Shown here in pieces: positions 1-64,000 of a stretch of 64,000 bases of DNA (position 1 is the stretch's first letter; each line of letters begins with the position of its first letter). The DNA is taken from the NCBI GenBank assembly GCA_964016885.1, contig OZ024741.1, positions 304,482,001 through 304,546,000 on the forward strand. The letters are read 5' to 3'. The DNA comes from Eledone cirrhosa. Lineage: Eukaryota. Under the pieces are notes generated by a model that was not told where the DNA came from, did no database searches, and was given only the letters and a program-made list of their open reading frames with translations. The position numbers and the translations under genes were made by a program.

Positions 1-439
1 TCATCCATTCAAAGTTGATAAAAAAAGTACCATCTAGAACTGGGGTCAATTTTTCCTCTCCGTTTCTTTCTCACTTCATTTCTCTCACTCTTTCTATCCT
101 TCTCTGGGAAGAAATCTGCTGTATTCAGACCTGGAGTGGAGATGGGCTCCACCAGGTTTTAAAAGAACCTTAGAAACACTGTATGTCAATAAGGGGCTCC
201 TACGACTCCCTTAGGAGTTATGGGGCCATGCACACATTATAATAGCCCACCACTCCACCATCAATCATTCAAATAAAAGAAGATCATCATCATCATCAAT
301 TTTCCATGCTCACATGGGTTAGAACAGCTGTTATGTTATGAGGCTATACAGGTCAAGTGACCACCTCTTGCTCATACATTGTTTTGGGCTTGGTTTCTTT
401 GGTTGGATGCTCTTTCTTCGGCCAACTACATTACATGTA

Positions 440-812
440 CTGGGAATTCTGTGACACTAGTACTACCACCTTAGAGGGTGGAGTAAGTACTCTTTGTTAG
501 GGAACCACCACTACCACCTTACATGGTGAACTAGGTACTTTTTGTTGTGGCACCAGCTCTACTTTCCTACAGGGTAGACTAGGTGCATTTTGTTGTGGCA
601 CCAGCTCTACTATCTTACAAGATGGACAAAGTGGTTTTTGTTGTGGCATCAGCACTACCACTTTACAAAGTGGATTGGGTGTATTTTGTTGTGGCACCAG
701 CAATACTACTTTACAAAGTGGATTGAATGCATTTTGTCGTGACACTAGCAATACCACTTTACAAAGTGGATTGGGTGCATTTTGTTGTGGCACCACACTA
801 CCACCTTACGAG
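440..812. repeat. 45-bp minisatellite (related arrays at about 5255-5480, 14490-14630, 27540-27935, 57930-58200)
   Basis: Unit approximately TTTTGTTGTGGCACCAGCACTACCACTTTACAAAGTGGATTGGGTGCA; the 15-aa periodicity of the ORF at 497-796 agrees. Confidence 0.9.
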
Positions 813-873
813 ATTTCATTTTTTTTTTAAATTCATTTATAAAGTTGTATAAAATGAAAAACAAAAGTGTTAC

Positions 874-992
874 CTGGCAATAGAAGAAATAAAGAGCAAC
901 ATATTAGTTGCTTCATGATCACAGTATTTCCTGTACATGAGGGGGGTGGCATTGGTGAGCTCATCAATCAAAGAACATTGTTGTCCTGGAAA
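874..992 (-). CDS. UBR3: UBR3 exon 27 ([16 protein letters not shown]...FISSIAR)
   Basis: TTTTAG acceptor, AG|GTAACA donor, open in phase 0. Confidence 0.82.
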
Positions 993-1144
993 CTAAAATA
1001 AAGTACAATATATCCAATAGATAGTTTAAGTTATTAGAGTTAGTGTGTATCTGTGTGTGTGTATGTAGGTCTGATGTTGAGTGCATATGAGTGTGTGTGT
1101 GTGTACATATGTAGGTGTACATTTGTCTTTGTGAAGATGAGTGC

Positions 1145-1181
<37 letters not shown>

Positions 1182-3237
1182 CATACATATAGGTGCACAG
1201 TTATGTGTGCAAACATGCATGTACAAGTTTGCTTCCTGAAATACTAGTGACTGGTGTTCTCAAATAGCCACTAAGATAGCTGTGACAGGATCACAGCTTA
1301 AAACATTCAAAGCAAGACTTATACATTTATTTTACATAAACATATAATATATGCCTCCATATACACCTCAATTATGAGCCTCACTGTGTTAGTGTTACTG
1401 CTAAACAACATACCAACAATCAACATGCCCCAATGACAAAATGTAATATATACAGCAAACTGTCACTATATATAAGGTATAACTGCAATGCAATTGCACT
1501 TTCATGTAGAAGATTGGCAGAATTGTTAGAGCACGAGACAAAATACTTTGCGGCATTTAGTTATAGTCCTTTGTATTCTTTAGTTCAAATCCTGTTGAGG
1601 TCAACTTTGCCTTTCATCCTTCTGAAGTACTGGTCAAGCAGTGGAGTTGATATATTTAACTTTCTCCCTACTAAATTCCTGGCTTTGTACTAAAATGAGA
1701 AGCCATTCTTTCTTCATTCGTCATATGAGTTTCATGTAAAAGACAGACAAGATCAACAAGGGATGCAGTCAACTTACGCTCGGATTTTGCTGTTGCTGCA
1801 TTAGCTGTTCAATGTCATATGCCGTTTTCAGCAAATTGCTCGTATCTGTTGGTGCAGACATCGAAGTAGTTTTCTTATCAGTGGGAATTATGGGAATGAC
1901 AGCGTTAGCAAGCTGACGACACACAGGACACCAATATTCCCCATCGTTCACAGCCAGAGTCTGTTGAAGATACGGACCCTTTAAAAAAAAAAAAAAAAGC
2001 AAAACATGATTGTAAACATCTGGTTGATTTAAGAAGCATTGGAAACATTTGAAATATAGTTATCCCAATGAAGATGACTATAATTATAACCAATCACTAT
2101 AAATAGTACTTGAAAATTAAATAAAGGACCCTTTGAGACAGAAAAAAGTGGGCAGGGATGCCTTCTTCACAGATGCCAGTCTACTTTTTTTCATCTCCAG
2201 TGGTATTTTACCTATTTTCTCTATTATTTTATAATGATCAATATTATTAGTATAGTCGTTTCACTATACACCCAACATATTTTATGGGTTTTATGCTAGT
2301 ATTTGCACTTCTACTATATATGTATTAGAGGTGAAAATTAATTGCGTCCATAGGCGGTATGCCAAGATGAGCACTCGATGCTCATGGAGAGCAGAGTGTC
2401 AATAATATATATATTATATATGGGAACAAAGAATCAGTGTTGCATCATATACATATTTAATTACATATGCTTTACTGCCAATCAGCTCGAGGAATGCTCA
2501 ATTAATGATCGAACCCGAGTCTACATGTTAACACATATCTGAGAAGCTTCCGATTCCAGATCCAGGATCAATCATTAATCGATCGTTCCTCAAGCTGATC
2601 GGCAGTGAAACATATGTAATTAAATACGTATATGATACAACACCGATTCTTTGTTCATATATATATATATAATATATAATATATATAATATATATATATA
2701 TATATATAATATATATATATATAATATATATATATATATAATATATAATATATATAATATATATATATATATATAATATATAATATATATAATATATAAT
2801 ATATATATAATATATATAATATATATAATATATATAATATATATAATATATATAATATATATATATATATAATATATATAATATATATATAATATATATA
2901 TAATATATATAATATATATAATATATATATATATATAATATATATAATATATATATATATATAATATATATATATATATAATATATAATATATATATAAT
3001 ATATATATAATATATATAATATATAATATATAAATATATATAATATATATAATATATAATATATATATATAATATATATATATAATATATAATATATATA
3101 TATTATATAATATATATATATATATAATATATAATATATATATATATAATATATATATATATATAATATATAATATATATATATATAATATATAATATAT
3201 ATATATATAATATATATATATATATAATATATAATAT

Positions 3238-3317
<80 letters not shown>

Positions 3318-6300
3318 AGGCACATGGCTTAGTGGTTAGAGCATTGGCCTTGCAATCGAAAGGTTGTGAGTTCAATTCTCAGACTGGGTGATGTATTGTT
3401 TCCTTGAGCAAGACACTTTATTTCACATTGCTCCAGTTTACTCAGCTGGAGTCCCTATCATTCCACTGCAAAGTGGTCGTGGAGGTGCCACGGCAAAAAG
3501 ACACCCAGCACTCACTGTAAATGAGGTTGGTGTTAGGAAGGGCATCCAGCTGTAAAAATCAAGCCAGAATCAGTTCCCGTCCCACCCTTGCAAGCAGGGA
3601 AAAGCAGACGTAAAATGAAATGATGATGATGAATGATGATATATACTTTCTGTAAGCTCAAAATCTGGAAGAAACGATCGTCAGCAATTAAATGTATTAA
3701 GCAAAAATTTGATTGTTTTATATTTTGTTGTCTCTGTTCTGTAATACATCTGATAATTTACATTGAGCTGTTTCTCATACTGGTAATCAGGTAGTGCATA
3801 ATACTACCCTTTCATATTTATAATTATATATAACTCATATATAAGTATAAATAATATTATATATACTTTACCTAATTTTCTCAACTATTATTTATAGTGA
3901 GTGATTACTATAGACACCTGCATTGGGATGACTCACTATACACACCATTTTTATGGATATTATGCTAGTATATGGGTGTGTGTGGCAATTTCTGTTTGTT
4001 TGTTTGTGAACCTAAAACTCAAAAACTACCAAACCGATTTTGATGAAACTTGACACGTGTATAGGGCTCATACCCATTTGATTTCTTGCGTATTTTAATG
4101 AAAGGGTTCCCCGGGGGCTCAAACCCCCACTGAAAGTGTTTTCCCTTCGATTTATATGAAATTTAAACCATGGGTAAATGACAAGATATGATTGATGTCT
4201 ATTCACAAAATTTCAGCAAATTTCAATAATATTAAGACACCCTAATGGGGGTTAAACTCCCTATCTTTCTATATACATAAATGGCAATTTCTGTCTGTTT
4301 GTTTGTGGATTTGTTTGTGAACCTAAAACTCAAAAACTACCAAACCGATCTTGATGTAACTTGACACGTGTGGGGCTCATGCCCATTTGAAGTTTAAAAA
4401 TAAAAAAAAAATTAAAAAAAAAAAAAAAATCGATAATTTCCAGTCTGCATCGATTTTTTAAAAAAATGAATAGGAAATTTGTATGCAAATGCTCATATGA
4501 ATGTTATTTTCTGCCATAACTTTTAAAGCTCTTAACCAATTTCCTTCAAACTTGAAACACAGATAGATTATGTGCTAAGGATGGCTTTTTTGCTAAAGAA
4601 AATTATCCAGACCACTCGAGCAAGGTGAAAGCTGATTTTTGATTAACTGATGAGCGAAATTTGGCTTCAGCTGTTGTGGGCTTAAAATGTTCTCCATAAA
4701 TCAAAATAATATTCTCTGCTTGCTGTAACATTTATTTTGGGTCTGAGAGGCATTGGGCATTTTAATGGGAACTGGGAATACGCCCACTCCCAGGTATTAC
4801 CAGGTACCTCAGCTAGTATATATATATATATATATATATACTTTACACGATTTTCTTTATTATTTATAGTGATTGAATATTATTACTATAGCCATCTGCA
4901 TTAGGATGACTACATTTGAAATTAAATATTTATCACTATACAAATTAAGACAAGCTGACAATTGTACCTTGGTCAACATGGATGTAGCACAGTTTGAACA
5001 AAGAAGCCTATGATTAGTAGTTCAGAACCTTAATATGAGTCTGTTAAAAAAAGCAACATCATTACAAACACCATTTCAGCTATCATCATAATCATCATCA
5101 CTGTTTTACATATATTTTCCATGCTTGCATAGATTAGACAGCTTATCATGTTCTATAGTTGGACAGGTCAGATGACTATGTCTTTCTCATATGTTCCATT
5201 TTGGCACGGTTTCTGAAGCTGAATACTGTTCCTAATGCCAACCGCTTCACAGCATGTACTGGGTTTGTTTTCTCATGCCACCACTACTACTGCTTGTCAG
5301 GGTGAACCGAGTACTTTGTTCATGGTAAAAGTACTACCACTTTACAGTGGGGGTTAGGTGCGTTTTATCATGGTACCTGCACTACCACTTTAGAGTGAGG
5401 ACTAGGTGCCTTTTATCATGGTACCAGCTCTACCACTTTGCTGTTTAGGCTTCATTCAATTTCTCGTGACACCAGTACTAATCAATCAAAATATTGTTTG
5501 TATACTAACCTTTAATGACTCTAAGTATTGCTTATGGCAATCCAGGTGAAGGTAATGTCCACAAGACTGCACCAGAACTCCACCTTCCCATCCTATATTC
5601 ACAGATTCACATACAGATGTCTGTGGAAAAAACAATTACAATCGTAGAGCATATAACCTTGCTGAATAAAATTAAATGTTAATGTTCAGAAAAATATCTA
5701 AGTAACAAAACAATAAAAATAAAATCATCATTATTATCATCATTTAACATCCGTCTTCCTTGATAGCAAAAGCTAAATGGACCTTCACAGACTGAACCAG
5801 TATTCAAGCAGAGTCACTGACCTCTTGGATAGATGGAGAACCTGCAGCTTGCTTACATACATTTCCGCGCTCTACCAAATATGTTATACTGTAGCATCAA
5901 CACTAAAGAGGTTGTCATGTCTCTGACACAACTGAAAAGGAAAAGGTTTCATGACACTTTACTTGGCTAACATTCTACAGTTTGATACCCTTCCAATCAC
6001 CATTTTAGTGTGAACGGGGTGCATTTATCATGTAGTTCACTAACACTAAAGAGGCGGTGGTGTTGTTGACACAACTGAAAAGTCCTCTCAACCCTTTTTG
6101 GCATAGTTTCTACAGCATGATGCCCTTCCTATTGCCCTCTACCTTACTGAGTGTACTGGGTGCATTTTTCATGGTACCAGCACTACAATGATTAAATTTA
6201 TTTATATATTGCTTAAGCTAGCACATTTAGCCATTAAATCTTTGAAATCTACATTATTTTTTTCAGATAGTTTAAGGAAGAAAATGTACCATATGCAAAG

Positions 6301-9300
6301 CCCTGTCTTTTAAAGATACTGGACTAAATGCTTTACAGTATTCACCACCACCCCCTTTTAAATTCAGATTTAAATCTTGCCAATGCCTACCTTTCTTTCC
6401 ATTCTTTAGAAAAGGCTATAAAACAAATACCAATAATATATAAGAGTAAATTCTATCAGCTTACATTACAACACAATTTGCCTTTGACTTATCCTCATCT
6501 TTTAGCATCTGTTTTCCCTACTAGTAAGGGTTGAATATGTCATCACAAACTGATCAAATCCTTTGTTTAGCAGGTTTTCTACAGTTGGATGCTCTTCCTA
6601 TTACCAACCTCTTTACAGAGTGTACAAAAAACAATATTTCATCAATCTGTTGTTAATGTGGTGGTTCAAACCTGTGTAGGTTTAACTGGTCTCCTATGAA
6701 GCTGTTTCTGTGAGGAGGTTGTTTTTTTTCCTCTTAATTATAGAGAATCCCAGTTTTATCAAGTAGCTATTTTTTCAGTGATATTAGGTGGGATTTGAAC
6801 TCAGAAAACACAATGCTGGAAAAAATTCAACAAGGCAACCCATCCAGACACACTAACACCACCACAAATCCACCAACCTAAATTGGTACTTTATCAATGC
6901 TGAAAGAATGAAGGGCAAAATTGACCTTGATAAGATTTGAACTCAGAACACAAAGGGCCAGACCAAATACTGCTAGGTATCTAATCCAACACATTTCTTC
7001 TTTGCCCACTTATTCCTGAGAGGGTCGTAGGAGCAGAATCCTCAAACACTCCTTCCAGCAGGTCCTGTCAGAATAAACCATCTCCAACTGATCCAGTTGG
7101 ATCACTAAGCAGGACCAGCCAAACTCATAGATGTTATCCAACCATCTTGCTCGGGGTCTACCCTTAGGTCTCCAACACACTAACAATTTTAAATTATGGT
7201 GATCAATTTGACACCATATTTCATTTATCATTAAATAAAACTGGAGTAATACCAATGTTTTCTAACATAGACACAAGGTCAGCAATTTGTGGGGAAGGGT
7301 GGAGGTAATCAAATTTACCTCAGTACTTTACTAGAACTTTATTCTATTGGCTCCACTTTGGTGGGAAAGCAAGAAAAGCGAATGTTAAACAATGATGATG
7401 ATGAACATATAGGGCTGTAACTAAATGCCACAAAGCATTTTGCCCGACGCTTTAATAATTCTACGAATTTGCCACCCTCACATTTTGCTGATGCTCCAAT
7501 TCTACCAATTTGCCACCCTCACATTTTGCTGATGCTCCAATTCTACCAATCTGTCACCCTCACATTTTGCCCGACACACTAATATTTCTACCAATCTGCC
7601 ACCCTTGCATTTTGCCAGACACACTAATATTTCTACCAATCTGCCACCCTCACATTTTGCCTGACACACTAATAATTCTACCAATCTGCTACCCTCGTAT
7701 TTTGTCTGACGCTCTAATAACTCTACCAATCTGCTGCCCTCACACACACAAAAAAATTTTTTTAAACTATCCAAAAAGCTGTTAAACAGACCTACCTCTG
7801 AATAGTATTTCATCAATAGATTAACATGTTGTTTCCTGATAGCTGCACAAGTTAATGGCAGACGTTTCAAGTCCAAAATGCTGACAGGCAAATTTCGCTG
7901 CTGTTTCTTACTTGGACAATGACCAAGGACTAGAAAAGAAATTTTTTTTTAAAATTATGTAAACAAAATTAAAACAAAAAAGCAAAGAATTCAGGCAGAT
8001 ATATTTTATAAAAGAAAAAAAAACGAAAAAAAATGACAATAATAATTACTCTATGGTAACCATGGGCAAATGTCTTCTTCTATAGCCTCATATTGACTAT
8101 TATGCTGTGAGTGGAATTTAGTAACAGAAACTGCAGAAGCCCGTCGTATATATGTGCGAAGTGTGTATGTGGCTGAGCATGCCAGAGAAATGTGCATCCA
8201 TAACATAATTCTCAAGGAGATTCAACATGACACGGTATGTGACAAGGATAAACCATTGTATTACAAATAGTCCATCAGACAAGCTTCCAATCAGTTTCTA
8301 TCAACCCAATTTCAATCACAAAGTATGGGTTAGCCGGTAGCTATGATAAATGACACTTGCCCAAAATGCCACAAAGTGGGATCGAACCTGGGACCTAATG
8401 ATTGTGAAACAAACTCCTCAACCATTTGACCAAGCTGTGTCCACATTACAATAATATGACCTCGTAAGTAGAATAGGTTATAAGAAGTTTTGATAATTGT
8501 TGCAGTATAGTAGTGTTTTTCTATCTGGAACGAGTAATACTAGACTATAGTAGCAACTGTCACTAGTGCTCCAAGGTGTCCAGGAATAGTTCACTGTATA
8601 CAACCACTGTTCTATTTATCAGGAATGTAAAAAGATTATTAATTTCTTAATTTTGACTTATAAATCTTAGTAGTGTCATAGGAGTGCTGTAGTGATATAA
8701 AGCATTTCTTGAGCATTTTAAACCTGGTGGAACCCATCGCCATCCAGGTTTGAACACAGCTGATTTGCTCCAGAGAGAGAAAGTATGAAAGAGATATAGA
8801 GGAAGAATCAACCCAAATACTGGACTGGTACTTTTTTTTTTTAATGAACTAGGTCACTCCAGGTAGAGCAGCTTCTTCTCCGAATTGAGAGATCACAACT
8901 CCAATAGTATGGGCATGTAGTTAGAATGTCTTAGGAAAGAATCGTCGGACAGATTTTACTGGCAAAAAGAGCCGGCAGGAGACCCAGAGCAAGATGGTTG
9001 GATAACATCCATGAGCTTGGCTGGTCTCGCTTGAGGTTCCAGGAGTGTTTGAGGACTCTAGTCCCATGACCCTCTCAGGAATAAGTGGGAGAAGAAAAAG
9101 AAAAGAGGAAAGACAAAGTTGGTCTCAGCAGGATTTGAACCCAGAACAAATACAGCAAAGCCTTCTATCCAATGTTCTAACGACTCTGCCAATTCCCTGC
9201 TTTCAAAAAGATTATAGAGATAAATTAAATTAATCCATTAGTTGAACTTCAAAGTAACTGAAGCAGGGTGGCTTGAAGGTTTACAGTATAGTGCTTGAAT

Positions 9301-12300
9301 CATGTCACAATATAATAATGGTTTCTAAATTTTGACACAATGCCAACAAATTTTTTTTGGGGGGGATTATATTGATACTGAAAAACATTTTGTCCAATGC
9401 TCTACCAATTCTTCCAATCCACAGCCTTTATGCCACAACATAATAAAATGTCAACCTCTTGCTACTTACTGCTAGTAGACAACAGCAGAACCACAATCCC
9501 CAACGGTCTTTCCAAAGTACTTGGCATAGTCTGACTACAGATAGCACAATGGAAACCATCTTCTAACACAGATTGCTCACCGCTGTCTTGAACATCTTCA
9601 GTTATATCTGGAAAAAAGAAATAAAATTATTTTTATACAAACTTTTCTTTCAGGACTAGTGACAAAAAAAACTATTCCTTGTTTCCACATCTGCTTTGCC
9701 ATGTTCTAGTGTTTAGGGAGAATGTCTAAAATGTTGATAGAGCAAAGATAAACTTTATATATTGAAGGGCAGGGAACCGTTGGTTGAATTTAATTAGAAT
9801 AGGTTGCCTGCTTCAGGGAAGTATTTTGCAAAATTAACAAGGTTTACTGAATCATGCTTCAGCTTTCACAATATTAAATCATTAACCCTTTCAATACTAA
9901 ACTGTCTGAAAGTACCCTGGATTTATGATACAAAACTGCTCATTTTAAAATGTTTATATTTATATCAAATTTTTCCATCATAATTTCACTTAAGAAAGTT
10001 TTCTTAAGTAATGATCTAAATATCAGCTTACTAATGAAAGGGTTAGTTATTTCATTAAATTAATCCAAATATTGGATTATTTTCAAAATTAATTGAAACA
10101 CACATGTAGCGTACTTCATTAGAAATACAGTCATGAAAGGGTTAAGAAACATATTTCATCATCATCAGTGTTTTTGTGCCAACTTTTCTATACAGGCATG
10201 GGTTAGATGGGACATTTTCAGGCAATGTTTTAGAGCTGGATGCCCTCCCTGGCTCTAACCTTTTTAGTCAGTTCTTATGACACCAACAGATATGGTGTAC
10301 CTATTCTAAACTGGATACACAAGCAATATGAGACATAAAAATCTACTTAACTAACAAGAGTTTTATGACCGTTTTCCCTGCTAGAGCAGGGATTAGCCTT
10401 TCGGTGCCCCTTAATAGGCTTAACACATACCATGAGGTCTTTTTTGTGGCAATGTTTAACAGCCAGATGCCTATCCTAAGACCAAACTTTACAACCAGAT
10501 GCCTGTCCTAAGACCAAACCTTTTAGTTGCCTCTGATAACATGCAGGGAATATGAGATATATGAAAAAGCAAAAAAAAGTGATTAAGAATGAAGAACATT
10601 ATTACTTACCATCCATATCCATCGCTTGCTCCATGAAAGCTTTCTGTTTTGAAGCAAATTCTGCCATTAATTTCTGCCGCCGTTCTCGAGCCTTCTTTCG
10701 TCTGATAAAAAGAAACAAATGAAGAATAACCGATGTTTGCAAATGGTTATAGTTTCTATAGACAATAACATAATCCTGTGAAAATAATAATAATGGTTTC
10801 TAATTTAGACATATGGCCAGCAATTTGAGGAGGGGGAAAGTTGAGTACATTGGATCCAGTACTTGACTGGTACTTTATTTTATCAACCCTGGAAGGTTAA
10901 AAAGATTTGAACTCTGAACATAAAGAGCCATAAGAAATATGGCAAAGCACTTTTTTCTACCAATCCACCACCCCAACAACAATAATAACAGTAATAATTG
11001 TTTCTACTTTTGGAACAAAGCCAGCAATTTGAAGGGAAGGGGAAAGTCGATTAAATTGACCCTAATGCATTACTGGTATTTTATTTTATCGAAAGGATGA
11101 AAGGTCAAAGTTAACCTTGGCGGGATTTGATCTCAGGATGTAAAGGGCTGTAACTATATGCCGTAAAGCCTTTTGTCTGGTGCTCTACTGAGGCAGACAA
11201 TCCACTGCCCTATAACAATACATAAAAACAGTGGTTTATTTTGACCAGATAAAAGACCAATACCTCAGTACTTGCCATCCAATTGACAGTAATATTTCTC
11301 ACAAGAAATAGAATAAAATAAAACCTCTGCACATCTCACATTGCAAACATTTTGTTACGTTTTACATCCAAGAATAATTTCCATGCTGGCATGTGCTATA
11401 TGGGTTATCACAGTTCAAATGAGTTCCTATGCAAAATTACTGCCATTCTAAATCGGTTGGAGGAAAACATCTCACTCATACATTAGATATTTGGCATAAT
11501 TTCTATGGCTGGTTGTCCATCTTAATTAACCCCTTCATTACCATATTTCTCATGAAAGACATTGTATATGATTTTCAAATAATTTTGAAAGTGATGTTAA
11601 TGTGCATGAACAATGAAACATGGATGAGGTGAGAGAGAAACTGAGTACAAGAAGAATCAAATGTAGTGTGCAAAAGAGAAGACTGCTGGTATGGTCATGT
11701 GATGCACATGAAGGATGAGCATGGGGTGGAGAAGTGCTTGGAGCTCCTTGAGGAAATAACGAAAGAAAGCAGCATGTGAAGTGAGGATGTGCTGGAAAAG
11801 ACCTAGCCAACCCATGCAAGCATGGAAAAAAATGGACATGAAAAGAATGATGATTGTGATGATGTTTGCAACATAAAAATTCATACATAGAAGTAATGAA
11901 AGGTTTTTAGATAAACACCTCAAAACAGGGTTGACTATTGTAGAACCAAGAGTGGTTTCAGGTGGCTTTCTTTGTTCACCAACCACTTTAGAGAGTATTG
12001 GGTACATTTTATCATGGCATCCAACTAGTGAGGTTGCCAGTTATCTTGAAAGTTAAAGAGACCTCACTACTCTATATTACTTGTTTGTTCAAGGCAATAT
12101 AACCAAAAGGAGGGGGATAAAATACAGACTAGGTTTCAAACTGTAAGATATCAATTGCTTACCTTTCTTCTTTTTCTAGGTCTTCTGATGTTGCCATGCC
12201 TCTTTCTTGGGGTAGTTGTTTCTCTTTCACTTTAGGTTTTGTCTCATGATAAATTCTTTCTGTCTCTTGCAAACAAGAATAGTCTTGAGATGCCAGTTTA

Positions 12301-15300
12301 TCCAATAGAAGACCAATATAATAGGGTCCATCACCACAGTTTACAGAAGGGTTACTATGTTCAGCTGATGTCCATTCTGAACATTTCCTCATTGAAGTTG
12401 GTATGTAAGAAGTCTGTTTCTTATCAGACAACTTAGTGTGGAGTTTCATTAGTAACGATATAAGACTCTCTTTGACAACCACTCGTCTGCATGCCTCAGC
12501 CTTCTCTTCTGCTCCATCCTTAGAATCACATTTATACAGCATCTGACCTCTGGCTTCCTCTTCCTCATAAGAGTTTGAACAGTTTGGATTAGTGGCAGTG
12601 AATAATTTTGGGGTAGCACCAAAGTCTTTAGAAAATATATTTGCTATAGATTGAAATGGAGAGAAACCAGAAATATAACTACATATTACACAGCTTTCAA
12701 TAGAGGTGATTATCATAGATAAAAATAGTCCTTGGGAGTTGAATCATGAAATAAAGCAAGTTAATTTATAGGATTTTTAAATAATTTGATATAAGTTAAG
12801 GGAGACATGATGGCACATGATTTTGAACCCCAAAGATATAATATATATGCATTATTTATAAGAAAACTTATCACAACACATGTGTACTCTCAGGTCTTGA
12901 ATAATCCCCACCCCCCGCTCTTATTCCATCCTCCCCTACTTATTAAATTTGCAAATCTATCTCCAGCAAAATTTTATTTTAAGTGCTAGCAATTAATTTA
13001 CTTTAGACAATAAAAAACATTATACACAACAAAAAAATGAACATTACAAGAAATCTCATACATTATAAAATAAATAAGATGGGTTAGAGTTTCAAAATGT
13101 AAATTAATTCTAGTTTAAAAAAAAAGAAAAATTAACAGACAACCTAGAAATATTATTGATTTTTGAACCCACCCCCACCCCCACTTATTTGGGACCCGAG
13201 AGTAGCTAAACACTATCTTCACCAGGCTTGATGTAACACTTCATAGTCAAAGTTAGAATATTTGTAAAATGATTTGACTTACAAACAGAAGACATAGGAG
13301 AATGCTCCTTTTTGTCAGAATTTGATGTGTCACAGATGAGAATTTCTTGAATCCTGTGAGAAGCATTTGTCTGAAGACAATCACTGGGGAACCAACTTTC
13401 ATAATCACCATCTTTGACTTGTTTTTTACAACGATATTCCTACAAAATGGATTTAAAAATCAATCACAAACATCGCTATTTTTTGTTTAATATTTGTTTC
13501 TCTACAATAATAGATATAGAGTGATAATCCCAAAAATAAAATACCAGGACAAACCTGAAGTTCAGTAGTAGGAAATCTGGTGCCCAGTTCCAAAAGGAAG
13601 ACACAAAAGTATAGAATCGTCTCTGAAATATTGGTTTCCTTCAGAGCCTGCAAATAAAGCCAGTAAAAGACACATGTTTGATGAGTTTTTAAATCAAAAC
13701 AGTGAGTACACGCACCCACACACACACACAGAGTTACATAGTTGTTGTTGGACCTCCATTGCTTCTAACAACGATTGCTCTATCTGAATCATCATCATCA
13801 TCATTGTTTTTATATCCGTTTTTCCACGATTGCACAGGTTGGATGGGTCCTTTTCAGCACAACATCTCTCCTCTCATCGTGTTCTTTCGTCATCTCGACT
13901 GCTCGGGTCTTGGTCTACCTCTACTGCAGCTTCCTTTCACTGGCATTTCCTAGCACTTTTTCACCCAACGGAAATGCCAACTCATGAAATTAACATATAA
14001 GTGATTGAGCTTTCTGCAGACAACTGCAACATTAACATAGTTCTCAGGGAAATTCAGTGATACAATTTGTAACAAAGCAGTTCCTTGAATTACAGGTGCA
14101 GCTCATTTTTACCAGCTAAGAGAACTGGAGCAAAATGTGTTGTATCCTTGAGCAAGATGCTCAAGGACACAACACACCACTCGGACCAGGAATCAAACTC
14201 ACCACCTTACAATCATGAGCTGAACACCCTAACCACTAAGCCATGAGTCTTCACAACTACAAAATGTATCAATAACATAATAAAAAGCTGCAGTACAGGG
14301 AATTTCTACTTAGGATGGGAAATATGTTGTCAAAAGTTCCATCGAGCTACATATTTAATAAATTTTGGAGGGATGTAATTATCATTGATACTAAAAGTAA
14401 ACAGAGTTTAACAATTGAAATCAAATGGATTGCAGAGAACTCTCAACTTTGGCTTAACTTGAGACAATCTCTCTAGTGGTAATGCTACAATAAAATCCAC
14501 CCAGTACACCCTGTAAATTGTTGGTGTTGGTACCACAATAAAATGCCCCTAATCCACTCTGTAAAGTGGTAGAGTTGGTATTACGAAAATCAAACTCATG
14601 CTAGTATCACAATAAAATACACCCAGCATGCTCTCTGAGGTGATCGATGTTAAGAGATATATGAAAGGATGAATGACAAAATTGACCTCAGCAGGATTTG
14701 AACTCAGGGTGCAGAAAGCCAGAATGAATACTGCAAAGAATTCTATCCAGCATTGTAATGACTCAATGTGCAGATCTAAGCCAGTCTAAATCATGATATA
14801 TCTGGCCAACTGAGTCTATGAATTACTTTCAAATTTCTCTGTGTTCTTACACAATAAAAAAGTATTATAGAGTAGAGGGTTTTTTTTCCATGTATAAAGA
14901 ATGGTTTCTGATTTAGGTCGAAGGCCAACAATTTGAGGGAAGGAGAAAGTTGAATAGATTGGCCCCAGTACATTACTGTTGCTTTATTTTGTCAACCTTG
15001 TAAGGATGAAAGGCAAAGCTAACCTCAAAGGGATTTGAAGTCATAATGTGAAGGGCCGTAACTATGCTGCAAAGCATGTTGTCCAACATACTACCGATAC
15101 TGCCAATCAACCGCTCTCCATGTATAAAGAATAAAAAGAATTTTCGCAAAATTTCTTCATTTCGCAAAACCCACTTTGTAAAACACTGCAGCAGACTACA
15201 CTACAAATCTTGAAAAGGAATGGCCTTAAGCCAAGTAAAAAGATATTGATTTTTTATATAGGCACAATATTTCAGATTCATGGGTGGTACAGTTAATTTT

Positions 15301-18300
15301 ATGTAATGTTTATACATATCACAAAGTTAATAGTAATGGAAAGAAAGTAGATATAGTTCAAAATAAAAATGAGACTACCAACTTAGTTTACTAAGTATTT
15401 ATATCTTCTCTACAGTGATTAACCATGTTATAACAACAGGAGGAAGCAGAATAAAGTGACTAATAATATTTCATTCACCTTGTACAAAACAGAGAAGATG
15501 AAACCATGTAATGTTTTGCAATGTAGCATTTTCCTGAGACCATCATAAGCTGACAAGATCTTACCAGGGACTTTTATGGGAGGCCATGGGGGACTTTTAC
15601 CCCTATATTTCCCAGTTTGCTTCAAACTGAAAAGAAAAAAGAAAAAAAAATCATGTGCAGTGAAAAAAAACAAATTCAACCTAACTATCTTTCTCATCAT
15701 CACCATCATTCAACATCTGCTTCCCCTGCTAGCAAGAGTTGGACTGGTCATCAACAGACCAAGTAGGTTCTCAAAGCAGAGGTACTGACTCCATGGTGAG
15801 CCAGAAGCTTGCATTTCGATTACATTCCTGTAGTTTACCTAGTGCTCAGATGGGCCAGTAGCCCAGAACTCACTCACATACAATCCTACACACTACCGAG
15901 TGCATTAAGTTTTCAACCTAATGATTGTGAGTCCAACACACTAACTGCTATGTCTGTCTCCCGCCTGCGAGGTGATAGTGGCACAGCCATGATAAAACAC
16001 ACATGCAAAATGTGAAATGGTTGGCATTAGGAAGGACATCCAGCCATAAAAACCATGCCAAAATGGAACATATGTGCAAGACACTTATCTGACATGTCTA
16101 GCCTCAGAACATGACAACCTGTCTAATACAAGAAAGCAAAGAAAATAGATGTAAAACAGTGATGATGATGATAAAGTTCTCCTCTTACTGAGGTAGCTGT
16201 GACATGATCACAGGTTAAAACATGCACAGTAAGATTTATATATGTTGATAATACATATTGCATATTGCATATGCTGCCATACACTTCCTTGTCCAACCTA
16301 TGCCACCATGGAAAATCAGATATGATGATGATGATATATACATATATAATGTATCTATACATCATACACACACAAACATACATACATACACATATCATCA
16401 TCATTTTTACATCCACCTTTTCATACTGGCTTGGTTTGGACAAGATGTTTGGAGACAATGTTTTATGGTTAGATGCCCTTCCTAACTCTAACCCTTTTAA
16501 TCACCCCATGACACAGAAATATGGTGTACCTATTCTAAAAACCTGGATTCACATAGCAAATGTACATGAAAATACATAGAAGTGTGACAGCTGATCATAA
16601 TTAGAGAATAGAGTAGTTAAAATAAAATGCACAGTGCAACTTAAAACATGATACCATTCTTCCTTAAGATCCATACAAATTCTCTGAAAGAATATAATAA
16701 AGTTTACTTACTAGGCATGGTATCTGTCCATGGCAGACTGAATATCCCTTTTATAGACAGCTCGAGTTGACACTTGGATAGGATCAAATTCTTGATCCCA
16801 GAGAAAACCTACAAGTAAATAAACATCATTATGATTTACGATCTGAGTTCAAATCCCGCCGAGGTTGACTTTGCCTTTCATCCTTACGCGGTCGATAAAA
16901 TAAAGTACCAGTAATGCACTGGGTAATTGCTGGCCTTGTGCCTAAAGTTGAAACAATTATGATTTTATAACACATCACAGAGAAGTAAGGATGTTCGACT
17001 TACGATCATAATGTCATGGGCTCAATTCATGGGTTGGGTTGTGTTCTTGAACAAAACACTTCATTTCATGTTGCCTCAGTATACTCAGCTGAAAATGAGT
17101 ACCAGCAATAGCTGTGGGGAGTTTAACCCTGCGGTGGACTGGCGTCCTGTCCAGTGGGGAGTCTTGTTCTCTCAGTCGCTTCATGCCACGAAACCGGGAT
17201 AAGTACCGGCCTGTCGAGCCTCCTGGCTTGAGACAGATTTTAGACTAGACTCTTCTATGTTTGCATGGGCCAGACAGATCCTCTCTCACACAGCATCATG
17301 TCACTTGTGTTTCTTTTGTCATTTCCTTTGTGAGGTCAGCTTTCACCAACTCAGATTATTTCTTCAGTGCTCTTGTTCAGTCACACTATTGTTACATATC
17401 TAACAGAGCATGCTAGCTTATTTTCAGCCTTCATACATCCTTTATATTTAATGCCCATGTCTTGCTACTATGCAACATTGCAAATCATAGACAAAAATAC
17501 AACTTACCATTCACTCAGAGAATCCTCTTTTTGCAAGCAAAGATAATAGCTTCCTGAATATTTTTCAACCGTTGTTATTCTAGCTACTATGCTTTCAGAG
17601 TGCTTTCGTCCCGTACAAATCAGGCCACCTCTGTAACAGAAGCTATCAACTATTTCTATGGAAATTTTGGAAATATTTTTTTGTTTTACGCTCTGACTAC
17701 TGATTACCTCCGAGTATCTGCCACATACAAAGCTTACATACTTTGTTAATGTGATTCTGACCCCACTATACCTCTTGTGTACCCATTATTTCCACCGAGT
17801 AGACCATATGGAATTCCTACCTACTCTTTTTCTGCATATTGAGCACAGCTATTTCCCTATAAGCTCTTTTCTTTCTTGTTTACTAAAACATTAATCTTTG
17901 CTAAGTTTATCATTTGATTCTAGATTTTGTTAACAAGTCTGGAATTTCTTCTCTAGATCTACAGGTTCCACTATTAGAACTAGGTCATCAACATGGAGGA
18001 GTTCCCATGGACAGTGAGTCTTAAACTTTTTCATAATGGCCAGGAAGATTAATAAACAAGGAGCTAAAAACCAAGCCATGATGAATAACTACACACTGAA
18101 ATTTTGCCTTCAACCCACTAATTGACATTTTGCAATCATTCTTCTTAGGCAGCGAATTTCCAGAGTCATTAGAACATCAGCTACAATGCTTTGTAGTATT
18201 TGTTCAGGCTCTCTGCCTTCTCTGAGTTCACTCCCCACAGAGGTCAATTTTGCCTTTCATCCTTTCGAGGTTGATAAAAAAAGTACCAGTTCAGGATTGG

Positions 18301-21300
18301 GGTTGATATTCCTCTCTCTCTGGAAAAAATTGGCTGTGTGTTCAGACCTGGAAAAGCCCTACAACTCCACTAGGAGTTACAGCTTCATGCATACGTACAT
18401 ACAATTATTCTTCTATAAAAAGTGAAATTTTCACAAACAAACTAACAAAAATATCCAGCTTACCTTTTGGCATATATGTTCCTTGCTGCAAGCCACCTCC
18501 TGATTCTAGAACTGGTGCCTTGTAATCCGCCACCTATAGTGGAACATAGAAGACAGTATTAGAACTAGAAAGATCATGTATGTATGGACCAGTAAGTCCT
18601 GGTTGAGTCGTATGAGTGCTGTCGTGACTTATGGTGGGTCATTTTAAACCTGGTGGAGACCATGCTCTCTTCAGGTTTGAACACAGCTGATTTCTTCCAG
18701 GAAAGAAGAGAGAGTGATAGAGAGGGAATGTGAAAGAGATAAAGAAGAAGAATTGATTAGCCTGGTACTATTTTTAGATACTTCGAAAGAAAGAAGGGCA
18801 AAGTTGACCTCAGCAGGATTTGAGATCAGAGAGTGCAGAGAGCCAAAACAAATACCACAAAGCAGTCTATCCGACATTGTAAGGACTGTAATGAATTAAT
18901 GAGCTTGCTAGAGCAAATCTTAGCAAATGATGACATAATTGGATGTATGATTGTGTGAGAGAGAAAGAGAGATGGAGAGGTACAACTGTAACTTACTACT
19001 TTCAAAGTAGACTCAAAATAATATTTCTCATGGATAGCCAGACCAGACTTCTCCGGCATTGAATCCATTAACTGGCTGTGTGTGCGGTCGTTGACACAAA
19101 GCAATGCCACCATCTCAACACGGACTAACTCTTTCTCACTGATACCTTAAGGAAAAAAAAACAGAGATAAATTAAGTGTTAGTCAAAATAATCAATACAG
19201 GGAGGGTGGAAAGAAACTCCCTATTGAAAATTACTTATAACTTTTGGCCTACTGTGACCATGGGACAACATCAATGACCTCATATTTATGCAAGATGGGC
19301 TCCTCCTAATTTTGCACAAACTGCCATGAGTGGTATGATGTCATCAATGTCCACATGAATGGCCAGCAAGAAGCTCTGACTTAACGCTGTGCGATTTTTT
19401 CCTGTGGTGGTGGGTAAATGAAGTTCATAGCTCAAAATCAAAAACTCTGACTCAATTAGAGGAACACATTCATCATGTACTGAACAACATACTGTCTGAG
19501 TTCCTGCTGAAGTCAGTCAAGGATATATCCAGACAATTACAAAGACCTGTGGACAACACTAGTGCCTATGTAAAATTAGGACACTGTACTGTACTTTTAC
19601 TGTTATACTGTCCAAAATAAAACATGTTTCATGAAAATTGACCAATAATTAATAACTTATATTGTTATGTCTGTCTGTACGTGTATGTGTGTATATATAT
19701 ATATTCATAGAAAATATAGTATGCTCAGAAACAGAAAAATAACTAAATAGTCAATTGCTGTAAATAGATATGATATATGAGATTCAATTCCTTATAGCTG
19801 CCACTGGCAACTTGTTTCCAGCTATAAGGTGCTTTTACCTGATTTTCTTAGCTGTTTGTAGCAACTGACTATATTTGCAGTTATTTTTCAGTGTCCGACC
19901 ATACATTTTCTATGAATTTCCTAATCAAAAGTTTGAACTTTGCATACAATATATACATATATCAAATCATGTTTGTTTTCCCAGCATGTACTGGGTGTAT
20001 TTATCATGTAGATCACCAACACTAGGAAGACTGTTGTGTTTTTAACACAAATGAAAGGGCCTCCCAGCCCTTCGTTTCGCTTGGTTTCAGTACAAGACTG
20101 CCCTTCCAATTGCAAACCACCTTACAGGGTGTACAGGGTGCATTTTGTGGCACCAGCACTAGAGAGATTGTTGGTTATTGTACCAACTGAAAAGGAAGGG
20201 AGAGAGACCATTTTAAAGTAAGTTTTGTATTGATATCATTGAATTAATTATTCTTATAGTATATATGTAAATGGAAATACTAATGAAAACTGCAGCCGGT
20301 TATGTTTACTTGTTTATGGAAACAAAGAATTTAGTATTTGCAATTTATATAACTGGTTTAGAATGGGTACACCACATCCTTGCATTTCATAAGAGGCGAC
20401 TAAAAGAGGTGGTGTCAAGAAGGGCATCCAGCTGTAAAACCATGCTTCAAAACGTCCAATGCAACCCATGCCAGCATGGAAAAGTCAATCATCATCAACT
20501 TCGTTTAACGTCCATCTTTCCACGCTAGCATGGGTTAGACGGGAGTTGTCCCAATTGAGGCAAGGTTGGTCAGGTGACCGTGTCTTGCTCATATAGGACT
20601 ATCTGGCAGGTTTTCTACGGCTGGATGCCCTTCCTATCACCAACCACATTTACAGTGTGGAACTGGGAACTTTTTACCGTGTTACCTACACGACCACATT
20701 ACAGCATGGACTGTGTCTTTTGGTCGTGACACCTACACAATCTCGATCTCATTATCTCATTTATTTGCACTGGATGTTGTGGTACCAACTTTACAGAGAG
20801 AGGGTGGTGTTGGTGGGAGTGGGAGGATAGGGTAGGGGTAGTGGATTGGGGTGTATATTTGGTTAAGAGGTGCCTACTGATTGTAGGTTTCGCTTTGTAG
20901 ATAGGCAAGGTAGGTCTTCTGTATTACTGCGTAGCGCCAAAGATCTCGGTCCAGTGACATTGTGTTAAAGAGGTGCAAGTTTAAGTTAAGAGAATTGGGA
21001 ATAGGTGGTAGTAGCATCTGTTCACTAGAGAGGTTACTAGGTACTCAATATGTACCTGGTCATTCCAGGGAGGATAAAAGAGAGCTCTCATTAAATTTAC
21101 TTTTAGTATTGTAGTGAATATACTGGTGGAGAGATCTTTTGTATCATAACATGTCACCAGTTAAAGAGCCTCAGGGGAAGTTTGGAACTTTGAAAATTAA
21201 GCTCAGTTAAATTGCAAAGAAGGTTTTAGTTATCTTGATCCATGTTTATCAAATGTACTTATTGAGAAACCAAAATATGTTCCATTTTTATATTCAAACA

Positions 21301-24114
21301 ATTATGACTAGGACAACACCAGAATACAAACATGTAAGTTTGCACACTAGTACAACCTTTATCGTCATGATTTTTATGTCAACTTTTCCATGCGGGCATG
21401 GGTTAGACAGGATATTTTGAGGCAATGTTTTACAGCTGGATGCTCTTCCTAACACCAACCCTTTTAGTTACTTGTTACAACATGCAGGGACAAAAAACAA
21501 AACTTCAGTTTAAATAAATGGTGAGTATGAGTGAATAAAGTGTAATACTTACCCAGATAAGTACGCACAGACTGTAACATAGCTAGGAAAGATAGAGCAC
21601 TCTCCACTAGTGTCAACTCTTGTTCAGATTCCAATGCATAACCAATTTTGATTGGCTCAGGGGATAACAAGAGCCAGTTTGTAAGATGAAAACTGGAAAT
21701 AAACAATAAAAATGAAATCAATGTTATCATCATCATCATTTAACACTTGTTTCCTCTACTAGCAAAGGTTAGATGGGTTGTCACAGGTCATGTTGGTATT
21801 TCATGGGCTGGGATCCATGTCGCTGATATATGTTTCCACTCTACAGTGATAAACACCATACAACCATAAATAATCAAAAATAGTCATAACTTTGTCTTTT
21901 CTATATATCTAAAATTTTAAAGAGTTTGTTTTTTTTTCTTTAAATAAATAGAATGACCAGAAAGTTCATTCATCCACAACTAATGAATCATCAGATTCTG
22001 AAAAAATTATTTAACCCTTTATTACCAATTTGTAATAGAATACACAGCCTATGTGTTTCAATTAATTTTTAAAATAATAAAAAATTAGGAAGAATTTTAT
22101 AGAATAAGTAAGTTTTTCATGAGTAAGCTGATATTTCAAACATTACTTAATAAAAATTCTAAAAAAGTCTAAAGTCCGTCTCAAGCTAGGAGGCTCATCA
22201 GGCTGGTGCTTAACCCGATTTTGTGACATGAAGCGACTGAGAGTACAAGCCTCACTCCTGGGCAGGATGACAGTCCATCGCAGGGTTAAAGCCCAGCTAT
22301 TGCTGGTACTCATTTTCAGCTGAGTACACTGGAGCAACATGAAATGAAGTGTTTTCCTCAAGAACACAACCCAGGAATCAAACCCACAACATTATGATTG
22401 TAACACCCTTAGCACTAGGCCATGCACCTCCAGACAAATAAAAATTGCTAAAATAAAATTAGGATGAATGGTTTTAAGATAAACATTTTAAAATGAGAAA
22501 TTTTGTATCATAAATCCAGAGATTTCAGGTGGTTTGGTATCAAAAAGGTTAAGCCCCATTTTCCGATGCTACCATTCATGAGACAGGACTTTCAAAATTC
22601 AATATTTGCATATTGAATAATGTTAAACTATAATTTTATGGAGGCGCACCCACCCATTTTATCCCAAACCAATCAACTGTGAAGTAGGGATGAAACCTAT
22701 TGTCAGTTAGAGAAACTCAAGAAGTCAGAGTTAAATAGGCATCATTTTGAAGGAAGAGTATAGTCAATTAAATCAACCCCAGTTTTTAACTGGTACTTTT
22801 TTTATCAACCTTCAAAATATGAGAGATAAAGTTGGTCAGTCAGCCCTCACATGACAGAATGTCTGAAATAGCCAAACTAACTTTGTAGAAGAAATTTTTA
22901 AAAATAGATAAATAAATAACAGTAAAGCCATTATTTACTGTTTTATAGTATCAAATACGTTGTAAAGATATTGGATTCCAGCTGATCTTGTTGGTTTCAG
23001 GTTCTCTTGATGAAGCCTACAGTGGTTTCCTATTGCCTAGCTAGCCTATAGTGATTCCCTATTGCCTAACTAGCCTCTAGTGATTCCCTATTGCCTAGCT
23101 AGCCTCTAGTGATTCCCTATTGCCTAGCTAGCTTATAGTGATTCCCTATTGCCTAGCTAGCCTATAGTGATTCCCTATTGCCTAGCTAGCCTATAGTGAT
23201 TCCCTATTGCCTAGCTAGCCTATAGTGATTCCCTATTGCCTAGCTAGCCTATAGTGATTCCCTATTGCCTAGCTAGCCTATAGTGATTCCCTGTTGCCTA
23301 GTCCACAAAAGAATTTGAACTGAACACTGCAAAATAATTAATCTTTGTGTTACCGTATTTCTGATGAAAGACACTGTCTAGATTTCCCACCAAAAAATAG
23401 GAAATTAATTTAAGAATTTGGAGCGATTTTGTAATACATCTATCTTTCTCATTGTGAAACTGGTATTTGGAGCATAATTTAATAAAGGCTTTTATATAAA
23501 ATGATGGAAGGTGTTTAGATAAATATAAATACTTTAAAAATAAACAGCTACTAGAGAACAGACCCAATGCCAGGCTTTGGTGCTTGGGAGGTAATTCAGA
23601 ACATTTTGAGTATGTACTATTTCACACGGAATGTAAATCAGGATATTTTTTATGAACTATTTTCTATAATGAGGATGCACCATTGAAAAGTAAGTGCGGT
23701 AGTGTCATCCAGTGACTCCATCTTTGGCAGCGAGCCCAATAGAGAGGTTGTCCTCAATAAAACCTCGAGAATCCTCTCTACTCATAATCATTTCCATTCA
23801 TTCATCATACCTTCTCTGGTCAGATACACAACAAAATGGTTAACACAGCCTATCCACAATTAAACCTGAATAAATGAATTTAATGTGGTAAAAATATTAA
23901 CTGCATCAAAACAACAATTTGAAAAGATAACATAACTGACTTACCTCTCAATAACAGATTTCACAAACTCATTAGGTGGTAGATGGGCTGCACATACCTA
24001 AAGTGATATAAAGTGATTTGACAATTACTAGAACAAATTTTTTTACATTAGTATTTTATGTTAGCACGAGTTGGTTTGATTTTGAAAAGTTAAAAAATAT
24101 ATATATACTTTCAG

Positions 24115-24151
<37 letters not shown>

Positions 24152-27100
24152 GTAAAAACATGGATGCCATTTTAACAATTCAAACCCTGAAGCAGATGTT
24201 CAGCTGCTTATTAGTTATACAGTTATAAAGTTCAGCTAACTATTAGCCTAGCAAGGCAAATAGATTTTTTTTTTAAATTAACCCTTTTGTTATCATATTT
24301 CTAACTAAAGACAGTACCTATGATTTTCAAATAATTTTGGAAATAATCATTATTAAGCTGGCGTTTGCAGCATAATTTAACAAAGGCTTTTATATAAAAC
24401 TATGATGGAAGGTTTTAGATAAACATAAAATCTTTAAAATAAAAAATTTTGTATCATTTAACCAGGAGCAGCTTCAGGCAGTTTGGTATGAAAAGATTTA
24501 AACACATTTTAATTATACAGTTCTCTAGTTGTTCACATCATTATTTACAACTCAAATGATTTATGGTTCTTTATCATTCCTCTTACCATATTGCAGTTTT
24601 GGTGGTCTTGTTCATGCCAGTCACCAAACTGGTACTTTCTCAAACTTGCGAAGACTAGGCTTCTTTAGAGGCGGCCTTTACTCGCTTCATCATATCTACA
24701 TCACTGAGTTGTGAGTTTTCTTGGGAGCTACAGATACCAGTTTATGGCTGTTGGCTGGGGTTGCTTATTCATCCGGCAGATGCCTGCTTATATCGCAGCT
24801 AACCATCATATCTGGTGGCTGTATCACTATACACCATCTGCAACCTGTTCTCTAGCAGAACAGCTCTGCAAAGACCAGCTCCTCTAAAGGGTTTCTGGAG
24901 TAACGTTACTCAATAGAGTGTGTAGCTGGTCTGGCATGGGGATCCAGCCAGATCAGTTAGAGATGGTTGCTTCTGACAGGACCGCTGGAAGGAGAGTTTG
25001 AGAACTCTGCCCACACAACCCTCTAGGAATAAGTGGGTAAAGAATAATTTGTTTATAGTTGAGTGAACTATCCTAGATGGTTGAATACTACAGCCAGAAA
25101 TACAATGTAATGCCAGAGATAGGAAAAGAAATATTAACTCATCATCTTGAAGCCCATTATTGTCGATAAAATAAAGTACCAGTAATGCACTGGGTAATTG
25201 CTGGTCTTGTGCCTAAAGTAGAAACAATTATTATATTACTGATTTTCAAAATAATTTTGAAAATAATTGAGAATTTGGAAGGATTTAGTAATATAATTAA
25301 CTTTCTCATTATTAAGCTGATTTTTGGAGCATAATTTAAGGTTTCTACATAAAATCATTATGTAAGTGTTTTTAGATAAATATGAACACTTTTAAAATAA
25401 ACAGCTTTTTATCACAGAACAGCAGCAGTTTCAGCCAGTTTGATATTAAATGGGTTAAGTCACATACATATATACAGGCATATGCAGGGAAAACTTGTAA
25501 AATTAAAGATTTCTTGCTGAAATAATAGTACAACACAATACTTATGATTAATGTGATATCAACACTTACTTGCATGAGGTAAAGATCAGCATCTAACATA
25601 GAATAGCAGAAATGGCATTGAACATATGTCATTGCCTGTCCTTTGATCTGTAGGCCATTTCTTAGCCACAAATTAGCATTGATCTCAGCAATTCCGGCCT
25701 GGAAATGAAAACAAAAGTTTTACACAAAACTGTACACAACCACTATTGCCATCATCATCACTGTTTACTGTCTTATTTCCTATTATGCGTGGGTTAGACG
25801 AGTTGTCACAGTCTGAGGATAGACCAGTCAGGAGACCATGTCTTGCTCATACATTTCACTTATCATCATCCTTTGCATAGAAGAAACTTTATACTCTATT
25901 ATTGACACATGGAAGAGATTAAAGATAAAATTATATTTTAATAATTTATTTCTAGGATATAATTACATAAATGTTCGGCATGATGATAATTAGCCCATAT
26001 CAGCATAAAAAAAAAAAATCAAATAGCTAATAGTGTGATGAAAGCAATAGTCTACATCACAGGTTCTCAACCCATTTAGGCCAAACGCCCCCTTTTGTCC
26101 CTCGAAATCACGAAACGCCCCCCCCCCCCCCCCTATTTTTCAATATACTACTGATTTTTATATCAGTAGATTACTAAAAAATTGATTAACAATATTCCAA
26201 AGATGTGTGTATTATCTGATTATGTGTTGTATGTGGTCCTAGATGTGTGTGCTACTCGCTTGTTTTTTCTTTTCTTTTTTTTTTTATTTGTAATATTATT
26301 TATACAATAGGGAATAAAATAGATCTACATAGTGTTAACTCGTTACGGTTGAGTCAATAATTTCAGACATGAAATACATTGTTATCGGTGAAGGAAAAAT
26401 AAGATTCTAACTGGCTGCTCTCGTCCTTGACCCAGTTGACTGTGGGTTTTTCCATTTTTAGGATCTCAATTACCGGTTAACGTCTCAATTACCGGACATG
26501 CCTGCACACCTGCTCACAGCTGCGGTCAGACTATAGTTATGCTGTCTGCAAGCTCATTCAAATGCTTTCACACTGGCTGTCTCAAAGTGTATATGCCCCC
26601 CGTTGAGAACCTTTGGTCTACATGATGAATATGATATGAAAAACATGGTTAAGCAACATTTAAAAAAATTTATTTACTCTTAACGCCCTGTATTGATTTA
26701 GCAGAAATATCTAAAAGGAGACTTGTTAAGTCAAATGTTTATAGTACGTTTACTAGTGGACAGATTTCTCTGAAAATTTGCAGTATTACCTCTTAACAAC
26801 CTGCAATGATTTAGCAAAAAATATCTAAAAAAATTTAATTCAAATGTTTATAGTATCTTTACTGATAGACAGATCATAGTGAAAATTTGAAGTATTAGTG
26901 AAAAGACTAACTATTAATGTGACACTGGACATTAAGAGTTAAACTGACATTATTCATACCTGAATGCGCAATGGAAACATCAGTAGATTCTTAAGCTTAC
27001 AAGAAGAAGGTAACATCTTTCTGACAGTTACATCTTGATGTTGGACAGCATAAGCAAGGAACACAGCAAGATAGCGATGAAGAGGCAGGTGGAAAGCCAG

Positions 27101-29865
27101 CTGAAGGCAACTTGGCTGAAATAAAGGCAAGGAAAAAATTAGGAAAGATTTCCTATCAATCTTTCATGAATCAAAAAAATATATCTATGTTTTTTAAATT
27201 CATATTTAAAATGTTCACTTTTTACTAAGATTTGTTAAAGGATATCTCAGACCACACATTTTATTTTATTTAATTTGCAAGTGATGGAAAGAGCAATGAT
27301 TCACTGAAATCATACTGCCTTAGCAAGTTTCTTCTGAGTACATTGGTATAAAAATTCTTGAGAATTCATAGATTGTTAAGTGATTAGTTACTTTCTGAAG
27401 GAAATTGGTTCACAAGCTTTTTGAAGTAATTTATATAATGTGTTACTGTTAGGATTCTACAAAACTCTGAAGGCAATTCAGCTTAGCACATCATATACAT
27501 TACTGCCTTCCCACTTTGGCCAAGGACCCAGCTAGTACCTTAATGCTGTAATGGGGCAGTGATGACACCACGATAAATGCTCTCAGTTCCCCCTGTAAAG
27601 TACTGGTGGCCCAATAAAATTCTTCCAGTCCACTCTGTAAAGTGGGAGAGCTGATGCCATGGTAAAAAGCACACAACACACTCTGTAAGATGGTAGTGCA
27701 GTGCCACAACAAAAATCACCTGGCCCACTCTGTATAATGGTAATCCTGGCACCACAACAAAAAGCAGATAGCTCACTCTGTAAAGTGGTAGTGCTGGTGC
27801 TACCAGAAAAAGGACCCAATCCACTCAGTAAAGTGATAGTTCTGGTGCCACAATAAAAAGCACCCAGTCCACCCTGTAAAGTGGTAGTGCCAGCAAAATG
27901 ATAAAATGCTCCCAGTACATGCTGTAAAGTGGCTGGCATTAGGAAGGGTAAAAAATGGAATGCATGAACTAGACATACATGGTCATCTGACAGGTCCAAT
28001 CTCAAAACATGACAACCCATCTAACCCATACAAGAATGGAAAATAGATGTCAAACCATGGTGATGATAGCAATTCCTATTGCTGACAGAATAAATTACTT
28101 CAGAAAATTATATTCACAATTATCGCAGACACCACCATGGAAAGAATTGGGAAAGATTATTTGTAAAACGTCTAAGTGTGATTCAATGACACTTTAGTTA
28201 AGAAGAGTCACAGATCTGTCAAGTAAGTTTACAAATTGTAAAAGAATGTGTTGTAGTTGGCAGTAGACAGGACACAATACAACAGTAAAAAAAAATACCT
28301 TTAAAATGTTGAGGAATGAGAGCTTGCCTCTCAGTTGAACAATTTTTTTCTTACAGACACATATGTGTATGCACATACACACTCATACAAAAAGGGAAAG
28401 ATCCTAGATATGTGAATACTGGTCATTAGCAATGAATTCCCCACAGTTGAAAAAATAATTGTTTCTACTTTTAGTACAAAGCCAGCAATTTGAAGGAAAG
28501 GGTAAAGTCAATTAAATCAACTGGTATTTTATTTTATTGACCATGTAAGGATGAACAGCAAAGCCACCCTCAGTGAGATTTGAACTCAGAACATAAAGGA
28601 TTGTAACTATATATCGCAAAACGTTGTCTGAAGCTCTACAGATACTGCCAATAACCATTCTTACATCCAATTTTCCACATTGGCATGGATTAGATGAGGT
28701 GGCTTGAGATAATGTTTTACAATCGGATGGATGCTCTTCTTGATGCGAGCCGTTTTAGTTGCCTCTTATGACACGCAAGGATACAGTGTACCAAGTCTAA
28801 AAACCAGGATACGCACTGCATAAATAAATAAACATATATAATAACTCATCAGTAACAAAATACATTTTTTAAATTGCATTTTAGGAAAGAACACATACAC
28901 AACAAACAACATGACATCTTCCAAATATGTAAAATGTCTGCACATTTTGATTATTAAATAGAGGTAATAAACAATCATGAAACGAACCTTGTCACCTTTA
29001 CTGGAATCAAAATCAATAGATTCAAACCAATCTTCAAGTATCTCTAGACAGGCAACAACAATTGCTTTTGTACAATGGGCAGTTTCCTACAACAATATAT
29101 ATAGAAATAAGTATAATTTATAGGAAGCATTGTAAGATATGTAATTAAAAATGTATTGAGAAAGCTAGTACAGGGCAAATAAGAAATATAATTGTTTCTA
29201 CTTTTGGCACAAGGCCAGCAATTACCCAGTGCATTACTGGTACTTTATTTTATCGACCCCGTAAGGATGAAAGGCAAAGTCAACCTCGGCAAATAAGAAA
29301 TATAATGGTGGGAGTAGAGTAAAATAAGAATGACAAAACAAAACAATAGTTTTTACCCTATATGTCATAATATTTCAAGGTTAGAACCTCTTTTTCAAAT
29401 GAAGAACAATCATAATATTGTGTTGTGGAAAAGTGACATGTGCAGACTAGCCATAATAGCCTGTTGGCTCCATGTAGCTCAGATCTGTTAATAGTAGGTT
29501 CACTCCTGTTCATTAGAAGGGCCTCTTTGATTCGCAAATTGCCAACGTGCCTCTCAGTGGCTTCTATAGTGACCACACAAACCCAGGTACAGCATTTCTG
29601 TAGTTATTTGGTCATTAGCTAATTTCTGCACACAATGGTTTCACTTGGACCACCGCCGGCAGATCGGAATCATAGAAACTGGTGCATTGGTCCAGGTAAC
29701 TCAAATTTACTACCAACATGAAATCATCTTCCTCACTGATTAACTTTTAAGTGTACACTCTAATCGGTTGGGTTTGAATTGTAATAATTCAGACTTAATA
29801 AAATTACTAAGTGAGTGAGGAAATGACTGAAGCTGTGTCCATTCTATTCGATAAGCTTCATTCCA

Positions 29866-29935
<70 letters not shown>

Positions 29936-32900
29936 GATCAGATGAAACATATACAAATTATTATTAAAACCTAAAATATATTGAAATGCAACAACATAAT
30001 GAATAATCTTGTTGAATCATAGTTCAATATTTAAATTTTGTGTAGATATACTAATGTCTTTCACTGAATTGGTTCAAATTTCACTTAAATTTACTAATGT
30101 TTTCATTGTGTCTGTTTAAATTTCATTTAAATTTTCTAGTTTTCACTGAGTCTGTTTAAATTTGAGGTAGAAAGATAAATGTTTGCAAATGTTTCTAGTG
30201 AAGTTAAGACAAACTAAAATACTTACACTGTCCTTACAATGGGAGATCAAATATGACATTGGCGATGCAGATATCTCAAGTTCAGCAGAAAAAGCAGCAT
30301 AGTATGTATCTGGCTCAAACTCAACATGCTGGGTAAGTTCTCGTTCATTTAAATTACAACCTGAAAGAATTTGGAAAACAAAATAAAACATTGGAATAAT
30401 GATCATCATATTTATCAGTTAAAGATGTAACCGGATTGACCAGTAAAAAATGTAACCTAGAATTCTACTGTTAATCATTTAATAAATGTACTTTTATTAC
30501 ATTATTATAAATCCCCTTGCATTCTCTCCTGCTAGCAGGCATTAGAAGTGATCCACTAAAATACCCAAGTACTTGCTTAAGAGCTTCCCAAACATTTCAC
30601 CATGTTTTGCAAAGCTCTGAAGAAGCATATTTTTACAATGATAGTTGATGGGCTCTTCAACTACCATAAGAAAATATTTTTTAGCAAAACCCATTCCCTA
30701 TCATTGGAAAATTCTTTTAATAAAAAATCAATCCTCCACTATAAAAAAAAAAGGGTCCTTCAAGATGCACCAAAACATAACAAGTCTTAGGAAGTTCCTA
30801 AGCAAATGCATAAATATTTCAGGTTGCACAGTTAAAAGAGAAACTGTCAAGTGCTTCCTCCAATACTCTAGCATTCTATTAACCCACTGTTTACAAATGG
30901 TACTTTATTTATCAATATCAAAAGGAGGTTAAGGCAATGTTGACCTAGGCAAAATTTGAACTTAAAGCACAGAATAAATACCACCAGGCATTTTATCTGA
31001 TGTCCTAATGACTCTACACTCAAAATGTATAGCCTGCTGTAACTTATTGCTGCCAAATACATTAGAGAATATTTTTTATAAAAAAAAAAAAAAAAAAAAA
31101 AAAAGAATCTCACACATCCCATCCACTTTATTGTTGTGTAGACACGGAAAATATCATGGTAGCTTTAGCCTTAATTTTACCAGCTTTAGCCTAATTTTTA
31201 CCAGCTCTAGTCATAATTTTACCACCTCTAGTCATAATTTTACTAGTCGTTTAGCAGATTAAGAATAAACTACTTCCACTCACTCGCAATCAAACAAGAT
31301 TTCTACACAACAATTTGTCTATTTGTAAAAAATATATAGAATCACATAATAAAAGAAAACTCCTTACCTTGGAAGTAAACGAGAAGGCCAAGCCATGTAT
31401 TAACCAAGTCAACATTCTCCATAAACTGCAAGGCAATGGTGTGATGTGATAGCAAGTTGATCAGGTCACTAACAATAGGCCAATAACAATGATCTTTCAT
31501 GGCTTTAGAATCACAGTCAACAACATTATGGAAGTTCTTCAAATTATCTAAAATATCAAATAAAGCATTTCAGCATATAGATAAAAAAAACTATAAAAAC
31601 AATGACATTCATAAAGTAATTACATATAGACACACATATAAATATCACCATCATTGTCATTTTAACGTCCGCTTTCCCTTTAATAAGGGTTGGACGGGTC
31701 TACATAGTCCAAGTCAGTACTGAAGCAGAGCCACTGTGTTTCGCTTTATGTATGGTCAACGCTCTACCGAATGCACAGGAAAGGTTGTAATTTCTTTGAC
31801 AACTGAGGGTTCTCCCAACCCTTTGTTTGGCAAGATTTCTATGGCTGGATGCCCTTCCTATCAACCACTTTACAATGTGTACTGGGTGCGTTTATCGTGT
31901 AGATCACCAACACTCTGTCCTTGACACAGCTGAAGGGTCCTCCTGACCCTTTGTCTTTACAGCATGTACTGGGTGCATTTATCATACACACCATGTATAT
32001 AAAATTATACAGAATATGCATACATATAAACACATGCCCTAAGAGGTGACTAAAAAGAGTTGGTGTCAGGAAGGGCATCCAGCTGTAAAATATTGTCTCA
32101 AATCATCCTGTCCAGCCTATGCCAACATGGAAAAGTGAATGTAAAAATCATCGTTGATTTAATGTCCACTTTCCCTGTATTTATATACAATACCCACGAC
32201 ATATAAATACACACATATCAATATCATTATTAGCATTTTGTTGAAAGATGGGTGAGAGAAGCAAGAATGGCCCGAGTGAATGGGCCTACTCTGAGTATAT
32301 ATCTGTAAATTAAAGGTGGAAAACTGGGAGAGGGCACTTGCCTTGGTGGTCAGGGTCATTGTGGCCTTTTACTGGGCTTTCTCCACAAATGTCCCTCCGA
32401 AGTCTCCCCCCTATTGGGGAATTTTTCATTGTTATTTTTTGTTACATCCTCTGTTTTTGTTTTTTACAGGCAGAAATGCCCATTTGCACCGTCCTGTATT
32501 TTCCTGCACTGTCCTTAATGTCTACTTTATGTAAACCCTTGTGGTTAATAAAGAAATCATTATTATCATTTAACCTTTATTTTCCATGTTAGCATGGGTT
32601 AAACAGCTGGTCACACAATGAGGCGAAAGTGGTCAGGTGACCATGTCTTGCTCATATGCTCAGTTTTTGACTTGGTTTTTATAGCTGGATACCCTTTCTA
32701 ATGCCAAACCCTTTTACAGCATGTACTGAGAACATTTATCTAGACTCTGGTACTACCTCCTTACAGAGAGGACAGGATGGTGGGTTTTTTGTGATAAAGT
32801 ACCCAGTGCCATGATAGAGTACCCAGTTTGCCTTACAGTGCAAACTGGGTACTTTATCATGGCACTAGCACTACTCACAAAAATATGGAGGTGTATGTGT

Positions 32901-35900
32901 ATATTTTTTGCTGTTTTCATCATCATCATCACCGTTTTACGTCCGTTCTTCCACGCTAGCATGGGTTAGACGGGTTGTCCTGCTGTGGGCAGTGTCTGGT
33001 CGGCTGACCATGCCTTGCTTATACAGGAACTGATTTGGCTTGATTTCTACAGCTGGATGCCCTTCCTAACACCAACCTCATTTACAGTGAGTGCTGGGTG
33101 CTTTTTCATAGCGCTTACACGTCCACTTTACAGTGTGGGCTGGGTGCTTTTTTGCCGTGGCACCTCCACGACCACCTTGCAGTGGTGGGTGTGGGGGCAT
33201 ATTGTCTATATGCTTCAGCTTGTACCCATGGGAGGTCGGGTACTCTGTATTACTGCGTGACGCCAGAGGTCACGGTCGTGTGACATCGCCTTTGAGAGGT
33301 GTAATTGGGTAAGGTCGGCTTTTATCACCTCATCCCAGGTCATCTTGGGTTTCCCCACTCCACGGTTTCCATCGACTTCTAGTGCTCTGCACCTTTTTAT
33401 GCAGCTGTCATCCTTCATACGCATCACATGTCCATACCAACGCAACCACCTCTCCTACACACAGCATTTGATTCCTCTTATGCTCAGTCTCTCTCTCAAT
33501 TCATTTATGCTTTGTCGTTCGCGTATATTACTATTACACATCCATCGGAGCATGCAGGCTTCGTTTCTCTCTAATCTATGTAAGTCTTCCACCTTCAGCG
33601 CCCAGGTCTCACTACCATGCAACATCGCTGTTCGAATACACGCATCATACAGTCTGCCTTTCATTTTGAGGGAGAAACCTTTTGCAGCTAGCAGTGGTAG
33701 TAGTTCCCTAAACTTCTTCCATCCCGTTCTTACCCTAGTTATTGTACTTTCTGAACACCCACCTCCGCTGCTAATTCAGTCACCTAGGTAGCAGAAGCTG
33801 TCTACTGTTTCTACAGAGCCCTCCCAGAGATTGGTCGTACTTGTTTCCTGTGGCTGTTTGCTGCTTGCTGTCTCAGCACAGCTGCTGCATGTGAAGCCTA
33901 CATTCTTAATTAAGCTTCCTGAGATCCCGCTACATCTCTTATGTACCCATTGTTTGCATTTGGGGCAGAGAACGGAGTTCCTACCTACACCTTTCCTACA
34001 TACTGAGCAAGGCCATTTCCCTGAGGGGATCTGGGTTCTGTTTTCTCGTCTACTTACAAGGACCTTAGTCTTTGTCATGTTGACTTTGAGACCCTTTCTT
34101 TGTAGTCCCTGCTTCCAAATTTGGAATTTCTTCTCTAGTTCTACCATAGATTCAGCTATAAGTGCGAGGTCATCAGCATACAGGAGTTCCCATGGGCATC
34201 CTGTCTTAAACTCCTCCGTTATTGCCTGCAGGACTATGATGAACAGGAGGGGGCTAAGAACAGAGCCCTGGTGGACCCCAACCTGTACGCTAAATTCCCC
34301 GCTATACTCATTGCTAATCCTAACTTTGCTGACTGCTCCCCTATACATGGCTTGTACCGCTTTCACAAGCTATTCATCTACTCCTAGTTTTCTAAGAGCC
34401 CACCAGATTACAGCACGTGGAACTCTGTCAAAGGCTTTCTCAAGATCGACAAATGCCAGGTAGAGTGGCTTACTTTTAGCTAGGTACTTTTCCTGTAACT
34501 GCCTGACAAGGAAGAGGGCATCAGTGGTGCCTCTTCCTGGTACAAACCCAAATTGCATCTCGTTTAGTTTCACCCGCTCCCTAATCAACTGTGCTATAAC
34601 TCTTTGTTACTTTCATGACCTGGTCCATCAGCTTTATGCCTCTATAGTTTCCTCTATCTAGTGCATCACCTTTACCTTTGTAGCAGTTGACAATGATGCT
34701 ACTGCACCAATCTTTTGGTATGACACCTAGTATTACCTGGTTAACAATACATGTGGTTATAGTGTGACCTACAGACCCAGATGCCTTCAGCATCTCGGCA
34801 GCTATACCCGATGGACCGGTTGCCTTCCCAATCTTCATATCTTTGATTGCCTTACTTACTACGCTGCTGCTGACTTGTACTGCTGGCCCCTCTATAGGGT
34901 CTACTTGGGGTAGGGTCTCTTCTTCCCATGCATTCTCCTCATTTAGTAATCTATCATAATGACTCTTCCATGCATCTTTCTTCTCAGCACTTGTGAGGGC
35001 AAGCTCACCTTTATCATTCCAGATACACTTCTCTCCAATGACATCATAATTCTCTCTGACACACTGCCTCGCAATCTTGAACACCTCCTGTTTCTGGTCC
35101 TCACGTTGCAAAACATGCTTGAATTTTCTATCCTCTGCTTCCCTCCTAGTTAAGTATACTTGTCGCCTAGCTTCCCTCTTGGTCTCTATGTAATGTACCC
35201 TGCTCCCCCCGTTCTTCCATTCTTTCCATGCCTGTCTCTTGGCCTTAACTGCCTCATCTACCTTATTGTTCCACCACCAAGTCACTCTCCTCCTGCTTGA
35301 GGTCTTACTCCAGCCACAGACCTCATCTGTCGCCTCTAGTAAGTTATTTTTTAGGAACTCCCAGTTCTCTTCTACATTGAATGTCTCTATCTGTTCTTCT
35401 TTACTGTCGTAGGCGTTGAGTAAAATATCTTTAAATCTGTTACTGGTTGAGGGGTCTTTCAGCTTCCAGATCTTTCTTCTCCAGGTTGGCCTCTGTTTCC
35501 AGGTTCGTCTAGTTCTGACTGTGAGGTCGCTGACAACTAAGCTATGTTGGGATGTACATTCCTCACTGTTTTATATCAAAATAAGATATATACATAAGCT
35601 ACCTGAACAGTGAGAAACACTATTGACACACTTTTGTAATTTTCAACATGATAAATACAATGAACCAGTGGTTGCTTTGTTGGAAAGCTGTAACCAGCAA
35701 AAACTTTCATTCACAAATTGCAAGAGGCCAGTGGCTTCACTTGAATATAGACCAGTACGTAAAACACACCCAGCCTCTACTAGCAGGGAAAAAGGAGGTT
35801 AAAGGATGCTGATGATCATGATAACAAATAGAAAATAAATAAAATGAAAACTTACTCTGTAATGTACTCTGAGTGAAAACTGACTCTACCATGTGTCTTA

Positions 35901-38900
35901 AACTGAAGACCAGAATGTAGAGCAGGTTATAGTCTTTGCACATGTTCTTGGCTAACGTTTCATTGCTGAACAACTGAACACTGATATGGACTACACGATG
36001 AGCCACTGCATAATGATCCTTAGATTTGACCACCACCAATGAGACTCGACTGTAGTGCTGGACAAAAGCCTTTGTAAATGCTTGCTGCCAAAGACAATAT
36101 AAGAATGAGAATAAAAACAAGGAAACGTCAAGAACATCAACTAACAGTTAGAATACTATTACACATTTATAAGATAGTCTATCACCATCATTTGAAGAAA
36201 GCCCCTCGACACACTGACGCAACCTCCACGCCATGATAGAATGAACCCAGTACATTTTGTGAAGTGGTTGGCAATGAGACAGACAATATAGAGGAGAGAG
36301 GACTCTTCAGTTTGGCTGCACATGACAATTTCTCTAGTGTTAGTGTCACAATAAAATACACCCAGCACACACAGTTAAGTGGTTGACACTTGAGACGACT
36401 CTTCATTCTGGCCATGTATATTATAATATCTCTAGTGCTGGTGCCAAAATAAAATGCACCTAATACACTCTGTAAACACAGTTGATGATATAGAGTAGAG
36501 AAGCCTCTTCAGTCTGGCAACGTATATGACATCATGCTAGAAAAAGAGCCAAATCGCCTTCAAAACACAACCCTCTATATTAAAAGAGGAAAGGCACATT
36601 GGACAAGAATATAGCTTGGTGACAGATGGAATACTTTTGATCATATGTCTGCTAGATCACGACTAGCCTGGAGCTAAACAACATATGAAGAACAGACAAA
36701 CACAGTGAAAGTCCCAAGTTTAGGAAAACTCAAATGAATAACTATAATGTGTAATGCTGCCGGATAAAACTTTCAATGGTGCATGGAATTATTGATTTTT
36801 GAAGGATTTATTTTTGTAAGTATTTGTCAAATCACCACAACATTGTGATGATTATGATGATAGTGGTGGAGCTGCTGCTGGTGATGCCACCACATTTACC
36901 ACTAGTGGTTACAGGTTTCCAACTGAGCAATCACTGGCTCAGTATTTTTGATGTGGTGGTGTAGTTGATGCTGGTGATGGTGGTGGCGTTGTTATTGGTG
37001 GTGGTGATGATATATTTGATGGTGCTGTTGTTGGTGATGATGACATAGTTAATGCTATTGTTGTTGGTGGTGATGAGGATGAGAAATTTTAAAACACTTA
37101 CCTTGTAATTTTCCTCTGGCAGAAGACTTAGTAATAATGTAACAATTTTCTGTGGCAACTCCAACTTGACCATCCAAAAGACTAATTCATCCAAGATTGT
37201 GACATGTACTAGTTTTTGGTCTAAATGAACTTTATCTGTGTAGATAGAATATAACAATGTTATTGAACATTATGGAATAGAGAGACAGGAAATCTATTGA
37301 AAATAAATATTTGATTTGAAAGAATTCTCTTTCAAAATTGAACAATATCTTGTTCTCCTCACGCCAAGTATGATAGGACTGGGGGCCCTATCATTAACCT
37401 TTTTGTTACTATATTTCTTAGGAAAGACACTACCTATGAATTTCGAATGATATAGTAATATAACTTACTTTCTCATTATTAAGCTGTTGTTTGGAACATA
37501 AAGATTATTGTGTAAAATTATGATAAAAAGTTTTTAGATAAATACAAAGAGCTTGTGTATCTGGTTTATGATAAGGATTGGTATCAAGAAGGGCAGCCAA
37601 CTGTAAAACAATATCTCAAAATGTCCTGTACATGCTAGCATGGAAAAGTTGACATAAAAACAATGATGATGATGATGATGATATATCATTGAACCACAGG
37701 CAATTTCAGGCAGTTTGGTATCAAAAGAGTTAAAGCACCCAAGAAACCAACTGCTGCTGGTATTCATTTTCAGCTGAGTGGGCGAGAGCAATGTGAAATG
37801 AAGTGCCTTTGCTCAAAGACAATGCATCACCCAGTCTAGGAATCAAACAAACAACCTTATATGTTTCATGTGCTGAATATCTTAGACATTAGACCATGCA
37901 GCAACAGCTTAAATTTTCATTATCAGAGCATTACACCCAATAGGTAATTAAACTTATTGACAAAATGCAAGCTGTGACATATGTTTCTTAACCCTTTGCT
38001 GGTGCCATGACAAAAAGCACCAAATCCATTTTGTAAGGTAGTCGTACTGGTGCCACAACATATAGCATCCAGTCCACCCTGTAAGGTAGTTGGCATTAGA
38101 AAAGGCATCTAACCATAGAAAACCAAGCCAAAATGGAGTGTACAAGTAAAGTATGGTCACCTGACCAGCTATAGCCTCAGAATATGACAACCTGTTCAAC
38201 TCATGCAAGCATGGAAAATAGACATTAAACAATGATGATGATACCAGCCTGGCCAAAACTGACTCTGGCTTTATAAAACAAAACCACCCATTTTAAAGGA
38301 TTCCTATTTAAATTAAATTCTTCCAACATAATTTTGTATAAGAACAATATGTTAGGTTATCTTAATAATGAAATAATAATTTTAGTAAATCCCTCAAAAC
38401 TCTTCATTAATTGAAATAGAGTTTAATTAATTAGAAATAGGGTCATGAAAAGGTTAAGGACATCAAAAAATCTTTTCTGTAACTAAACTAGAAAATAACT
38501 TGCTCCAATAACAAGTTTTAAAAATATAAGCCTAATTTGAACTTATCTATGTTAAGCGTTTTAAAGCCATTTCCCTTCTAAAACAAGGGTTAGCCATACA
38601 GGCCCATGACAAGCCTCTCCATTTTGCTCTTCTGTCTGTATATATGCCTCACCAACTCCATAGCTTTCATTTCCACCTACATCATCTTTAGCCATGCCTT
38701 TCTTGGTCTTCCCTTTTCTCTACTTGCTGCCACAATCATTTTTATCACTCCTCTTAGTTACTTTCATCCTTCCTCAACATATGACCCAACAATCTATTTT
38801 CACAACATTCATCACTGACTATTCGCATCATCCTCAACAATTCATTGTTTGCCATCTCTCTGAGCAATACTGCACTCATCCACCAGACCATACTCATTTC

Positions 38901-39104
38901 TATTTGGACTCATCTTTGAATTCGACTAATCCAAAAACAAACATTTCTGCTGGACACTATAAGAGACCTTGTGACCCAGAACAAATAAATCTATTGAGAC
39001 TGGTGCTGGGTTCAGTTCTGTCTTATACTGTACACCCAGGTTAACCAATGCCTTGAGTGGAATTTGGTATATGAAGACTGTAGAAGCCTATCGTGTGTAT
39101 ATAC

Positions 39105-39147
<43 letters not shown>

Positions 39148-42100
39148 TGTGTGTGTGTGTGTTTATGTTTGCATCTATCTATGTTTATGTCTCATAACTT
39201 AAGAGTTTGACAAAATAGAGATTGGTAGAATAAGCACCAGACTTGGAAAAGAAACACAGCACCGGGGTGAATATGTTGACTAAATTGAAGTGGCAACCAA
39301 GCATGACCGCAGTCAGCTGAGTGAGACAAGTAAAAGAGTAGAAATGAATTTCTCATTAATTGATGATATAACAGTGTTTAGAAATTAGAGAAGTAATTAA
39401 AAAAGGTTTACTTACTACCAAATTCATCAAACGATGAAGGGTAAGTCATGTCTCTCACAGCCTGTAAATAATTTATCTGACTCTCACGGTGGTACTCTCC
39501 TTCAGCTGAAAATAGAAACCATTAAAATGTCTATGTAGCAGCCATACAAGAAAAAAAATTTTGAAGTAAAGTTCATGTATATATACAATTTAACTTTTAA
39601 CATCTTGCAATGATTTAGCAGAAGCTATCTAAAAACAGGCTTAACCCTTTAGCATTTAAACCAGCCATATCCAGCCAGAATTCTCTCACCTCTTCCAGTT
39701 CAAACTGATTGTAACCAGTTGCTCATGATGTTAAGGTATTGTCCTCAAAATAAATAATATCAAAATCTCATAGATTCAATATTATATAAGATAATTATGT
39801 AAGATGAAGCCTTTACCACAAAAACACAATAGTATATATAGAGTAATGTAAATGCTAAAGGGTTAATTTAAATGCTTGTAGAAACATTACACATGCATAT
39901 ATACAGCTTATCTCTTAAGATCTGGCAATGATTTAACAGAAAATATCCAAAACGCACTTGTTAATTCAGATGACTGTAGTATCGTTACTAGTGGAAAGTA
40001 GTAAAGACTTTAATTTTTAATGTGATACAGCCATAGGGCTGTTTTAAACTTTTCAAGACAGTTTTGCTAATATAGTTTCATATAGTAAAGGACATTCAGA
40101 TTTAAACCAGATGAAGATATAGAAATCAACCATAGTACAATGTAAAGCAATCTCACAGAAAGCAAATATCTTACTTAAACACAAGCAGAGTTGTATGTGG
40201 TTATTGTTGTTCTTTAACTATGATTGAGCAAGACATGATCACAGGTTTTATTACACTCTATCCATTTGATGTTTTTATATATTAGAGACTAAACTGTACA
40301 ATGTATTTTTCTTTAAGATGATAGGGTTTGATTTGAGGGAGATTTAGCTGCTATCTCTAGCAGGACTAGCGACTGCATAAAAGTTTCATGCGATATATAT
40401 GTCTAAATTCTTGAGATGAATTATTACAATAATCACTTCCAATGAATTGACTGCTAAAGAGTTGGAAGAAACAGCAACAACCTGCGACTGTGTCTTCCCC
40501 TGCCATTCCCGTGGAGGAACATCATCATCACCAACAACAACAACAGCAACAGCAACAACAACCGACCAGTACAGATTTTGCGGAATTGCAACTAATGATT
40601 TCTGCTCTGAGAAGGGAAGTTACAGGAATAAAGGCAAGCATTCGGGTAGGACCCCACAATGAGGGGTCTTATCGGAATGCCTTGCTAAAGAATCTCCCTG
40701 TACCTCTTGCTGAAAAGACTGAAAAGACTGCGGAATCTGCTACCCATGAAGTGATTGCTATTGGGGTACCAGAGGACAAGGCTGATCTTCAGGCATTTGC
40801 TGCCAGCTCAGCCAAAGACCTAGGCTGTGTTCCCCCAAAGGGTGCTCTCCGCCTTGGTCGACCTGGTCCCAAACCCAGACTCATCAGGCTGTCTTTTTCG
40901 GACCCCGCAGAGGCAACCTCATATCATCTGGCCTCTGCTAAAGCTGGGCGTGAAAATCAGATTACCTTCCGAACACGCCCAGGCCTACCACCCCATGTAC
41001 GTCCAAAGCTACGTGCTGCAGCTTCCTTGAATCGGAACTCAGCACAAGATGAAAGTTTTAGTCTGTGTGATGAAGGGCAGATCTGGAGGTTTGTCAAGGC
41101 TGGTGAAACGTGGAAGAGAGATACCAGCTGGTCTGAGTGTGATCTACCCACAATAACTGGCAATGTAAAAACTGCTACAACTCTGGGAAACTAAACCAGA
41201 ACAACCTGCCACCCTCTACACACCATCATAAACTGCGAGCAGGGTACAAATTGTTGTCCTTAAATGCTCGCAGTTTATGCAACAAGATACATCTGTTCGA
41301 ATCCTACGTCAGAAGCATCGACCCTGACTTCATCACAGTCACGGAAACATGGGCACATTCCTTACTCTGTGATGGGGTTTTCAGCATTACTGGGTACAAC
41401 CTTTTCCTCAAGGACCGCATTAACCGCCGTGGTGGTGTGATGGTCTACGTTCGTTCAAACTTTTCGGTAATTCCTTGCGTTGATTTGAACGAATCACAGG
41501 AAGAAGTTTTTTTCTGTGACATACGTATGACCATGTCAACACTTCTGCTTGGTGTTGTTTATCGCCCCCCAAACTACCATCAGGACACACAGCTTTGCGA
41601 TATCCTCAGAGTTGCTGCCAAGAAAACAGCCACTTATGTGTTTATTGCAGGTGACTTCAATCATCCCGAGATCGATTTGGAAACCTTTCGTTGGCCACAA
41701 GGTGCAAACGATTTCCTTGAACTAGTGCTGGACTCAAACTGGTCACAAGTAGTCACCTCTCCAACAAGAGGTGACAACACTTTGGACCTGCTCTTCACCA
41801 CTACTCCTGAAGTGGTTATCAGTTGTACTACTGAGGAACCTCTAGGCGACTCTGATCATGCTATGACCATTGCCAATCTGGCACTTGAGGGCAGCAACAA
41901 AAACCAGAGCCATCTCCAATCTGCTTGCTTTGATTGGAAGAAGGCGGATTGGAACTTGTACTGCACTGAGCTACAGTGCCCAAACTGGCATGAGATGTAT
42001 AACTCTGGAGATGTGAACACTATACTCCAGAGCATCCTGGACTCAATATGGATAGCGTGTGCAGCATCAGTGCCACGGAAGCGGAAAAATAACCACCCCA

Positions 42101-45100
42101 AAAGTGTAATTTGGGAAACTTCAGCGGTCCGACTTGCCAGGAAAGAATGTCGGAACGCTGAACGGGAATATAAACTGCATAAATCAGATGCCAACAGAAA
42201 AAAGCGGAATAACTCTTCTAACCATCTCAAGCAAGTGACAAAGAAGGCAGTGCTTGAATTTGAACAGTGCATCGCAACCAATCCCGACAGTAAGGTGTTC
42301 TGGAAATATGTACATTCAAAGCAGAGACCTCACTCTCCAGTTGGTCCTCTTCGCAATCCCCACACAAGCCAGATCACTGACGATCCCAAGGAATGCGCAG
42401 AACTCATTGCTGAGTGCTATGCAAGTATTTTTACTGTTGAAAACCAGAATGTACCATCTCCACCATCTCTAACATCAAATTCCATAACAACTATGGAATT
42501 TACACCTGCAATGTTGCGACGTCACCTTAAGAATAAGCGCAACTATGCCTCCCCTGGTCTTGATGGTGTGACATACCTGCTTCTCAAACGTGGCGGGTAT
42601 TTCCTTTTGCGCCAGCTTTCTTTCTTCTTTCAATACTATCTCAACAATAGTGCTACTCCGGAGCAGTGGAAAACTGCCAGTGTGATTCCCCTGTTCAAAA
42701 AGGGCAACCGCATGTCACCTGTCAACTATCGTCCAGTCAGTCTTACCAGCTGTATGGCCAAACTGATGGAATCCTGTGTCAGAGAAACACTTTGGAACTT
42801 CTGGAGCTCTCACAGCCTCATCCGGCCCTCACAGTTTGGATTTATCCCTAACTCCAGCTGCTGTGATCAGCTTATCGAGTTCCTTGAGGACATCACCCGG
42901 ATCACTGACAGCGGCTCATGGGTGGATGTTGTTTACCTTGACTTTGCTAAGACTTTTAATTCTGTGCCACACAAAAGACTTATGGCAAAACTCTCTGCAA
43001 TGGGTGTGAGGGATGATCTTTTTAACTGGTTGAAATCCTTCATTCTCAGCCGAAAAGAAGTAGTCACGGTTCTAGGACAGCATTCTTCACCATATGAGAT
43101 GTCATCTGGTGTACCACAGGGATCTGTTCTTGGTCCTCTTTTGTTTGTGGCATATATTAATGACATAGATGCCAACTTACAGAATACCACGGTACTGAAA
43201 TATGCAGATGACATCAAGCTGTACCTTGAAATCAAAAGGACTGATCCTGAAATTTACAACTCTTTCCTACAATCAGACCTGGACACAATGCAGCAATGGA
43301 TCACAGACTGGCAACTGAAGCTGGCTGTGGACAAGTGTACCACCATGCATTTTGGAAGGAAAAATCCAGCATCCACATACTCCCTCCACAACACTGATAT
43401 CAAAAAGTCCTCTTGTGAACGTGACCTGGGCATTACTGTCAGCAACGATTTGCGTTGGACAAAGCATGTCTCTAAGATTGTCAAGAAGGCCGAGGGTGTC
43501 TTGGCATCACTCAGCAAGACCTTTGTTAGCCGCTCTCCAGCCATCTATTTAAAACTGTATACAGCTATGGTACGACCACACTTGGAATTCGCATCATCAG
43601 TCTGGAACCCCTATCTTGCTCAGAACATTGACCTCCTGGAAACTGTTCAAAGACGTGCAACCAAGCGCATACCCTCCATCAGACACCTACCATACTCTGA
43701 ACGCCTTGCTTCCCTGGGCATGGATTCATTGAAGCTCCGACGTCTGGCAATGGACTTGGTGAATACCCACAAAGTTTTTAACCATCTCGCCAATTGCAAC
43801 CCTGAGCGCCTTTTTGATCTCCATGTGTCTAACACACGTGGACATGCCTACAAGATCAGAAAACAGCACAGCTCCCATGACTTTCGTAGACATTTTTTCA
43901 CGCTCAGAGTTGCTGAAGCATGGAACAAACTGCCTGCGTCAGTTGTTAGCTGCCGAGACACTGCATCCTTTAAGACACTCATGCTTCCCGAAATACGCCA
44001 AAACTACACCTGATGTACCCCTTCCATACACATGCACACGTGTGTATCATGACTCGTGCACTGTTCATTTTACTGATGTTTGTGCATTGCCCTATGTACT
44101 GTACATGTGACTTTTTTGATGAGTTGTGGTGCACCTGGGCACTGTACACAATATTTCATTATTGTTATTATATCATGACTCATACACTGTTCATTTTCCT
44201 GACATTTGTACATTATTCTATGTACTATACATGCACCTTTGATGAGTTGTAGTGCACCTGAGCACTGTACACAATAATTTCATTATATTATTATTATTAA
44301 ACAGTTCGGAACATTTCATTAGATACTCTAATGATTCTGCCAATCCACTGCCCTTCATATGGTGCTACAGGTAGAATTCCATTATAACGAATTTTTCAGT
44401 ATAACAACATTTTTTTCAACCCCCAAGGTAATAACAAACAAATGCTCAATTTGTTTCGGTTGATCTCGTTATAAAGAATTTTTCATTACAACAAATATTT
44501 ATTTATACCCCCATGAATTTTGTTATAATGGAATTTCACTGTATAACAAAGCCTGGCAACAATATTTAACTGGTTTTATATCTTGTTAGGAAGAGATTCA
44601 AAGAAGTTGTTTAACTACAGCCAATTATGGGATTCAAATATCATATTGTGAGTATTGACAAATAAATCATCCAAGAAAACATATGTAATTTCTGTTGTTT
44701 TTTTTTGTTTTTTTTTTCTTAATAAACTACACCCAATGTATTGTGCAAGGTTTTAAGTCTACGTTATATAGCTGCTGTTTTGGTGATGGTAAGGATGGTT
44801 TAGAGATGTTAGAGGAAGATTTGACTGTTACATTGAGCTGGGTGAACATCAATTGACATAAAAATGCTCTTTCTCCCACCATCCATTATCATCATCATTT
44901 TAAAGGCTGTTTTTCCATACTGGCATGGGTTGGACAAGACCTTTTGAGACTGTTTTATAACCAAATACAGTTTCTGCACCAACCTTTTACACCATGCTAG
45001 AATATGTAAAACAAAAAAGGAAATGGGTCCTATACTTCGGATGGAGTCATAGGGGCACAGCAGGTCTCAAACATTTTTAACCAGATAGAACCCATCCCTC

Positions 45101-48100
45101 ACCAGGTCAGAACACAGTCAATTTCTTCCAGGGAAAGAAAAAGACAAAGAAAGAGAAAAAGAATCGACCTCTGTATTGAACTGGCACTTTATCAACCTCA
45201 AAAGAACAAAAGGCAAAGTTGACCTCAGCAGGATTTGAACCCAGAGTGCAGTGAGCCTGAACAAATACCAAGGTATTTCTAATCTGACACCCTAACAACT
45301 CACAAATTCATAATTGTTTCTACTTTTGGCACAAGGCCAGCAATTACCCAGTGCATTACTGGTACTTTATTTTATCGACCCCATAAAGATGAAAGGCAAA
45401 GTTAACCTAGGCGGGATTTGAACTCACAAATTCATAAGGGTAACAAATAATAACAGTGCTGCTGCTGCTGTTACAAATAGCAATGATGGTGATTACCATA
45501 ATGACAATGATTACGATGATAGCAAGGGTAACAATAAGTTTCTACTTTTGGTACAAAGGCGGAGAAAGTCGATTAAATCAATCCAGTGCATTATTGGTAC
45601 ATTATTTTAACGACCCCATACGGATGAAAGGCAAAGCTAACCTTGGCAGTATTTGAACTCAGAACAAAGAGTTATAACTATATGTTGCAAAGCATGTCTG
45701 ACGATATTGCCAATCCACTGCAAACAATAATAATTGTTTCTATTTTTGGCACAAGGCCAGCAATTACCCAGTACATTACTGGTACTTTATTTTATCGATC
45801 CCGCAAACAAAAATAACGGTTTCTTATATAGGCACAAGGCCAGCAATTTGAGGGGAGGGGAAAGTTGATTAAATCGACCCCAGTACGTTACTGGTGCTTT
45901 ATTTTATCGACCCCCGTAAGGATAAAAGGCAAAGTTAACCTCAGCGGGATTTGAACTCAGATCATAAAGGGCCGTAATTCTATGCTGCAAAGCATGGCGT
46001 CCGTCCGTCTACCGATACTGCCAATCCCAGCCCTTGCAAACAATAATAATTGTTTGTACTTTAGGCACAAGGCCAGCAATTACCCAGTACATTACTGGTA
46101 CTTTATTTTATCGACCCCATAAGGATGAAAGGCAAAGTTAACGTCGGCGGGTTTTGAACTCAGACTGTAAAGGGACGTAACTATGCTAGAAAACATGGCG
46201 TCCAACCCTCTACCGATACTGACAATTCACCGCCCTACATAATAATGCAAACAATAATAATGATATATACTGTATTCTCAATGGTAAGAAGGGAGAGTGT
46301 TAGTAGTTATGCAAATGTTATGGCTAATAGTAATGGTAGTAGTGGCAGTGGTGATGGTGCTGGTATTCACAATAAAATGGATGTTACAATAGATGTGACT
46401 TACTCTTAGTGAATTTCTCATACAGTGCAGGATCAGTAAGTGTTTTGTCCATCTGTTTCACCAAAACAGCACCCATCTCACAGAGATTGTGCAAGAAAGT
46501 TAAATAAGCATCTGCATCTTGCATTGCTAGTAGACTGATATCGGCAGCTTCTAAGAATTAGAATTGAAATAAAATTAAATGAAGAAAAGAAAATAACATT
46601 AGTAATAAAAAATGGAAAGAAAACAATGATGAAACATACAAACGCAGAAATACACACAGAATTGCCCCCTTTAGTAATAGTTGTTAAGGAGTTATGTGTA
46701 GAATTGGTGATAGTAAGGCAGATGTAATAATTGGCTATGGTAATTGTGTGTGTATCATCATCACCACCACCACCACCACCGTTTAGCGTCCATTTTTCCA
46801 TGCTTGCATGGGTTAGACAGGTTGTCCACGCCGTACCTTGCTCCGACGAGAACTGTAAATTTGGCTGGGTATTTTATATGAAGGCGCATGGCTTAGTGGT
46901 TAGAGCATTGGGCTTGCAATCGAAAGATTGTGAGTTCAATTCTCAGACCGGGTGATGTGTTGTTTCCTTGAGCAAGACACTTTAATTCACATTGCTCCAG
47001 TTTACTCAGCTGTAGAAATGAGATGATAGGACTGGGGTCCATATCATTCCACTACAAAGAGGTTGTGGAGGTGCCACGGCAAAAAAACATCCAGCCCACA
47101 CTATAAAGTGGACGTGTAGGCGCCAAGGAAAAAAAGCACCCAGCACTCACTGTAAATGCAGTTGGTGTTAGGAAGGGCATCCAGCTGTAGAAATCAAGCC
47201 AGAATCAGTTCCCGTCCCACCCTTGCAAGCAGGGAAAAGCAGACATAAAATGATGATGATATACAGAGAGAGAGAGAGAACTAAAAGAGTTGGTATCTAG
47301 CTGTGAAACATTGTCTCAAAACATCCTGTCCAATCTGTGCCACTATGGAAAAGTGGATGCAAAAACATACATGCAAACATAGGCTCCCATCTAAAAGGAC
47401 AGTAACTCCAATTGAGAACCAATGCAGGGTAGAAGAGACTCTTTAGACATTCCACAGACAAACTTAGTGCTGTAGTGCTGGCAGCATAATAAAATGCACA
47501 CATGTGCCAGATGTCAACTATAGCAAATAGTAGCAAAATGCTGTAAGATCCAACCAGCCCATGCCAGCATGGAAAAATAAAAAGCAAAAAGACCTGAAAT
47601 TATGATGATATTCCTGATTTTAAAAAATGAAAAAAAACCATGGCTTTCTCCTGCCTGGCTAATTTACAATCAACTGAAGGTATGGAAAAAATGAACGCAG
47701 TGTATTCCAGTTTTTTGAATAGGTACACCAAATCCCTGTGTGTTGTAAGAGGTGACTAAAAGAGTTAGCATCAGAATGAGAATCTGGCTGTGAAACAATG
47801 TCTCAAAATAGCCCAGCATGGAGAAGTGGACGTAAAATCGATGATGATGATGTCAGGAATATGACATGGTTATCCAAAGACACAGTTCTCAGTTAATGAC
47901 AATGATACTACTTTTTCTCAGCTACAACATGACCACAAATATCTCAAATTTTGAACATAACAAGAAACCTACCTATTTTAGCATATTCTCTTAAGTGGTA
48001 TAACAGGCGGATAAATAGTCTAGGCATAATTATTTCTGGTAGTGCTACCATTTCACGTGGAGGAACCAACTGGTAACGGTCAGGTACCGAAAGGTGTCGA

Positions 48101-51100
48101 GAGCAAAACCTATACAAATAAAATCAATAATTTCAATGAGTTTATCATGAAATTCAATACATATTTTCATAAAACAAAAATTGAAAATAAGGAATTTCTA
48201 TATATTATCTAATACATCAACTAAAAGGTGGAAAACTATTCTTTTTTTCTTTTATTCTTTTACCTGTTTCAGTCAGTAGACTGCAGTTATGCTGGGGCGC
48301 TGCCTTGATTTAGTCGATCACATCAACCCTAGTTCTTTTTTTCAATTCTGATACATATGTTATCTAACTCTTTCTGTTGTCCTGAGCTGCTGGACACAAA
48401 TGCATATATCATCATCATCATCATCATTTTATGTCTGCTTTTCCCTGCTTGCAAGGGTGGGACGGGTCTTATTAAGCACAGCATATCTCCATTTGTCACG
48501 ATCCTTTGTCATCTCCTCCGTGAGCTTCAGCGATCTGAGGTCTGCTCTCACCACCTCCGCCCATGTTTTTCGTGGTCTTCCTACTACTGGCACTTCTTTA
48601 CTCAGCGGTCATCATCCATGCACATCACATGCCCATACCAACGCAGTCTTCTCGCCCGCACACTACAGCCTATCCTTCTTATACACAGTTTCTCTCTCAA
48701 CTCGTCTATGCTTGGTCATTCACGCACATTGACATTGCACATCATCCAACGGAGCATGCTTGCTTCATTTCTCTCCAGCCGTCGCATATCTTCCACAGTT
48801 GCTGCCCATGTCTCACTACCATACAGCATCGCGCATCTTACACAGGCATCATATAACTAGCCTTTCATTCGTAGTGAGAAACCCTATAATAATATACTAG
48901 CTGATAGCATTACAATTATACTTCCTATTCACACACAGCCTCAAGTTAATCTATGTCTTGTGAATGAATTTCGTAGATGTAAACACTGAGGAAAATAATG
49001 AAAAATTACTCACCCAGCTGGATTCATAACACTAGCATCTCCACAATCACAGGCTCCACCAGCTTTGCTACGGAACATGTTGTAGTCATGTCCTTCATGA
49101 TTACCAGCCTGAAAGCACTTGGAGCACAGTGACATGCATGGTGTTATGCCACATGTTCGACATCTGTATGCCACAAAATTTGCAGTCCACACAAGGCCAC
49201 ATGTTGTTGCATTATCATATATACGCACTAGAATAGAGAAAAAAAATGCAAAAAACAATTAAACATAGATAATTTGATCATTTAGTCCTTTCAATATCAA
49301 ATTTCTAATGAAAGACACTGCCCATATTTTAAAATCATTTTGAAAATAATCAAGAATTAAGAATAATTTTCTCACTATTAAGCTGGTGATCAGAGCATAA
49401 CTTATGATGGAAAGTTTTTATATAAACACTTTAAAACCGTTTTGAATCATAAAACCAGGAGTCATTTCAGGCAGTTTGGTATCAAAAGGGTTAAAGGAAG
49501 GAAGACTTTCTCTTTTCTATCTCAAATTGGTGCTTATAATATCAATTCATGTTGAAAATTTAAATTAATATACTGGAAATTTGAACTGAATTGAAAACAA
49601 AATACCAGCTGCCTCCTGGTAACTTTACATCACATTCAATTCTCGACCCTTCCTCACAAAATATCTTGCTAGGATTGACATAATGTCACAGTGAAAGAAC
49701 ATTAAAATTGTTTTTCTATGGCTTTCTCCTGATAAAGGACGCGAATTGGCAGAGTGATAGAGTGTTTGGTTGAATAACTCAGTATTTGTTCCAGCTCACT
49801 CTGCTCCAAGTTCAAATCCTGTAGAAGTCAACTTTGCTTTTCATCCTTTCAAGGTTGATAAATAAGGCACCAGTCAAGTATTTGTGTCAATTCTTCCTCA
49901 GTTTCACTCTCTCTCTTCTTCTCTGGAAGAAATCAATTGCATTCAGACATGGAGAGGGGATGGGCTGTCGGGTTTAAAATGCCCAAGGTGTAAGGATGGC
50001 GCCCCTACAATTCCATCAGGAATTTATTTTCTGTAAGTTTCAAACAGAAGAGAAAGTGTTTTATGGCATTCATGCCATTCACAAGAACAATAGTGAAATA
50101 CAGTAAAGAGAAACAGCTACAATGGATAGAAACATTTCATTAACTCAGCTTGCCAATAGGTGTTACTACTATTGTGGCAGTTCCCAAAAATAATATTCAT
50201 GGTTATATTTATTCTCCAGTAGCCAAAGTGCAGGTGCACTGCAAGGTAACAAAACTTGCAAATATACTGTGGTATGGTGTGTAAAAGTGAACTGTATGCA
50301 CAACAACTTGGTATATAAGCTTGAGAGTTAAATACCTTGCCAGGGTGAACAGATGTATGTATGCATAGACTCGTAACTCCTGATGGAGTTGCAGGAGTGT
50401 TGCAGTGACACATAACATGTCTTGGGCATATTTTAAACCTGGTAAAGCCCATCCCCTTACCAGATTTGAATACAGCCAATTTCTTCCAAAGAGTGTGAGA
50501 AAGTGATAGGGAGGAAGTGAGACAGAGATATTAAGGAAGAATCAACTCCAGTATTGTACTGGTATTTTTTTTATTGATCTTGAAAGGATGAAAGGTAAAG
50601 TTGATCTCGGCAGTATTTGGACTTGGAGTGCAGAGAGCCAGAATAAATACTGCAAAGTATTCAATCTGACATTCTAATGACTGCTAATTTGCCACCTTGG
50701 TAAATGGATACAAATCATTAACCCTCCCATTAATAGTCTAATGGATTGTTAACAACTTCTATTTCATGGAATAATTAATAGAAAAGACTAACAGCCAATG
50801 GAGCAACTCCTACATGCTCACTCAACCTACTAGAATTAGTAACTAAGTCTCCCTCAAATCATACTTTATATAATGTGGTTTTGGCACTATATACAGAAAA
50901 AAAAACAATGATCATGGCAGAAACACCTTTAAACATAGGCCTTCTGGATCAGGACTAACCTAGGGCTAAACAACATTATAAAAGACTACTTAATTATATA
51001 ATCTTCCTCATAGCATCTAATTTACCATGCTAGCATGGGTCAGGCAGATTTTCAATACAGCACATTACTATACCTTTTAATCCAATGTCATCTTACTAAA

Positions 51101-54100
51101 TCTTTAAATTCTGTGATTTCCTCCCTATGCCCTTGCTACAAATATATTCTACTTTCATCACAGTTGGTGTCATCTATTCATCATCATCATCATCACCGTT
51201 TTACATCCGTTCTTCCACGCTAGCATGGGTTAGATGGGTTGTCCTGTTGTGGGCAGTGTTTGGTCGGCTGACCTTGTCTTGCTCATACAGGTACTGATTC
51301 TGGCTTGATTTTTACAGCTGGATGCCCTTCCTAACACCAACCTCATTTACAGTGAGTGCTGGGTGCTTTTTTTCCGTGGCGCCTACACGTCCACTTTACA
51401 GTGTGGGCTGGGTGCTTTTTTGCCGTGGCACCTCCACGACCACTTTGCAGTGGGAGGTTGTGGGGGCATATTGTCTATATGCATCAGCTTCGGCTTGTAC
51501 CCACGGGAGGTTGGGTACTCTGTATTACTACGTTACGCCAGGTGTAATTGGGTATGGTCGGCTTTTATCACCTCATCCCAGGTCTTCTTGGGTCTCCCCA
51601 CTCCACGGTTTCCATCGACTTCTAGTGCTCTGCACCTTTTTATGCAGCTGTCATCCTTCATACGCATCACATGTCCATACCAACGCAACCGCCTCTCCTG
51701 CACACAGCATTTGATTCCTCTTATGCTCAGTCTCTCTCTCAATTCATTTATGGTTTGCCGTTCGCGTATATTACTATTACACATCCATCTGAGCATGCAG
51801 GCTTCGTTTCTTTCTAATCTACGCAAGTCTTCCACATTCAGTGCCCAGGTCTCACTACCATGTAACATTGCTGTTCGTATACATGCATCATACAGTCTGC
51901 CTTTCATTTTGAGGGAAAAGCCTTTTGCAGCTAGCAGTGGCAGTAGCTCCCTGAACTTCTTCCATCCCATTCTTACCCTAGTTATTGTACTTTCTGAACA
52001 CCCACCTCCGCTGCTAATTCGGTCACCTAGGTAGCAGAAGCTGTCTACTGTTTCTACAGAGCCCTCCCAGAAATTGGTGGTATTTGTTTCCTGTGGCTGT
52101 TTGCTGCCCCAGCACAGCTGCTACATGTGAAACCTACATTCTTAATTAAGCTTCCCGAGATCCCGCTACATCTCTTGTGTACCCATTGTTTGCATTTGGG
52201 GCAGAGAATGGTATTCCTACCTACACCTTTCCTACATACTGAGCAAGGCCATTTCCCTGAGGGGATCTGGGTTCTGTTTTCTCGTCTACTTACAAGGACC
52301 TTAGTCTTTGTCAGAACATTATTCATACCTGTGCAACCATTTGATTGGCAAATTTCTATAAGCTTTTATTTGTTTAGTATAACTATTTATCAAACAAAAA
52401 CTACTTAACTATTTTCCTAGTGTAGCTTGAATTTAAAATATGCTCACAGTCAGCTATGATTCTTCAAAAATGTAGATATTGAGAACCAGGCACTGCTGGC
52501 TTCATGCATAGGAGAGGAAGATAGCCAAATACTAAGATTTGACCAATCACTTCCTTTTCATACCATTGAGACCGTTGGTGTCTTCCCGCCTCAAACTGCC
52601 ATTTCCCCCATAAAATGAGAGGAGTGCATCCTGCCTAAAGAAGAGGTGGAATGGCTGATGCATCATTTATTTCTAGCTATTCTCCGTGGCAATGTCATCA
52701 CCATTTTGTCTGCGAAGTGCAGCTGAGATATACTCTCTCCCATCCCCTTACTCTCACTATTAAATTTTTGTTCTTTCTCTTGCATTTTTTTTTTCTGGTA
52801 AACATACATCATAATTTAATAAAAATTTGTTAAATAATGTGTGTGTGTGTTTATTTGATTATATAGAACCAATGAGAAATCAACATAACATGAACTTAGC
52901 TATTCCTCACTTCAGTTAACATAAGGTTTTGTCTTTTATCGAACCTCAGATATTTTACAAGATGGCGAATTGGCAGGGTCATTTGAACATCAGATAGAAT
53001 GCTTTGTGTTCTTCTTTCTGAGTTTCTACACTCTCAATTCATCCTGCTAAAGTCAACTTTGCCTTGCACCCTTTCGAGGTCAATAAAAACAGTACTGGGG
53101 CGATTCTTCCTAACTTCCTCTCTCTCTTTCTCTGAAAGATATCGGCTGTGTTCAGACCTGAAGAGGGGATGGACTCCGCCAGGTTTAAAATGCCCCAAAT
53201 GTCATATGTCCATTCGACGCCCCTATGATTCCACCAGGAGTTACAAATCCTTACATACATTTAAAGAGATATTTTACAGACAGAATTAATAACAAGATAA
53301 ATATGAAACTAATAATGATTTTTGACACACAGTGTTTCCACAATGTTGTAAACTCTGATTTAGTAGACCTATCCTCAAAGGTGTTCTTGCTATGACCATC
53401 CATCCATTTTTCTTCAGGTATTGTGTACTAGCCAATGTGTATCTCTTTTTTTTTAAGATAGTATAGCGTTACTTGAGACAGCTTCTACGGGGTGTCCCAA
53501 AAAATGTATACACACTTTGGTTACCTGTACAGGTAATATTTATTAGAATGCTGTTGAAGTGTGTATACATTTTGAGGGGACATCCTGTATTTCTATTAGA
53601 CCGAGAACTGCATAACCCCACTCATCCACTTACTGGCTTCAAAGTATGATGGAGTTGTAACAAATAAACCATCGCTTGTTTCCTTGGATTCTACTGTTTC
53701 ACAGTCATACCAGGATCTATTTTCATTTGAAAACAACCAATATTGAAGCCATGCAAAACACCACATTTCATTACATGACAATACATTGTACTACCCTTAT
53801 ATTTTCCATCAGTGATCGTTTGGGTACAACATTTTCATCTAAAACCAAAGTAATTGTGAAGGCCGAATCATTCAGTTTCGATATCAAATTCTTTTGAGGT
53901 CAAATTTGTATTTTACTCCTCCAGAGTAAATAAATTATTTACTTAAATTCAATCATTATACCCTACAAAATATAACCTTTATAGCGTGTAAGAAAACCCA
54001 CATTTCAAACAAAACTATAACTCCAAAAATTAGCTTTCCACATCCAGATCAGGAGCAGCAGCTATATATATAACTATGTTTGGTAAAGAGAGATGTACGT

Positions 54101-54647
54101 GTTAACCTCATACGGATATATTGACAACGGATAGCAACTTGTTGTCGCGGCTCTTGTTTATTCTTTTGTTTTTCTGGCTAGAAGAAAACAAGGAATTCGA
54201 GAATCGGACCAGGACTCAAACCATTATAGTAAACATTTCATGATTACAAGCCATCAAATATATACAACTGCTTGCGCGTGCACAGACACACACATCAAAG
54301 CCCAACAAGAATGTCTACGTAGGCACATATTTATAGATCCAGGTATAAACTATATAAACATAAATGCATGCATACACACACGCACGCACAGACAAATCAA
54401 AAAATATATTTTCGTATATTGATTGATGTTTAAAAAAAAAGAAATGCCAATAAAAAAAGTAATATATATTTGTCTAGGTATGTACGTTCGTGCAAAAACA
54501 AAAACAGATATACATAACTTCATGCATACCAATAGAGAAAAAGAAAATAAGAAAATAAGTTTACGTGACATTACATACATATATGTTTTGTATATAATAA
54601 GTGAAGAGTTGCCTATATCTGTAAATATGTATCTGTGTGTGTGCGTG

Positions 54648-54683
<36 letters not shown>

Positions 54684-55135
54684 AGTACGGCAGTCGCTTC
54701 ATTTGCGTATTACGTATAACACACATAGCTTATGGAATTATCATTAAGAGCATTCAATTCATATATGGACACAAAATTAATATACAAATGTACAATACAC
54801 AATTCTGTTATAAGATACTCGCAAACTATAGTAAATAAAAAAAAATAATAAAACCAACATTAATACGAAATACATACAAAGTATTACAGGAGTTACATCA
54901 GAGAATTTGTTTACTAACCTAGCTTTGAATACTCCTCGAACTTTTTCCCACAAGCGATCAGGGCACGACACCATTCAAGAGTTTCATAGTCATCAATTGC
55001 CTTCGTCGGATTGAAAACTGTGTTTAATAATTCGTTTAACAGTTTATCCTCGGGAAATGCCGTCTTGAAATGGGCAGCTATGGCAGTTTTCCCTTTTTTC
55101 ATCAGAGATGCCAGCTCTGGGGTCATGCCTGCCAT
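874..55135 (-). CDS. UBR3: E3 ubiquitin-protein ligase UBR3-like gene, 27 coding exons in window, 3' part outside window
   Basis: Manual exon chaining gives a continuous ORF of 4049 nt with all GT-AG junctions in matching phase. It has an N-terminal UBR box ([17 protein letters not shown]...CDCGD...FCSRH), UBR3-type motifs ([55 protein letters not shown]) and a split RING-H2 (CAIC...CGHYLHLDC...CPVCRQLAN). Confidence 0.93.
1778..1978 (-). CDS. UBR3: UBR3 exon 26 (...[17 protein letters not shown]...)
   Basis: T-tract plus AAG acceptor, GTAAGT donor; last RING Cys pair. Confidence 0.93.
2424..2656. repeat. Long inverted repeat, 99-bp arms with a 35-nt spacer
   Basis: 2424-2522 is the imperfect reverse complement of 2558-2656; flanked by TA repeats. 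Confidence 0.85.
2657..3315. repeat. Long interrupted (TA)n/(TATAA) microsatellite, about 660 bp
   Basis: Pure A/T tract seen directly. Confidence 0.98.
3316..3640 (+). mobile_element. SINE family 1 copy
   Basis: Same head, centre and tail as 46880-47260, with internal deletions. Confidence 0.85.
4264..4816 (+). mobile_element. Non-autonomous Helitron, preceded by a partial copy at about 3984-4260
   Basis: A|TCTTTCTATATACATAAATG start, TCTG/TTTG microsatellite, imperfect subterminal palindrome CCCAGGTATTACCAGG, CTAG|T end. Confidence 0.7.
5510..5620 (-). CDS. UBR3: UBR3 exon 25 (...[29 protein letters not shown]), RING-H2 core
   Basis: CACAG acceptor, AAG|GTTAGT donor. Confidence 0.95.
6995..7170 (-). 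mobile_element. Third LINE 3'-end family (RTE-like C); other copies at about 8855-9110, 24890-25050 and 56265-56495 on +
   Basis: [14 protein letters not shown]...DRTCWKECL...RPSQE* then GAATAAGTGGG and an (AAG)-rich tail, repeated four times. Confidence 0.65.
7435..7745. repeat. 41-45-bp minisatellite, about 7 units
   Basis: Unit TCTACCAATCTGCCACCCTCACATTTTGCCTGACACACTAATATT. Confidence 0.9.
7796..7929 (-). CDS. UBR3: UBR3 exon 24 (LGHCPSKK...YYSE)
   Basis: TTCTAG acceptor, GAG|GTAGGT donor. Confidence 0.88.
9470..9607 (-). CDS. UBR3: UBR3 exon 23 (...FHCAICSQT...[10 protein letters not shown]...), RING first Cys pair
   Basis: TTCCAG acceptor, GTAAGT donor. Confidence 0.92.
9886..10141. 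mobile_element. piggyBac-type MITE family 2 (copies at about 22015-22548, 24280-24500, 37395-37733, 49280-49493, 58380-58926)
   Basis: TTAA|CCCTTT ... AAAGGG|TTAA ends; copies share internal segments (CAGCTTAATAATGAGAAAG, TTCAAAATTAATTGAAACAC). Confidence 0.75.
10610..10701 (-). CDS. UBR3: UBR3 exon 22 ([30 protein letters not shown])
   Basis: TCAG acceptor, GTAAGT donor; basic region preceding the RING. Confidence 0.95.
11620..11865 (+). mobile_element. Old degenerate RTE 3' fragment (similar remnants at about 13790-13960, 17250-17640, 38560-38900)
   Basis: GTGCAAAAGAGAAGACTGCTGGTATGGTCATGTGATGC resembles [12 protein letters not shown]; ends CCCATGCAAGCATGGAAAA...(TGA)n. Confidence 0.6.
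12163..12643 (-). CDS. UBR3: UBR3 exon 21, 481 nt (...[17 protein letters not shown]...[11 protein letters not shown]...LEKEER)
   Basis: Long open frame; TAG acceptor (5' boundary less certain); AG|GTAAGC donor. Confidence 0.85.
13283..13439 (-). CDS. UBR3: UBR3 exon 20 (EYRCKK...SWFPSD...SSV)
   Basis: TTTTGTAG acceptor, GTAAGT donor; 115-nt intron upstream. Confidence 0.85.
13555..13647 (-). CDS. UBR3: UBR3 exon 19 ([22 protein letters not shown]...ELQ)
   Basis: TTGCAG acceptor, CAG|GTTTGT donor. Confidence 0.88.
15479..15626 (-). CDS. UBR3: UBR3 exon 18 (...SPPWPP...[16 protein letters not shown])
   Basis: TTTTCAG acceptor, AAG|GTGAAT donor. Confidence 0.92.
16712..16808 (-). CDS. UBR3: UBR3 exon 17 (FLWDQEFDP...QSAMDRYHA)
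   Basis: TAG acceptor, GTAAGT donor. Confidence 0.92.
18464..18533 (-). CDS. UBR3: UBR3 exon 16 ([23 protein letters not shown])
   Basis: TAG acceptor, GTAAGC donor. Confidence 0.92.
18997..19145 (-). CDS. UBR3: UBR3 exon 15 (...[23 protein letters not shown]...TLKV)
   Basis: TTAAG acceptor, GTAAGT donor (alternative GT 3 nt upstream). Confidence 0.92.
19197..19620 (+). mobile_element. Tc1/mariner-superfamily transposase remnant
   Basis: Degenerate QDG(A)[18 protein letters not shown] and [10 protein letters not shown] motifs; TA|CAGGG start. Confidence 0.65.
19703..19917. repeat. Degenerate palindromic element
   Basis: ATTCATAGAAAAT...ATTTTCTATGAAT ends; inner CCTTATAGCTG/CAGCTATAAGG pair. 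Confidence 0.7.
21553..21692 (-). CDS. UBR3: UBR3 exon 14 (FHLTNWL...SVRTYL)
   Basis: CCAG acceptor, GTAAGT donor. Confidence 0.9.
23014..23301. repeat. 29-bp minisatellite, about 10 highly homogeneous units
   Basis: Unit CTAGCCTATAGTGATTCCCTATTGCCTAG. Confidence 0.95.
23945..23997 (-). CDS. UBR3: UBR3 exon 13, 53 nt ([17 protein letters not shown])
   Basis: TTTAG acceptor, AG|GTAAGT donor; needed to keep phase 0 to 2. Confidence 0.88.
25570..25698 (-). CDS. UBR3: UBR3 exon 12 (...[33 protein letters not shown])
   Basis: CCAG acceptor, GTAAGT donor. Confidence 0.95.
26058..26615. mobile_element. hAT (Charlie-like) MITE
   Basis: TIRs CACAGGTTCTCAAC / GTTGAGAACCTTTG; perfect 8-bp TSD GTCTACAT at 26050-26057 and 26616-26623. 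Confidence 0.9.
26960..27115 (-). CDS. UBR3: UBR3 exon 11 ([19 protein letters not shown]...FPLRIQ)
   Basis: TTTCAG acceptor, CAG|GTATGA donor. Confidence 0.92.
28988..29086 (-). CDS. UBR3: UBR3 exon 10 (ETAHCTK...LEDWFESI...GDK)
   Basis: TAG acceptor, AAG|GTTCGT donor, 99 nt, phase 0 to 0. Confidence 0.85.
29430..29875 (-). mobile_element. Penelope-like remnant plus a 260-bp repeat shared with 62903-63150
   Basis: [21 protein letters not shown] resembles the GIY-YIG C-terminal motif; 29618-29870 is near-identical to 62903-63150. Confidence 0.55.
30227..30360 (-). CDS. UBR3: UBR3 exon 9 ([28 protein letters not shown]...)
   Basis: TTTCAG acceptor, GTAAGT donor. Confidence 0.93.
31161..31246. 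repeat. 21-bp tandem repeat, about 4 units
   Basis: Unit approximately ACCAGCTCTAGTCATAATTTT. Confidence 0.8.
31368..31547 (-). CDS. UBR3: UBR3 exon 8 (...[16 protein letters not shown]...FQG)
   Basis: TTTTAG acceptor, GTAAGG donor. Confidence 0.92.
32918..35565 (-). mobile_element. RTE-clade LINE (family A), 5'-truncated and decayed
   Basis: RT fragments ([49 protein letters not shown]) broken by stops at about 34370, 33776 and 33455 and a frameshift at about 34585. (TGA)n tail; TSD CTGTTTT at 32911-32917 and 35566-35572. Confidence 0.92.
35856..36084 (-). CDS. UBR3: UBR3 exon 7 ([13 protein letters not shown]...[11 protein letters not shown]...STLQ)
   Basis: CAG acceptor, GTAAGT donor, conserved UBR motif. 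Confidence 0.93.
37102..37235 (-). CDS. UBR3: UBR3 exon 6 (...[31 protein letters not shown])
   Basis: CAG acceptor, AAG|GTAAGT donor. Confidence 0.9.
39416..39505 (-). CDS. UBR3: UBR3 exon 5 ([12 protein letters not shown]...FDEFG)
   Basis: TTTTCAG acceptor, GTAAGT donor (alternative GT 3 nt upstream), phase 1 to 1. Confidence 0.75.
39645..39862. mobile_element. piggyBac-type MITE
   Basis: TTAA|CCCTTTAGCATTTA ... TAAATGCTAAAGGG|TTAA, with a perfect 14-bp TIR. Confidence 0.85.
40475..41194 (+). CDS. CR1 ORF1 (5'-truncated; His/Gln tract, coiled-coil-like segment, [17 protein letters not shown] motif)
   Basis: Frame is open from the first base of the element to TAA at 41192-41194; first ATG is only at 40595. 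Confidence 0.75.
   Translation, partial: QQPATVSSPAIPVEEHHHHQQQQQQQQQQPTSTDFAELQLMISALRREVTGIKASIRVGPHNEGSYRNALLKNLPVPLAEKTEKTAESATHEVIAIGVPEDKADLQAFAASSAKDLGCVPPKGALRLGRPGPKPRLIRLSFSDPAEATSYHLASAKAGRENQITFRTRPGLPPHVRPKLRAAASLNRNSAQDESFSLCDEGQIWRFVKAGETWKRDTSWSECDLPTITGNVKTATTLGN
41143..44013 (+). CDS. CR1 ORF2, APE endonuclease plus reverse transcriptase
   Basis: Motifs [48 protein letters not shown] and the CR1-type C-terminus [14 protein letters not shown]. No stops from 41143; first ATG at 41440. Confidence 0.95.
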   Translation, partial: STHNNWQCKNCYNSGKLNQNNLPPSTHHHKLRAGYKLLSLNARSLCNKIHLFESYVRSIDPDFITVTETWAHSLLCDGVFSITGYNLFLKDRINRRGGVMVYVRSNFSVIPCVDLNESQEEVFFCDIRMTMSTLLLGVVYRPPNYHQDTQLCDILRVAAKKTATYVFIAGDFNHPEIDLETFRWPQGANDFLELVLDSNWSQVVTSPTRGDNTLDLLFTTTPEVVISCTTEEPLGDSDHAMTIANLALEGSNKNQSHLQSACFDWKKADWNLYCTELQCPNWHEMYNSGDVNTILQSILDSIWIACAASVPRKRKNNHPKSVIWETSAVRLARKECRNAEREYKLHKSDANRKKRNNSSNHLKQVTKKAVLEFEQCIATNPDSKVFWKYVHSKQRPHSPVGPLRNPHTSQITDDPKECAELIAECYASIFTVENQNVPSPPSLTSNSITTMEFTPAMLRRHLKNKRNYASPGLDGVTYLLLKRGGYFLLRQLSFFFQYYLNNSATPEQWKTASVIPLFKKGNRMSPVNYRPVSLTSCMAKLMESCVRETLWNFWSSHSLIRPSQFGFIPNSSCCDQLIEFLEDITRITDSGSWVDVVYLDFAKTFNSVPHKRLMAKLSAMGVRDDLFNWLKSFILSRKEVVTVLGQHSSPYEMSSGVPQGSVLGPLLFVAYINDIDANLQNTTVLKYADDIKLYLEIKRTDPEIYNSFLQSDLDTMQQWITDWQLKLAVDKCTTMHFGRKNPASTYSLHNTDIKKSSCERDLGITVSNDLRWTKHVSKIVKKAEGVLASLSKTFVSRSPAIYLKLYTAMVRPHLEFASSVWNPYLAQNIDLLETVQRRATKRIPSIRHLPYSERLASLGMDSLKLRRLAMDLVNTHKVFNHLANCNPERLFDLHVSNTRGHAYKIRKQHSSHDFRRHFFTLRVAEAWNKLPASVVSCRDTASFKTLMLPEIRQNYT
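44368..44541. mobile_element. Tc1/pogo-type MITE
   Basis: TA|CAGGTAGAATTCCATTATAACGAA ... TTTGTTATAATGGAATTTCACTG|TA. Confidence 0.8.
45310..46240 (-). mobile_element. Cluster of SINE family 2 copies (others at about 10790-11210, 14900-15115, 16840-16960, 28455-28650, 29190-29290, 56710-56900)
   Basis: On the minus strand: TGGCAGTATCGG (A box), GAGTTCAAATCC (B box), GCCTTTCATCCTTACGGGGTCGATAAAATAAAGTACCAG, then GGCCTTGTGCC...AGAAACAATTATT. Confidence 0.85.
46404..46550 (-). CDS. UBR3: UBR3 exon 4 (AADISLL...EMGAVL...EKFTK)
   Basis: TAG acceptor, GTAAGT donor, open frame, phase 1 to 1. Confidence 0.85.
46880..47260 (+). mobile_element. tRNA-derived SINE family 1 (CORE-like centre, RTE-derived 3' half)
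   Basis: A box TGGCTTAGTGG, B box GAGTTCAATTC, CCTTGAGCAAGACACTT central segment, RTE-derived 3' half, (TGA)n tail. Confidence 0.85.
47973..48109 (-). CDS. UBR3: UBR3 exon 3 (FCSRH...YAKI)
   Basis: TAG acceptor, GTAGGT donor, phase 2 to 1; completes the UBR box. Confidence 0.9.
48410..48885 (-). mobile_element. RTE family B 3' fragment
   Basis: RT C-terminal coding remnant ending CCCGTCCCACCCTTGCAAGCAGGGAAAAGCAGACATAAAA(TGA)n. Confidence 0.8.
49014..49227 (-). CDS. UBR3: UBR3 exon 2, UBR-box zinc finger
   Basis: TAG|TG acceptor; [14 protein letters not shown]...[16 protein letters not shown]; donor GTGAGT. Confidence 0.95.
51178..52313 (-). mobile_element. RTE family A, second 5'-truncated copy
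   Basis: Near-identical to 32918-34077, with PHD segment, C-terminus, 3' UTR and (TGA)n tail. Confidence 0.92.
53488..53587. mobile_element. 100-bp Tc1/mariner MITE
   Basis: TA|CGGGGTGTCCCAAAAAATGTATACACACTT ... AAGTGTGTATACATTTTGAGGGGACATCCTG|TA. Confidence 0.85.
54919..55135 (-). CDS. UBR3: UBR3 coding exon 1 ([16 protein letters not shown]...FEEYSKL)
   Basis: ATG in GCCAAGATGG context; donor G|GTTAGT, phase 1. Confidence 0.85.
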
Positions 55136-55199
55136 CTTGGCTTTCAAGGGAAATAACTCTCTAGAGGGCACTACTATATACATGTACAGTATATATGTA

Positions 55200-55248
<49 letters not shown>

Positions 55249-55529
55249 GCGTGTGTGTATGTAGAGAGAGAGGAAAGAGTAGAGAGGAAGAGATGCAGAC
55301 AGAAAGAGTGTAAGGGAGAGATAGAGAGAGGGATAGAGATCCGTGCAGACTTTATTTTAGTAAATTGGAAAAACGCTTCTGGAAATATGTTGTGTCTCGG
55401 AAATACATTTTAAGGGGGCTCCAGAAATAATTAAAAAAAAGAAAATACTAACAGAGTCTTTTTTTTTTCTCTCTCCCTCACTAAATTTGAATCTAAACAT
55501 GTAAACTGCAATTTATATATGCATCTCAC

Positions 55530-55620
55530 TTGGTGGTAGGATTTTTTTTTCATAAATTCAACCAGATCCGATTTGGTTTTCTTTTAACAAGATCCGAAGC
55601 CAAATTTTATAATGGCGATA
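55530..55620 (-). promoter_or_regulatory. Candidate 5' non-coding first exon / TSS region of UBR3
   Basis: On the minus strand, a YY1-like CGCCATT at 55617-55611 and a donor CAA|GTGAGA at 55529. A pyrimidine-rich tract with acceptor AGs lies just upstream of the ATG. Confidence 0.4.
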
Positions 55621-57021
55621 TTTTACAATATATTACTGGTATTTAAGTAATAGTTTCATCTCTCAGACCACTCCTGGACACAGAGTTGTTGGGGTTTTTG
55701 TATAAGTGATATTGCTGTACTTTTTGACCCGTAAAGGCTATGTTAAAAGCTGTAAGTTGAAGAACACTATCAAAAATATTTGTATGTACGCATTTATATA
55801 TATATATATAAATTTCATTCGCCTGTAACATATTGAGGTCCACAATGAATGTTAATAAAACTTCATTATCAGCCCTGTATTTGAAAGTTCTCGAATGGAA
55901 CTTAAAATAACGGTACATGATAAAACTTTGAAAAACGTATCTTCCTCCAAATATTTTGGCAGCCTGCTGAACCATGATTCAAATACAAGTCATGAATATC
56001 TGTTGGAAAATTTCAATCTTTATTATGGTATAAAAGATACTTTTAAACAAATGACACTATAATATTTCCAAAACATGCGTTTTGTCTATTTGATTGTATG
56101 GTTGTAAAACAGACATTATAGTCAAAACATGGTCAACAGTTACAGCGTTTTTATCATGTCTTTAACGAATGTTGCACCTTTCGTGGAAAGGTTATGTGAG
56201 TAATGTTGAGGTTTTGGAGTTAGCGAATGTTTTCAGCATAGATCTCTCGCAATTTAGCAAATTGGAATGAGCAAGCCATGTTTTTCGTACGAAAGAGGAC
56301 AGATTTTGCGGGCAAAAGCCAACCGGCAGGAGACCCAGGGGTAGACCCCGAGCAAAATGGTTGGATAACATCTATGACCTTGGCTGTTCTTGCTTGGCGA
56401 CCCAGCCAGATCAGTTGGAGACGGCTGCTTTTGGCAGGACTCGCTGGAAGGAGTGTTTGAAGACTCCACCAGGTATAAGTTGGCGAAGAAAAAGGAAGTC
56501 TTCCAAATCATTTTTGCAATGGAGAAATCAAAAGTTAAGAAAACTTTAAATCCATGCCCGTCGCCAGACGTCGATACAGGGGTGGGGTGGGGATGTCAGA
56601 ACATTCTGGACGTTTTTCATAAATTCTATTTTCTAAGCAGAAGGTAGTACCATCCACTGTACCCCCACCCCGCCACTGTCAACGAATCCATTTAAACCTG
56701 ATCTGTAAAGGTGTTTTGGCAGTATCGGTAGAGGGTCGGGCGCCAGGCTTTGTGGCATGGAGTTACGTCCCTTTTCGGTCTGAGTTCAAATCCTGCTGAG
56801 GTTAACTTTGCCTTTCATCCTTACGGGGTCGATAAAATAAAAACCAGTAATGCACTGGGTTAATTGCTGGCCTTGTGCCAAAAAGTAGAAACAATTATCT
56901 ATGTGGATATAACCGCGTCATATTGAAACAAGATACAAGGAAAAGATTCCTCCAAACAATCTATTTAAATGTTTGATTGTGACCGAGTTTGGTTTTCTAA
57001 GGCTGGTTTTGTTAGCCACTC

Positions 57022-57570
57022 CTCATCATCATCATCATTTTACGTCCGTTTTTCCCTACTTGCAAGGGTGGGACAGGTCCTCTTCAGCACAGCATCTCTC
57101 CATTTGTCACGGTCCTTCGTCATCTCTGTAAGCTTCAGCAATCTGAGGTCAGCTCCCACGAGCTCTGCCCATGTTTTCCGTGGTCTTCCTCTACTGCGTC
57201 TTCCTTCCATTGGGATTACTTGGCACTTCTTCACCCAGTGGTCATCATCCATGCGCATCACATGGCCATACCAACACAGTCTTCTCTCCTGCACACTGCA
57301 GCTTATTCCTCTTATACACAGTTTCTCTCTCAACTCGTCCATGCTTGGTGATTCACGCACGTTGACATTGCACATCCATCAAAGCATGCTTGCTTCATTT
57401 CTCTCCAGCCTTCGCATATCCTCCGCAGTTGCTGCCCAAGTCTCACTACTATGCAGCATCGCGCATCTCACACAGGCATCATACAGCCGACCTTTCGTTA
57501 GTAGGGAGAAACCCTTTGTTGTCAACAGAGGAAGCAGCTCCCTAAGTTTCTTCAATCCTATCCTTATTCT
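57022..57570 (-). mobile_element. RTE family B 3' fragment
   Basis: ORF 57040-57375: QERRLCWYGHV...GRRSRGRPRKTW...DRDKWR...REKRT* directly followed by the (TGA)n tail. Confidence 0.85.
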
Positions 57571-59679
57571 ATGTAACTCAAGGTTACATAAACCAAAAGC
57601 AAGGTAAGATATCTGCCAAAAACTAAAAACTACAGCTGTCAGTCACAATCTAGTGTGGCTTGGGAGTATGTACCATACTTTCACCAAGGGTTTCAGGTAC
57701 TCATGCAGTCGCAAGCAGACATAAATATCCTCTCACTCCTCCCTCCCCTTGATCCAGTGGTACAGCTGGAAGGGGAGAGAGCTGCTCTTCATGCAGTCAC
57801 AAGCAGACTTATACACCCTCTCGACCCTCCTTCCCTTAATCCAGCAGAATATCCAATATGTGACAGCTGGAATGAGAGGGGGCTGCACCAAGTCTGTGCT
57901 GTTACTTTCTTTACTGACCCCAAAAGAATGAAAAACAAAGTGTACTGGGTGCATTTTTCACAGCACTGACATGTTACACAGGGCATACTTGGCATATTTT
58001 ATTGTGGTACCAACATTAACAATATACAGGATGTATTAGGTGCATTTTTTCATGGGCATAATACAGGGTGTAATGCTTCCATTTTTTGTGACACCAGCAC
58101 CAACCTCTTGCAGGGTGCATTGAGTATTTTTTGTTGTGGCACCAGCATACTACCTTACAGAATGGACTGTACTTTTTATGGTAGCTCCAGCACTCCCTCA
58201 TTACAACTCTAAGGTGCTCAATGTGTACAAATATGGAATGCTTCATGAATTTGCATGATTAAAAGTAGGCAGTCTGTTTACCTATCAAAGAAGTTTGCTC
58301 AATGATCCCTGATTTTTACCATTTAAAAATATATTTTCAAAGTATAACACGAGACTTCAATTCCCACTTCTTTCTTTAACCCTTCAATACCAACCCACCT
58401 GGGACCATCTATGATATGAAACCTCTCATTTTACATTACCATCATCATCATTTTATGTGTATTTTCTATGCATGCATGGGTTAGACAGGTTGTCATGTTC
58501 TGAGGCTAGACATGTCAGATGGTTGTGTCTTGCTTATATGTTAATTTTTGACATGGCTTCTACAGCTGGATGCTCTTCCTAACACCAGCCACTTTACGGC
58601 ATGTACTGGATGCATTTTATCATGGCAGTGCCACTACTTTTCCTTCATAATTTTATCTAAGAATTGAGTTCCGTTCCAGATACTAGTTTACTAATGAGAA
58701 AGTTAGGTATTTTATTAAATCCATCTAAATCCTTAGTTATTTTCAGAATTATTTGAAACACATGAGTAGTGTTTTTCATTAGAAATATGGTAATAAATGA
58801 GTTATCTTCAAGTATTTTATACGACTGGGGGAACAGATTGCCTTATTTATTTCTTCAAAAATATAGCAATATAGCGCTAATTCATCCCAAACAGTGTATT
58901 TCATTAGAAATATTGCAATGAAAGGGTTAAACATATGTCTGTAAGCTAAATTTACTGCATTTATAATAAATGATATTCAGAAAATCTTAATACCAGTTTT
59001 AAAATATTTATATTCTCTCTAGTATATAAATTATTATCAGCAGCCAATTGGCAGAATCATTAGAACATTAAATTCAATGCTTTGCAGTATTCATTCCAGT
59101 TCTGTGTACTCTCTGAGTTCAAATCCCACAAAAGTCAACTTTGCATTTCATCCTTTTGAGGTCACTGAAAAAGTACCAGTTAAGTACTGAGAGTGATTCT
59201 TCCTTTATATTTCCTTCTCTGTGTTCAGATCTGGAGAGAGATGGGCTCTACCAGGTTTAAAGTACACAGAGTATGTTACTAGTGCACCCCTAAGTCTTTT
59301 GATAGGGTGTACAGGGATAATGAGGATAGCTACTAGAGAGTTCTAGTTGGGGGAGGTCAGATTTCATTTTATGCTATATATGTTCATTTCTTATATAAAA
59401 TGTCAGGTAGCAGACAATGAAATAAATTAAAGTGAAAAGTAAAACCTGACAATATAATGAAAATAAATGACACAAAATATTCATTGAATTAATTTTCTAA
59501 TTTACTTTCTGTAGTGAAAGAATAGAACTAGAATTTAGACATGTTCTAGTCAGGTAGTAAAAATGAAGACATTTTCAATGTATGTTTTGTTCAATCACTT
59601 CTTAACACATAATCACAATAACCCATGCTAGCATGGAAGATGGACGTTAAACGATGATGATGATGATGATATATGCTTA

Positions 59680-60030
59680 GATATTATTTTAATTTCTACG
59701 TTGTCTATATTACCGTCATGTCTTTGTCTGGCGTGTTCGTATAGTACTGAACCATTTTTTTGTCTTTTTAGTTCCCCCCAGTGTTGGTCTATTTTTTCTC
59801 CTATGCTTCGAGCTGTCTCACCTATGTATGTACAACGACATACATAGGTGAAAGAATAGACCAACACTGGGGGGTACTAAAAGAACAAAAAAAACGTTCA
59901 GTACTATACGAACACGCCAGACAAAGACATGACAGTAATATAGACTACATAGAAATGACTCAACAGATTGGCAAATCAGAGAAGCAACTGAGATAGAACT
60001 AAGAAGACCAAAGTTGAACAGAAAGATCAA
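59680..60030. mobile_element. Penelope-like GIY-YIG endonuclease remnant, inverted duplication
   Basis: YIGETARSIGEKIDQH...SVLYEHARQRH on the minus strand. The same segment on + is followed by QIREATEIELRRPKLNRK. Confidence 0.75.
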
Positions 60031-60472
60031 ATGGAATAACAAGAACAACCATACCCAAATATAAATAAATAAATATATACACAAGAACAATAACAACAAA
60101 CACATATAAACACACACTAGTGAACAAAGATAGAATACAAAAACACATACACCAAACATTATACACACACGCAAACACATGCGCAGAGACAAGAATAAAT
60201 AAATAAATAAATAAAAATAAAAATGGCATAGACATTACAATACAATACAATAGGAGGAAACATAATAGTACCACTGATGATGTGACAAAAGAACTTTGAT
60301 AGACTATATATATATATATATTTATATCTGTATTTTTAACCGCTGGTCAATCAATGATGAAGATTGATTGCCAAATAAATTAACTATAGAGATATAAAAG
60401 ATACAGAAGTGAAAACCAACCAAACAGTGAGTGTGTTGTGTTATTATTTCTGGCAATATTATCCCCAAGTAT

Positions 60473-60515
<43 letters not shown>

Positions 60516-60516
<1 letters not shown>

Positions 60517-61884
60517 GAGGTGTGTCAGAAAAGTAACATGACTTAATGTACTGTGACCTATGAGTGGGGTAGGGATTAGACAGTTGCGTCACCATGTGAT
60601 ATAATATCCAGGGAGTATATAACTGCGATCTCAGCTCTCTGCAGGCATTATATGTACTAGCAGAAAAACCACCCTTCGGGTGGTTTTCTGCTACCATGTG
60701 TCGTGTGTATATTGATATTATACGCAAGTATATATACATGTAGATATGATACATCAAATAAAATCGTAATTGACAATATAAACAGAAATTGAACGAAGAC
60801 GTTGTTACACTGTCTTATGTAATCAGTAACATAATCCATGATACATTAAAAAAGACGATATTATATATAAACAGCATTAGGAGAAAATTAGTATGTTTAT
60901 TTAAGTGATTGCCACCGGAAGTGTTGACATCACACACTCTCTCTTTCTATATATATGGTAGTTGAAGTGGTGGTGGTGGTGGTGGCAACAATATACCGGA
61001 AGTGCAACTTTGAAAAGAGGTCAATTTTAAATTATTTATTTTTACAAAATTATTTTTGTTTACGAAATTTAGTAGATAAATTATGTAATATTCATTCATT
61101 ATTTATTCAAAGTAATCCAACTTATTTTACTAACGAGATAAAAAAAATAAACCGTACGCAGTCCCGCAGACCTTCCTTTATTATAGTTTAGATTTCCACA
61201 TGCTTTTCTTAACAGCTCCTCAATTTTAGGCCATCAAGTTATGGACACAGAGCAACAAACTTATCTCAGGTTTCTGAACCAGCTGGGGAAAACTGTCAGA
61301 AACACTCGGAATACTGCAGCAAGTTTGCGGAGATGAGACAATATCACACTCACAGGTTTTCAAGTGGCACAAAAGGTGGAAGACGACCCCAGGAATGGAA
61401 GGCCTTCAATGAGCAGGACTGAGGCCAATGTTGAGTGAGTGGTAATCATCGGCTGGCTGTTTAACTGATTGCAAGTGAGCTGGGCATGAACTGCGACAGC
61501 ATTCGGAAGATTATCACTGAAGATTTGGCATACAGATCTGTGTGAAGATGGTGCCAAAGCTGCTGAACAACGACCAGAAGGAACGGCTACGTGCAGGTGT
61601 GTCATGACATCCTCGAGTATCTTGAATCTGATTTGCTGGGGAGAGTCTTCACTGGTAATGAGTTATGGATCTTCCAGCATGACCTGTTTTCTGGACGTGG
61701 AAGCCATCAAGAGGGTTGGGACAATGGAATCCTAAGTGAATCCTCTTGGGTTTGCATGGAGGCATGGTGGAGAAGCATGTTGGTTAGATTTGAGGGGGAT
61801 TATTTCAAAGGGTAAAACTTGTAGTTTGTATTTGAAATATTTCTTTTTTCAACCCCAATCCTGTTTTTTTCCTGACACACCTTG
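60516..61884 (+). mobile_element. Decayed mariner transposon with a nested Helitron
   Basis: TIRs TGAGGTGTGTCAGAAAA / TTTTCCTGACACACCTTG. Frameshifted transposase remnants at 61242-61800 (VFKWHKR, EDDPRNGRPS, MVPKLL, FTGNELW). Confidence 0.85.
60657..61192 (-). mobile_element. Non-autonomous Helitron inserted in the mariner
   Basis: Minus strand reads A|TCTAAACTATAATAAAGG ... hairpin ... CTAG|T, with no TSD. Confidence 0.75.
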
Positions 61885-61902
61885 TGTGCATATAAATATA
61901 TG

Positions 61903-62245
61903 TCATCATTTCAGCATTATTTCATTTTACGTCCGCTTTTCCCTGCTTGCAAGGGTGGGATGGGAACTGATTCTGGCTTGATTTCTACAGCTGGATGCCC
62001 TTCCTCACACCAACCTCATTTACAGTGAGTGCTGGGTGCTTTTTTTCTGTGGCACCTCCACGACCATTGCAGTGGAATGATAAGGACTGGGGTCCCTATC
62101 ATCTCATTTCTACAGCTGAGTAAACTGGAGCAATGTGAAAGAAAGTGTCTTGCTCAAAGAAACAACACATCACCCGGTCCGAGAATTGAACTCACAACCT
62201 TTCGATTGCAAGGCCAATGCTCTAACCACTAAACCATGTGCCTCC
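61903..62245 (-). mobile_element. SINE family 1 copy (partial extra copy at 62565-62705)
   Basis: Reverse complement of the 46880 element. Confidence 0.85.
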
Positions 62246-64000
62246 ATGATGATGATGATATATATATATATATATATCATCATCATCATTTTATGTCCGC
62301 TTTTCCCTGCTAAAGAAGAACCAAGGCCGTGCCTAAGAGCATTGGATTTGGTATACTTCATATTTGTTTCTGTTGCTGAATACAATCAAGGGTCACTGCT
62401 TCTCCTGAAGGTCAATAGTTCTCTTCTAACTCGAGTGGGAGCGCCTTTCCATTGTCAATTTGCATTGATCATCTGCAAAGCCGCATTATTCTCAGAACCA
62501 CCACACCAGTCTTTCAATGCGTGCAGCTGGAACTACTGCCAACCATTGATTTGGCAGAGTCACAACTCATTTCTACAGCTGAGTAAACTGGAGCAACGTG
62601 AAATAAAGTGTCTTGCTCAAGGACACAACACATCACCCGGTCCGAGAATCGAACTCACAACCTTTCGATTGGAAGCCCAATGCTCTAACCACTAAGCCAT
62701 GTGCCTATATATATATATATATATATACACAAAAGCACCCTAGTAGAATGCTTCTGGCCTGGTCATTTTTTTTCAATTTTAAGTAATTCCAGCATGTGTT
62801 CCCTGTAAATTGGTCAGGCCTGGCACAGAACTTTCCAGTCGAGGGAGGCGAACTCCTACTGACAACGTGGTTGCTGGCAAATTATGTAATGTATACTAAC
62901 ATCTAATTTCTGCACAGTGGTTCCACTTGGACCATCGCCAGCAGATCGGAATTGTAGAAACTGGTGCATTGGTCCAGGTAACTTAAATTTACTACCGACA
63001 TGAAATCATCTTCCTCACTGATTAATGTTTAAGTGTACACTCTAATCGGTTGGGTTTGAATTTTAATAATTCAGACTTAATTAAATTATTGAGAAAGCGA
63101 GGAAAGAACCAAAGATGTGTCCATTCTATTCAATAAGCTTCGTTCCATAATATATATATTTCCTAGTCAGACTATACCTGTTTTACTGTTTTTTAATTTA
63201 TCCCTAATTCATCTTCAGGTGTCCTATCTTGATAACCACTTTAATTACCTTTGGTTAGCCTACACTATTTAATTGGTCAAGGAGCCACCTAAGAGCTAAA
63301 TTCCAGCCAAGCATGTTAGCCCAGAGACCTTGATCGGTTTCACGGATATTATATACAGGCTGAGGAGAGCAATTTTACCGCCTAACCCCCTCCTGGACAC
63401 TCGATATACACATCGTAAGATTTTACTCTGGCATCCAGCTCATCGAGTGCTTGAATCTCCAGTCAGTGGGGATCGAACATCTGGATCTGATACGCAGAAC
63501 CTGATCTGACGGAAGACTGGAGAGCGATATGGCTATCATGCTTCCAGTTAAACTATAACCATAGGCTCTGGTTTATAGATTAGACCTATAGAGATCTATC
63601 TCCTTACTCCTTACTCTTTCATCTTTTTCATTATTATAATAATTATTTCATTATAATCATCTCTTTCCCACATACTCTTCCTTTTGATATAACCTTTCCT
63701 TTTACTTTTTATTTTTTATTTTTAGTTAATTTTTAATTCTTTAATTTTTTATTTATTGAAAAATATATTTTAAGTAGTTACTTGATTTCGGTTAAAATAT
63801 TCAAGGGTGCTGCAGGCTTGTGGACAAGTGGAGCTGGGAGAGAATAACTGTTTGCTACTGCTATGGCTTAAGCCTCGCAGTCACCCCGACTGTAACTTAG
63901 GACACACAATTTCATATCAAAAACCTTGCAAAACAAATATATATATTCCGAGGCCATAGTATCTAGAATAAGGACAGGTTGGAAGAAGTTTAGGGAGCTG

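Follow-up and report, generated by a model that had tools for sequence, protein, structure and literature searches.

Work on how LINEs translate their second open reading frame (ORF2) has centered on L1 and SART1, for which reinitiation is the model. Some older descriptions of insect and vertebrate elements whose ORFs overlap reportedly suggested frameshifting but did not test it. Mammalian L1 and silkworm SART1 are described as using termination-reinitiation, at an inter-ORF spacer in L1 and at an overlapping stop-start in SART1, and as yielding a free ORF2p (PMC5972666; also PMC1965478 for reinitiation). For L1 the mechanism is a proposal, whereas for SART1 it has been demonstrated.

Viruses and LTR-derived genes provide the textbook cases of -1 frameshifting on G_GGA_AAC (PMC5009743). 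In retroviral gag-pol and the Ty3/gypsy-derived PEG10, a shift-prone X_XXY_YYZ heptamer ends the RNA-packaging ORF, and the enzyme ORF follows in the -1 frame (PMC5009743). The available part of the same source names HeT-A as the only non-LTR element needing a frameshift, and favors unusual initiation for L1 (PMC5009743). LINE frameshifting is not without precedent, because a figure legend of PMC5911963 states that ORF2 of the Dictyostelium APE-RT LINEs TRE5-A and TRE3-A depends on a -1 frameshift; it gives neither slippery site nor experiment. CR1/L2-lineage LINEs with type II ORF1 have an ORF2 with apurinic endonuclease (APE) and reverse transcriptase (RT), and an L1-like ORF1 with an N-terminal Cys/His domain (PMC4120745; Metcalfe and Casane, 2014). 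The available text of that study mentions neither "frameshift" nor "overlap," and ORF2 translation is untreated in it. A full-text literature search, with most subscription papers and Repbase reports outside its reach, found no description of a slippery site in CR1/L2 LINEs.

The window analyzed here, 64,000 nucleotides of Eledone cirrhosa DNA (GCA_964016885.1, contig OZ024741.1, positions 304,482,001 to 304,546,000, forward strand), contains one LINE copy with such a site (Table 1). Its ORF2 encodes APE endonuclease and RT without RNase H or integrase, as in the CR1 group (Jockey superfamily); the CR1 label itself is taken from domain order and a C-terminal motif, and the relatives in the tree are unnamed. 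The copy has a 5' truncation (at about 40470-40475), which the sequence-only reading of this DNA had overlooked, a short tandem-repeat 3' tail and a possible short target-site duplication. The ORF1 open frame of the window copy spans 40451-41194. Full-length copies have an ORF1 of 457 aa with an N-terminal Cys/His (PHD-like) region that is missing from the window copy; this region gave no PHD match in Pfam and only weak matches to C1_2 and FYVE_2 (E 1.2-1.4). ORF1 was unrecognized by Pfam, and its ESM Atlas leads, Baculo_FP among them, were all below 0.9. The structure model of the ORF1 C-terminal half (pLDDT 84.6, last residues of low confidence) had as best Foldseek matches the human L1 ORF1p trimer (E 4.9e-6, TM about 0.34), and the nearest named homologs are Octopus vulgaris proteins (60% identity). 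With CR1/L2-lineage LINEs of the type II ORF1 kind the element has in common the APE and RT of ORF2 and an L1-like ORF1 with an N-terminal Cys/His region, and it shares with L1 and SART1 a bicistronic RNA and with L1 a probable ORF1 type (coiled coil, RRM, CTD).

Table 1. Features of the LINE copy and its ORF1/ORF2 junction, in window coordinates.
Feature	Position	Strand	Basis or remark
Young, 5'-truncated CR1-group LINE copy	40475..44298	+	97% identity to full-length copies over 40470-44299
Possible 6-bp target-site duplication, AAACAG	40469-40474 and 44299-44304		Flanks of the copy
ORF1 3' half (coiled coil, RRM, CTD)	40475..41194	+	Sequence and structure model
Slippery heptamer G_GGA_AAC, ORF1 phase	41185..41191	+	Encodes Gly-Asn
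ORF1 stop UAA	41192..41194	+	Directly 3' of heptamer
ORF2 frame (-1), 956 codons	41143..44013	+	First AUG at 41440
APE endonuclease within ORF2	~41257-41859	+	Pfam Exo_endo_phos, ORF2 aa 39-239
RT within ORF2	~42703-43389	+	Pfam, ORF2 aa 521-749
C/A-rich, weakly structured stretch after ORF1 stop	41195..41226	+	Contains in-frame CUG 41206-41208
Predicted long hairpin over endonuclease start	41227..41279	+	15-bp stem in subfamily A
3' UTR	44014..44298	+	Internal duplication of ~120 nt and (ATT)n tail

The junction has the anatomy of a -1 frameshift site. ORF1 ends CTG GGA AAC TAA, so the heptamer stands in X_XXY_YYZ phase, and the -1 ORF is open across it, overlaps ORF1 and lacks a start of its own; the reading frames bear out what the sequence-only reading of this DNA had said on each of these points. 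That reading had also expected AUG initiation to truncate the endonuclease, and the first ATG indeed lies inside the Exo_endo_phos domain; given the extent of that domain, a start there would remove about 60 of its residues. The protein sequence proposed for the -1 continuation was the same on re-translation. The likeness to gag-pol and PEG10 lies in the heptamer and the frame of the enzyme ORF; unlike them, the element is a non-LTR element with APE and RT and no protease, and no stem or pseudoknot was found 5-9 nt downstream. Unlike L1 and SART1, the ORFs overlap without an AUG in the window's family, and unlike TRE5-A and TRE3-A, which are amoebozoan, tRNA-gene-targeted and have an unrelated ORF1, this is a CR1-group element of an animal, and its heptamer is canonical and conserved.

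The family likely makes an ORF1-EN-RT fusion of about 1,400 aa by programmed -1 frameshifting, probably at low efficiency. Ribosomes would translate ORF1 to G_GGA_AAC, with UAA next, where tRNA-Gly and tRNA-Asn would slip in tandem from GGA AAC to GGG AAA; the minority of ribosomes that slipped back one base would continue into the AUG-less ORF2, giving in a full-length copy a product of 457 + 941 = 1,398 aa. Slow termination at the adjacent stop may help slippage, which would be inefficient since no conserved stimulator lies at the usual 5-9 nt. Many ORF1p would be made per enzyme, an excess like that expected for gag-pol and PEG10 (PMC5009743), and the fusion would join ORF1p oligomers via the coiled coil, bringing a few RT molecules into the RNP. 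As Pfam finds no protease, integrase or RNase H in the element, the fusion would remain in one piece unless cleaved by an enzyme of the host. The RNP would then have a different architecture, with RT tethered to ORF1p. Frameshifting would also explain AUG-less ORF2s annotated as starting inside the endonuclease, and show which protein has to be expressed when CR1 retrotransposition is assayed. With a conserved seven-base signal that can be mutated, ORF2 translation can be put to a direct test in many animal LINEs of a large group.

Outside the overlaps, 18 of 5418 ORF1 codons carry a strict heptamer, which gives about a 5% chance for the 16-codon overlap alone, and the case therefore rests on conservation. 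First-look scans of the genome gave at least 1,200 candidates (1291 and 1207, of which 40 and 150 were scored); the LINE is abundant and has recently spread. Among ten copies taken whole, eight have a 502-codon ORF1 frame (457 aa from its AUG) and five of these also an intact ORF2 frame. Removal of duplicates from 154 loci left 117 distinct junctions, a sample in which decayed copies are under-represented because the loci are the best-scoring matches. The sequence GGGAAACTAA, with heptamer and stop exact, is found in 111/117 of them, the other six showing single-copy changes, and none of the 113 copies with an intact heptamer has an ORF2-frame AUG across the junction. Conservation of heptamer and phase, which the sequence-only reading had proposed to check by alignment, is thus confirmed among the genomic copies, and the missing AUG proves to be a family trait, not a loss in the window copy. 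The retrovirus-style fusion proposed there is supported for the family, with its conserved heptamer, phase and lack of AUG; it fails for the window copy, which cannot itself make the fusion because the 5' UTR and ORF1 start are missing. The window copy reflects how the family is built without being a functional unit of its own.

The copies fall into two subfamilies, A and B, with identities of about 80% overall, about 72% in ORF1 and 88% in the endonuclease. Between A (66 loci) and B (50 loci), 51 of 280 positions differ and none of the 15 over 41180-41194 (p about 0.05 for this comparison alone). In most B copies the ORF2 frame opens just 16 nt before the stop. In contigs of two other organisms (K and L) the preceding codon has changed from CTG to CAG, with G and heptamer kept. 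Queries for more divergent families in the same genome (P0005, part of P0052, P0008) returned only A and B among the loci fetched, and no matches were found in metagenome contigs (query P0001), viral contigs or genome contigs (ORF1 alignment). In-frame ORF1-ORF2 fusions occur in single copies (L070, L091, L092/L087, L093/L152), made by differing indels or by +1 in an A-run; the L087 and L152 fusions are no closer to one another than to other B copies. We attribute these fusions to mutation of the single copies or to assembly errors and do not count them in favor of a fusion protein.

Wider conservation is seen in distant ORF1 proteins. HMMER retrieved 45 ORF1 homologs, and the tails of 38 were compared with the window protein (39 in all, identity to the window 21-62%) at the protein level only; P0004, P0007, P0009, P0011, P0013, P0032, and P0038, which end early or lose the frame ahead of the last conserved Trp, were left out of the alignment, as were P0002 and P0003. 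After the last invariant Trp the tails are 5-42 aa long and variable in sequence, and 30 of the 39 contain Gly-Asn, 3-33 aa after the Trp and 0-18 before the stop. In 10,000 draws, shuffled tails contained it in 4.9 cases on average (maximum 13) and same-length windows of the protein bodies in 1.1 (maximum 6). The preceding residue is S, Q, E, P, L, V, or A, and a G-ending codon is available for it in 30/30; with 19% of tail residues lacking such a codon, p is about 0.002, although the tail p-values overstate independence because the homologs are related to one another. The remaining nine tails have KN (5), EN (3), or GK (1).

Gly-Asn might instead be a C-terminal protein motif of ORF1p, with the heptamer as its by-product and an unrelated mechanism for ORF2, and the widest conservation evidence is indeed at the protein level only. 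Such a motif would have to wander over 30 aa of a variable tail, and the KN, GK, and EN that stand in its place match the residue pairs specified by slippery heptamers. Moreover, the codons are GGA AAC after a G wherever DNA was seen, and esterase-like ORF1s of another type end on U_UUA_AAC, so that a protein motif is quite improbable as the explanation. The comparison indicates that the heptamer is conserved beyond protein constraint, and the low-confidence tail of the window's model would fit a nucleotide signal better than a fold.

The phased slippery heptamer extends to distant relatives seen as DNA. L095, found with the ORF1 alignment and having a distant ORF2, carries the codons ACG GGA AAC in phase with ORF1. 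The ORF2 frame of L095 is -1, begins 13 nt upstream of the site and lacks a Met ahead of the endonuclease, and its ORF1 continues 16 codons past the site. A second sample was taken by RT motif and not chosen on the junction: 80 loci, of which 32 had the endonuclease N-terminus and 31 of those enough upstream DNA. The 31 make 21 families, grouped by eye and in some cases represented by single, possibly mutated copies. Heptamer, -1 frame and absence of AUG coincide in 5/21 families, and the arrangement is therefore common, not universal, among the relatives. The five are L156 (A_AAA_AAC), the L157 and L168 families (both U_UUA_AAC_UAG, with esterase-like ORF1), L173 (the relaxed heptamer G_GAA_AAC_UAA), and L185 (U_UUU_UUA); a strict heptamer has a chance of about 2-20% in each such overlap. 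L169, L181, and L200 have ORF2 in the -1 frame with slippery-looking runs and in-frame ATGs, L159, L178, and L199 the -1 frame without a heptamer, and L170, L171, L174, L188, L191, and L195 ORF2 in the +1 frame; no ORF1 was seen in L177, L196, L222, and L225. In a FastTree tree of 29 ORF2 fragments, with unnamed relatives, L156 joins the window's A and B with support 1.0 and L173 does so weakly (0.47), and the U_UUA_AAC families form a separate branch.

Recoding and not reinitiation may be the ancestral and widespread enzyme route in CR1/L2-group LINEs, with -1 shifts on at least four heptamers, +1 shifts or readthrough in sister lineages, and a Gag-Pol-like fusion in the ORF1p oligomer without a classic stimulator; we consider this broader reading slightly less likely than not.

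Several junctions of the RT-selected loci have features of their own. The overlaps of L170, L174, L191, and L195, with ORF2 in +1, contain CCC_UUU_C/U or UCA_UUU_CGC, which recall the UUU_CGN +1 motif described for amalgaviruses; L170, L174, and L191 also have in-frame ATGs. At L175:2404 and L180:948 the two ORFs share a frame with one stop between them and no Met for about 160 codons after it, and both loci are candidates for stop readthrough. L169:2147-2156 has A_AAU_UUA, the slip site of Rous sarcoma virus, followed by UAG in a -1 arrangement, but with in-frame ATGs before the endonuclease. A shared TGTAAATA-like motif, which matches the Pumilio-binding consensus, stands shortly after the ORF1 stop in L159, L169, L170, L171, L174, L180, L181, L191, and L195, whatever the relative frame, and is absent from the window's family. 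The RT-selected loci (L156-L235) are 80 eukaryotic LINE loci inside prokaryotic genome assemblies, most likely host contamination.

Stimulators 3' of slippery sites mostly start 5-9 nt downstream, a minority 12-15 nt (PMC5009743). A stem-loop or pseudoknot at 5-9 nt, usual and not obligatory, was not found by folding with programs that are not pseudoknot-aware, and none of eight sites folded had a significant stem 3-13 nt from the heptamer. The pairings suggested by the sequence-only reading, CCTGC/GCAGG and AACAA/TTGTT, did not hold up: the complementary 5-mers are present and not favored (z -0.7 for 41192-41260, z -0.4 for 41197-41260), and CCTGC/GCAGG is broken in subfamily B. The sole close pairing is a 5-bp ACAAC/GUUGU without covariation. 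For a long-distance, BYDV-like interaction, the duplex between the sequence after the slip site and the 3' UTR was no better than that of shuffled sequences in three A copies (143, 159, and 166 of 200 equally good). In L156 a hairpin with z -2.6 lies about 15 nt downstream of the slip site. As they lack a conventional stimulator, these sites also bear on how frameshifting works.

The strongest predicted structure, not mentioned in the sequence-only reading, is a 15-bp stem, 41227-41241 with 41265-41279 (z -5.7, 0/200 shuffles as good, best of 189 element windows in A). In B its outer 9 bp persist, one of them compensated, and its inner pairs are gone; the covarying pair is A-U in 57/66 A copies and G-U in 8, and G-C in 42/50 B copies, with 7 B copies mismatched. 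The region reaches only z -1.3 in B, and L095 has nothing comparable. Starting 35 nt after the heptamer and 18 nt after the in-frame CUG, the hairpin is too far away for a classic stimulator and only partly conserved, and because of these distances it fits reinitiation at least as well as frameshifting.

Ribosomes might stop at UAA and, slowed by the hairpin, restart at a non-AUG codon, with CUG 41206 as the best candidate (or 41233), to make a free ORF2 protein. Weak start codons are aided by a hairpin some 14 nt further on. The in-frame CUG has A at -3 and occurs in both subfamilies, AACCTG after the stop being kept in 109/117 copies, and the outer stem is kept with its compensatory change. 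As far as the available text of PMC5972666 and PMC1965478 goes, the stop-restart site of SART1 depends on a structure that follows it, and in L1 the AUG of ORF2 can be replaced by other sense codons. Reinitiation leaves unexplained, however, the phased heptamer across distant relatives, the fixed -1 frame and Gly-Asn up to 18 aa before the stop, and sits poorly with a hairpin that weakens in B and vanishes in L095. It is also hard to square with L156 and L185, whose ORF1 stops fall 16 and 34 nt into the endonuclease, and we consider it unlikely.

Frameshifting also has to be weighed against an ORF2 made from spliced or internally started RNA, for example through a 3' splice site AG at 41198-41199 joined to an upstream AUG. 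A YAG does lie just past the stop in both A and B, at an ORF2 codon boundary, but no pyrimidine tract precedes it, L095 has no such AG, and the heptamer would go unexplained. No splice joints were found in the six of eight runs that had cover, and contigs of possibly-RNA runs (which may be DNA) are unspliced across the junction. Splicing or internal initiation is accordingly very improbable.

Dozens of copies lie on one strand at 35-40 kb spacing on C28 at about 124.7-126.35 Mb, and likewise on C178 and C1185, many with an intact 957-codon ORF2 frame, an arrangement that suggests amplification of the LINE as part of a large tandem array. The window also holds broken pieces of another LINE, at 33261-35570, 51309-52120, 56969-57607, and 48333-48860, which is RTE-like by its motifs. 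On the minus strand, an open frame at 12159-12743 resembles a host exon, with a likeness to UBR3-type ubiquitin ligases; a PDB search with it gave no match. Because of this resemblance, the LINE may sit in an intron, in antisense orientation.
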